This document shows positions 1 to 64,000 of a stretch of DNA of 64,000 nt, piece after piece. The stretch spans positions 11,222,001 through 11,286,000 of the forward strand of contig NC_043008.1 in NCBI RefSeq assembly GCF_006345805.1. Direction: 5' to 3'. The first letter of the stretch is position 1. Each line of letters starts with the position of its first letter. Below the pieces are notes generated by a model. The model did not search any database. It worked only from the letters and a program-made list of their open reading frames with translations, and was not told the origin of the DNA. The translations under genes were made by a program, and so were the position numbers. This DNA is from Octopus sinensis (taxonomy: Eukaryota).

Positions 1-776
1 TTCCCCCTCTTCAGCCGCCTCTGCTTCGTCTACTCCGTGTTTCATACGTGTGTTAAGTGACTACACATGTACGCATATATACGTACACGCAAACCCTCCT
101 ACATGTATGTCTGTAAAATGCAATATTCTCTTTTGAATTTTTGCACCATATGATCTCGTCTTTTCGTATTCTTCATATTCTTTCTTTCGTAAAAACGTTT
201 TTTTTCCTTGGCAACTATTATATTCTATTTGTAACATTTTCCTCCAGTGCCTTATGACATAGAAAAAAAAAAGACATTTGTGTTGTCTGATATATCAAAG
301 CGAACATTTCTATTTTTTGTATTTATTCTTCGATCTACATCTACTTTTTTGTTTGCAACAATAAATAATAAATAATGTTTCAAACATGATTCCTATTAAT
401 TATATGTTGGAGTGGAAATGTATAAAGTCCGAGGTTAATGAATAAATGTAACTTAATTACAGACCAACAAACCTATTTCATCTTCTCTGTTAGATTATCT
501 AGAGATCAATTAGTTCGTTAGTCATTGAAAGCGGTTTCCAATCAATTCATTAATCTCGTATTTGATATTTTATTTAGAAAAATATGAGATACATAATAAC
601 GACAAAAGTGTTTACGAGTGGTTGTATTAATATTTATCTAAATTCACGATAATTCATTAAGTCACGTATGTAATCATAGAACGATGTCGACTGAATTGCT
701 TCGAATGGATAAATTATTGTTATATCTAATATTGAACTCAATACTTCTGCTTGCAGGAATTTCAACGCCTTTTGAA

Positions 777-1098
777 GGTGGCGAGCTGGCAGAAACTTTA
801 GCACGCCGGGCGAAATGCCAAGACGTATTGTCGTCTGCCGCTACGTTCTGGGTTCAAATTCCGCCGAGGTCGACTTTGCCTTTCATCTTTTCGGGGGTCG
901 ATAAATTAAGTACCAGTTACGCACTGGGGTCGATATTATCGACTTAATCCATTTGTCTGTCCTTGTTTGTTCTCTCTGTGTTTAGCCCCTTGTGGGTAGT
1001 AAAGAAATATGTATTTCGTCTGCCGTTACGTTCTGAGTTCAAATTCCGCCGAGGTCGACTTTGCGTTTGATCCCTTCGGGGTCGATAAATTAAGTACC
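777..1098 (+). mobile_element. tRNA-derived SINE group A (full copy 777-1009 followed by a partial second unit 1011-1098)
   Basis: Head GGTGGCGAGCTGGCAGAAAC, B-box-like GGTTCAAATTCC, body GACTTTGCCTTTCATC...GGGGTCGATAAATTAAGTACC, tail ...GGGTAGTAAAGAAATA; near-identical copies at 35209, 38353, 61983. Confidence 0.85.
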
Positions 1099-1225
1099 TT
1101 TGTATCTATATGTGAGTTTGTATGCATATGTATCTAAATGTGTGGTTGTCTGCGTATGTATCTGAATGTGTGTTTGTATGCGTATGTATCTATATGTGTA
1201 TGTTCCTTAACGGTTGATGATTGAG

Positions 1226-1277
1226 TTTCTTATTTCTTTATTGCCCACAAGGGGCTAAACAAAGAGGAGACAAACAA
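1226..1277 (-). mobile_element. Isolated 3' tail fragment of SINE group A, inverted relative to the copy at 777
   Basis: TATTTCTTTATTGCCCACAAGGGGCTAAAC is the reverse complement of the A tail. Confidence 0.75.
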
Positions 1278-2264
1278 CTCGCCTCTTGGTGATTGAGACT
1301 CTTGTAACTCTGAATGCTAAACGAGTGTGAATTACATGTATGCAATTTCGTGAATAAAGAGATGACATGTTATGAGTGTAAACTAAGAGAGGTCTTATGA
1401 ATAACACGACCTAGCGTGAATCATTGTGTTATAACTCTGGTTTCATTAATGCCCCAATATCTAGTGTTCATAATAGATCACGTCAAGAGATGCACATCTT
1501 TTAGTGGGAAACATTTACATGTAGATAGTTACAACTGCATGACATCAAATTACGTGATTCACAGCCAGCTTTGATTTCGATGCCGGAAACCCATTGTTAA
1601 CAGCAGGTGTAACTTTTATTTTTTTAGTATCTTGTGATCATTCGTTTTAATATTTGAGAAAATGCTTACTAATTACTCACCATTCCATTTTAGAGAGACT
1701 AAGAGGTAATATGTAACGTCTGTTTGGGACGAAGGAGTAAGATTTTCTTGTGTCTCATAATGGATGTGGAATGGTGTACTGGGTCAAAATAGATATCACA
1801 AATTCACAAGAAGATTTCATCTCTTACATGTATGTGTTTCCGTGGTGTGGTGCTGTTTATATTTGAAACCCCTAGGTTGTAAAGATTTCTCCATTGTTCG
1901 GGAATGAAAAATAGACAATCTTATGCAAATAACCAAACCATGGTTAAATTTAGATATTTAAATATTTTGATTTATACACGTCCACTGACTCTAGCTTCAT
2001 GATCACCAAATGTTTAGCTATGTTATTAGATATCTAAACATAGCTTCCCTACAAAGATAAAGGAAAACTCGAAATACAGCCACAAGACTGAAATCATTCT
2101 CATTGTATTTGTTTCTCTAAAGAAGTTGTACCTGTATGGAATACCCATAAAATCCTAAGGGAATAATGATATTAATCATAAAGTCTTACCGCAAACACTT
2201 TCAACATTAGTCATCATCAATGTATTTTACTCGTTTAGTTGCAGTAATAGTGAAGAATTCATTA

Positions 2265-2521
2265 AATAAATAAATGCGCCCTTTTAAAGCCAGCCAGGTC
2301 ATGGACCCGGTTTCTCGCTTTCAATGGTGTATGTGTTCCCCAGCTGGACGGGACGCCAGTCCATCGCAGCGTTACTCACTTTTGCCAGCTGAGTGGACTG
2401 GAACATCGTGAAATGAAGTGTTTTGCTCAAAGAACACAACGCGTCGCCCGGTCCAGGAATCGAAACCACAATCTTACGATCATGATGCTGACACCCTAAC
2501 CACTAACCAACGCGTCTCCAC
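2265..2521 (-). mobile_element. tRNA-derived SINE group C with 13-bp target-site duplication
   Basis: tRNA-like head, CORE-like TGTGTTCTTTGAGCAAAACACTTC, (ATTT)n tail; GAAGAATTCATTA duplicated at 2252-2264 and 2522-2534; homolog at 16871. Confidence 0.9.
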
Positions 2522-3344
2522 GAAGAATTCATTACTGAATTAAAATTTTTCAGGCCTGGCTATATATATCTCTTAGAAATTTGACATGTTGCCGTAATCA
2601 AAATACATGATCTCCTAACGACTGTAAATCCGGAACTGAACGCATTTCCCATACGACAGTAGCCCATCCAACCTACTCCGTGTTCGATATAAATTAGACA
2701 TAATTACCTTCGCCATCCTCTAAGAATAGCATTTAGACAGTTTTGCAGACACTGCATCACTTATCTTTATACAAACATGAATCTCACACAACCCTGAACT
2801 CATTCCTATTTTCGTTACCTTTTACAAGTTATAACTTGCTAACAGTAATATTACAGTATAAAACGCGAGTCATTTTGATTATTATCGTAAAAGCGCTGTA
2901 TTTATGCTCTCTTAAAATATTAATCTATTTTAGATGACTCATACGCAATATATATATATTTGAAACGTAACTCAATTTAATACATCCATTGGGGAAGAAA
3001 TAGAAAACTAAAATCTGCAACAAATATTTCAATTTCGTTCGTTTCTAACCTTGGTCTATTTATTTTTGATATAGAACCGATTCGATAAGATTTTCTTTCA
3101 AGAATGTGTGCGTGCGCACTCGTGCACAAAGATAGTGATTTGCTTAAATTTATTATTAAATGCAATTACTTATTTGAGGAAATGTCAGCCTACTTGCGAG
3201 AACATCTCTGAAAAGTTTTCTGCGAAACATTTACAATTCCATTGTTAGAAACACACAGATATACATAGACGCAAACATAGAAACACACACTCTTACACAC
3301 CTACATAAACATACATGTGTATGAAAGTGCGTGTGTATATGTGT

Positions 3345-3700
<356 letters not shown>

Positions 3701-4197
3701 TGTAGAACACTATTTTATCAATACTTGATAATTACAATCGAAAATAATTCAATTTACAGTAGAAGTCATTATTTCAGATCTATTTTCAGCCGTATCTATT
3801 TTGGGAAAAGATGATCATAATCCATATAGCCCTCAGACATAACTAAATCGGCAAGTAAGCTTTTCATTTAACTCTATGAAATCGATACATACCATCATGT
3901 GAAATATATGCCATTGTTTACACCGCTTACGTCATTCATTTAATAATATAGTTGGGAACGTACGAAATCATTATAAATCCGAGTAAATGGTTTTAAATTT
4001 AACATTTCGGCAACACCTATGACTTCGATAGCAAGTAGCACATATAAGGAAGTTATTGTCATGAGAAATCTGCGCACTGATGTAACGATTTCTTCTATAA
4101 TTTGCATGTATCCTCCATCTTAAGAAAGAGCGTAAAATGCTTTAGCAACTTAAATGGGTGAATTAAGAAAACAACTAATAGATTTAATACAAACTTT

Positions 4198-4401
4198 GGT
4201 ATATCAAGTTCGTGGTTTTGGGTAAAAGAAAATACAGGAAGATTGTGATTTTATTCGACATATTCCCTTCTCCGATTCATAACTTTATTGCAGAGGTCCT
4301 TTAGTTTTTCTAAGCCCTGCAGAAGAACTCGGAAGGCTGGGTCTGCAACCAGGCATTTCGCGATACTCTTAAAGCCAGGAACCTTTCGGCACTCCCTCGT
4401 A
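4198..4401 (-). mobile_element. Mariner-derived MITE retaining only the transposase C-terminus
   Basis: Minus end TACGAGGGAGTGCCGAAAGGTTCCTGGCTTT with a degenerate counterpart near 4198; translations WLQTQPSEFF and GLEKLKDLCNKVMNRRREYVE* resemble the mariner C-terminus. Confidence 0.7.
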
Positions 4402-5486
4402 CGCTTAATCTGGCGTTATTGAAGGAAATAACGCAAGAAAAAAGAAAACAGAGCGTAAATATCCCCTTACAGCAGTTTGAATATACAAATAAAATCAGAA
4501 GAATGGATGCAATTTATCCCTGAGACATGAATTTCAGTATTCATACGCTGACTAAACTGAATTGCTTGGAATTTCAATTATAAACGCTAAAGATGTTATG
4601 CCAGCACAAATAAATAATAAATAAATTATATGCTCAAACGTTAATTAATAAATGAGTACTAAATACAAATCTTTGTCAATAGTGTCATGTTTGTATTCAT
4701 ACTTCTGCAAATATTTGTCATTTTAAACTATACAAATAAACATACATTTTCGCATACAGGCAGATATTTACAGGCAAGTACATACAGACATATTTTTACA
4801 CATATGGACATATACATATTTAATTGTCAACAAACAATCATTCTTTTATAATACATCTTTATTTACAATAGGAGGAAATAAGAGATATTTGGCTTCGGCA
4901 AGGACTTAATACAAATAGCTAAAATATGAAATATATTTTATGCATGTGAAGAATAAAATTTAACGATTTGGACATCTTAGTTTCCCGAGAGAAATAAATA
5001 CATAAATGTTTTATCACTAGACCGAAATGCTGAGAATTAATTTTATGTGTTTAAGTGCAACAAAGTATTTGGTTTAGTATTTTTGGAGGCAAATTACTGG
5101 AAAATAGAACACCATACTTGATTTACAGTTTGTACAAAGAAGTATTTTTGTATTTAACATTATATTTAACGTTATGCTGGTATAAACGGCATAAATGATA
5201 ACTGCACATTTATTTCAGGAAGCAATATACTTTCTAGGTATTTGGAGGCTGAGGTACATTTATGTTAGAATAAGTGCAATGTGCACAATGTGTGCAGTAT
5301 AGCGTTTTCGAATCATGCCTGCAGGAAATAATTGAATGGGTCTGTTTTAGTGCTGTTATTGTTCAGAAAAGATCCAACTTAAGACTTATGGAAGAAGTGT
5401 CGAACTCCTCCTTTCACAACTATATTCAATTGAGCACGGTCTGATATTTAGGGTCCAGACTTGTTCAATTGCCTACCTGAATAAAT

Positions 5487-5587
<101 letters not shown>

Positions 5588-5789
5588 TGTAATGAAACAT
5601 TTACAACATCATTGGCTTAACTCTTAAATGACGCCATGAGATAGGGTAACCATTCAAAGATACAGCCAGAAAAGGCCAGCTGCTATAACATCAGTCACAA
5701 GGCGCAACAAAACTGAAAGAAAATAAATTGAGGTGAAGCTCCAACATAGACGCAGTCTTACGACTGAAAACGATATGTATGTTGTAGTG

Positions 5790-6462
5790 TACGATTTTCG
5801 TCATGCACATGAAGTTTGGAACAGAGAGCCGACGTGAAATTTTGCCTTAAACATGGGAAATATGTTATAGAGACATACTTCGGCAAGCTTACATCGACGA
5901 GGCTATGTGTCGTATGCAATGTTTCAATGGCATAGGTGCTTCAAAAACGGAAGAACGTCCTTGAGAAGCCTTGGGCAATGTGGAAGAACTGTCACGAGCG
6001 TTAATCCTTGAAATGTGGAGAGAATTCGTCAGCTTGTGCATGACGATCGTCGGAGGACAATCACTGACATTGCTGATGTTGTTGTTCTTTTGTATGAGTT
6101 CGCGGAGGCAATCTTAATCTGGATTCTTCACGACGACAATGCAACCTATGACCGAGGTCTCTGCACTCGTGAGTTTCTCGCTTGAAACAGCATGATGTCG
6201 CTTTCGAACACGCTTTAGCACCCACGGACTTCTATCCCTTACTCAAGATGAAAAGGCAGCTCAAACGTCGCCGTTTTAACACTCGTCGCAGAAGGTCCTC
6301 GAGTCACGGAAAGCGACTTCCTTCCGGATTCCAAAAGTGGCAGAAACGTTAGAACCGATGTATTGCTGTGCAAGGGGAATACTTCTAAGTTTTTGTGAAG
6401 ACTTAGGTAAATAATTCATTTTTTATTAAACATAACTACTGGAACTTTTTGATACCACCTCG
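5790..6462 (+). mobile_element. Internally deleted mariner transposon fossil
   Basis: Broken frames EQRADVKFCLKHGK, WHRCFKNGRTSL, NVERIRQLVHDDRRRTITDIADVV, WILHDDNA, LAPTDF, FQKWQKR*NRCIAVQGEYF; right TIR-like GGAACTTTTTGATACCACCTCG at 6441-6462; left TIR not found. Confidence 0.85.
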
Positions 6463-8675
6463 AATACATAGACGAAATATACATATATAAAACATGCATA
6501 TCCCCGGACAGGTACACATCCACACCCCCAAATATACACATATACATACATGTATACAGAGAAAGAGAGAGAGAGAGAGTGGGAAGGGATACATGGTTAC
6601 AAAAATATAAATATCTAAGAATAACGCAGGTGAGGAGAGTATTCAATAATGAGGTTCGCGGGATATAATGTATGATCCACTGAAACGTCATGGGGGTTTT
6701 CTCCCAGTTTCTCCTAATATATCTGTTGGCTATTATATAAAAAACACAATATAGATGTTGTTATATTACGAATATGATGAGAAAACATTTGTATATTATA
6801 GTGAAGGTATTTGTGTAATACAGAATAAGAAATGCGATATGGCTAGTTTTATAAAACAATGATCCTTGTAGTTCCGAAGAGAATTTCGAAGTTTAATAAA
6901 ATTTTCAATAATTTTAAGCTTGCTTTTAATGTGTATTTAATTATTTGACCCCACCAAAATGGTTGTCGTCTCCATTTAATGTAAATAATACAAACTAGTT
7001 GATTTGATTAGAACCACACCATTTTTAAAAATTAAACACCTCTGAATTCTTGGCACTAGGAATAGCGTCTTGCAAATGCTTACCTTCTATGGAGGGCTGT
7101 GGTCATTAATACAAAAAAAAATTTATTTACTCCTTCTGATCGTAGTTCGAACCTAAGTGGTGAATTTTGTTGGCCGCGAATTCACTGTTACGATGATGGG
7201 GCACATATATATACTGAATAATGTAATGAGTTTTACGTTAACGAAAGAGAGATACATTTCTGTTGGAAAAGAAAATTAATCGCGAACATGTACACATATA
7301 CACACACACACAAAACTGCATACACGTACACACAAATTCGGGTACGTGCTCGCACACACACACACACACACACACAAATAAATACGTATAAAGAAAAATA
7401 TAGACACAGCTATAAGTATTGCTAATTTGAAATCTTTTCTGATTTTTGCTTTAAATATTAGTAAGATAAATACTGAGATTGCAAATGGAGAGATGTGGAA
7501 TATTCTTGAAGCATATTTAGAATACAAACTATTACTTTTATTCAAATATTGCGTTAGATATGCAGATACTTAAATCTTACGCTTATGGATTTTGCTAAAT
7601 GATTCTTATCATTTATATTTTAATTTTTTTTCTAAATCGTTTAATACTCACATTTATTCTAACATTTACTACTTCAGAAACGAAATTAAAAAAAGAAGGA
7701 AATGATTTCAGCAAAATTTATGAGCATATGCGACAGAAATAAAGATGCTGAGTTATACAATTTTAAAGAGTAGAAACAGCAACATAAATGATATATCTTT
7801 AATAACGTATAAAGAAGCAAGAATTAAATCCAAAAATTTTAAATTAAAAAAAAAGTAGTTCGGTTTTGCCTCACAATTTCTTATGATTAATGGTGTTAGA
7901 AAAGTAATAAATGCGTTAACAAAAATATATGTAAAACCAAATAAAATTTTTATGAAGTTGTGTTCAGATATAAAAGGCAGATATATTATTTTCAAAAATT
8001 TTAAGGAATTTCATACATGTTAATAATTAAGAAGAAACGTATGATAATGGTATTATATATGGAACAAAGCAATTTGTTATTTGAGATACTACATAACATT
8101 ATTTTTTATTTGTGTTGCATTTAATTTTCGTTCTTTCTTTAGTGGCTTTCATTTTAAATTGTAAGCAATTGTTCTAAACTGGATAAAACAATGAAATTAT
8201 CTTAACACACATTGACAGTTTAGTTTTCACAATAAAAATTGCTCTGTATGGTTAAGGAAAGTAAATTCCAAGGATCGCCATATATTTTCCAATTGATTTG
8301 GTAGCGACAGGGAAGCAAACTAAAGGATTGCGTTGAAATACAATTAGAACATTCTAGTAATGTCGCTACGGGAACTGAAAAAAAGGGAGACGCGTCATAT
8401 GCATATGTAAATAGAACAATACTTATTCAAATATTCCTGTATATGCATACATACAGAAACACAGATGTGTGTGTGTGCGTGTGCTTGTGTGTATCTGTAC
8501 ACACACGGTTTCATACATACAAACGTACACTTACATACACATATAAATATACATATACATATACATATATATATATATATATACATATATATATACATAC
8601 ATATATATATATATATGTGTGTGTGTGTGCATGTATGTATAAAATTCACTAGAGTGGATGAAAGCGCTAATATGT

Positions 8676-9045
8676 GATTAGTTAGTTAGTTAGTTAATTT
8701 GGCTCAAAAGCAAATAGCAAGGCCATGTAGGGGGACATGGAGTTAAGTACAGGGTGGTGTTCATGTAAAGAGTTCAGGCCACTTGAGGTCCAGGGAGGCT
8801 TTGAACAAAGCGGTCGTCGGCATCTTCACCATCTCGTCTGGCAGCTTGTTCCACGGATCCGCAACCCGGACGGAGAAAGCTCCTCTCCTTCGATTGAGAT
8901 GAAATCGTCGCAGGTAGGGCTTTTCGGAATGACCCCGCAGCCGACGCTCTGGAGCAGGAGTGAAGAACAGCTCTTTCGAGAGGTTACACTTTCCGCTTAT
9001 GATGTTGTGGGCGAGAATGAGATCACCACGGCGGCGGCGTTTTTC
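8676..9045 (-). mobile_element. 5'-truncated CR1-type LINE 3' end
   Basis: Minus translation EKRRRRGDLILAHNIISG...LRGHSEK...FSVRVADPWNKLPDEMV...FKASLD typical of the CR1-group ORF2 terminus; (TAAC)n tail. Confidence 0.85.
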
Positions 9046-9168
9046 AATATGATATATGATTTATAAAAACATGTAACATACTAATAAATACCTGTAAATA
9101 TAAAACCATCTAGATTCCTGAGTACCTCATTTCTACTAATTATAATACCTGTACATCATCTTCAAACC

Positions 9169-9208
<40 letters not shown>

Positions 9209-9635
9209 GAAAAACTTGGAGAATGGCTACATGACTTTGTAAAAGATAGAACTCAGGTAGTGGTGGTCAATGGAGTCGCCTCCGAGGAAACACAAATAAC
9301 GAGTGGCGTTCCACAGGGCACTGGGCAGGGGGACACTGCTATTCATAGTGACCCTCTCTGACATGCGCTCAGCTGCTCAAGTAGCCAACTGTGCTAGCTA
9401 TGAAGATGATACAAACGTCTGGATACTTTGGACATCTGCAACGTGAATTGGACGTAATATACAGCTGGGGCGAGGAAAATAACATGCAGTTTAATGCTGA
9501 ACAAGTTCAAGCCCTGCGATATCAACATATGAGGATCAATAAAACACAAAGAGGATACACTGACCCAGGAGGGATTGCAATCCCTGAATCAAAATCAGTG
9601 AGTGGCCTGGTCATCGACATGAGTAATGATGCATA
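9209..9635 (+). mobile_element. CR1/L2-group LINE reverse-transcriptase fragment (degraded)
   Basis: WLHDFVKDRTQVVVVNG...SGVPQGT...YEDDT...LQRELDVIYSWGEENNMQFN. Confidence 0.85.
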
Positions 9636-9914
9636 CAGGGGATAAATTAGATTTGTGATATTTATTCCAGTACTCTGCAAGCTGTGTTCAAGTGGCTCAG
9701 GCGAAATGTATTCTCTTCCTCTTCAGATTGTATTTATAAATGAAGCGTGCAGGCATGTAATATTTTTCCCCACTGATTTAGCCTTAAATTTGACTTAGAT
9801 CTACAGATATCTCTGAGTAACTGCTTATATGTTATCTACCCGAATAGGAAATATCTTACTCGAGTAACTGAATATTCACCAGCAAAGCAGACAGAGAATC
9901 AACCATTATAGATA

Positions 9915-10370
9915 TATTTCTTTATTGTTCACATGGGGATGAACTTAGAGGATACAAACAAGGACAGACAACGGGATTAAATTGACTACATCGACCCCAG
10001 TGCGTAACTGGTACTTATTTAATCGATCCCGAAAGGATGAAAGGCAAAGCCGTCCTTGGCGGAATTTGATCTCAGAACGTAACGGTAGACGAAATGCCGC
10101 AAAGCATTTCGCCCAGCGTGCTAAGAATTCTGCCAGCTCACCGGAAAACTTGTGTGTTTATTAAACTTTAACCAATAAAAGTGGCACACACTTAATCATG
10201 TTGTTTCAAATATTGGTGCAAATTTAGCGGAGGATAAGTCAATTATGCCAACCCTAGTTTTCAAATTCGACTTCGAAACTATGAATGTCAAAGTCAGTCT
10301 TGGTGGAATTTGGATTCTTGTTGCAAAGATGCGGAGGAAATGCTGCAAAGCATTTTGTCCAGAACGCTAT
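9915..10370 (-). mobile_element. SINE group A copy (9915-10142) plus an older degraded A-like copy (about 10205-10370)
   Basis: Reverse-complement match to the A head, body and tail. Confidence 0.75.
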
Positions 10371-10989
10371 ATGTGAAATTGAATATTTGATGATTTAACA
10401 CTCATAATATTAAATTTTTGCTATGACATTGATTCGATATTCAATTTTAATACACTCCTTGTTTTTGTCCACAGTATATTTCTCCTCCTTCAAATCGGTA
10501 CGTGAGATATCTAAAAAAAGAGCCAGACATTGGATCTTTTATTTATAGGAAGAAGGTGTTGTGCAAGTATTTGCACTCTTTTACCAACCTTAATTGTAAA
10601 GCAATAATTTCCAAATTTGTTGCAATATCATAAACACCTTGCTTGAATACAACTAGTGTAATCGACAAACTGAAGGAAACTGAGGCGAATGTTCTATCGA
10701 AAGTAATGCAGAAGTTGACGAACTTTCTGTATAATCTTTCCTTTATACAAAGTTTGAACCACACTCTGAAATTTGCTTTGAAAATACTTAAATTTGCACT
10801 GTTTTATCCGGTTCTTCCTATCCAATTATACTTTCACATTCACTAAATCAATGTCCCAGAAGATTTGTTTTTGTTTGATCAAGCAACTGGAAGTTGAGAT
10901 CCACCTCATGTGAGCTCTGTGGTGGATGGTTTCAGTCTTTGGTGTTCACGTAACAAAAGCGTTCCATAAAATCAGGAGGAATGATGCCA

Positions 10990-11450
10990 CCATGTATTCG
11001 GATTGTTGGCTTTTCCACCTATGTTAAATGATTTTTCGTTTTCATATTATAGAGATACACACACATTGTATCCTTCGTCATCAGAACGAAAGTAGTTGTC
11101 TTTATTGTCAAATGTTTTTAGCAGTTACGAGGCGTCATCGAATGGAGTGTCAATTCCCGACGCACTTTACACACATTTTCCGATGCTTAAAGTCTTTCAC
11201 CCTTTTCTGTTAAACATTGTCATCACTTCTACAGCAAGCTCACGCACTTTGACATATCTCTCCGCACTAATTAAATCGTACATTCGTGTCAGTAATTGCA
11301 ATTGATGGCTGCCCCACTGCACAATTTGTTGTCAAAGCGATTTTCTTCTTAAACCTTTGAACGTTGGTCCTATCAAGGGTCTCACATTCCTAAACGGTAT
11401 GTGTATGGTGGACAACTTACACAACTCTTTGAACAAAATGATGACACCTT
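10990..11450 (-). mobile_element. Highly degraded mariner transposase fossil
   Basis: Minus fragments SGQPSIAITDTNV, LISAERYVKVRELAVEV, RKMCVKCV-RELT (WVPREL-like), TKDTMCVYLYNMKTKN (TGDETWVYHYDPETK-like). Confidence 0.6.
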
Positions 11451-12094
11451 CCTCGGGTTTGAATCCATTCGTTTCCTACAACGAAGAAGTACAAGAATCG
11501 AATTACTACAAAGCGAGAGTTACTCTTCCTCTCAAAAACTTGAACAGCTTCTGCCAGTTAAAGAAAATATTATGCAAACGTTTGTATTACATTCACTATA
11601 ACACCCGTATATGTTAAATCACTTGCGATTTGAGGAAAGGCAAATTTTACCTAAGTCTCATTTGAAAACATCAGAAATTAAAGTCACAAAAACTTAGATA
11701 TTTTGTTCGTTGTTATACCAATTTTATCTTATTCTGTTAATTACTTATTTCACTGTATTTTGCTCGTATGTAAAGTATTTTGTAGGAAATTACAAGGAAA
11801 TGTGTCGCTCTAACACCAATAAAAAACAAGTACGGAGAGAGACCAGAATTAAATATGCCCACCTCATAATTAACATGAATTGCTTTCTGTCATGGATATA
11901 GTTACTGCGAAATAATACATTGTATTCCAGCTATTTTGTGCCTGGTGTCGGAAAATGTACATCCAAATGTAATGCCGAAGAGAACGGAAACTATTGTTCA
12001 ACTCCAGGAAAATAGGCTCCAAAAGATTTGAAATTAGCAATAATATTTAGCGCCCTCCTTCTCATACTCACCTACTTCTCTTTCTTCCCCCACA

Positions 12095-12114
12095 ACACAT
12101 ATATACATATATAT

Positions 12115-12193
<79 letters not shown>

Positions 12194-12281
12194 TCATATA
12201 TGAATATATATATATATACATATATATATAAACTTATATATGTATATATACATACATAAATACATACATGCATACATATAT

Positions 12282-12325
<44 letters not shown>

Positions 12326-12408
12326 TACATGCATACATATATATATATATATACATATATATATAAATTTATATATGTATATATACATACATAAATGCAT
12401 ACATGCAT

Positions 12409-12474
<66 letters not shown>

Positions 12475-12487
12475 ATGTGCGTGTGTG

Positions 12488-12535
<48 letters not shown>

Positions 12536-12540
12536 CGTGT
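12095..12540. repeat. Compound TA/CA/TG microsatellite with internal higher-order duplication
   Basis: Direct inspection. Confidence 0.9.
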
Positions 12541-13579
12541 ATCTAGAATTCTGTATAAATATTGCCAAATGCATACACCGCAAAAGCAGAAGGCATTTTG
12601 AGATTTTGATCGTGTTGTACTGTGCATTATTTATTGATAAGATTGGATGAGAGAAGCAAAAAAGAAAAAAAAAATTAAATATTTTAAGACAAACTGAAAT
12701 TCTTGTAAAAAAAAAAAAAAGAAAGATATTTTCAAAATGAAATTACTGTTATATTTAATTAACACATACTCCATTTGTTTGCACTCTTTCTGGTCTTTTC
12801 TCTTTTTGCTTTTTATTTTTCTATTCCGTCCGCAATTTAGTAAATAGACATAGAATGTTTATCTGAATAATTATTTCAAAGATGATGAACCAATATTCAT
12901 GGAGCCATTTCACAAGTAAAATTACACATTTACAACGCTTTAAGATAGTTTCAATCAGATACAACATCAACGAACAATAGAGTACGTAAAACACATAATT
13001 GTAATATATTATTGGAGTTATTTATTTTTAATAAAGTTCAAAAATTCCCGTATCATTGATATTCAGATCAAATAGGTAAAAAAAAAAATACTAAAACAAA
13101 TAGAAGAAATAAAATAAATAGACAGAGGAAATTTAGACGTATTTGGCAAAGTGAAGTGACCTATCTTTACAAGTCTAGTATAATGTTGGCACCCACAGTA
13201 GACAGCCAGTCTAGTTGAGGTTTTAGTAATATCGCTTTTTATCAGAAATATATATTAGACGTGATTTTGCCATTTTCATGTTTTTTACTATTGTTTTCAG
13301 ATTCTCAGCACAGATTTTCCACATTTCCTAAGCCTGTTAATATTATCATCTCTTACCCCCACCTCACCAGTTTGTTATTTTCTTCCATATCCTTTCTTTC
13401 TTCCAATTTAATTATGTATTCCTATAAACACATATATGTGTATATTTTATATCTATATATGCATATATGTGTACACTCATACACACGCACACATATATAT
13501 ATATACATATATAAATATGTATGTATGTATAAATATTTGTGTGCGTGTATGGTGCGTGCGTGTATGTGTATATATGTGT

Positions 13580-13611
<32 letters not shown>

Positions 13612-14821
13612 TTGTACTTTCATAGACATATTTATAAACCATTATTCACGCGGAGATATATACTGCAGACAGTGTATGTTTATATGACTTCATATACGAA
13701 ATTATTTCTATAGAAGTAGGAAAATAACACACACACACGCAGATACGCATACGCACACACACACATGCACACACATACATACACGCTTATATATATGCGT
13801 GTGCACGTATACAGGAATATTTGTTTTCTTTTATTTACATATGTATAAAATTTATGGTTGCTTAACTACACATATGAGTGTACGTGCACATATATTAGAC
13901 ACACAACGAACAAACTTGCACACACAGACACACACAAACACAAACACACACAAACACACGCACATATTCGTACATTCATAAACATATTTAGGAACGGAAC
14001 GCAAATTTATATATGAAAATATATGCATATCTTTGCTCACTGAATATAATCTAGCATTATAAAAACATAGTTGTAGACTGTATGATATATTTGTGTACAT
14101 AAATATGTATTTTCATATACACTTATGCATGTTCATCAAAATAATACCGAACACTGCAGTAAATATATGTTTTCTTGGAACATAGAAGTCAGTCAATCTA
14201 TTGAGACATAAATACACTGGAGCCAATCAGAAAGGCCGTTTATTGTCAAGTGAATTGCAATAAAAAGGAGCCATATCGCTCTCGTATCAGTTGGTACTGT
14301 TTTAAGAACAGACGAACATATCGGACAACAATGTACAATGAAATATTAAATGTAGGTGCTCATTGATAAAACAGTTTTGGACAATACAGGCTGGCATTTG
14401 ACTATTCAAGTACTTTGAAAATAACAGTAAATTACCACATGCTTTTTTAATACTCAGTAAATATGTGCGTGTAGTATTCTTGTGCATTTGTATATCGTTT
14501 CATCTACATGGATAAGGATGGTAAAACTGGGGGAAAAAAAGGCTGAATAAATGAAGGAAATTATTTATTTACGAGTGCAAGCACACAGACACGCAAATGT
14601 AGACAGTTTCACATACACATACAAAGAAATATAGACTTAAATCAAGAGTCGTCTGCTATCGTAAAATATGTTACCGTTCTGTATCTTGTTTTAGTATTGG
14701 TTGATCTCTTTCTGACATGCTAATAGCAAGAAACGCAAACGAAGTTGCAACGAGTGTGAGCCACTATGAATAATGATGGAGGATGAATGGAGGGAAATGG
14801 GAAAAAAAAGCTTTACTGAAA

Positions 14822-15221
14822 TTACTCTTTTACTCTTTTAATTGTTTCAGGCATTTGACAGTGGCCATGCTGGAGCACCGCCTTCAGTCGAGCAAATCGA
14901 CCCCAGGACTTATTCTTTGGAAGCCTAGTACTTATTCTATCGGTTTCCTCTGCTGAACCGCTAAATTACGGGGACGTAAACACACCAGCATTGGTTGTCA
15001 AGCGATGTTCGGGTGCCAGACACAGACACACAAACATATACACACACATGCATATATAAATATATATATATACATATATATCTACCAAATCCACTCACAA
15101 AGCTTTGGTCGGCCCGAGGCTATAGTTGAAGACACTTGCCCAAGGTGCCACGCAGTGGGACTGAATCCGGAACCATGTGGTTGGTAAGCAAGCTACTTAC
15201 CACACAGCCACTCCTGCGCCT
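14822..15221 (-). mobile_element. tRNA-derived CORE-like SINE group D with internal microsatellite
   Basis: Head AGGCGCAGGAGTGGCTGTGTGGTAAG, CORE-like GGCACCTTGGGCAAGTGTCTTC, internal TA/TG tract, (TAAAAGAG)n tail; homolog at 37445. Confidence 0.9.
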
Positions 15222-15989
15222 ATAATTAAAAGTGAAATAAGAACCATACCATTTTTGAGATGTACGAGTACTAACCTCATGAAATTTTGAAAGAATATTG
15301 TAAAGTTTCTAAAACATATTTTGGAATCTAATTGTATTATTTTACATTACATCTCCATATCATCTGATTTGTCACTTTATTTAATTATAGCTTTATCAAA
15401 GGCGGAAGAGCATCGCTCTGCATAATTATGCGCACCCCGCCTATGTTACGTGAGTGATGTGTGGAGAATACAATGTCTCATAGTTTTAACCAGATCAGCG
15501 ACTTGTTCCGTGCAATTAAAATAGTGGATGAGTCTCCGTCTGTTTCGATAACGGACATTTACATATTCGATTTTCTGAATCCTCGGCATCAAATGAATCA
15601 CTTGCTCAAGCAATTAGCAAAAAAGTGTATGATTATTTCACATACTAGTTCACTCTTAATGTAATTCTAAATGAGAATCGGCGAGACATAACTGAAAATT
15701 CACATTATTTTTTTACAATCAATATTATAGGATTTCATACAGTTTCTGACTGCATGGTTTCAAGCATAGCAAAGTCAAACTGAGACTATTGTAAGGCAAT
15801 TAGCTTAGTACACCACTCGTTTGGATTAGACCGAGACCTCGCAATTGCAAGTGAACTGCTTTACCAAAGATTCATGCCACATCCACCCATTCGCAATATT
15901 GGAAGACGCGAAGGTGTGTGAGATGGTGATGTTGAACAAGATTAGGTCTATCAGTCAAGACTAAGTCTAATCCAAACTACTTCATCACA

Positions 15990-16160
15990 GTTCATTCCAT
16001 TGAAAACATAAAATTGCAAGTTCTGTGGAATGGGTCAATTCAACTGAAAGGACGAAATGCAAAGTCGATATTGGCGGAATTTGAACTGAGAACGTAAAAA
16101 CGAACGAAACGCTGCAAACCATTTTGTCCGATGTGCTATCAAATCCGCCATTTTGCCGTC
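15990..16160 (-). mobile_element. Degraded SINE group A-like copy
   Basis: GCAAAGTCGATATTGGCGGAATTTGAACTGAGAACG matches the A body (reverse complement). Confidence 0.65.
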
Positions 16161-16870
16161 TTATGCTGAAATCATAATATATCACTGATGTGTTACAAAT
16201 CAAAATGTTTTGGCGTTCTCTGCATCTATATACGCAGAGTTGGGAAGTAGCTTTAAAAAAGTTCATCGCTATATTAATCTATTGTCGATGTACGAACATC
16301 TATAATCCATACATAGAAATTCATTTCTATTTACTTATCATTATTAGTAAATTCCATCACACACTTATTTGGAATGTTGTTATAAATTATGAGAGGAATG
16401 ATCGTTGTATTAATTTTATCATTTTTCAAAGTATTAATAATTTCTTGTACTCGTTTCTTCTTACTGTATTTATATTAGTACCCTGTTTTGAGTAATTAGA
16501 CGTGTCCAAAATCTGGCAAACTCTGATTATGAATAAACGTTTTATCATCATAGTTGAAATATGTAAAAATTAAGACACTTGCCTGGAAACTATCCAAAAG
16601 GAAGAAAAACAAAAAAATCATATCTCGTTTCATATCCATAAATAATAATAGACATTTATTAGCGAGTGACAATATAAACAAAAAGTGTAATCAACAAGGG
16701 TATTTATACACTTTTCAAGTTCCACCCACATACACGGACAGACTGATATAATTTACCACTTAAATTTCTAATTCTCTTTAATTTAAAACACAAGTACACG
16801 TACATATCTATATAGGAAGATGTATGTATATAGATATATAAGTAGAATCACACGACTATATATATATATT

Positions 16871-17116
16871 GTGGAGGCGTGTGGCTTAGTGGTAAGGGTT
16901 TCACCATCATGCTCGTAAGATTGTGGTTTCGATTCCTGGATCGTATTCTTGAGCAAAACACTTCCACTTCATTTCACGTTGCTCCAGTCCACTCAGCTGG
17001 CAAAAATGAGTAACACTGCGATGAACTGGCTTCCCATCCAGCTGGAGAACATATACGCCATGGAAACCGGGAAACCGGGCCCATGAACCTGGCTAGACTT
17101 TAAAAGGGCGCGTTTA

Positions 17117-17122
<6 letters not shown>
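16871..17122 (+). mobile_element. SINE group C
   Basis: Homologous to 2265-2521; flanked by (TA)n. Confidence 0.85.
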
Positions 17123-17158
<36 letters not shown>

Positions 17159-17269
17159 TTATACTTGGGGATGATATTTACTGCCAGCTAAACACACGCT
17201 CTCTCTCTCTCTCCATATAAATATATATATACACACATGGCGTTCTTCTTTTAGTTTCTTTTAGTTTTG

Positions 17270-17340
17270 AAGACTGTTCACCAAGGTGCCACACAGTGGA
17301 GACTGAACCGGTAACCATGTAGTTGGTAAGTAAGCTAATT
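17270..17340 (-). mobile_element. SINE group D head fragment
   Basis: CCAAGGTGCCACACAGTGGAGACTGAACC...ACCATGTAGTTGGTAAG matches D. Confidence 0.65.
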
Positions 17341-17905
17341 ATCACATTATGCACCTTCATATGTAGATACAATCGTTCATATATACCATCATTCATTTGA
17401 AAACAAAGGTTTCTACATAATTACTATTATTGAGTTTTAACATTCTAATATATTAAATCTCATTCATTTTATTTAAAACATAAGTTTCTAACCAAGGTAT
17501 TTTACTTATATTTATTCAATTTCTACAGAAGATGTTCATTCAGATGATAGTTTATTTTCTTATGCATACATCCAATTATATTTTACAAACTCAGGATTTA
17601 TTAGTCATTGCCTTTTTATAGATTTTTCTGCTGTTATTGCAAGTTCAGCATATTAATTTTCCCTCGGTATATTATGTTCCCTCTGTGTGTATGTGTGTGT
17701 GTGTTATCGTGTGTGTGTGTGTGCATGTGTTTGTGTGTGATTGTGTGTGCATGTGTTTGTGCAATGATATGTACGTATGTATGCATAAATGTATGTTTGT
17801 ATGGATGTTTGTACGTATGTATATACATATGTAGCTATGAATATATCTATCTATCTATGCATCTCCTTCCTTCTCTCTCTGTATATATATATATATATAT
17901 ATATA

Positions 17906-18297
17906 TGGAATGGAATGGATGCACTCCGTCGGTTACGACGACGAGGGTTCCGGTTGATCCGATCAACAGAACAGCCTGCTCGTGAAATTAACGTGTAAGT
18001 GGCTGAGCACTCCACAGACACGTGTACCCTTAACGTAGTTCTCGGGGATATTCAGCGTGACACAGAGAGTGACAAGGCCGGCCCTTTGAAATACAAGTAC
18101 AACAGAAACAGGAAGTAAGAGTGAGAGAAAGTTGTGGTGAAAGAGTACAGCAGGGATCACCACCATCCCCTACCGGAGCCTCGTGGAGCTTTTAGGTGTT
18201 TTCGCTCAATAAACACTCACAACGCCAGGTCTGGGAATCGAAACCGCGATCCTATAACCGCGAGTCCGCTGCCCTAACCACTGGGCCATTGCGCCTC

Positions 18298-18300
<3 letters not shown>
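17906..18300 (-). mobile_element. tRNA-derived SINE group B, full length
   Basis: Head GTGGAGGCGCAATGGCCCAGTGGTTAGGGC, B-box-like GTTTCGATTCCC, tail CGTCGTAACCGACGGAGTGC + (TCCAT)n; close copy at 22872. Confidence 0.9.
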
Positions 18301-18395
<95 letters not shown>

Positions 18396-18401
18396 ATAAT
18401 A

Positions 18402-18443
<42 letters not shown>

Positions 18444-18475
18444 ATATGTATATATATATATGTATATATATATAT

Positions 18476-18563
<88 letters not shown>

Positions 18564-18570
18564 CACACAT
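18300..18570. repeat. (CA)n(TA)n microsatellite
   Basis: Direct inspection. Confidence 0.95.
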
Positions 18571-18674
18571 AGAAAAAGAGAGAAAAGTCAAAGACAGATA
18601 TGTAGATAGGATCAGTTATAAAAGCAAATATATGGAAGAGTTGTATTCTGTGCGCATAGTGGTATTATTTTAGC

Positions 18675-18905
18675 CTTTTATTTACTCATACGTTTCAGCA
18701 CTGAAACTGTGTCCATGCTGGGGCACCGCCAGTGTGATCATCTTTGGGAATGGCTTCTGGTGACGGAGGGATTTTGATACCGTTGCCCTCTTTTGAGTTT
18801 CCTGCCCTGATAGTGTTTGATCTGCGATCTTGGATAGCAAGAGGTCAAGTTGTTTCTTAAAAAACATCTACCACCAATCAATAGAGACCCCCTCAGATAT
18901 TTCGG
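18675..18905 (-). mobile_element. CR1/L2-group LINE 3' end (ORF terminus plus 3' tail)
   Basis: FFKKQLDLLLSKIADQ...RATVSKSL resembles the FK..LD..L..IPD.P...RAA.SNSL terminus. Confidence 0.65.
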
Positions 18906-18919
18906 TATATATATATATA

Positions 18920-19085
18920 TGATGGGCCTTTTTTTCAGTTTCCACCTACCAAATCCACTCACAAGATTTTGGTCGGCCCGAGGCTGTAGTAAAAGACACT
19001 TGCCCCAGGGGGCACGCAGTGGGACTGAAGCCGGAACCATCTGGTTGGGAAGCAAGCTTCTGACCACAAAACTACTCCTGCGCCT
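18920..19085 (-). mobile_element. SINE group D, 5' half
   Basis: Matches the head and CORE-like part of 37445-37878. Confidence 0.85.
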
Positions 19086-22000
19086 GCATCTCTTTCTTTC
19101 TCTCTCTCTTTATCTATCTACCTATGTATGTATGTATGTATGTATGTATGTATGTATGTATGTATGTATGTATGTATGTATGTATGTATGTATATATGTA
19201 TGTATGTATGTAGCTATCTATCTATCTATCTATCTATCTATATATACATATATATATGCATATGCATGTATGTAAACACATTTACAGAGCTTCACATCTT
19301 GCTTGGTACACATGCACCGATATATGTTATCATTGAGCAAATTGTTACAATCCTATTTCGCTGTACATTTTCTATTTTTTTTCTCCTTAATGTAATATAA
19401 ATACTCACAGTTAACTTTGCAGCGTAAGTGATCACTCCAAGCTTATATAGGTTTGTATAAGTCTAAAAACGATAACAGTTTATAAATACTAGTACAGAGT
19501 TTGTCCAGAAGTTGTAAGGTATCTGATAGCTTGGTTCTAGCTGATATTGTTATTTCCTTATTCTGAGGGGCTGCAAATTGAAATCTTAGTTGTGTTTGAA
19601 CTTAGAGCAATCGTATTGATAGACATCGCCATACAATGATTTCTATGATCATTTAGGAAATCATCGATGATCTTCACAATGGTCCTCAGGGAATATATTG
19701 AACAGCCGAATGTGATTTGACAAACATTTTGCTACACTTTCTTGCTGCAGAGGCAATACTTTCCATAAGATTGTTAGCTTATTTAAGAGTTAGTTTTACG
19801 CCATACTATTTAATATTGAATAATATATTCACAATTTTCAGTCAACATTGAACTTGTGATATGAAGCTAACAATTTCACACCTGGGAGTAAGGAGCTCAA
19901 AGAAGCCTATCTACTCTTTATACTCTCTTAATAAAAAGTTACTAGCTTATGACATGTAGCGTTATATCAGTCCTATGTTACAAAACAATGACCTTGAATC
20001 CCGCAGTTCCTCACACTATTGATCCTCAGTGAGCAATAAATCTCTTAGAGATAACACTATTCAAAAAACGATTTACGTTGCAGATAATTATTGTTCAACC
20101 AAAAAGCGTCTTTCGATGTTGAGTTTAAAATTACTTGGTTTTTATCAGAAGCGTCTGTAGTTTATGAGATGGGATCAAATACGTCTTAAAGCTATACGTG
20201 AATAATAAATACTGTTCACGATGAATAATGAAAATCTGAAAGATGGCATACAGATGATACTTTGGGATACTCTGTTTTTATACCAAGCAACTGAATTTAA
20301 CAATAGCTGGTTATTCTTGTTTACAAATTCAGCAAAAGAATCATTTGTTGATGTGTCAGGAGATCCGTCAAGAGAAAACAAGTTGCCATGTGTATGGTGA
20401 ACCGCGAGAATCAGAACGGTAGCACAGATGTTCTCTATTAATGCGTTCCGGAAGCCTCAAACGAGAACATGCTAATCGATGTTGTATTTCCTCATTGGAA
20501 ATAAACATCTACATTCAGATGAATGTGTGTTCAAAACAACTCGATTTATTCGCGAAAAGAAATTTCGAGAGAACCTATTGTTTCGACGCATTTGTCTCTC
20601 TTCAGCCAAAGCTGCTCCAAGTTAATGAATCTAACGAGAGTTACAATAGTTTGCGATTCCAGAACGTATTAAAACGAATGTTTATCATCGTACTGATATA
20701 TACGCTGCTCTCCGTGCACATGGCGATTTGTTATCATTGGGAGATATCAATACGCATCAACAATTGATTTGTTTGGTAACATTTTAAAGAGGAATCACCT
20801 GGCCAAGTTCGATCATTAGTCTGGAGTATATGTTGGGATAAGTTTTCTGCCGATTAACAGGTGCTGCTCGATAGTGAAATTTACCACCAAGAAAAAAAAA
20901 ATATATATATTGATTCTCAATTAATTATAATATTTTAAAAACAAACATTAGATGCGGCTTATACTTGTAAACTACTAAAACACAAAGTGTGAATAGAAAT
21001 GCATATATGTACACATGGTAAGACTTTCAGCTAATTCCTAAAAGTGTCGATGTAGACGCCGAACAAAACAGCAGATACAGTATTGGATACTTGTAACAGA
21101 AACGACTGCATTGTTTCTTTGAAATGAAGTGGAAATCAATATAAATATAAATTAATTTACATTAGCTTCCAATTAATTTATTGTTTTTCGTGAATCAATT
21201 GATTTTTTTCTCCTTTCATCTCGAGACAATTAGGCAAATATACCTAGGAAATTTGTGACGAAATCTAAATACTTTCCATCATTTTGTCATCAGCAATAAT
21301 TAAATTTTGCCATGTCTCAAGAATAAATCAGTTAAACTTGGTTCTAATAATATTAGGAGAAAATATTACACAAAAGCGTTTGTTGCTTATACATTTACCG
21401 CCTAATCTAATGAAAATTTCTTTACTTTTCTTTTCTTTGTTTTCTATCATATTGTCGTTAATTTAAATAGATGTTTAATTACTGTTAAATATACAGGTTA
21501 AATATGATTTTCCTATGGCCCTATAAACTTTATGCATATATTAATACGAAAAATAGGATATAATTAATGAATTAATTTTGATTTCCATATGGAAGCCATC
21601 ATCATAGTACTGGAGGGAAAATTATATAATTTAATTGAATGCTTCTATGAAGGCATACATCGATAATTCTTTCATAAATGTTATCATTCCCATCCATGAA
21701 TTAAATTTGGATATATATTACTTAAATATATAGATTTAATTTGCGAAAATATGTACGTCACAACCATATTAATTTATGGTTAATTAAATTTAAATTTAAA
21801 AGAGAAATTTTCTGGTAAGTAGTATATAAATTAGTGTGTGTATATATATATATCTGTGCATATAACACAGTTATACTTATACTTGTGTACCTGTGTGTGT
21901 TTGTATATTTGTAGATATGGAACCAAGTCATGTTGTATAGTAAATAAGTTCAATTCAGTGCCGTGTATTTGCGGGTTCAATTTCAGTGCTTAGCAAGTGA

Positions 22001-22871
22001 TTGATGTGTCTCTGACGCATAAACAAGGCACACGATTGCCTAAACGGTATGATAGTGAACAGAGGATCTTTCGTCATACTTGTATAAATAAATATACGAA
22101 CAAGCGGACATACAGCGGTTTAGCTTTTCACCTGTAGCATTCGGTGGTAGATCAGCTGAAAATAAGGGAAGATTAAGGGAAGTAAATCAAATTTTATTTT
22201 ATATTTAGATATATATATATTACTGCTAATTAAAACAAAATTAAAGAAGTGTAAGCTTTAAGCCAGCGAGTCGTCAACTAGCTGCGAAATAGTTAACTAT
22301 TGAGTATGGCAGCGAGAGTATTGGGATCGCCGCGATGCATTAAATCATAGATGAGAGGGCAGTTCTTAAAACAAATACACAGAGTCGAATACGCAGTTAC
22401 TGTTTTCATCATTGCCTTGCTGTCCAATTCACAACAAATAATTTGATTTTACAGGTAGATTCTATCACGTACGTGCATTCAATATTCAGTCATCACTTAT
22501 TTTCTCTATGAAGTGTGCGGCATTTAAAACGTGTTACTCAGTTATTCAATAAAGAAATATGTACCATATATAATAAAAAATAACTAGATAATACAATATA
22601 AAACATAAAAGGATAATATAATACAATAAAAACTAGCTGCTACGTAATAGGAATAGTAAGTGACCAGACACGGTATTGTGGGCCGTTACTTGACCACCGT
22701 CTGTATATAGTACAATGCGCACCTTTATAAATTAAATTTTGTACTGAGTTAAATAACAGTGACATTCGTCCTAACAAGAACTCCCACTTTATGTTGGCAA
22801 ATGATCTTTACTCTCATTCTTTCTCTCTCTCTACAGATATATGCATATATAATACAAGTATATGTGTGTAA

Positions 22872-23248
22872 GTGGAGGCGCAATGGCCCAGTGGTTAGGG
22901 CAGCGGACTCGCGGTCATAGGATCGCGGTTTCGATTCCCAGACCGGGCGTTGTGAGTGTTTATTGAGCGAAAACATCTAAAAGCTCCACGAGGCTCCAGC
23001 AGGGGATGGTGGTGATCCCTGCTGTACTCTTTCACCACAACTTTCTCTCACTCTTACTTCCTGTTTCTGTTGTACATGTATTTCAAGGGGCCGGCCTTGT
23101 CACTCTCTGTGTCACGCTGAATATCCCCGTTAAGGGTGCACGTGTCTGTGGAGTGCTCAGCCACTTACACGTTAATTTCACGAGCAGGCTGTTCCGTTGA
23201 TTCGGATCAACCGGAACCATCATCGTCGTAACTGACGGAGTGCTTCCA
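22872..23248 (+). mobile_element. SINE group B, full length
   Basis: Near-identical to 17906-18300 apart from a short internal deletion. Confidence 0.9.
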
Positions 23249-23269
23249 AATATGTGTGTTGGCACACAC

Positions 23270-23835
<566 letters not shown>

Positions 23836-24599
23836 TTCGTATAAATGTATATATACATATGCATATGCGATCATATGATTTACACATGTGTGAGATAGAG
23901 AGAGAGTGTGCGAGTCTGTGTGTAAGATATGTGTGTATGTGGGTTTATTCAAATTTGAAAACTATGAATGTGTTCTATTATAATTGAAAAATACTTTCGT
24001 TTGCAGACTCATAAATCAAGAGACTAACTCTTTGTTGTCAAGACATATATATATATGTATTATGAGAAATTGTTTTAAAATCTGTTTATCATTTACATTA
24101 CTGCTTAATTGTTTGAAATCTGCGCAACGTCTCAATTTTCGACTTACGTACGATATGAAAATGCACAAGCAAATAGACAATTCTGTGATTTAGAATATGG
24201 TAGGTCTTGGCAAACCTTTACCAATATCACACTCAATTGAATTCTGTGACTAAATCGTTAGAAATTGTTACGCAGCAATATTTTAATTCATGATAAACAA
24301 TTGAATAATAAATATGTAATTTAAAATCTATAAGATATCTTGTAGCTTACGGAAAAGACGGTAACAATGCCTGATGGGATCCAGGAATAAATGTAAAATT
24401 ATTAACTTTTCTTCCCTTTTTAATTAATTTTAAATTTCGCAAAATAACAGTTTAAAGGGTTTATATTCCAGACATACGGGCGCGTGCGTATGTATTTGTG
24501 TGAGTGTGCTTGTGAATATGCATGTACAAAAGAAAGTGTGTATTGTTTTGTAAATGTCCTACTAATTAAAACTAATATTTAGTAACATTTATTTACGAG

Positions 24600-25320
24600 G
24601 TAAGTTTTGAATAATCCATGAGCGTTTTTATTTTTCATATTTAAAAATGCCCGCAGAAATACAACGCATTGGCAAAGGGTTTTATGTTATTTAAAAGATA
24701 ATGTTTTGCTCTACAAGATAGCGTGTGGTGATTTTTTAATTTTATTGATGTTTGTGTATTTGCAGATCATTAAAATGGAATGCCAAGTGGACAAAACTAG
24801 GCATTTTTGACATCACTCGCTTTTTGTATTTATTCGACGGGTTAAGGCCGCCGAAGGGGATTTGTATGAAGTAGGAGCAACGCCTCAAATTACAGCCCGC
24901 CGAATCAACTTCTTCACGAAAACCACAGTCAAACGACCAGTGGCAGAGATGATGGACTGTGATAAAATAACTGTGCTGAAACACCTTCAATCAATAGGCA
25001 ATGTCCAGAAACTCGACGATTGGGTGCCACACATTTTGAGCGAAAACAACATAAATCAACGCTCCACAATGTGATCAAAGCCGCGATTTAAGAACTTGAA
25101 TGGGAAGTGCTGCCTTATCCTCCATACACTTCAGACTTGGCACGGTCGAATTTTGCTCTCTTTTGGCCGCTTTCGAACGATTTACGTGATATATCATTCA
25201 ATAAGGACACGAAATTGAGGGCTTCGTTGGACGAATTCTTTGAGTCATACCGGGAAATTTCTATCTGGAAGTGTATGAGAACTTGAAAGGTAAATATCAA
25301 TAATTTGTTGGTAATCTCAC
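24600..25320 (+). mobile_element. Internally deleted mariner fossil
   Basis: TVLKHLQSIGNVQKLDDWVPHILSENN (WVPHEL motif) and WEVLPYPPYTSDLARSNFALF (YSPDLAPSD motif). Confidence 0.85.
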
Positions 25321-25924
25321 TTAACTGTGTTAGGTTAAGCCGTTAACTAAATGTTTAGGGAGACACCCACGATAAGAACAAATTAGACCCCAGCTTGAGT
25401 TGTCGGATAACCCGGCATTTATAAACCAAAACTTTTGGTGGAAATCCATATATTTCATAATTGATTTTGTATTGGATGGATTTCAAAACTCAATTAATGC
25501 AATATTCTCTTCGTGCTTCATTTCTTTGAATGAGAAGATGAAGCTGTTCTCTTTAGGTATATAACTGGAGATTTTCTGCCCCGCTTCCCATTTGCTTTTG
25601 AAATAACTCACATTCTGGAGAGTACAATGACAATATGGGATTTCCATTGAGGCGTGGTTGCTAAATCTCTATGTCAGTATACCTACCAGTGCAAATACAT
25701 CAACGTAGTATTCACATTTCAAATTACCTCCATGGAATCAGAAATCGATCTGAACTTCCGCTTGAGGTACGCTTGGACCCGATTTCAAATTAGCCGCATA
25801 GTGTCTACATCATTCTCTTTCAGATTATGGTAAAATATTAGAGTCTAACGATTAAAACTCGTGATAAATTTGTAACATATTCATCCAACGTGTAACAGTA
25901 AAGATTATAGGATAATATTAATTT

Positions 25925-26210
25925 CAGATTTTGGTTCGAGGACATCCATTTCAGGAGAGTTGCTAAGTCGACGCCAAAGTTCACCAGGTACTTATTTTAT
26001 CGACCACAAAAAGATGAAAAGCAAAGTCTAACTCGGTGGATTGTAGGACAATATTATAATGCGAAAATAAACCGCCCTTTCGTCCGTCTTTACTTCCTGA
26101 GTTCAAATTCTACTGAGGTTGGCTTTGCCATTCATTCATTTCGGGAATATAATTGACTTACCACTCCCATGAGAGTGCTGGCCTTGTGCCAAAATTTGAA
26201 ACCAATATTA
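25925..26210. mobile_element. Two degraded, oppositely oriented SINE A-like fragments
   Basis: GGTACTTATTTTATCGACC...GCAAAGTC (minus) and CTGAGTTCAAATTCTACTGAGG (plus). Confidence 0.55.
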
Positions 26211-26764
26211 TGATCTGGAACTTAAAATATTTGATTTTAAAACATCCCTTACCCTTCTTTTATAATGCCTTTAATAACACTTTGAACATCAGAGAGTACG
26301 AGGCACAAAATTATCTAATGAAAACATTTGTTTTTTGTTTCTTTGAAACTTATTTGGATTAAATGATTTACTGCTGTAGTAACGTTTCCCTCGTTAATAT
26401 TTTTCGTTTGTACTCGTCGTATGTAAATATATATTTTGTTGGAAATTGAAAGCATGAGTTTGTTTTACATCCTGATAATTTACAAATGATATTTTAGTTC
26501 GAATTTTATTAAAGATCAAATATAATTACAAATATATTTAAACATTTGAAGCACGATCGAAATGTATTTTATACTAAACAAAATATATTAATATACATTA
26601 AATTCAAACGAAATATATATATTATTCCCCTTAAAAGTGACTTCCAAGTAAGTGAAACCTCCGTTTCTCAGGAATTTACTCACGTGTACCTAATGAATAC
26701 ACACAGAGAAAACAACTAAATATACATTAATCATTCTTCTTGGTAATTATTATAGTAATAAGGT

Positions 26765-27066
26765 GCGGCATATTGCTTAGTGGTTAGAGCATCGGGATCT
26801 CAATCATGACGTAGTGAGTTCGATTCCCGGACCGGGCTGTGTGTTGTGTAATTCAGCTAGGCTCTTTTTCACATTGCTCCAGGACACTCAGTTGTAGAAA
26901 TGAGTTGTGACATCACTGGTGTCAAGCTGTATCTGCCTTTGCCTTCCCCTTGGATAACATCGGTGACGTGGAGAGAGGAAGCCGGCATGCATGGGCGACT
27001 GCTGGTCTTTCATAAAATTACCCTCGGAGACGAACTTTCTTGATGCAAAGCCATGGTCATTCATGG
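26765..27066 (+). mobile_element. SINE with C-type head/body and a different 3' module
   Basis: GCTTAGTGGTTAGAGC...GTTCGATTCCCGGACCGGGC...TTGCTCCAGGACACTCAGTTG matches C, then diverges. Confidence 0.7.
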
Positions 27067-27114
27067 GATGAAACCAAATAGCGGTTCTTAATGTTAGACG
27101 AAATACGTGCATTC

Positions 27115-27298
27115 ATATACATATATATACCTACCTTCCTTCCTTCCTTCCTACCTACCTACCTACCTACCTACCTACCTACCTACCTACTACCTACCTA
27201 CCTACCTATCTACCTACCTACCTACCTACCTACCTACCTACCTACTTACCTACCCACCTACCTACCTACCTACCTACCTACCTACATACATACATACA

Positions 27299-27331
<33 letters not shown>

Positions 27332-27382
27332 TATATATATATATATATATATATTATTTATTTATTTATTTATTTATTTATT
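27115..27382. repeat. (CCTA)n/(CATA)n/(TA)n/(TTTA)n compound microsatellite
   Basis: Direct inspection. Confidence 0.95.
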
Positions 27383-27383
27383 C

Positions 27384-27590
27384 GTCATGATTGATCGCTA
27401 GCGACTAAACATTTAAAATATTTTCTCTCTCTCTCTGCTTATTTCTGTATTCCTTTCCGTTGAAGAGCGTAGGCTCAAAACGTAAAAGACTTTCCCACTT
27501 CCCGAGCGTTTAACTAATACAATATGTTTGTTGTTTACACACCCGTCTTCGTCTTCTGTTTTTGTTTTTTTTTTAAATTCCAATTACACA
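27384..27590 (+). mobile_element. Short Penelope-pLTR-like element with a degenerate minimal hammerhead motif (27453-27488)
   Basis: CTTT-CCGTTGA-A-GAGC-GTAG-GCTC-AAAA-CGTA-AAAG; same architecture as 47655-47870. Confidence 0.5.
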
Positions 27591-28577
27591 CTCACACACA
27601 CACACATACACACACACACATACACACACACACACACAGAGAAATATATATAATATATGAAGTGAAAACTTATTGAGGCATCTGAGATTGTTCATACTTA
27701 ATTATACTCAATATTCCACTGATTGCTGTGAAATTATATTGTGCAGCAAAAATCCATTGATTGGCTGTAATTCATTTTCACTGATGTGAATACATACGCT
27801 TTCGAATTCCGTGTTTATGTTACAATCTATTTAAGGAGCAACTAGTGAAACACAGTGCTTTGGCAATCGCAAAATAATTATGTACACCATTGTTATCTCG
27901 TTTTTATCATCCCATTCACTCGTGGTATTTATTGCAAATACAACACAAATAAACAATACATTCCGCACATAATAATTAACGCATGACTTCATTCAATTTT
28001 GTAGCAGCATTATAGAACATTTAATTAAAATTGTTAGATTTGCAAGGCTTTCGCGAAATTTGTTTTAAATAATATACAATGCAATTTGGTTTATGTTTCT
28101 CTGTATATTACTAACATGTTAGATGCACAATTAGATTTTTAAAACATCAAACAAAGGCTTGTACTGCGGTACATTTCTGTTACAGATATTTCCGCAATTC
28201 TTTTGTGTTCATAATCGTGGGCTTTATAATGCAGATAGAGTATTATATTAAAATCATAAACATTATTATATGCAAAAATTATGGGAAACGTAAACTCTAT
28301 AAAACGTTAATTTCAAGGTAAAAATATCTGTAGAGCAATCATAAATTTAAATAACAAACATAAATGTGCAGAATATATAGCATAAACGAACATGCATAAA
28401 TTAATGTAAGCAGATATCTATGATCCTCATCTATATTAGAATATCAACAAATGGAATTCACTTCCTTTTTATGAAGATTAAAGTGCGAACAGAATCAAAT
28501 GATAATTATCAAAGAGACCTGTTGCAACAGGACAATAACTCGTTTATCAATGTACTCTGTATGAGTGTGTGTATATA

Positions 28578-28622
<45 letters not shown>

Positions 28623-28758
28623 ACACACACATATATATATGTGTGTATATATATATATATAAATATAGATATAAAATAAATAAATAAATGTTTATATATA
28701 CATATTTCAAATGTATATAAGAAATATATATATATATATATTTATATACACATATATT

Positions 28759-28802
<44 letters not shown>

Positions 28803-28904
28803 ATGTATATATATTTACATATTTATATGTATGTAGGTATATATATATAAGTATATATATGTTTATATATACGTCTACACACATATATATATATATATAT
28901 GTAT

Positions 28905-29042
28905 TTAAGAGATGAGGAATTATGTAGATTAGGTATACTTTTTACCCGCCTGATATACCCTCCAGCCTTCATCGGCTGTCGTGGTGAAATTTGGAACCCG
29001 TATTCTTATTCCTAAGGTATATTTCGATGTTGTTGTTGCTGT

Positions 29043-29105
<63 letters not shown>

Positions 29106-29190
29106 CATTATTATTCAGGTCACTGCCTGGAATCGAACTCGGAATCTAGGAGTTTGTAGCCTGCGCTCTTAACCACTATACCATATGCCC
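28905..29190 (-). mobile_element. tRNA-headed element with internal (AAT)/(AAC) tract and a degenerate hammerhead-like tail
   Basis: Head GGGCATATGGTATAGTGGTTAAGAGCG...GAGTTCGATTCC (29116-29190); tail CCGATGA-A-GGCTGG...TCAGGC (28948-28975). Confidence 0.6.
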
Positions 29191-30099
29191 ATGGCATATT
29201 TTGGAGTATGTATGGAATGTGCACATACATATGTGTGTGTGTGTGTGCAGGCGCAGGTGTGGATGTGTATGAATCCAGTTCAGTGCCATTGCGTGAAACC
29301 TTGGGCAAGAAGCTTCTACTGTAACCTCGGGTAACCATAGTGTTGCGAGTGACTGTACATATAAAAATAAGTAGCAGAACGATAGATAGGTTCGTGAAAC
29401 AACATCCACTTCTCTTCAACTAGGATAACTATTTGCCAGAAACTTCTTAAACCATCTCAACATCACTACGAAGGACGTTCTACCGTTATCTCAACGCAGA
29501 TTATCTGGATGTCATTTTGCAATCAACGTCTTTGCAAAACAAGAGTAACCAAAAATCAGAGAACAACCACTATTCCGATTTTATTTTTGCTTTTCTTTCT
29601 GGAAAATATTGTAAGAATAAAGCTGTAATAGAAAAAATTAAATTTTTGATTTATGTATTTCTTACCATCACAACATTATTATACGTTTGGAAACATGTGC
29701 TCTTTACTGTGAAGGCATTAAAACCTGCGGTGTTTTCATGGGCGACATTGAGCAAATAGTAAATATAGAAAAGAGATTCTTTTATAGATATTATGTAATT
29801 AGATGAAAGTCTAGTTTATATCGCATTTTATAGCTAAATTTTTCAGTCGCGCTACATCTATTTAACGAATCTTTGCAATAGTTTTGATATCGTGACATTT
29901 ATAAAATAAAAGACAAAACAACTAAAACAAAAAATTACAACGTTTACAGCAACGTCATTCGTAAAAAATATTGCATATACTGAAATTGTACTACTTAAGC
30001 AGGTGATCTACTCTGCAATTCAAATCATATAATATAGGGCGATTTAAGTCAAAATAGAATGATTCATAGAGAGTTTTTGGCTCTCACTATATAAAACTT

Positions 30100-30690
30100 T
30101 TCTCATGGCATCAACAGCCAAACTAGAAAGGGTATAGCCCCAGAGGATAGCGAAGGTGATGCGCTGGAACAGCCTCTCTGAATCACGGTGAGCAGGGATA
30201 TGGTCCAAGGGCCAAGAAGACAGGATGTCGCAACTGCCACAGGCTCAACTATAAACCTGTCAGAGCGCGACAATGATATGACAGTCTGCTTTTCTGAGTC
30301 TGACGAGCAGCGAAATTTGAGCTGATAACTGCCAATACAAAGATGCTGCTGAGGAAAGTGTCACAGATGAGGAGCCTACCGCCATGGAATGGAAAAATTG
30401 TCATACTATCCGGACTTTTACCGTCCCCTCGATCTAGCAGCTCTGGGTCTATCATGCAGAGAAGCCTGTGGCTTGTAAACCATGCTTTATGATCTTGTTA
30501 AAATGGGTCTGCAGCGGAATTCATGAGGGTCACAGTTCTGGAAACCAAGCCTCATGAAAAAGCCATGCACAAGCAGTTGCTATCAATCTGAGAGACGGTT
30601 GCGAGTGATGGCAGCGCATTGAGCCAAGCTCAGCTAAGAATCTTGAAGGCTGAGTGGAAATTTGCCGGAACGTACTGTCCCATTCCTGCC
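30100..30690 (-). mobile_element. CRE-like non-LTR retrotransposon C-terminal fragment (restriction-like endonuclease region)
   Basis: AWLNALPS, NKIIKHGLQATGF, LDRGDGKSPDSMTIFPFHGG, EPVAVATS, LFQRITFAILWG match the R.DGKRPDG...P+AVET.G...QR+S+A+.RG pattern. Confidence 0.7.
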
Positions 30691-31240
30691 CTTCAGCATC
30701 CTCTAAGCTGACGTCGTGCCTCTGGAGATTTTCCTTAATCGCGCCCATCCATCTGGGGCGTGGCCTGCCATAAGGTCTCTTCCAGTCTGCTGCTTGTTTA
30801 ACGAATGAAAGCAAAATCCTGGTAGGATAACCTGGCGGGAGGTGGAAGACACGTCCGTACCAGCGCATGGGGCGTATAGCAATGAGGTGGGCGTGTGCTG
30901 GCTGATCTATGTTTGCAGACAGTTCTTCGCCGGAAATGTGATAACTCACTGGTTCTCAGGACTCTACTATTGAAGCCATCGATCCTCTTTGCCAAGGTCT
31001 TCGAGGGGTGGGGCTAGATTAATGCTCCATAGAGAAGAACCTTGTAGATGCAAAACTTTGTCTTCTGGGAGATAGAGCCTGGCGCCAAAAGGGCTTCTAT
31101 ATGGAGTACATGACCCCGGCAGCGAGGCCATATCTGCGGTTGATCTCCTGAATCAGGTCCCCAGTGATGGAGCCCACGCGATGAAAGGGCTGAAAAACTC
31201 CCCGACTTTGGGGTCAATTCAGAGTGGTGAACGGTTCGGG
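30690..31240 (-). mobile_element. Degraded RTE-type LINE fragment (different family from 38598-40215)
   Basis: ISQKTKFCIYKVLLYGA, RIDGFNSRVLR, MRWYGRV...WKRPYGRPRPRWMGAIKENL. Confidence 0.75.
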
Positions 31241-31814
31241 CCATAGCTGACGAGCATAAGTTTTGCCTTCGCTCAACTAAATTAAGACTCAATATTTGCT
31301 AATTCATTTTCGGTACTGCCACAATAATGAATAATGAAAAGACTAATAAGGCAAAGGAAGTATCTTGTTCCACTTACATGCATGTTGCGAAGGCTAATTC
31401 GAAGTAACCAATGTTTTCTGAATCGAGTACACTATATTATTGATAATCTACTGTTTGCATTTGGGGAATATATTATTTTAGCCTCTGTGAAACGTTATTA
31501 ATATTTGCTTATATATATTTGGGGTTCTGGCTTTCGGAATCTCCATTGAGATTGGAGGAAAAGCTGAAATTAGATATTAAAAATCGATTTAACTAGATCC
31601 CAATATCTAATTCTTTCAGAATCAGTAGAAATGCATTGTGTTCACCTGGAATCTATTGACGAACAAATAGAAGAATTCTATTCTTAATCACCATCGTAAA
31701 GGTAGAAGTTTCTCTTCTATACTTTGACTAAGGTCGCATTGTGTATTCTCAAACTATATGACTATCAAGTTACTGTATAGAATGTAACAAATTCTATATG
31801 TACATAGAACTTAA

Positions 31815-31851
<37 letters not shown>

Positions 31852-32102
31852 TTACTTGGGGACTACAGCTTCAAGCGAAAAGGAGTTGTCAATCAAGAAA
31901 ATTGAAAGAGACGAAGATAAAAATGGCAGAATTTTTATTACACTTAACTTTCAAAACTATATTTGATAAGGTTGGTTTTTTTAAGAAGAATCGAAACATG
32001 TAAAATTTTTAAGAAAATTAAAATTTATCTTATATAGTGGCGTTTTCAAACTTCTTTGTTATAAATATATACCCACTCGTACACCACCTACACTTATTAT
32101 AA

Positions 32103-32206
<104 letters not shown>

Positions 32207-32599
32207 AAATCGTGATTGATTCTTCCTAGTTTCCGAGTATTTCTGTTGTCGCTGAAGAAATGCCCGTGGCATTGTTTTGATCAGAGTGGAGCCCGACCTT
32301 CCAGACACGACATACCCAGCGTGGAATCAGGGCACCATTCGCAAAGATATCTGAAATATGACTTTCAGGAAGAGGAGACGAAACCGCAATAAGCTGCTCT
32401 CAGCCCAGGTTTTCCTTGAGCTGCTTCTTCTTAACCAGTCGATCTACCATTACAGTCTTATAAATCTTTCTGTAAAGAACTACAATTAGGTGATTCTGCA
32501 CACGTTTTCTGTATATGCATAACTCTGTCTATCCCATCATGCAATGAAACTTGTTTAACATTGAATTTCAAATATGTAATTTTTTTCCCCAGTCATCTG

Positions 32600-32628
32600 T
32601 GTATGTATGTATATATATATATATATAT

Positions 32629-32689
<61 letters not shown>

Positions 32690-33481
32690 GATATATATCT
32701 ATATGTATGTATATTACATTTGAAATGAGACATCTCCATAGAGATATTGGTTTAATGTGAACATGAAGATGTGCTTCAAAAAGACACAACTTGAATTAAA
32801 ATTACACACACACATATACACATGTATATATATATATATATGTATATATATGTGTGTGTATGTGTATACATATGTATGTGTATATCTATATATGTGTATG
32901 TGTTTATATATACATAAGACACAACTTAAAATTCCATACACACAAGCATGCATACATACATACATACATACATACATACATACATACATACATACATACA
33001 TACATACATACATACATACATGCATACATGACTACGTAAAATCAGTTTATAGAATTTTCTCAGTACAAATGAAGTGGATGAAGAAAGAATTCTTCGTATT
33101 TGAGTACATCATTGAATTTAGGAGGAAAGTTGTAAATTATCGTCTAGAAACATTTTGTAAAGCAAACACTATCGAAAAATATCCACAGCAGATTCCTTAT
33201 CTTCGAAAATATTTGACGCTTTTACACGAACTTATTCAACCAGCACATATATATATACATATTAAAAGACTGTATTGCCATATATATATATATGTGTGTG
33301 TGTGTGTGTATGTGTGTGTATGCGTGTATGTATGTTTGTGTATGCGTGTGTGTCTGTGTATGTTCGCCTGCATGTAGGTATATAATTGCGTATAACTATG
33401 TATTTGTGTAAATATCCGCTTATATATATAAATATAAATATAAGTATATATATATATATATTATATATATATATATATATA

Positions 33482-33513
<32 letters not shown>

Positions 33514-33960
33514 TTATATATGTATATTATATATATATATATGTATTTATATATCTATCTATCTATCTATATATATACATATATATATAATATATGTATA
33601 TATATATGCATCTGTGTGTGTTTGTATGTGTACTATGAGTTGTGCGTGGTGTGGTATATAGATATATATATGTAATTCCCTGTTTGTAAATATATATGTA
33701 CATACCTATATACTTATACATATATGCATATGTATATGTATATTTATATATGTATAAATGTATGTATGTATATATATATATATATATATATGAATATATG
33801 CATTTGTGTATATATATATCTATGTGTTCTTATATAGTTGTGTATATGCATATATTTGTGTAAATATCCGCTCACATACTTATATAAACATATATGTGTG
33901 TGAGTGCGTTTGTTTGTCTGTCTGTGTGTCTGTGTGTGTATTTGTGTTTGTGTGTGCATT
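32600..33960. repeat. Extended TA/TG/CATA microsatellite-rich tract
   Basis: Direct inspection. Confidence 0.85.
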
Positions 33961-34755
33961 GCTTCTCTATAAAACCTATTTCTTGCAGTTTACAAAGGTT
34001 CAAGGGATGTGACAAAGCGATCCGTACACTATAGCAAGATAACGCTCAAATGGAAGGGACAATGGACATCTGTCCATTAAAAAGGAAACATTAATTCAGA
34101 AATTTCTGTCAGATCATTCAGAGATTTTTGCATGCCATTCATTTAATGATGGAATTGAATTATTGGAGTTGAATCGGATAATCCCCGCTTGTTAATGAAT
34201 GTATTCAATACGAAATCGAATTCCTGGTTGTTTACCGCTCAGGTATAACATTTTGTCCTTTCTAAATCAAAGACATAAACACTGCCCTTTCGATTCTTTT
34301 CAAAAGCATTGAACGATCCCTTAGGCAGTTTTAATAACGTATCATCTGAGCATTCTATCATATTACGTATGGCGTTTGCGCCACTGTAAATAACATAATG
34401 GAAAACTAATATACAAAGATTACACGAAGGCGAAATGAAGCAGAATCGTTAATGCTAACGTTACCTTAAAGAATAGAGAGCCTAACTTAATTTAATATGC
34501 ACGGGATGTGATATAGAGAAATGCCCGAGATGTATATCGATAGAATTGCAACAAAGGGTATTACGCGAAAAGCTAAAGATATTTGAAACATTCACACGCG
34601 TACGCATAACAAGGCACACACGCACGTACACATACACGCCTATGTATGTGTATATGTATGTGTATATGTATGTGTGTATGTACATACATACACACATACA
34701 CGCCTATGTATTTATAACTATACATATATATATATATGTATGTATATGTATACAT

Positions 34756-34818
<63 letters not shown>

Positions 34819-34914
34819 TGTATGCATGTATATATTGCACTTTTATACGACCATGCGCTTAGATGCGCAGATGTATACACCCACACACGTATATTCATAT
34901 TCAACGCACACATT

Positions 34915-34977
<63 letters not shown>

Positions 34978-35208
34978 TATGTATATATATTCATATATGA
35001 GTATGTATAATTTAGGGACGAACAGACAGATATAGAAAATTATATGCATCAATCAGGACAGTTGAAATGCCTTCGAGATAGAGTGAAGTATGATACATTA
35101 GCAACACGGAGACTATATAGAGACAAAAGTGTGTCTAGGCAGATGCATATGAACACAGAAATCCCTTTAAATGGCGATATTATTATTATTATTATTAGAG
35201 AATGTAGA

Positions 35209-35610
35209 GGCGGCGAGCTGGCAGAAACGTTAGCACGCCGGGCGAAATGCGTAGCCGTATTTCATCTGCCGTTAAGTTCTGAGTTCAAATTCCGCCGAGG
35301 TCGACTTTGCCTTTCATCCTTTCGGGGTCGATTAAATAAGTACTAGTTACACACTGGAGTCGATGCAATTGACTTAATCTCTTTGTCTGTCTTTGTTTGT
35401 TCTCTCTGTGTTTAGCCCCTTGTGGGTAATAAAGAAATAGGTATTTTGTCTGCCATTACGTTCTGAGTTCAAATTCCGCCGAGGTATACTTTGGCTTTCA
35501 TTGTTTCGGAGTCGATAAATGAAGTACCGGTTGCGTAATGAGGTGGATGTAATTGACTGGCCTCCTCCCCCAAAATTTTCGGGCCTGTGCCTCGAGTAGA
35601 AAATTTTATT
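35209..35610 (+). mobile_element. SINE group A full copy followed by the 3' part of an older A-type copy
   Basis: ...AAAGAAATA|GGTATTTTGTCTGCC junction at about 35439; the second unit has a different tail (GACTGGCCTCCTCCCCAAAATTTTCGGGCC). Confidence 0.85.
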
Positions 35611-35617
35611 AGAGATA

Positions 35618-36002
35618 TCTCTCTATATATAAACAGCAGTTTGTCTGTGTGTGTGTCTGTGTGTCTGTTAGGTTGTACCCTCACCCTGACCACGGCTTTC
35701 AACCGATTCTGATGAAACTTGATACACACATAGCTCAATGTCATAATTCAAAACTAACGCAGCGAAAATTTTGAAAAGTTCCCCCAGTTCTGAAAAAAAT
35801 CGATAAATTCCACATGGGGTCGAGAATCAGAAACACAAACCACAGACTGTCTAGGGGACGCAACTCGACCTTTTTAACTCTCAAAAAAAATTTACCATCA
35901 TTTTTTTTTCCATTTTTTTGCTATTTTTTGGCTATAACTCTCTAAAAATGCTTTATAGTTATTTCCCTTACAAACCCGAGCAACGCCGGGTGATACTGCT
36001 AG
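35618..36002 (+). mobile_element. Non-autonomous Helitron
   Basis: 5' TC(TCTCTATATATAAA), internal TG/GTCT tract, subterminal hairpin ACCCGAGC-AAC-GCCGGGT (35974-35991), 3' CTAG, inserted between A and T, no TSD. Confidence 0.85.
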
Positions 36003-37444
36003 TGTAACTATAAAGAATAGTTGTCAAAATGAATCTATGCGGTTGTACTCTCTCTCTCTCTCACGCTATCTTACCTTTCTTGTCTTATACCTTCCCCTTA
36101 CTACCTGTCTCTCATTCTATCCTGCAGCCTCTCTCTCTCTTTCTCCTTTCATGGCATATGCTCCTACTGATATTCAACATTTGTATCTATTAGACAAATA
36201 TTCTAGTTTCTAATTTGCTTGTTCTTGCTTTTCGTTGTCACTCTTATTTCTCGCCGTTTTTGCTCCTAAGACATGTCTTTGCTTGTGCCTACCCTGTCGC
36301 ATTCCTAATGACGGACATCAAATTTTCTGTTACAATCATCGACATCTTAGTGACTTTAAATGAAAGCTGGATGATGAAATGGCTTGATGCGTGTTTGTAT
36401 TTTTCCTCTCCGTATGTACCCTCTGACACGCGTATAAATCTTTTACAGATATAAACGCGCGTCAGTATATTATATTGTACGTACGCACACATTTACATAC
36501 GCAAGTACACACAGGTATAAACAAACACAACCACACAAACACACAAACACACACACACAAAGTCAGAGAGAGAGAGAGAGAAGGACAGAGAGAGATATAC
36601 AGACAAGAACACACACACACAAACACACTCAAACACACACACACACACAAATGCAAAATACAAAAGAATCAGAACATTTCCGACTTGTTTCATTTGCTCT
36701 GTTCCACAGAGCAAATGACTAACGCTGCAGTATTGTGAACTCAATAGAAATCAATCAATTAATTGTAGTTATTAAATTAATTTAGATGAATTTGATGTGG
36801 AAATAATTTCATCAGACTCATTTTGAAATATGAAAATCAATTCACCGTTGATGTTTTAAATAAAACGTACAAAGGTAATATAAAAAGAAATACAAGTATA
36901 ACAGAAAACATTATATGTACACCGTAAAAATTTACGGTTATAAAACAGTTATTAAACATTCAGAGAAAAAGATGTCTGCGAAAATATACATTACTGTATG
37001 AAAGAGAATGGGAAAAATTAAGGAGAAGAAATCTATGAAAGTAATGTTTAATTAATAACATAAAATATGTCTTGTATCAGATACAGTTTACTTGTTTCAG
37101 GCATTGCACTTCGACCATACTAATGTACATTCGGCCATACTGAGGAATCTTGAAAGGTTCCGTCGAAAAATCGCGTCCAGTAAATTTAGTTTTTTAAAAT
37201 CTGGTACTTATACTATCGGCCATTTTTTTTTACAAACCGGCCATTTTTTTTACAAACCGCGAAATTAGGCTACGTAAATAAATTAACTAACGACATAGAA
37301 CATTCTAAAGGCTTCTTCTCTGCTTTAGGATGTTTATATCACAAGTCTGCAATTTAAGGTGCGACACATAACACGATAATCTGCTTCCGCTTCACAATGA
37401 GCCATAAAATTTTCGCGTTAAAATATGTGATGTGCAGAACATGG

Positions 37445-37878
37445 TTACTCTTACTCTTTTTACTCTTTTACTTGTTTCAGTCATTTGACTGCGGCCATGC
37501 TGGAGCACCGCCTTTAGTCGAGCAAATCGACCCCGGGACTTATTCTTTGTAAACCCAGTACTTATTCTATCGGTCTCTTTTGCCGAACCGCTAAGTGACG
37601 GGGAGGTAAACACACCAGCATCGGTTGTCAAGCAATGCTAGGGGGACAAACACAGACACAAACATACACACAAATACATATATATACACATATATATATA
37701 TATATACATATACACGACAGGCTTCTTTCAGTTTCCGTCTACCAAATCCACTCACAAGGCATTGGTCGGCCCGGGGCTATAGCAGAAGACACTTGCCCAA
37801 GATGTCACGCAGTGGGACTGAACCCAGAACCATGTGGTTGGTAAGCAAGCTACTTACCACACAGCCACTCCTGCGCCT
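37445..37878 (-). mobile_element. SINE group D, full length
   Basis: Best-preserved D copy; a degraded D tail lies at about 37085-37270. Confidence 0.9.
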
Positions 37879-38352
37879 AGCTTATATAAGTTATATAAGT
37901 TTGTATGAGTTTCGAAGCAAGTTTACTGATATTAACAGCCATGAAAGTGAAGATACTCTTTTAACCCTTTCGTATATGAGCATGCCATTTCCGGCCCCAA
38001 TATTCTGCCAGTTTTATACTCAAAGCAGTCAAATCCTTAAATCTCACACAGCTCTTAAAATGTAATTGTAAACCTAAACAATCACAAAGCTATCAAAATA
38101 TATCGAAGCTATGAAGTAATCTATGATTAATTCAAAAAATGCGAATAAATAAGCATAACATTTTTCAGAGTAAGCTGAGTGCTAACGGTTTAACATCTAA
38201 CCAAATTACAATGATGAGGTCTCTGATACGACTAGGTGACTCGCTAGTTCTCTGTTTTGTTTAAAAGCAGAGTTGTTTTGATGAGTGTTATGAATACATT
38301 AATTAAGTCCAAATACCAGGCTACTCTTGTTATTATATATAAACGAACATAA

Positions 38353-38583
38353 GGCGGCGAGTTGGCAGAAAGGTTAGCACGCCGGGCAAAATGCGGAGCT
38401 GTATTTCGTCTGCCGTTACGTTCTGAGTTCAAATTCCACCGAGGTCGACTTTGCATTTCATCCTTTCGGGGTCGATAAATTAAGTACCAGTTACGCCCTG
38501 GGGTCGATATAATCGACTTAATCCGTTTGTCTGTCCTTGTTTGTCCCCTCTGTGTTTAGCACCTTGTGGGCAGTAAAGAAATA
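38353..38583 (+). mobile_element. SINE group A, monomeric
   Basis: Full head-to-tail match; probable TSD TATATATAAACGA at 38334-38346 and 40221-40233. Confidence 0.9.
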
Positions 38584-38597
38584 TATATATATATTGT

Positions 38598-40215
38598 ATT
38601 GGCATCCTTTCTGTCTCGGGAGACAATGGAGTTGCGCATTTAAAAAAAAAAAAATTTTTATAGTCTAGTCCGGCTTTTATATTTCATGTCCTGATACATT
38701 TCCTGCTGTGGCTGTTTAGCCCTATCCTGGACAAACACTCCCTCTCGCAGGTACCGCAAATGTAGTGAAGACTGTTCCTGGCTGGTTGTAGTGCCATAGT
38801 CTCTTGTTTACGTCTCTTCCTTTCTTTCCATTTCTCCTCTCTTTCTCTGTCACTCTTTTGTATTCCCTCTTTTACTGTACGTCGCCATTCTCCACGGTTG
38901 CCGGCAACTGCCTCCGAACCGCTAATATTGATGTTGCAGGCCTTCATATCCCTTTTGCAAACATCCCTGTAACGTAAGATCGGTCTACCCACAGACCTAG
39001 TACCCCTAGCAAGCGCTCCGTAGAGTATGTCCTTGGGGATTCTGCCATCTTTCATACGGCTAACATGCCCAAGCCATCTCATACGTCTTTGGGTGAGGAG
39101 TGCAAACATGCTTGGTATTCCTGCTTGCCTGAGGACATCTTTGTTGGGGATATGATTCTGTCATTTGATGCGGAGGATTTTTCGGAGGCAGCGCAGGTGA
39201 AAGATGTTTAGGCGACGCTCTTGGCGTGTGTATAGCGTCCAGGTCTCGCTTCCATACAGTAGAGTGCTGAGTACACATGCCTGGTAGATCTTCATGTTCG
39301 TGGTCTTGGTCAGCTTATTGTTGTGCCAAGCCCGTTTGGCGAGTTGGGCCATCGCAGCAGCTGCCTTGCCAATGCGTATATTGAGCTCAGTGTCAAGGGA
39401 TAGGTTGTGGGTGACGGTAGAGCCCAGATAGGTAAACTTCTCCACCTCTTGTAATCTGTGGTCTCCAATGTGTATGTTTGGGATGTCCGATGTAGCCTGG
39501 CCCATGATATTGGTCTTCTTAAGGCTAATAGCTAAGCCAAAGTCGTTACATGCTTGCTCAAAACAGTTAATGAGCCTTTGGAGGGCTTCTTCTGTGTGTG
39601 TTACCAGAGCGGCATCATCAGCAAATAACATCTCCTTGATCAGGACTTTTCTGATTTTGGTCTTGGCACGCAGACGCGAGAGATTGAACAGTTTCCCGTC
39701 ACTTCTACTGTGCAGAAGCACTCCATCATCTGATGTCTGAAAGGCATGTGAAAGTAAGAGTGAGAAAAAGATGCCAAACAATGTAGGAGCGAGGACACAG
39801 CCTTGCTTTACTCCGTTTTTTATTTGGAAGGCGGCTGATGTTGAACCGTTGTGCTGTATGGTGCCTTGCATGTCATCATGGAAAGACTTGATGATCCTCA
39901 GCAGCTTTGGTGGACATCCGATTTTTTGGAGCAGGAGGAAGAGGCCTGTTCTGCTTACCGAGTCAAAAGCCTTTGTTAGATCAATGAAGGCTATATATAA
40001 TGGCATATTCTGCTCTCTGGACTTCTCCTGAAGTTGGCGTATGGAGAATATCATATCGATAGTTGATCTGCTTCTTCTAAAGCCACACTGCGATTCCGGA
40101 TAGATTCGAGAAGCAAGTAGTTGTAGCCTGGCCAGGATAACGCGGGCAAAAGTCTTTCCAACAGTGCTTAGAAGGGATATACCACGGTTGTTGTTACAAT
40201 CACCACGGTCACCTG
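38598..40215 (-). mobile_element. 5'-truncated RTE-clade (BovB-like) LINE
   Basis: RT motifs RGISLLS, PESQCGFR, FIDLTKAFD, GVKQGCVLAP, LFADD, YLGS; RTE-type 3' tail CCATTGTCTCCCGAGACAGAAAGGATGCCA. Confidence 0.97.
38684..40213 (-). pseudogene. RTE reverse-transcriptase ORF, N-terminally truncated, with one in-frame TGA (39161-39163)
   Basis: ORFs 39161..40300 and 38684..39109 are in frame (ILRIK*QNHIPNKDVL...MFALL); C-terminal CxxC...HxxxC motif; the first ~29 aa of the listed ORF come from flanking DNA. Confidence 0.92.
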
Positions 40216-41704
40216 GTATATATATATAAACGATTATGACTTGTAAATGACTTTTCTCAAGGAATCGAGTTCTATAAGTGTGAAATAACATACAAAACAT
40301 AGCAAATACATACGACTGAAAAACAAAGCAAATATTATCTTTTAAATGAAGTCACACAAAATAACTGAATTTATATGATATTTAATGTAATATTTAAAAG
40401 GAAGATGAAATCGTTGGAAGACATGGAAATGTTATGATGTTATAAGATTAATTTATACACAAATACATCTCTAAAAGAATATTTCGTGTATTCCCGGGAA
40501 AGAATAGTAAATATTTGAAAGTCAAAGCTTATGTGTAAAAGAAAATGACCGAGTTAAACTATGAGACTTGTATACGAAAAACAAAGAAGAACATCGCTGT
40601 AGAATTCTTCACAGCGATCTATAGATGTCTGATCTTAATTAATTATAAAATGTAAAACAACGCACTTACGGTCTGAAAAATGAAAATTTCGATGATGAAG
40701 AGATCTAGAAATATCAAGAAATAACAAAAAAGTGAAAAACAAAGCGAAAGAAAATAATAGCCGTCCGGCAAATAAACAAATGCTGTAGTTCATGAATATT
40801 TTCCATCATAATTTCTAATACAGTCAAAGGTCAATAGTGTAAACCGCTGATAGCTATTTAATCTCGCACAGTGTGATGTAAAGTTGAGTTAAACCAGGTG
40901 GAGTTTGAACAAAATAGAACTGTGTGTATTATAAAAATGAATTCACTGTATATGTTCTTCTTCTAAAAGTTGGTAAACGTGATTTCCTCTGTTGTGATTC
41001 GAATTGTTTTAAGCATAGAATTCAAATACTATTTACCGAATAATTGAAGAAGGATGTAGGTGTTAATTTTCTCAGCTATTCGTAAACAGCTAGCGAGATA
41101 ATATTAGAATCTACAAATGTTAATGAAAATATGAACCGAATAATAGAGGGTCTGATAAAATGTACTTCAAGAATGCTTTAGAATTGGTATACACCAGGCT
41201 GAATTATATGTACAGCTCACAATGGCGGAGAAAACGATGAAGATTCTGTTATTTGACAAATACATTATCGTGCTGGCTGAGGAGAATGAATACTTCGCTA
41301 ATTAATGAACACAAATATCCATAAATTAACTCAATGCATTTTATTCCACAGTCTAATCATTTACTCATTCCATCAGTAATGTAAATCCTATGTCGGCCAA
41401 CTCCCTATATACGTGTATATGCATATCCATATGTATTTGTATATACATAATATACGTATATACATAATATACCTATAGCTCAGCAGTCATAAGATTGCTT
41501 GCTAATGAGTGATAGCCACCAGAGCTATATAAAACTAGGAACAACCAAGCAATTGACGTAACAACTGGCTTATCTCCAATGCATGCAATTGGTGGTAGCT
41601 TGTAATTGTATACTGTCTACATTAAATAATATAATTATATATATATGTGTGTGTGCGTGTGTGCGTGTATGTGCGCGTATGTACGTGTGAGTGTGTGTGT
41701 GTGA

Positions 41705-41810
41705 GATATTTGGCTTAGTGGTTAGGGTATTGCATTCGTGATTGCGAGAATTCTGTTTCGATTCCCAGAAACGGCGTTGCATTATTTCCGTCAGCGAAAC
41801 AACTCATTTC
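41705..41810 (+). mobile_element. SINE group C head fragment
   Basis: TGGCTTAGTGGTTAGGGTA...TTTCGATTCCCAG. Confidence 0.6.
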
Positions 41811-43238
41811 GGGTTGTTGTGCGTCATCTAAGACGTGGTATGTCGTAGAATGAGTGAGTGAGCTTATGTGAATTAAAAAAAAAAATTCCATACTAGTACA
41901 TTATAAGTAAATTTATATCATGTCCGTAAAGTTTATCAGTTTTTCCAAAATGTTTCGGTTTTGTCTTCGTCATGAAAAAATAAATGTGGCCTATTCTTCT
42001 TGCGCCAGGTAGTATGAAATCGATGATCAATGAAATAATATCCTAAGTGATAACACTGCAGTTTACAGATTGACTATCCTGTAACAATGAATGCGTTTTC
42101 CCTCCCTATAGTGTATCACATATATTTCATCTTTTTTATTTTGACAACGATACCTCTTTCATATCTAAATTAGTATGTGTATATTCTATGGTAGGGTTAA
42201 AAATTAATGTTTTTCAATATAATTTGGTTTGAGGCACTGGTGTATCGCGTGGTGTATATATGAGGATGCCTTGATATTAATGCATGGTTAACCAACGATA
42301 AAGTGTCGTACTTGTGTATTAAATATAACTCATCGCATAATGTCATATATAATTTCCTCTTTAAAGAGAAATGTGTATGATACATTTATTTGCATTATAT
42401 TCTAAGCATTTATAATTTGGTTACGTGCTCATGATCAGGTTTATAATTCTGAAGTGTTATAAATGCCTCTAAATACACATACACACACACAAAACACACA
42501 TGCTCACGCGTGATATATGCATACATATGTATATATGTATGCCATACCCCAGAATTCTAGATATTCAGTTATTATCTGTTGCATCCTATCTCAATACTCT
42601 TTATTCTTTCTGTTCTTTAGAATTCTGACGAATTTCCAGCAAAGAAAACTCTCTACCTTTCCGAGTAGTACCCTGAGCTATTGTCCACCTTTTGTAGTAA
42701 ACGTTCTCGGAATTGAATTCTTTACTGCTATTTTAATGTAAAAAAAAACAGTATGCTCTCACCTGGTCTTACAGAAACACAGTTTAGTTGACTCTTGTTC
42801 TGAGTGTGCATTTGCCTGCCGGTAATTTATCCCATACTTCTACTCCATCACGAGGAGAGAATATTTTACCGTCTAAATTAGATAAATACAACTTACATAT
42901 ATTGTGTCGCAAACGACATATTTCAGGCAGGTGTAAAAAATATTTATATGACCAAAAACAAAAAAATACATGTTAATTTAATAGGTTGTTTTAATTCATA
43001 ACAAAACTTGACATCTCTCATCTACTTTCTATGGTAGGTGAAGGTAAATATAACAAACAACCTTAATCATCAAAAGAATATTGTTAAAACAAAAGTGACT
43101 TAAATATCGATGTCAAGAAATATTGCACCCAAAACTATGTTATTCCGTCTTTTAGAGACGTTGATGATGGCGTATGATTGTATACATACATAAATACATA
43201 CGTACATAGACAAATATATGAAAATGTATAAATATATA

Positions 43239-43288
<50 letters not shown>

Positions 43289-43325
43289 GTGTATATATAT
43301 GTATATATATATGTATATATATATA

Positions 43326-43394
43326 TACTACAGCCTCGGGCCGACCACAGTCTTGTGAGTGGATTTTGTAGACGTATGTATGTATGTATGTATG

Positions 43395-43458
<64 letters not shown>

Positions 43459-43608
43459 TATATATATACATACATACATACGTCTACAAAATCCACTCAC
43501 AAGACTGTGGTCGGCCCGAGGCTGTAGTAGAAGACACTTGCCCAAGGTGCCGCGCAGTCGGACTGAACCCGGAACCATGTGGTTGGTAAGCAAGCTACTT
43601 ACCACACA
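43326..43608 (-). mobile_element. SINE D 5' half (43481-43608) with a 49-bp inverted duplicate (43326-43374)
   Basis: Exact reverse-complement arms around (TA)n. Confidence 0.9.
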
Positions 43609-43859
43609 GTTGACTTATGAAAGTTATATTGCTACACACCTTTCTACAGCATGTATATATGTTTATGTTACAATGTTTATGTTACAAGATTGGCAAGCAG
43701 TATAAATATTATTTCCACATAAAATTGATTTGACCTCTCATGTCTGCATGGCTTCCTAAAATATAAAAAAGAAATAGTTGCGCATGCGTCACTTTTAAGC
43801 TGCGGTGTGTGTGAATTTCTCTGAATTTTTACGAACTCTGTGTTTCACAGAGTTTTGTC

Positions 43860-43965
43860 CACTACTAGAACGCATAACCTTTGGGTGCATTACTAGAATG
43901 CGTAACCTTTGGGTGCACTACTAGAATGCGTAACCTTTGGGTGCACTACTAGAATGCGTAACCCT
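43860..43965. repeat. 28-bp minisatellite, about 3.8 copies (CACTACTAGAATGCGTAACCTTTGGGTG)
   Basis: Units start at 43860, 43888, 43916, 43944. Confidence 0.95.
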
Positions 43966-44434
43966 TCAGCTTCTTACAACTTTCACAGTCTCTGGGATCG
44001 TTTCCATGTACTGGATCTACGTCTATATGTAGGAGATGGGGCTATCCTCTGTATACTGTTTCAGCGATTATTCATCCATTTTGACGTAGAAAAACAATCA
44101 AATTACCAATGGGTTGCGTAAAATCTATTCAATCTATTCGGGTATAGTGAAATCTGGAGCTCGGGTGGCAGTGGTGTCTCGCTATGAATGGGGTTAAGAA
44201 TACATACGAGGAGTAACGCACCAGAAGGATGTATACAAGGTTTTCATGCCATCACAATAATCATTATTCTCGTAAGCATTAATATCACATTCCTTATCAA
44301 TCACATTAATCATCATCTGTGTTTTCCTCATCAAATCTATCAAAATGATGATCATCGTTATTGCCATGAGTGTCACCAACAAAATCAGCAAGGCCATTAT
44401 TGTTGCCGTTGTCTTTCTCCTCTATCGTCTCGGC

Positions 44435-44718
44435 TCTTCTCCTCCTCCTCCTCCTCCTTCTCTTCCTCCTCCTTCCATTCTACCTCCTCCACCCCTCCTC
44501 CTCCTCCTCCTCCTCATCATCATCATCACATCGTCACCATCGTCGTCTTTGTCGTCAGATTCATCATCACCATCACAAAGAACACCACCACCCTCACCAC
44601 TACCATCATCACCACAACCAGCACCACCACCACCGACTCCAGCATCACAAGCTCCATCAGCAGCAGCAGCAGCTTAACCACCACCACCATCATCAACATT
44701 ATCAACGTCATCATCATT

Positions 44719-44761
<43 letters not shown>

Positions 44762-45190
44762 CCACCACAACCACCACTACTACCATCATCATCATTATTA
44801 TCATCACCACCACCACCACTACCATCATCAACGTTATCCTCATCAGCATCATCATCATCATCATCATCACCACCACCACCACCATCATCATCAACATTAT
44901 AATCACCATCAACATCATCACCACCACAACCACCACTACCACCATCATCATCACCACCACCACCACTACCATCATCAACATTATCCTCATCACCATCAAC
45001 ACCATCATCGCTACCACCATCATCATCACCACCACCACCACTACCATCATCAACATTATCCTCATCAGCATCAGCATCATCATCATCATCACCACCATCA
45101 TCAGCATCATCATCATCATCATCATCATCCTCACCACCACCACCACCACCAACAACAACAATAACAACAACACCATCACCATCATAACAA
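44435..45190. repeat. Degenerate trinucleotide array (CCT, then CAT/CAC/CAA)
   Basis: Direct inspection. Confidence 0.95.
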
Positions 45191-45551
45191 TCGGATGAGA
45201 TAAAATTGGTGAAATCGTTCTTCTTGCCAACAATAAATGTGAATCGCAATGAAACTCCTTCTCGTCGGAAGAATTGAATGACATAATGTTGACAGACGTT
45301 AAACGAATTGGTTAATATTATTGCATAACTAATTGTGGGTGTCGCTTATTATACAAATATTGATATTGAAATTCCTTCATTATCTCTTCATTTGTTTATC
45401 AATATAAACCATCGTCAAACACTTATAGGAAGAGAGAGAAATCGACAGCTATCGAATTATCCGATATATATAGAAGTGTGTGTGTGTGTTCCTGTGCGTG
45501 TGTGCATGTGAGGGTGTACATATATATGTATGTGTATACACACACACACAA

Positions 45552-45594
<43 letters not shown>

Positions 45595-45785
45595 CGTATA
45601 TATACGCATACATACACTTGGAAATTGATGCGTGTTGTTCAATCATATAATTACTAATATGTATATATATATCTATACATATATGTACATATATTTATAT
45701 ATATGCATATATATATATGTATATATATAGATGTATATATATTTATCTATGCATATATATGCATATATATATATGTATATATATA

Positions 45786-45816
<31 letters not shown>

Positions 45817-45818
45817 GT

Positions 45819-46021
45819 AGGTCCCGGGTTGATTCGGGGTTAACCACAGTAAATAAGGTACTCAATACATAGTAGAGTAAAATTAATTTATTATATAGAA
45901 GGAGCTTCTACAGGACTAGAACTGTTTCATTCAAGAGAAATCTTCAGGAAGCTTCCTGAAGATTTCTCTTGAATGAAACAGTTCTAGTCCTGTAGAAGCT
46001 CCTTCTATATAATAAATTAAT
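45819..46021. mobile_element. Short Penelope-like insertion containing a 140-bp perfect palindrome (45882-46021)
   Basis: 70-bp arms, no spacer, centre AAG|CTT; unpaired extension 45819-45881; embedded in (TA)n. Confidence 0.75.
45950..46000 (+). ncRNA. Type I hammerhead ribozyme motif (mirror copy on the minus strand, 45903-45953)
   Basis: AGCTTC-CTGAAGA-TTTC/TCTT/GAAT-GAAA-CAG/TTCTAGTC/CTG-TA^-GAAGCT: 6-bp stem I, intact core, 4-bp stem III, GUA site; first stem II pair is U-U. Confidence 0.75.
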
Positions 46022-46119
46022 ATATATATATATATATATATGCATATATATATATAGAAAGATACATATATACGAGTATATATATTATATGTGTTTATAT
46101 GTATATATATGTATATATA

Positions 46120-46168
<49 letters not shown>

Positions 46169-46177
46169 ATATATATA

Positions 46178-46245
<68 letters not shown>

Positions 46246-46523
46246 CCTGTGCGTGTGTGCATGTGAGGTGTACATATATATGTATGTGTATACACACACA
46301 CACAAATACATACATATATATATATATATATCTATATATATATATATCTATACATATATGTACATATATTTATATATATGCATATATATATATGTGTGTG
46401 TATACACACACACACATACATAAATACATAACGGCGCACACACATACATAAAAAGATACGTACATATATATCATCCACGTGCATATATATCATACAATGG
46501 AGAAGATGAGTAATGAATTTGTT

Positions 46524-46642
46524 CTAATTACAATCGTTTCGGTAACACTCCGTCTCTCATGCCACTGCACATAAATGATTTTATGTGAAAAGTGAAGTAA
46601 CATTTGCAGTTGATTACATCGGAGCGGCACTTCATCAGACTG
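46524..46642 (-). ncRNA. Candidate type I hammerhead with a long stem II insertion
   Basis: CAGT-CTGATGA-AGTGCCGCTCCG...CGGAGTGTTACC-GAAA-C/GATT/G-TA^-ATT; 10 of 12 basal stem II positions pair; stem I weak. Confidence 0.55.
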
Positions 46643-47096
46643 ACGTCAAGACGGGCTCTCTCTCTACATTCTCTAAGAACAAAATAAAATATGCATGAGG
46701 GAAAGTAATTTTCCTTTGCTGAATTATATTAATTGCTACTCTACGGAATTATTTACACATCAATTTTACCGATGATGATGTACCGAAAATTTTCTGTAGT
46801 AGCAAAATTTGTAATTTCATCAAATTTCCCATAGCAAAATGTCGATAGGCACCATGTCGAAAGCAACGGTACACTGGGAAACCACACACACACACAGACA
46901 CACATACACACAGACACACACAGAGGCATACACACACGCACACACAAACACGTGCACATACACATACACGCACGCTCACACACGCACAAACACACATACG
47001 CGCACACACACACACATATATATACACACATACACGCGAACACATACATATTTACATACATATTGTATATACGCACTTTCAATTTTATAAATGTTG

Positions 47097-47137
<41 letters not shown>

Positions 47138-47654
47138 ATATAGACATATATATATACATACATACATTCATTCATATATATATATGTGTGTGTGTGTGTG
47201 TGTCTTCACGCATTTGTTCATTTTAGTAAAACTGTAACCGTGTTCTTTATGGTAGATACTACTGTATGTTTCCATGGTTTGCGCAAACTTTACAAAATAA
47301 ATTTGAAACATGTTTTCGATATGCTAATAATTTGTCGTATAATATACATTCTTTATAGAATTGGTTTTACATCAGTCATGCTTTGCTGGCCATCTTTTCG
47401 TATGTCCTCCAGTTTTTAAAAGATTTTTGTTGCACACGAATAATATATGGATATCTATTGTTGAATCTTATAACATGTGCATAACATATTAAGAGAAAGT
47501 CGAATTATTGTACACAGTTACGATGATGTATGCTGTATGTACGTGAGGAGATGGGTGTCTATATGTACGTATCTACATAGCTATTAGTAAAGATGTATGT
47601 ATGTATGTATGCTATGTACGCATGCTATGTATGTATGTGCATATATATATATAG

Positions 47655-47870
47655 TTAATCCACACAAGAAAACACAAAGAGAAAACACAACAACGCGAGG
47701 ACGTGGAACAAGTAGAGTGTTATTGGACGCCCAGGAAAGGAGAGAAAGGAGGAGAATTTAACGTTTCGAGCGGAGCTCTTCGTCAGAAACATAGAAAAAA
47801 GGAAACATCCAAGGAAGGAAAGACGGAGGAAAAAAATCGCCAACGGTACACGCGCGGTCACATTATATAT
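47655..47870 (-). mobile_element. Short Penelope-pLTR-like element with a minimal hammerhead (47756-47790)
   Basis: GTTT-CTGACGA-A-GAGC/TCC/GCTC-GAAA-CGTT^-AAAT; flanked on both sides by (TA)n. Confidence 0.65.
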
Positions 47871-47884
47871 ATATATAAGCAACA

Positions 47885-48210
47885 ATAAGAGATTTATTGT
47901 TGATTGTTTACACGTTTTCGAAATTAGTGGCTTTTCGTCACTGGAAAAAGGATATGTATTTGCAAGGGGAACCCACTTTTCATCGACAATCGGTGATTGT
48001 CACACACTGATGATGGGTCAATACCCAGAAACTCGAATCCGTGTGTATCATAAAAGTTGAAGATGGGAAGGATGGCTTCTTTTTGCAAATACTGAAATGG
48101 CACAGAAAGTGTGCCAATAGCCAGCTGGAGGATGTGTCCTCTTGGGGCTACAAGCTATAGTAGCATCCACCCTTAAGGACTAGCCACATTTAAGTGACAA
48201 ATATACTTCA
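47885..48210 (+). mobile_element. Short Penelope-pLTR-like element with a hammerhead motif (48001-48045)
   Basis: CACAC-A-CTGATGA-TGGGT/CAAT/ACCCA-GAAA-C-TCGA-A-TC^-C-GTGTG. Confidence 0.65.
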
Positions 48211-48221
48211 CGATATATATA

Positions 48222-48421
48222 TAAACACACCAGCATCGGCTGTCAAGCGATGCCGGGGGGACAAACACAGGCACACAAACACACACACATATATATACAT
48301 ACATATATACGACGGGCTTCTTTCAGTTTCCGTCCACCAAATACACTCACAAGGCTTTGGTCGGTCCGAGGCTATAGTAGAAGACACGTGCCGAAGGTGC
48401 CACGTAGTGGGACTGAACCCG
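48222..48421 (-). mobile_element. SINE group D, central part
   Basis: Matches 37610-37825. Confidence 0.85.
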
Positions 48422-48467
48422 AATTGTTATTATTATTGTAAGTAAATCGTCGAGTTGGCAGAATGTC

Positions 48468-48688
48468 AGAGCAATGACCAAAATGAACCAAGACCACTTG
48501 ATTTAAATCTCATATAGAAGCGGTTGTTCAAGCTGAAGGTGGATTTATTGAATAAAATAGAAAAGAAGGTTTATTTTTATCCTCATAGCATTTTTTGATA
48601 AAGAAATTTAGTATTTGTTATTGTATATTTTTTCCTTTTCTTTTATTGATAGACATAAATATGTCCTCAAATATCTTACGCACCTGTA
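48468..48688 (+). mobile_element. Tc1/mariner-superfamily (maT/DD37D-like) 3' end
   Basis: RAMTKMNQDHLI...IEAVVQAEGGFIE*; terminus CTTACGCACCTG-TA. Confidence 0.65.
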
Positions 48689-49264
48689 GCTTCGAGCAAT
48701 TTATAAAATACAGAAGCGAGTGTAAAAACAGGAAAGTAAGAGTTCATGGTAGTTCTTCACAGATAGGAATAAATCCTGGAAGTTCATACTCTAACATCAC
48801 AGATAAAAGAGAGAACCATCAGAGGAGTATTACGTAGTATGTGTTCATATTTAGGTAGGTTGGTAGTTAGGTATCTAGAGATTTATATTCGAATTTTACA
48901 ACAGACAGATAAATTGTCCTTGCCGGCAATTACAGTCACAAGGTGCAATTGATGACTTTTTGTCTTCTGGTAAACGAGACCGTAATATTTGATTACCCTT
49001 AGAAGAAATAATCGCAGCTGCTCTTAGAAATATAAGAGTAATTAATATTTAAAACCCAAGTTATGATAACATTTATTGCGCAACGACAAACGAAGGCATC
49101 GTTCGAATCAGAACGCAGCAGCTGATTTTATTGTAAAGAAGGCTCTTCAACAATTTGCAGATATATATAATTTTCAGATATAGAGAAATTGATGCCAATT
49201 GACCGCACGCTCTGGAAAAGTAAACCGAGTCTTCAGCAAGATTAATATTTCACTTTCAGAGTAT

Positions 49265-49547
49265 GTTGTTCCTTCTCGAGCCACTCCTGGCTCATAAAGG
49301 CCGGTTACCCGATTTCCAAAGCGTACAGATCCCCCACCGTCGCAGGTGAGCTGCAAGATGCAGGAGGAAAGATTGAGAGAAAGTTGTGGCAAAAGAGTCA
49401 GCAGAAGTTCGCTATTACCTTCTGCCGGAGCCACGCGGAGCTTAGGTGTTTCGCTCATAAACACACACATCGCCCGGTCTGAGATTCGAACCCGCGATCC
49501 CTCGACCGCGAATCCGCTGCTTTAACCACTAGGCCATATGCCTCCAC
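49265..49547 (-). mobile_element. SINE with B-type head/body and C-type tail
   Basis: Head/body aligns to B; tail CTGCGACGG...GAAATCGGGTAACCGGCCTTTATGAGCC resembles the C tail; degenerate TSD ACTTT(C/G)AGAG(T/C)ATG. Confidence 0.8.
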
Positions 49548-50311
49548 TACTTTGAGAGCATGCATTTATTGTAAACACTTTCGACTGGAAACCTGAGATG
49601 TCAAATCGTTGTTGAACTACGCTATCTTTCTGTTCTGTAATTCTAAACCATCCAATAACTGTTAAAATAATCCTGTTAGTTTTCTTAAAGCTAATTCTAC
49701 AGCAAGTTCTAATGAAAACAAATGGAATTAGATCTTGTGTGATTCTCCCCAAAGAACAGAGAATAGACAATAAGAACGAGCTTCGATTACTATGATTTAT
49801 TCAGAAATCTTCAAATGACGTTAATCTCGGCAAAGCCCAATGTCACGGGTTTTAGATCACGTTTGGCCCTAATTGTTTCATACTTCAACTGCTGTGACAA
49901 GAAATGAATACAGACGCATAAATGAGTATATGCCTACTCATAAATATGTACGTACGTAAGGGCGCGTGTATGTGTGCTTCTGTATCTTCACAATATTGAT
50001 CATCATCATCATCATCATCATCATCCTAAGTAGTTCTCCTCATCTACGCAGGGGGTAGCTAGTCAGGATGATGATGATGTTGATGATGATGATGACAATG
50101 AGCATGATGAGGATACACAAGTCCTCAAAAGTATACGCACGCACATATATACACATATATGTGCCTATATTTATGTGTATGTATTAAGCACACACACACA
50201 TGTGTATGCGTGTGTGACTCAGTTTTTGTCTTTGTGTGTATATGTGAGTGTTGTTATATGTATATATACATATGCCTATACGTTTATATTGCGTAGTTAT
50301 AGAAACACCTT

Positions 50312-50630
50312 GTGAAGGTGTGTGGCTTAGTGGTTAGGTCATTCGGCTCACGATTGTAAGGTCGTGAGATCGATTCCCGGCGACGCGTTGTGTGCTTGAG
50401 CAAGACACTTTATTTCATGTTGCTCCAGTCCACTCAGCTGGCAAAAATGAGTTGTACCTGTATTTCAAAGGGCCAGCCTTGTCACACTCTGCGTCACGCT
50501 GAATCTCCCTCAGAACTACGTTAGGGGTAAACGTGTCTGTGGAGTTCTCAGTCACTTGCACGTTAATTTCACAAGAAGGCTGTTCCGTTGATCGTATCAG
50601 CTGGGACCCTCATCGTCGTAACCGACGGAG
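50312..50630 (+). mobile_element. SINE with C-type head/body and B-type tail
   Basis: ...CTCAGCTGGCAAAAATGAG (C) joined to TTGTACCTGTATTTCAAAGGGCC...CGTAACCGACGGAG (B). Confidence 0.85.
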
Positions 50631-52379
50631 TTATCTCCTTTAGAAATACGAAGTAGAAGTCTTTGAGGTTCTCGTGGCTTTAGTATTAGCAGAATTTATT
50701 ACAAAGAGTAACAAGTACAAATGTTAATCAGGTGTTTTCTTCTAAATTTCAATATTTCCATTGTTTATTAATTTTCATATTTGGTGTCCAGTGCAATTAT
50801 AGGAACATTCTATCACAATTTTATAATTTAAATTGTTTTGTGCAGATATATATTCCTACGGAGTCTGTGCGTTGTTTGCGCAGTGCAGTTGTTATAGATC
50901 TGCCGTCTGTTTTTCAATAATACGGTTTCCTCTCACGGCGAGATCTAATTATCTTTTTTTTTAAACGAAATATAGTTTTATATTTCACTACTTCAGTGAA
51001 ATTAAAATTCAAGTAAACAGAAAAAAAAAGTATTTAGTTAAAATATTATTAAGCAAAGTAACAGAATATGAGAAGAGGAAAAATAGTTTTGAGCATTCAT
51101 ATTCTGTAATCAGAATTTCAATAGCTAAATATTTTTGCTTTTGTTTTCATTACAGTGTGTCACATTCAAACATGGTGTGATATTTGTAATATTAGTGTTT
51201 AAGTGTAAACATCAGCTGCTATAATATAATTATCTGATCTAACAATTTCAAAGTTTATCTAAGAGAATTACGAAGTTAATAAATATAAACAAATGAATAT
51301 ATCACTATATTATAACACATAAAATTTGGTAAATTACAATCACTTCCTTATTTTTCCAATTAATTCTATAAACCGTATCTCCAAATGATTCACAATAGAA
51401 AAAAAACAAAAAACCTTTGTTTATTTGTTGCGTCAATTTTTCTTATTTTGCATTCATTTTATTTCTTTAATTACAAATATTAATCCATCAGAAACATCAT
51501 AACTGTGAAATTAAACTATTTTCTTTTTTAGTAATTTTCTAATTTCACAGATTTTGATCTATTTTTATTTATATTTATATTTATTTATTTTTCATCTCGA
51601 CGTTTATTCCTTTAATACTTCGGAATATTTCTTATTTGTTTTCTGAGCAAAATAATTCTCGGTTTCTATTGATTAAACGCAACGTAGCGTACAGTCCAAT
51701 TATTTATGTCCTATTAAGTAATTCCTCAGAGATTAAGCAACCGTACATATACAAACACATTTAGACACGCCCACAAACACTCTTATTTACATATACACAT
51801 AGATGCGTGTATGCAGATGCTCTCACAAAACACATATCCACAACAGTAATAAATAATTACAGTAAATCTCATTATTTTAATAAATAACATTGACTTTCAG
51901 GTTTACAGGTTTGGGAAGAACTCTCTAATGATAATGTAAAAAATATTGTAATATGTAAATTAATTGTAAAACATGTTAGTTTCCTAATGCTTGTATATAT
52001 TATCTCTTCCTTCTCTCTTTCCTGCCCCCTTTCTCTATCTCGTTTGTCTTGTTTGCTTAAATTAGTAAATAAGTTTGTAGAAACGGTGATGTAAATTTAT
52101 AATATTCGCTTTCATGGCTTTGATAATTTTACACAGAAATGTATATACTTATCTACAGTCGAGAAGTGAGAGCTAGAGATGTGCAATATAGAAAACACGT
52201 ATATCTATATTTATATACATGTATAAATACATACGCATGCGCACACACGTGTAAGCATGCGTGTAGTCTACAGATGAATGAGCGTTTATATATATATATA
52301 TATAAATATATGTGTGTGTGTGTGTGTGTAAAGTTGTTACATACACATAGACACATACCTTCTCTCGCCCTTCTGAACA

Positions 52380-52760
52380 CACTTTCTTCCCAAGCCTACG
52401 TCCCTTCCAAGAGAAACAACACACCTATTCCTTCCCCCTACACTCCAGAGCCCGGAACCTCATCGCCAACCATTTATTTTCCCCTTGAATTTCACAAACC
52501 TCTCAAACCATGCCGACCCATTGTTTCCGCCTGTAAGCGTCACATTCAATTTATTTCTGCCTCTCTTTTATCATCCTCCCGTCCGTGGCATGTTCACGTC
52601 CCTCTCACATCTGTTACGCCAAACGTGTGTAATTCCTTCCATTATCTTTCTACCTGGCAATTTCAGCACTCTTTTCTCCATAGACATCAACTCTTAGTAT
52701 TCTGTCATCTCTCCTGGAGAAGGCTTCCACTCTGCTCGCCACTTCTATAACTCGACATAA
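52380..52760 (+). mobile_element. Degraded Penelope-like reverse-transcriptase fragment (possible further remnants to about 54950)
   Basis: PTIYFPLEFHKPLKPCRPIVSAC and LFSIDINS match the PLE RT motifs Y.LPKIHK...P.RPIVS and LFTMDV.SLY. Confidence 0.7.
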
Positions 52761-54950
52761 ATCTTTATTTTGATAACTCCATCTTCCAATGTTTTGTTAA
52801 CCTCGTCATCACAATTTCATAGACCAAGTTTATTATGATATAATTTGAATAGCGAAACAGTTGCTTGCCTCTAAACTACGGAAGCCTAATCGTTAGTCAC
52901 ATTACATTCAATATGTTTTCACAGTCCACTGTTGAAACCTTTGAACGATACAGTCACTTCTTTTAGAACCTCTTCTATGGAGAACTGAACCCCTTCACCT
53001 CCATCCCCTGTCACGTTTCTCCCGTTTCTCCAATTAACCGCCCATCAGTTTAATTGACACTTTTTTCTCAGCTGATCATCATTCCATCACCGATGCCACC
53101 TGACATATTTTAACTCTTACGCTTCTCCCTTATATTTATTTTATCTCTCACGCCACTCACATCAAACACATTAATCCGTTTCTCCCACTTCCTCGATTTC
53201 CCTCCCTTCTCTATCTGTAAAACTAATTTAAGACTGAAGCTCCATGCATCACCGACCTGTTTTCGTGAGACGTTTAACCACCTACCATTATACAAGCTCA
53301 AATATTTCTGCATTCATTCTGTCACTAGTAATTACGCCTCACCCCATGCACAACCTCTTTCCGTAATCTACCACCCTCCCACATTACACATTGAATGGAT
53401 CATCCCCGATGTCTCCCGTGTCATTTGTTACCTCCAACCAGTCTCTGTTACCTCGTACATCTTTCAGCTACCATTCCTTCTCACATTTAAGAGTGTTCAT
53501 AACAATTGTGGCCTCTTCGTGCATTACTATTCTCGTAATTCTAATATCGACCCGGATCCATCATCTGATCTCATTTTCATTGTCACACTTAATTTTCAAT
53601 GTTCAAAAGTACCAACATCACCAGGTACCACTGTCGAATGAATCGCTCATCTTAGGAACTACATATTCATTTCTTCTTTCCACGCTTTCGTTTATATCAA
53701 GTAAAATGGCTTCCGACTGCTTCACATTTCCACTCTGCTACCCAGCCTACACATCACGTCTCAGTCTTCGGTTTGGTCTCCATTAACACGATTTTACTGC
53801 TAGATTCCAGTGGAAATAGGAGCTCGTATTTTTCCACAATATTTTATCCACATATCGTTCAACTTTCACTTTCAAAATTATGCACGTGTACATCTTTGCA
53901 CCCCACTCCGCTGCTACCTTTTCCACAGTAGATCAAACGTAATCACGCTCGGAATTCCCGGACACTAATAATTCCTTGAAATATATGCACGCAGAAAATA
54001 CTCACATTCGTCACATGTATACAAACACACATTATGCCTTCTCGCTCACCAACTATTATTTTCTTTTCAAACCTCCTCACACCCTCTCTTGTCCATACAT
54101 GCAATTTAATCGCAGCGTTCAATCACATGATTCTTCTTTCTTATCTTCTGTTGCTGTTCTATTACCGAACACTTTACGAGATTAACACTCTTAACATAAT
54201 GTCACGCATGCACACATTCATACTTCCTTCCTTCAACTATTTCTCCCCTTTTGTTTGAACTATTCTTTAATAAAAGACACCTGTATGTTTAATCCCATTT
54301 CTGACGTTCATTTTCTATCACTGCAGTCTGCATGTTTATTCAAAAAACCAACACATACAGTACATTCAATATTCTTGAGTTTTACCTTCTCGGATCTACG
54401 CTATTGGATTTTACTCACTCGAAATTAACGTTCCCGGTTTAACCTCGCCTCTGCCTTCTTTTTTTTTACATTCGACCCTTCACACAAAAATATTCATTGA
54501 CATTACAAAATGTTTTATTTATACATGCATACTCATAGCAAACAAATTCGCATGACTTCGGTCGAATTCTCCTGCTGTTCTTCCACTACAACTGACTTTT
54601 GGATCACGCATGCTTAAATACACAGTTCTGTCATTATTACACACAAGTGTTCACCATCTCCACCCATCACAAACTATATTCTCCATATCTATATTCATAG
54701 GCACACGTTCTCATTCAGCTCCCAACACCGATTTTGCAATACCTGTCTAACGCTTTCAAACACGCACCTATATGATGTCGACATCCACCATAACTGACAA
54801 CGCCCGATTTGCAACTTGGCAAACAATCACCACGCAAATCGGCTCCCAAGAGTGCAAACACTCCGACATGTGTGCACATGGCCACACACTCATTCTTGAC
54901 ATTGCTGTAAAGATTTTTCCAATTCCATCCGTACAATATGGGAATACATG

Positions 54951-55100
<150 letters not shown>

Positions 55101-55944
55101 AAATCTCTCTTTCTGTCTATCTCACTCTTTCTCCCTCTCTCTCTTTCTCTCACTCTATGTATGCGTGTGTGTGTAAATATACGTTTATATATATATATCA
55201 ATACAGGGAGAAAGACAGAGATATAGAAGGAAATAGATTGGTAGATGTTGATATATATATATATATATATATGTATAATCGTGCATTGCTTTTAGTGATG
55301 AACTAGTAATCACAGAGTATTGAACACAATGTCTCTCGATATTTCTATTAAATCTATGCTCTCTGGTTTCAGTTCCGCTCCCTCAATAAATAATCTCTTA
55401 TCTTTGAGAATTTGCGACTGGCAGACGATATCAGCAATGTCAAACAACCAATTTCTCTGCTTCAGTCAAATCATTGACACCCACGCCACCATATTTCCTT
55501 TTCCATGCATCATTGTCCTGAAGAGTTACGTTTTCCTATAATGGCCTCCATCCTCAAATTGGTTGCATAGATAATATTCGGGGAAATCAGTTTTATCAAC
55601 TAGCCGATAAACATTATATTAAAATTCCCCAGCTTCCTAATAAGTTGTTGTTTTAATAATGCTATTCATGGCGTATGTGTGAATGAATTATAGACGATTG
55701 AAAAGGATGGTATGAAAAACCAAACTTGGAGTATTGTTTAAAGAGCTATTCTTAACTTTTAAAAAGTTACTCTCATGTGAATTTGTTGTTTACGTCTCGG
55801 TATTTTCTCATGGTTTATATAAGAAACAGCAATTGCAATAGAAAAAACACGAAAAAACTAAATATATTTAGCGAGCTATTGAAGTCGCTTTTTCAAATAT
55901 GAATTATTGCACAAACAAAAAAAAATGCTATGAATATAAGTAAA

Positions 55945-56890
<946 letters not shown>

Positions 56891-57515
56891 ACGGTAGCCA
56901 CATAATGATGCCCTGTGGTGAAGCAGATGTTTGTAATGAGTCTTTATAAAGAATGGACAATAAACAGAACTGTATGGAAAGTATAGGAATTTCAGAGAAG
57001 CAGCGGATATTTATTTGTGTTCGTCAAAGGAAAGATATTATTCTTATATATGAAGAGAACTGTTGACCATATTAGACGGCAAAGGATATATTATTTTCGC
57101 GGAAGTCATAAAATAAATAAGGAAAAACTATTCGAAAGCGAAGAAGAGAACATGATCCATTACGTGTAGTTTCACTTCATCCGTAAAAGCCATCTCGACA
57201 ACGGAATAAAGTGAAGTGTTTCGACCTATATATTTCTCTTAATTATACACGCTACACTTGGACCGATTTCCAACGACGCATCATTACTTCACACCGAATA
57301 AATGCAGTTTATATACCTATATACACAAGAGATACACCCTCCCCAATACACACACTCACACACATAAACACACATCTACACACATATCTACACATACTCA
57401 AGCTTTCATACACACGCTTATACACATGCACACAGACAGACCTCAGACGCATAAAAATTGCAAGTATCTATACTTTCATATATACATGCACACAGGCACT
57501 CGTGTAGATAGATAC

Positions 57516-57566
<51 letters not shown>

Positions 57567-58221
57567 TATGTGTGTGTGAGGTGTTTGTGTACATACACAC
57601 ACACTTATATATATGTAAAAAAGCGTTCTTAAGTTATAGAAGGAAATGTTTTAAAGTACAGCGACGAAGAAATATAGCAAGACGCATACAATGCTTTGTT
57701 TACATTGTAATATATTGGAACAAGTGAACACTAAATGTCTCAGCCGAGAAAATATTTATTTCATTTCTATGTTCAGGCAACATATTAAAACAGTTTCAAA
57801 TGCTACTACATATTCGGACTAGAACATATTTGTACAGGAGCTGACAACACATTGAAGTGTTAAGAAGTGAAACAGTGGAAAGACACAAAATTGGAAATAT
57901 GGAATGATAAAGTGTTTTTCAGAAATGTTCTTTCATAACATAAAATTCTATGAATTTTATTAAAATATCCAGAGAAATAAAGTATAAGTGATAAAGTTTT
58001 CTTTTCATAACTTGTATACGCTTAATAGATCTGTGTGTTGAGTACATGTTTATAAGATTCGAATGTAAACGATTTGTTTAATAAATGTAGACACACGTTG
58101 TCGAATATTACTGGTATGTGAAAAAGTTTGGCGTTTTGCTGCATTCAAAATAAAAAGAGCAAAAATAACTGCGCATATTTAAGTGTGCTCTTCACCATAA
58201 ACTTACAAAGAGCACGCATAT

Positions 58222-58295
<74 letters not shown>

Positions 58296-58987
58296 TATAA
58301 TAATAAATATTAGGGAATAAATCCAAACTTACAGGGAAAAATCAGATTTATTACACTCATTTATTGGATTAAGTTTTTCATTGTTTGATTTGCCTAATAG
58401 TGGTTTTGTCTCTAATTTAATATTAAATAAATATATATATATATTTATGTACATAGATATGCGTGGGTCTGTTCGTATGTGCGTTTATATATCTATATAT
58501 ATACATATCTGTGTATGTGAGCCTGTGTTTAACGTTATACTCCTGGTGTTACTGTTGAATTAGACATGATCTGGTGTAACAACGGCCTGCTCCATGGCCA
58601 ATAGCGAAGAATTCAGAAAAGGATTCATCAAATAATCACATCAAGCTTTTCTTTATTCAGATCATAAATATTCCAGTTTTGCTTTTGTTCGAAAAAACAA
58701 ATTGCAGATTTTCATGTCAATAATTCTTGGATAGGATGGTATCCTTTCGCGTCTTTCATTGACATAATGTACCAGCTTATATGAAGGCAGATATCAGTCA
58801 GCTATGCAAAGTCCCCATAGGTGTTCTCGCATAGGCCTGCTAAGCTGTCATCTTCCAGCCGCAGATCTGTGGTAGCTATATTTTGAAAAACTGTACTTTC
58901 ATTCGGTTAAAATTTTTGCAATACAATCGATGTGATTGACTTGATCTCTCTCCTCAAATTTCAGACCAAGTGCCTATAGTACAAAAG

Positions 58988-59030
<43 letters not shown>

Positions 59031-59064
59031 GTAGTAGTAGTAGTAGTAATTGTAGTAGTAGTAT

Positions 59065-59097
<33 letters not shown>

Positions 59098-59388
59098 TGG
59101 GGGCGCATAGCTCAGTGGTTAGAATCTTGCACTCATAATCTAGCCTTCGTGGTTTCAATTCCTAGACTGGATGTTGCGGTGTGTTCTTGAGCAAAACACT
59201 TTATCTCACCTTGCTCTGCGATCACTTTGACACCTGAGGCCGGGTACACCGTGCACCTGTTCAGACAACGTCGATTCGTTGGAGACAGTGAGTTAATGTG
59301 CTGCACGACCATTTGATCTCCATAAACACATCATTTGTGCCGGTTGTTCGGCAAAACATGAACGCTGATACGTCGTCTTCGACGGGTA
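59098..59388 (+). mobile_element. SINE with C-like head/CORE-like body and a further distinct tail
   Basis: GGGGCGCATAGCTCAGTGGTTAGA...GTGTTCTTGAGCAAAACACTTTATCTCACCTTGCTC, ending CGTCGTCTTCGACGGG. Confidence 0.7.
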
Positions 59389-59613
59389 AGACCTTCATAA
59401 TTAAATTTTACTATTTGACAAAATCATTAGTTGTGATTATATTAGTTAATGAAATTACTACGGCTGAACTGCAGTCAACATTTTTTTTCGAAAAAAGACA
59501 ATTGTGTAGCTACGTCAAAAACACAAAAAAACATGTTTGGAACCATGGTCTCCCCCCCCCTAGTTCCCTCACATTCTCTCCTTCTTTCTGTCTGTCTATC
59601 TGTCTGTCTGTCA

Positions 59614-59719
<106 letters not shown>

Positions 59720-59723
59720 CCTT

Positions 59724-60092
59724 GGCGCTCCGTTAGTTACGACTACAACGGTTCCAGCCGATCCAACCAGCCTGCCTGTGAAATTAACCTGCAAGTGGCA
59801 AAGCACTCCCCAGACACGTGTACCCTTATCGTAGCTCTCGGGAGAGGTTAATCGTGACACAGAGTTTTGACAAAGCTGGCTCTTTGAAATATAGGTACAA
59901 CAGAAACAGGAAGAAAGAGTGTTAGGAAGTTGTGGCGAAAGAGCACAGTAGGGCTCACCACAACCCACTGCTAGAGCCTCTCGGACCTTTAGACATTTAC
60001 GGTCAATAAACACAACGCCCGCTCTGCGAATCGAAACTGCGATTCTATGATCGCGACTCCACTGCCCTAACCGCTGGAGCATTGTGCCTCCA
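59724..60092 (-). mobile_element. SINE group B, diverged copy
   Basis: Collinear with 17906-18300; microsatellites on both sides. Confidence 0.85.
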
Positions 60093-60129
60093 TATATGTA
60101 CACACACAAACACACACACAGAGACACAA

Positions 60130-60229
<100 letters not shown>

Positions 60230-60628
60230 GCATAACTTTTAAATCATTCAAAAACAGACACTGTTCTTTCGGTGTCGGCACTTTAAATGGCGATAATAAC
60301 GATTCCTATTCTGGTTTTGCTTGTAAGTGTTTCATAATTTAAAGGATCTGTAATCGGAAATATCACCACCAGCATCATGTCGGTAAGCAGTCTCTCTATC
60401 TCTGCATTATTAAATGTGCTCCGCCATTTTAAATCTAGCGGGGCAATATTTGCAATGGTAATATGTATTATTGGGAAGATAATGGTGATGATATTCCCAT
60501 AATGCTTCAATACAGTTGAACAGATAATTACTGAGTTTTATGAGGAATTTTCATTAAAAAGAATCATTTAGAATGATCGTGTTCTGTTGTAAATAGATAA
60601 GACATTATTAGCTATTTATTTCTAATTA

Positions 60629-62280
60629 AGGCGATGAGCTGGCAGAATCCTTTGCACTCTGGACAAAATGCTTACAAAGTATTTTTTCCGCCCTCATATT
60701 CTGAGTTCAAGCTCTGAGGAGGAAACATAAAATAAGTTCGAATTAAGTATTGTTTTCGATGCAATTCACTTATATCCTCCCGTGAAATTTCTGGCTTTGT
60801 ACTAGAATTTGAAATCAATATATTCTTCTAATAAAGGCGGCGAGCTGGCGCAATCTTTAGCACGCTGGAAGGAATGCTTAGCGGTATTCCACCCGTTGCT
60901 ACGTTCTGAGTTCAAATTCCGCCGAGGTCGACTTTACCTTTCATCCTTTTGGCGTCGATAAATTAAGTACCAGTGAAACACTGGGACCGATATAATCGAT
61001 AAATCCCATTCCTCGAAATTTTATGCCTTGTGCCTGTAGTAGAAAGGCGGCGAGCTGGCACAATCGTTAACATCCCAAAATGCTTAGGTGTATTTCGTCC
61101 GTCTTCATGTGCTGAGTTCGAATTCCGCCGAGGTTGAGTTGCGTTTTAACCTTGAGGCACCAGTTGAGCGGTGAGATCAATGTAATTGACTGGCTCCCCA
61201 CTCCGATCTTCATGCCTAAATTTGAAATCTATATTTGTTTCCTAATGTGGACACAAGGCCAGCAATTTTGCAGGAAGCTGCTCCGTGGAAACATCGATTT
61301 ATTAAATGCGACAGGATGAAATACCAAACTCAGTTAGTTTTGTCGGATTTGATCACAGAACGTAAAGTTCTGGAAGAAATACGCAAGGCGTATTCCCTAA
61401 CCCTCTAACGATTCTGTTAACTCACCGTCATTATAGGATTTATTTATATTTTCTGAGGCGGCGATCTGGCAGAACCATGGTTGTTTCACGCTAAATGCTT
61501 TGTGGCACTTCATCTACCTTTAGGTTCTAAGTTCAAATTTCACAGAGGTCGCATGTGCCTTGCGGGCTGTGTGAAAAAAATTGAAACCTTAGTAGTTTTT
61601 TCTTCTATAGGCCTGATATCGTGAGGTAAGATGGGTAAGTCGACTACATCGACCCCATTACTCAAATGGTAGTTATTTCATCGACCCCGAAGGTTTGAAA
61701 GTCATTCTCAGTGAAATTTGAACTCAGAATATAAAGACGGAAGAAATACGGCTAATCATTTTGTCCGGGATACTAACAACTCTGTCAGGCCGCCCCTTCA
61801 TAGCATTCATTAGTAATGAGTTTAAAATTTTCGTACAAGGCCAGAAATTTGTGGGGAGGGCGTAAGACGATGACATCGATCCTAGTGCTTCACTAGTACT
61901 TATCATATCGACCCTGAAATGATGAAATTCAAAGTTAACCTCGGTGAAATTTGAACTTGGACGTGAAGAAGGACGAAATACCTATTTCTTTACTACCCAC
62001 GAAGGGCTAAACACAAAGAGGACAAACAAGGGCAGACAAACTGATTAAGTCGATTATATCGGCCCCAGTGCGTAACTGGTACTTATTTAATCGACTCCGA
62101 AAGGATGAAAGGCAAAGTCGACCTCGGCGGAATTTGAACTCAGAACGTAGCGGCAGACGAAATACGGCTACGCATTTCGCCCGGCGTGCTAACGTTTCTG
62201 CCAGCTCGCAGAAATACCGAAGGACGAAATACCGCTAATCGTCTTGTTCAGCGTGTTAACGCCTCTGCAAGATCGTGTAG
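60629..62280. mobile_element. Cluster of about eight SINE A-type copies in both orientations
   Basis: Plus-strand heads at about 60630, 60836, 61046, 61457; minus copies at about 61245-61430, 61600-61797, 61825-62278. Confidence 0.8.
61983..62210 (-). mobile_element. Young SINE A nested in an older A-type copy with a 15-bp TSD
   Basis: GAAGGACGAAATACC at 61968-61982 and 62219-62233. Confidence 0.9.
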
Positions 62281-62599
62281 TATTCATTAATAATGCAATA
62301 TGTATGTCAAATATAATTTCATCAATCTCGCAATTTTCGCCAAAGACAATATAGTTTGGAGAAAGAGAGGAAATATGTTTCCTTGACGAGAATACCTATT
62401 TCCTACTTTAGCAAAACTGACATTGTTTTCATTATATCTAATGTCACAGTAAAAGAAATTGAAAATCAAACTCGTTTATATTATTCGATTCTCGGACACA
62501 GCAGCTATTTCATTTTCAATACTTGAAAATGAAATAATTGATTCTTCGTTCATTTCGTTGACTACCTTACGTTCGTCTAGAAAAAAGAAATCTTTCCAC

Positions 62600-63125
62600 A
62601 TTCTGCTGGTGTCAGTCATTGGATTGCAGCCATGAACGCCTTGAAGATTTTAAGTCGAGCAGATTAACCATAGAGTCACTTTTATCGAACGGCTAAGATG
62701 CGGGCACATAAACTAACATCGGTTGTAGAGATATTAGCAAAGACAGTCACACAACGAAACACACACACACACACACACACGCACACACACACATACACAC
62801 ACACACATACACTCACTCATGTATATATGGTATATATGATGGGCATCCACACAGTTCCCATATATTAAATGTAGTCACAATAAGTCGTCGCATAGCTTTA
62901 ATAGAAGCTACCTGCCCAACGTTCCATTCGTTAGTAAAGTATTTAAACTCTTGGCAAAAGACCAGCTATCTCCGAGAGGACGTAAGCCGATGTCATCGAC
63001 CCTATTGCATCACTAGTAGTTATCCTCTCGACCCTGAAATGATGGAATGCAAAATCCACCGCAGTGAACTCGAACCCGAGAGCACCTGTTTTACAAGTTA
63101 GCTTCTTAACCACATAACCATATCT
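62600..63125 (-). mobile_element. Strongly degraded SINE D and A remnants
   Basis: TCAGTCATTGGATTGCAGCCATG, CATCGGTTG, CGACCCTGAAATGATGGAATGCAAA motifs. Confidence 0.5.
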
Positions 63126-64000
63126 ACGCTTATCCCTGCTTTTATCCCATAAATTTAGAAAAATTATAATTAAATGATCTTGTCTAGGTTGGTAGTCTAA
63201 CCAAGTAGTTTAACGCCATGTCTTTTTCTTGACTGACTTAAATGGTGCATACTGCTGAGAGCATTCTAGGCAGGACTCCTGTCTGGGTCTAACTACCTCG
63301 GGTTTCGAAGAATTGTGGAGCAAAAACAGAGCAAAAGGATAATTTATCTATAAGAAATTTCAGATATGTTTTGTTATTTAGTATACTTGTTTAGTTATTC
63401 GAATTTATCTGCGAATGTTGCAATGCTCAGTATTCTTGCAAAAGGTCATTTCTCAGTAAGAAGTAGCCGGAGATATACAAAATATGATATAAATTCCTGT
63501 AGGTATAACACAGAACAATCAATGTAATGAAATTGTCTTCTTAAATTCAATGGGAGTTTATTATACGCTATTTTGTATTTCCTCGGATATTTTACACGGA
63601 GTTGCTCTCTTTCATGGTAATGGCGAACATAATAACATTTTGAAATTGCAATGGTCATTTCAATCATATTCAAGATAGTTTTATGATATTTACAAACACT
63701 GTAGCATACAAGACAATTAGGTCGTGTTCAATAAACGATTGACGTGATCGAAATTGCTAAAACGATTTTGATTATCGTAAACGAACACTGAAACGAGACG
63801 TTGATAACGACCAATAACATTGTAGCCGTTAATTACTTGGCAGCCGACGTGCATTCATATAATGCGATGTCAGCTTCATACTTTTGCATTTTTTACTGAG
63901 GTGATTGGTGATTTAAACGATAAGAAAATAAAAGAGCGTCACAATAGCTGTCAGCAAGCTGTTCTTTTTTCATTTTATACCTTAAAAGAACGGAAAAGTT

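Follow-up and report, generated by a model that had tools for sequence, protein, structure and literature searches.

Hammerhead motifs clustered beside TA microsatellites in Octopus sinensis: probable independent insertions of Penelope-type elements

EN+ Penelope-like elements (PLEs) with minimal hammerheads in their pseudo-LTRs (pLTRs) are described as encoding RT with a C-terminal GIY-YIG, as forming partial tandems and inverted 5'-truncated copies, and as persisting mostly as solo truncated copies, with microsatellite targets and an optional 3' tail (PMC4209133; PMC8557442). Their hammerheads have a short stem I, an extra nucleotide after A9 and a palindromic stem III (PMC4209133; PMC8557442), and a bulge or mismatch at the stem II base together with a dimer-type stem III has been described (PMC4209133). 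The octopus elements presented here are alike in these respects. They differ in that their families are new, in that long microsatellite-like UTRs lie between ORF and pLTR (2.7 kb in the family called A below, ~1.5 kb in C), and in that the A hammerhead has a monomer-capable 4-bp stem III and a U.U at the stem II base. A U.U at this position is reported in an axolotl retrozyme (PMC7229834), and rotifer PLEs are known to have long spacers ahead of the pLTR (PMC3846280). In vitro, minimal PLE hammerheads show no activity as monomers and low activity as dimers (PMC4209133).

Two other systems are close. The non-LTR retrozymes of mussels are made of 350-390-bp repeats (PMC7229834; 10.64898/2026.07.22.740005), with one type I hammerhead per unit, and are found as monomers to trimers (PMC7229834). 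A preprint proposes from similarity and trees, mainly in Xenopus, that retrozymes arise from pLTRs, and reports cleavage in 1 of 9 dimers tested (10.64898/2026.07.22.740005). In the Anolis Poseidon element PAc, reverse transcription starts at fixed internal sites, the target is AT-rich, unprocessed RNA is inserted, and the hammerhead overlaps the start codon (PMC11167929). The literature already covers hammerheads in PLEs, solo truncated copies, inversions and tails, a bias to microsatellites, and non-autonomous derivatives arranged head to tail (PMC4209133; PMC8557442; PMC7229834). An octopus repeat annotation reports Penelope-like families, and the word "ribozyme" does not occur in its available text (PMC13282606). 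Our literature search, whose scope left aside Repbase, most subscription papers and the supplements of PMC4209133 and PMC8557442, listed no paper devoted to cephalopod hammerheads, to a fold-back hotspot within a PLE hammerhead or to a PLE family with A6U in its core; those supplements may contain families of this sort.

The window analysed here is a 64,000-nucleotide stretch of Octopus sinensis DNA, AT-rich and full of microsatellites, from a genome of 2.72 Gb. Elsewhere it holds a broken LINE-type RT remnant (38684-40351, minus strand; Pfam RVT_1, E 3e-33), a similar LINE tail seen by eye near 30530-31300, and long CAT/CAC and ATA trinucleotide arrays (44439-45184 and 55962-56667). A sequence-only reading had reported four type I hammerhead motifs in it, carried by non-autonomous mini-elements without ORF, in or next to (TA)n and of Penelope pLTR or retrozyme origin. 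All four motifs, A, B, C and D, are present, and genome searches place them in four separate multi-copy repeat families adjoining TA microsatellites. Their orientations in the cluster are mixed and their identities to relatives differ (100% for A, ~93% for C, ~90% for D and ~76% for B). We consider it highly probable that the four copies are independent Penelope-type insertions, A and C being truncated PLE ends, D a tandem unit moved by PLEs, and B an old fragment that is likely of the same kind. In what follows, "candidates" are counts from first-look searches, not copy numbers, and 40 matches were scored per DNA search. Element A comprises the following features:

45813..45953, minus strand: A sense arm, the final ~140 nt of a pLTR that belongs to a young RT/GIY-YIG PLE, ending in (TA)n; 99.3% identical to the parent L154
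45950..46021, plus strand: A inverted 5' fold-back arm, forming with the sense arm a perfect palindrome (45882-46021) with 70-bp arms
45950..46000, plus strand, mirrored on the minus strand: hammerhead A, with a 6-bp stem I, a U.U and 3-bp stem II, a 4-bp stem III and a GUA triplet
45956-45962, plus strand: A core, cleavage nucleotide 45994
45947-45941, minus strand: A mirror core, cleavage nucleotide 45909
45552..46430, no strand: microsatellite tracts of (TA)n/(TG)n on both sides of A

The motif seen on both strands is one element (45813-46021 overall), because window A is a single perfect palindrome. Inverted PLE junctions with palindromes are known and have been ascribed to self-priming (PMC3846280). 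RNA folding prediction puts the cost of the hammerhead fold at 76 kcal/mol in window A versus 4.9 in an uninverted copy, where this fold is still disfavoured (probability 3e-4), and the window hammerhead is predicted to be sequestered in the palindrome hairpin. Two blocks, one of ~150 nt (89% identical) and one of ~70 nt (94% identical), are repeated on either side of A (45466-45730 and 46218-46404), possibly by a local duplication around the target.

All 40 scored matches of A (290 candidates) are identical to it over 132 nt. Among 30 loci, 29 end in TA runs that follow the 3' end, which bears out the proposed position in or next to (TA)n, 17 have an inverted 5' arm and 5 the exact window junction; the tracts at 45552..46430 are likely the insertion target. 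One locus continues into a protein start, and a search with it gave pLTR-ORF junctions and long copies, in which the pLTR is followed by a single ORF of ~710 aa with RT motifs, a cysteine linker and, C-terminally, a GIY-YIG motif, read by eye. The hammerhead lies in the pLTR, ~160 nt upstream of the ATG, whereas that of PAc overlaps the start codon (PMC11167929). In tandem long copies, of partial pLTR-ORF-pLTR form, the hammerheads are 5019 and 5388 nt apart, for an element of ~5 kb; inverted 5'-truncated copies are also found. Each of the four long copies fetched (L151-L154) has frame breaks, and an uninterrupted full-length ORF was seen in 0/4. A search with the RT part gave, at E<=1e-20 and among 8000 scored, 1619 relatives; most of the 120 listed measure ~700 aa. 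Pfam called no RT in the A ORF, and its GIY-YIG match, below cut-off, fell on another PLE protein; the domain calls for A rest on the motifs read by eye and on the relatives. Sequencing runs queried with the A pLTR-ORF junction gave no RNA run among those listed, a result that does not bear on expression. By their linker motifs, A may belong to clade Nematis and C, presented below, to clade Neptune. Window A is the end of a long, young PLE, truncated on its 5' side and folded back on itself.

The breakpoints of A were studied in 30 copies picked on their 3' 82 nt alone; upstream of this query, the cleavage site lies at 8 nt and the stem I start at 53 nt. One copy stops short of the cleavage site, none at it, 15 at 9-56 nt (14 with a fold-back), one at 57-200 nt and 13 beyond 200 nt, of which 9 at 1200 nt or more. 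The binomial p for stops inside the hammerhead is 1e-8, with an interval chosen post hoc and a crude uniform null. The absence of stops at the cleavage site indicates that RT reads through it, in agreement with the in vitro finding that unprocessed RNA is the PLE substrate (PMC11167929); PAc and A are thus alike in insertion of unprocessed RNA, as well as in fixed internal RT starts and an AT-rich target. Unlike A, PAc comes with no mention of a fold-back hotspot inside the hammerhead in the available text (PMC11167929). This clustering of stops within the ribozyme, for which RNA structure or short palindromes may be responsible, accounts for the abundance of short pieces with a hammerhead.

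Element C has the following features:

47654..47864, minus strand: element C, the pLTR of an older PLE, whose minimal hammerhead, of dimer type, has a bulged A, a stem II of 4 bp and no stem III within the molecule; 91-94% identical to the best copies
47786-47780, minus strand: C core, cleavage nucleotide 47760

The genome search with C gave 1411 candidates. Many copies begin at one point adjoining (TA)n, which mimics a fixed 5' end. Such an end was ruled out by longer copies that cross it: in 6/30 loci from a 5'-end search, the shared sequence runs on upstream for more than 140 nt, reaching ~1 kb at most. When the CA-rich upstream stretch served as query, 18 of 20 loci had the C pLTR downstream and 8 had PLE ORF matches upstream (tblastn; fragments only), in which RT, linker and GIY-YIG motifs are visible. 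The layout is ORF fragments, then a CA-rich UTR of ~1.5 kb, then the pLTR. C is the end of an older PLE whose ORF lies ~1.5 kb upstream in longer copies. The window copy keeps an intact core, and its hammerhead is predicted to need a partner, as a dimer, to cleave.

Element D is of another type:

47888..48214, plus strand: element D, near-monomer of a non-coding unit of ~357 nt that is repeated head to tail, resembling a non-LTR retrozyme; 83-84% identical to each unit of a trimer
47993..48050, plus strand: hammerhead D, which has lost the first stem I pair and the outer stem III pair, both beside the cleavage site (alignment of 72 copies)
48007-48013, plus strand: D core, cleavage nucleotide 48039

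Its search gave 2609 candidates at ~90% identity. In long copies, the upstream sequence equals the downstream sequence, and a junction search found dimers at 354 and 357 nt spacing and a trimer whose cores are spaced by 359 nt. In 60 loci, no colinear ORF turned up, and two weak protein matches lie on the opposite strand. Inversions of PLE type occur in 9/30 loci, and there are two 3' ends ~44 nt apart. By its sequence, D fits a non-LTR retrozyme, being a head-to-tail repeat within 150-450 nt, at 43% GC (below 45%), with one type I hammerhead per unit and no ORF. It resembles the mussel retrozymes in unit length, non-coding head-to-tail organization, number of hammerheads and occurrence as monomers to trimers (PMC7229834; 10.64898/2026.07.22.740005). 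It differs from them in being mostly dispersed, with PLE-type inversions and a tail.

Element B is old, judging by identity:

46490..46665, minus strand: element B, a PLE-like terminal fragment of old age, whose hammerhead has a palindromic stem III and a stem II of 10 bp around an insert of ~70 nt; 70-83% identical to other copies
46638-46632, minus strand: B core, cleavage nucleotide 46529

Two genome searches gave 40 and 150 candidates, at 70-83% identity. Inversions are found in 7/30 loci, and there is a second, longer 3' form. In 85 overlapping loci of this old family, which reach only 1.5 kb, no colinear RT/GIY-YIG ORF was seen, and searches via the best copy and the long tail found neither an ORF nor a head-to-tail junction. 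B is likely an old fragment of the PLE kind. The long 3' form (L288, L300 and other B loci) ends in a motif like the A 3' end; this likeness hints at a related RT start signal. A PLE family found in L024 was ruled out as parent of B, C or D: it carries a pLTR of its own, and L164 holds its C-like and D copies as separate insertions. Another observation concerns L164-L181, an abundant PLE family (150 scored matches) whose pLTR, ~1.1 kb after the ORF, appears by eye to carry the U3-A8 hammerhead core variant.

That all four would be dedicated non-autonomous mini-elements, retrozymes or SINE-like, with short masters of their own, is improbable. D does fit this explanation by its dimers and trimer, many C copies share a 5' start beside (TA)n, and A has itself given short tandem arrays, so that short masters can exist. 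However, A copies extend at least 1200 nt upstream in 9/30 cases and join an ORF, and the apparent 5' end of C is crossed by copies that reach one; as a general statement it is refuted for A and C. Among A, C and D, "non-autonomous" fits D only, with its head-to-tail multimers and no colinear ORF, and B may be of either kind; "no ORF" is borne out within the window (tblastn), whereas the parents of A and C do carry ORFs. The expected match to Penelope ends was found for A and C, whose pLTRs are linked to PLE ORFs in longer copies, and D is retrozyme-like, in line with the origin first proposed. Neither A nor C is a short unit without coding parent, since both have long ORF-bearing forms; within A, only two arrays fit such a description. 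The first (L157, G000:C16:42873500-42878000) has 8 forward units of ~245 nt, the second (L158, G000:C9:87418500-87423500) 4 forward units of ~423 nt, each with further inverted units. In their units, which carry one hammerhead each and are 95-98% identical to parent A, the ORF start is joined to the pLTR at a junction that differs between the arrays. They are two independent tandem arrays born by deletion from the young family A, and they match the sequence definition of non-LTR retrozymes. Compared with the preprint (10.64898/2026.07.22.740005), two arrays very close to a young parent are available here, with the deletion junctions visible.

We also asked how the motifs stand against background. 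The comparison proposed with the first reading, Hammerhead_1/Infernal and descriptors against shuffles, gave a split result. Rfam gave 0 matches in the window at gathering score and no hammerhead among 136 weak matches (its microRNA matches were rejected as hairpin and microsatellite artefacts). A strict descriptor matched none of the four motifs, and 2 other window sites, within the shuffle range, because each motif has a bulge or mismatch at the stem II base or a dimer-type stem III. On the other hand, a relaxed descriptor permitting both, composed after the motifs were known, gave 4 matches in the window (A twice, C and D), every one inside the cluster region; 60 shuffles of the window gave a mean of 0.02, and 500 shuffles of the region gave 0. 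A single stem II mismatch keeps B from matching. Applied to 307 kb flanking other copies, the relaxed descriptor gave 12 matches versus 0 in 5 shuffles; with 4 matches within A inserts and 1 duplicate removed, 7 are left, or ~1.5 per 64 kb.

The family alignments agree. No family is single-copy, and the majority letters of each restore the core and give CUGANGA...GAAA...UH, with stems I, II and III in type I order. All 11 core positions are intact in 66/74 A, 16/44 B, 51/85 C and 49/72 D copies. The dimer-type or palindromic stem III described at the outset is borne out for B, C and D. The stem covariation hoped for is weak or absent within families, except at one D stem III pair (T-A 45, T.G 14, C-G 11; paired in 70/71), where the copies are related and the p-value overstates independence. 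The two further degenerate motifs reported at 27453 and 28948 are real copies of two other families, with damaged cores:

27385-27580, plus strand: family E site, core 27457-27463, a real family copy with damaged core
28905-29030, minus strand: family F minimal hammerhead, core 28975-28969; 9 copies in fetched loci, GAAA arm destroyed in the window copy

Family E (2597 candidates) has U for A at core position 6 in 29/30 fetched copies (L324-L353), with position 7 variable; the sample was picked by likeness to the window copy, and chance copies in other flanks agree on A6U. The window E copy also carries U4C and G12A. A6 changes are reported to lower hammerhead activity (PMC3088659).

A selected host element, in which ribozymes or hairpin regulate a host transcript, is very unlikely. 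Three descriptor-passing elements in 2.1 kb, against ~1.5 per 64 kb in the flanks of other copies, make a high local density, the C core is intact, and A, if transcribed, would give 70-bp double-stranded RNA. Against this, a by-hand estimate from the flank density, rough and drawn from flanks biased to TA-rich sites, puts the clusters of three elements that chance would give in the tens per genome. The elements also differ in orientation and in age, decay in B and D is of the ordinary sort, and A is, by prediction, sequestered. Of the 160 window ORFs of at least 58 aa, 150 were scanned with Pfam; they gave a LINE-type RT only and no host exon, although short exons would be missed in such a scan. 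The window copies are predicted to be poor cutters, because the palindrome locks A, D lacks the two pairs next to the cleavage site, and neither B nor C can do without a partner in a dimer. Efficient cleavage of host pre-mRNA, which the sequence-only reading had envisaged for an intronic location, is unlikely even there, given the A fold cost and the D pair losses. Chance matches in AT-rich DNA, for which speak the Rfam result, the strict descriptor and the post hoc nature of the relaxed one, are hardly credible and are refuted by both sets of shuffles, by the family majorities, by the long A copies with ORF and by a pLTR position that matches known PLE hammerheads.

The independent Penelope-type insertions that we favour combine observed features, i.e., family membership, the parent ORFs of A and C, the D tandem unit, the inversions and the TA flanks, with steps that follow known PLE biochemistry. 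The four copies would have been inserted independently by Penelope-type target-primed reverse transcription: the endonuclease would nick AT-rich DNA, RT would begin at a fixed internal position immediately 3' of the pLTR, and it would usually halt early or turn back along the cDNA it has made. With the hammerhead 90-150 nt away from the RT start, short copies retain it and look like ribozyme mini-elements. D, a short non-coding tandem unit, would likely be mobilised by PLEs. The ribozymes would matter in tandem transcripts of master copies, and the window copies are likely inert relics.

In conclusion, the cluster is known biology in new families, and in itself the expected debris of a known retrotransposon class. 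The useful part is the young family A, with many identical copies and a near-intact ORF, which can serve for PLE questions: the role of the hammerhead, the origin of inverted 5' ends, and whether retrozymes arise directly from PLE deletions or not. Family E, for its part, lends itself as a natural experiment on the need for cleavage in amplification. More tentatively, and with less than even confidence, the PLE hammerhead may act as a stall and fold-back landmark for RT more than as a cutter, A may have given birth twice to retrozyme-like arrays, and its UTR may seed TA targets. The landmark part is suggested by half of the young A insertions ending inside the hammerhead and none at the cleavage site, and by the spread of a large family with an A6U core. 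As to the UTRs, that of A (L154:3880-6590) consists for 64% of alternating purine-pyrimidine runs, TA/TG-like, and is 95% identical over 1.2 kb between two unrelated loci; that of C (L257:1150-2780) has 53-58% of such runs and 79% identity between two loci. An attempt to assign the window TA/CA tracts to such UTRs did not succeed, the matches being only low-complexity (74-80%). Since these microsatellite-like UTRs are common to separate loci, part of the microsatellite-like DNA of the genome is carried by PLEs. If the tentative reading is true, the kilobase microsatellite-like A UTR would seed TA targets, and PLEs would help to build the microsatellite-rich genome that they target.

Follow-up and report, generated by a model that had tools for sequence, protein, structure and literature searches.

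Self-nesting, or homology-based replacement of an upstream target, is known from Alu insertions into A-rich parts of other Alus, from the 5' homologous joining of R2 and from the nesting of Zepp, and tRNA-derived SINEs, among them OK, occur in octopus. Two further tRNA-derived octopus SINEs, OR1 and OR2, go back to Ohshima and Okada (1994), cited here through later papers. SINEs account for 11.6% of the O. vulgaris assembly, in which most of the SINE families with recent activity are unclassified (PMC13282606, in the part consulted). In the crocodilian SINEU/Tx1-Mar system, the SINE prefers fixed regions of the DNA transposon Mariner-N4, a preference that is common to the identified LINE and concerns 13-90% of copies; doubt about hitch-hiking on a master was settled there via truncated copies (accessible sections of PMC4494074). 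Pairing of the RNA 3' end with the nicked target has been discussed for RTE, CR1, L2, I, R1Bm and R2Ol (PMC6007223, in excerpt).

The window analyzed here, which is the whole 64-kb stretch of DNA, contains a SINE family with a repeat unit of 232 bp, and a profile search of the window returned 23 family matches on both strands. Head and body are common to the family, and there are two tails, tail A, which closes with AAAGAAATA, and tail B, which runs out in ATT repeats; the sequence around the copies is AT-rich and full of microsatellites. As in SINE2 elements, the repeat is short (<1 kb), interspersed and non-coding, and its target-site duplications vary in length (15, 17, 13, 10 and ~12 bp). 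The A-box pattern is matched at +12 of the unit, and the putative B box (GTTCAAATT) is off the strict pattern in its last base, yet still the best-conserved block of the family. The tRNA likeness of SINE2 elements (at least 60% identity over 60 nt) was sought by gene and family searches, with 0 genes from ARAGORN and no match, tRNA or other, in Rfam. A tail-A profile found just the six SINE copies in the window.

The antisense translation of the SINE matches three proteins named Octopus bimaculoides (P0002, P0003 and P0018, among them an M1 peptidase and a PLAT-domain protein), indicating that the family is an octopus SINE; such translations within annotated proteins are probably gene-model artefacts. 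The queries of the protein search were antisense frames across the +49 junction described below, and successive rounds gave 0, 1, 17 and 3 matches, 18 of them distinct, which are cluster representatives whose counts are not frequencies. Two scans of bacterial and archaeal genomes gave 0 stray SINE copies, and no SINE match was obtained in plasmid and phage collections. Within the window, nine family copies lie within 2.5 kb (60630-63100), where those at 60630, 60836 and 61045 abut head to tail and the host of the nested insertion adjoins 61797. Two old 5'-truncated copies stand head to head at 25910-26210, the plus-strand one beginning near +53, inside the hairpin arm. Between duplication and head, 5-9 extra bases were observed in three copies (35202-35207, 38347-38351 and 62210-62218), and 5' filler of this kind seems to be common among the copies of the family.

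The end of tail A is joined to family sequence beginning at +49 in three places (1009/1010, 35439/35440 and 61983), corresponding to 3/5 full tail-A copies, or to 3/6 when the tail-only copy 1277-1231 is included. This recurrence, which the first-pass annotation had reported at about 1009 and 35439 for three of five copies, was confirmed, as the junction pattern was found three times with 0 mismatches (1001, 35431 and 61972-61991 minus) against 0.03 expected from a shuffle control that takes no account of both junction halves being repeats. The self-complementarity of the junction (GAAATA-GG-TATTTC) is exact at 61983, but the spacer is TG at 1009 and the right arm is TATTTT at 35439, and the DNA hairpins predicted at the junctions are weak (-1.8, -2.4 and -0.1 kcal/mol). 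In the family alignment, +49 falls in the stretch that separates the A and B boxes, where the loop of a predicted head hairpin has its 3' edge. Over 11 copies, 86% of the cells of this hairpin are paired, clearly more than in slid controls. The support for it from covariation is modest (16/500 shuffles, in related sequences). In whole-unit RNA folds (z -2.7 and z +0.6), the tail end does not pair with TATTTC, and the head hairpin takes the arm.

At 61983, a young tail-A copy of 227 bp (62209-61983, minus strand; head short of its first 5 bases) interrupts an older copy of the same family. An exact target-site duplication of 15 bp (GGTATTTCGTCCTTC) at host position +49 flanks the young copy, with the 5' copy at 62233-62219 and the 3' copy at 61982-61968 (both minus), and this 15-mer, which includes host-specific bases, occurs in two places in the whole window, both flanking the young copy. 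Nine extra bases at the 5' junction (GGTATTTCT; 62218-62210, minus), the first 8 of which repeat the start of the duplication, are inferred to be templated filler; the first-pass annotation did not mention them. The old host comprises a decayed head up to and including the duplication (62277-62219, or 62277-62234 without it, minus) and a 3' part of the tail-B type (61982-61818, minus), and it keeps its own older duplication of 17 bp (5' copy 62294-62278 and 3' copy 61817-61801, minus), whose copies are 15/17 identical. The young copy shows 10/227 differences from the window consensus, and the host, which is of an old subtype, shows 19/87 from the A consensus (p=9e-6). The event is a target-primed insertion with an older relative as its host, and the earlier description of a young A copy breaking an older family copy with a 15-bp duplication is borne out. 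The best match of the host 3' part (61816-61982, minus) is the copy at 63077 (62930-63140, minus), with 77% over 128 bases; its head is different, and many of its body variants are common with the old host. A common old subfamily, a head exchange or local conversion may lie behind this.

The chance of 1/4 non-dimer copies landing on the exact site is ~4e-4, or 2e-3 with ±2 bases allowed, if the family is taken to offer 14 such sites among 128,000 strand positions, and chance does not explain the nested event. Because the host at 61983 is of an old subtype, the same junction arose at least two times. The target choice is nevertheless not strict. A tail-A monomer (38352-38583, plus) sits in a run of TA and has its own duplication of 13 bp (TATATATAAACGA; 38334-38346 and 40221-40233), which its 3' end overlaps, indicating that tail A also inserts alone, with a short overlap of TA, where the target is unrelated. 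Together with the copies at 10141 and 1277-1231, which end elsewhere, this monomer leaves strict targeting unsupported. Unlike in a sequence-specific pair, where most insertions lie at one site and the upstream target half and the duplication are found everywhere, 1/4 non-dimer copies in this small sample lies at +49, and a host head with junction duplication is present at 1/3 junctions, namely at 61983 only. Of the sequence-specific self-targeting that the first-pass annotation had proposed, non-random insertion into the own family therefore stands, at the same base as the dimer junctions yet independent of them, and strict sequence specificity is contradicted by the copy in the TA run.

The far copy of TATATATAAACGA was pushed to 40221 by a later RT-encoding LINE fragment, a 5'-truncated element (38594-40217, minus; Pfam RVT_1) that entered the TA run where the 38352 SINE ends, in tail-to-tail orientation, and that is putatively RTE-like by its motifs. 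As the partner of the tail-A SINE, this LINE was rejected on account of its different 3' end. An older tail-A monomer (9915-10141, minus; 32/227 differences) is followed by non-family sequence, and a search for its outer duplication found none. The mini copy at 1226-1285 (minus) consists of 8 head-like bases and the last 47 bases of tail A, followed by AGAAA, with a probable duplication of 12 bp with 1 mismatch (14/17 if extended). Its two parts meet where a predicted long-range stem between head and tail has its base, and a skip of the reverse transcriptase would fit.

The reading favored here, to which a probability of roughly 40% is assigned, is that read-through RNA carrying GGUAUUUCGUC after the tail pairs with a nicked +49 target and so guides tail-A insertion into the own family. 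A different explanation, which is unlikely but has some evidence behind it, places the preference in the endonuclease of a partner LINE or in the DNA structure of the head hairpin; the insertions would be independent, and the new 5' end would anneal to and replace the head of a young, similar host, giving apparent dimers by the homologous 5' joining that the first-pass annotation had proposed. The nick is base-exact at +49 in the one anchored case, and target-preferring SINEs are known, as with SINEU in Mariner-N4 (PMC4494074, available portion). But of the four copies outside the dimers, one alone lies at +49, and the sequence hit at 38352 (TATATATAAACGA) does not resemble this site. For the DNA structure, the inverted repeat of the hairpin is largely decayed in the old host, and a cruciform target there was rejected for this reason.

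The two remaining +49 junctions lie within dimers. Dimer 1 (776-1098, plus) consists of a full tail-A unit (776-1009) and a second unit from +49 (1010-1098); it has no host head, the 3' end of its second unit has been lost to other sequence, and a duplication was sought at the junction and outside with none found. A 28-bp minisatellite of 3.5 copies (1101-1199) follows the cut end of this second unit. Dimer 2 (35208-35605, plus) consists of a full tail-A unit (35208-35439) and a second unit from +49 that ends in tail B. Its junction is likewise without a host head and without duplication of the site, and the dimer as a whole is flanked by the 10-bp TTATTAGAGA (35192-35201 and 35606-35615) within an ATT run, which both a dimer master and independent joining would allow.

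If the dimers at 776 and 35208 were progeny of one amplified master, the nested copy would be a coincidence or the product of DNA repair copying a dimer into a staggered break, with no targeting at all. Shared diagnostic mutations in the second units, the sign by which the first-pass annotation would have recognized such a master, are present in one form and absent in another. Both second units belong to one rare subtype (2/2 vs 0/10 free copies): they carry 60T and 64G, as tail-A units do, which 0/9 free copies have (p=0.018; a tenth free copy is also without them, and the count leaves out fragments 14943, 37575, 58900 and 63077 and copy 26040, not aligned there). The first units have 194T in common. 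But the second units share no private substitution over 88 bases, and the two first units have different states of the 126/129 marker, in which each agrees with copies outside the dimers. Over the five units, 14 columns are informative, 5 of these being end gaps, and their splits are in conflict. The dense cluster of nine copies in 2.5 kb around the nested copy raises the local odds of a coincidence; even so, the exact base would be hit with a probability of ~1e-3 (estimated from ~7 sites in 5,000 strand positions). A host that is ~20% diverged would be a poor partner for strand invasion, and the 15-bp duplication is typical of target-primed insertion. On this evidence, a master without targeting appears quite improbable.

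The divergence of first and second units, a comparison proposed earlier for the same question, gave different answers for the two dimers. In the dimer with its junction at 1010, the second unit is no older than the first (3/88 vs 10/232 differences, p=1.0). At 35440, the second unit has diverged further than the first, with 9/88 vs 11/232 (p=0.12-0.13), or 14/118 vs 11/232 after removal of five presumed subfamily sites (p=0.026). This somewhat older second unit at 35440, together with the lack of shared private changes and the differing markers of the first units, also speaks for independent insertions under an endonuclease preference, for which a suitable host exists: a free tail-B monomer of the second-unit subtype is present in the O. 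bimaculoides protein P0018, indicating that such hosts are available. On the other hand, both second units are of a subtype that is not found in 10 free copies, and over its first 56 bases the unit at 35208 is identical to the A consensus, showing nothing of the older host head that replacement would bring in.

The dimers might also be chimeras, each formed separately by a template jump: on reaching the head hairpin of a tail-B RNA, the reverse transcriptase would halt with GAAATACC as the end of its cDNA and switch to a tail-A RNA at the 3' end of the latter. Their arrangement, with a full 5' unit, a truncated 3' unit and a single outer duplication, is consistent with such jumps, as are the mixed subfamilies and ages, the position of the site at the loop edge of the conserved hairpin and the other copy that begins near +53. 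Jumps of this kind have been described for SINEU-2 and snRNA chimeras, but the SINEU-2 junctions scatter over up to 22 bases (both in the consulted text of PMC4494074), and the three junctions here coincide to the base. The junction hairpins are weak, and the covariation of the head hairpin is modest. In this reading a target nick with the same end would be captured likewise, helped by the palindrome, and the reading as a whole is regarded as distinctly unlikely.

In the reading by read-through RNA, the consensus of tail A has no T4 run. Pol III terminates at T runs, and tail-A transcripts without a terminator would continue downstream, into whatever sequence follows the tail. Templates in which a full A unit is followed by family body from +49 would be provided by the dimers. 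Copied whole from its second tail, a dimer RNA would give a headless dimer enclosed as one unit by a duplication, which is the state at 35208. If the reverse transcriptase of a presumed partner LINE instead started at tail A, the next 11 bases would anneal to another family copy at a nick whose position could vary within +49 to +59. The junction would come out identical, flanked by a duplication of the usual kind, which is the state at 61983. Tail A inserts elsewhere too, with a short TA overlap, so that the preference would be partial. The founding junction, which would come first in the proposed order of events, may have been aided by the complementarity of the tail end to TATTTC at the hairpin loop edge, although this is speculative.

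The RNA-guided reading is supported by the exact 15-bp duplication in a host with its own older duplication, by the low chance of that hit and by the missing T4 run. It is also supported by 60T and 64G in the second units, by the young second unit at 1010 and by the exact A consensus at the start of the 35208 unit, and the RNA-target pairing discussed for other elements in PMC6007223 speaks for it as well. The TA overlap at 38352 is in agreement with it, and so is a second recurring junction. Among the 18 protein matches, six tail-A ends are detectable in five proteins, and in 2/6 (P0001 and P0016; P0007 is ambiguous) tail A is joined to the family head at +16 (AGAAACG), where tail end and target overlap directly. 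The mini copy at 1230 of the window continues with AGAAAC, as in the +16 junction. Coming from diverged translations, the +16 evidence is supporting, not firm. The same reading is weakened by the lack of private substitutions common to the second units, by the first units differing at 126/129 and by the older second unit at 35440. It is further weakened by the free host subtype in P0018, by there being only one anchored event and by the 18 proteins, which hold no clear case of the +49 junction and a merely suggestive one in P0010.

A wider proposal, which we regard as tentative and on the doubtful side, is RNA-guided homing of the SINE into its own family. Every +49 insertion would give read-through RNA with the target sequence behind its tail, and this RNA would steer more insertions to that base between the A and B boxes of other copies, disabling their promoters and making new dimer masters. 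The site at +16 would suggest that such homing happened more than once. If read-through RNA does confer site preference, target choice could evolve without any change of the LINE endonuclease, dimeric SINEs could arise repeatedly at fixed junctions, and a family could knock out its own relatives. If there were just a dimer master and one nested copy, the matter would be an annotation detail.

A literature search, judged on titles and the beginnings of abstracts, found no paper on the +49 junction, which does not establish its absence from print. For OK, OR1 and OR2 in particular, the accessible parts of the literature searched contain no description of this junction, and no consensus of the three was found in the available portions of the supplements of PMC4824008, PMC4758252, PMC5804259, PMC5786205 and PMC13282606. 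The family described here resembles OK, OR1 and OR2 as an abundant short interspersed repeat with Pol III-like boxes, a likeness of description.

Like SINEU/Tx1-Mar, the octopus SINE inserts, with a partial preference, into another repeat at a fixed place and raises the same doubt about a master; unlike that system, where the target is a DNA transposon and the LINE is identified, its target is its own family. With the dimeric (complex) SINEs of SINEBase, as represented in the consulted part of PMC3531059, it has in common that two family units are joined and, possibly, amplified as one, but the octopus second unit is headless, with the B box only, and the same junction also occurs as a fresh, duplication-flanked insertion. 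As in the elements treated in PMC6007223 (in the excerpt available), the 3' sequence of the RNA would help to choose or use the nick; the guide of those elements is their own terminal repeat or the rDNA flank, whereas the octopus guide would be a piece of the SINE body obtained by read-through. The cases of Alu, R2 and Zepp outlined at the beginning differ from the octopus SINE in using poly(A) targets or autonomous site-specific elements.
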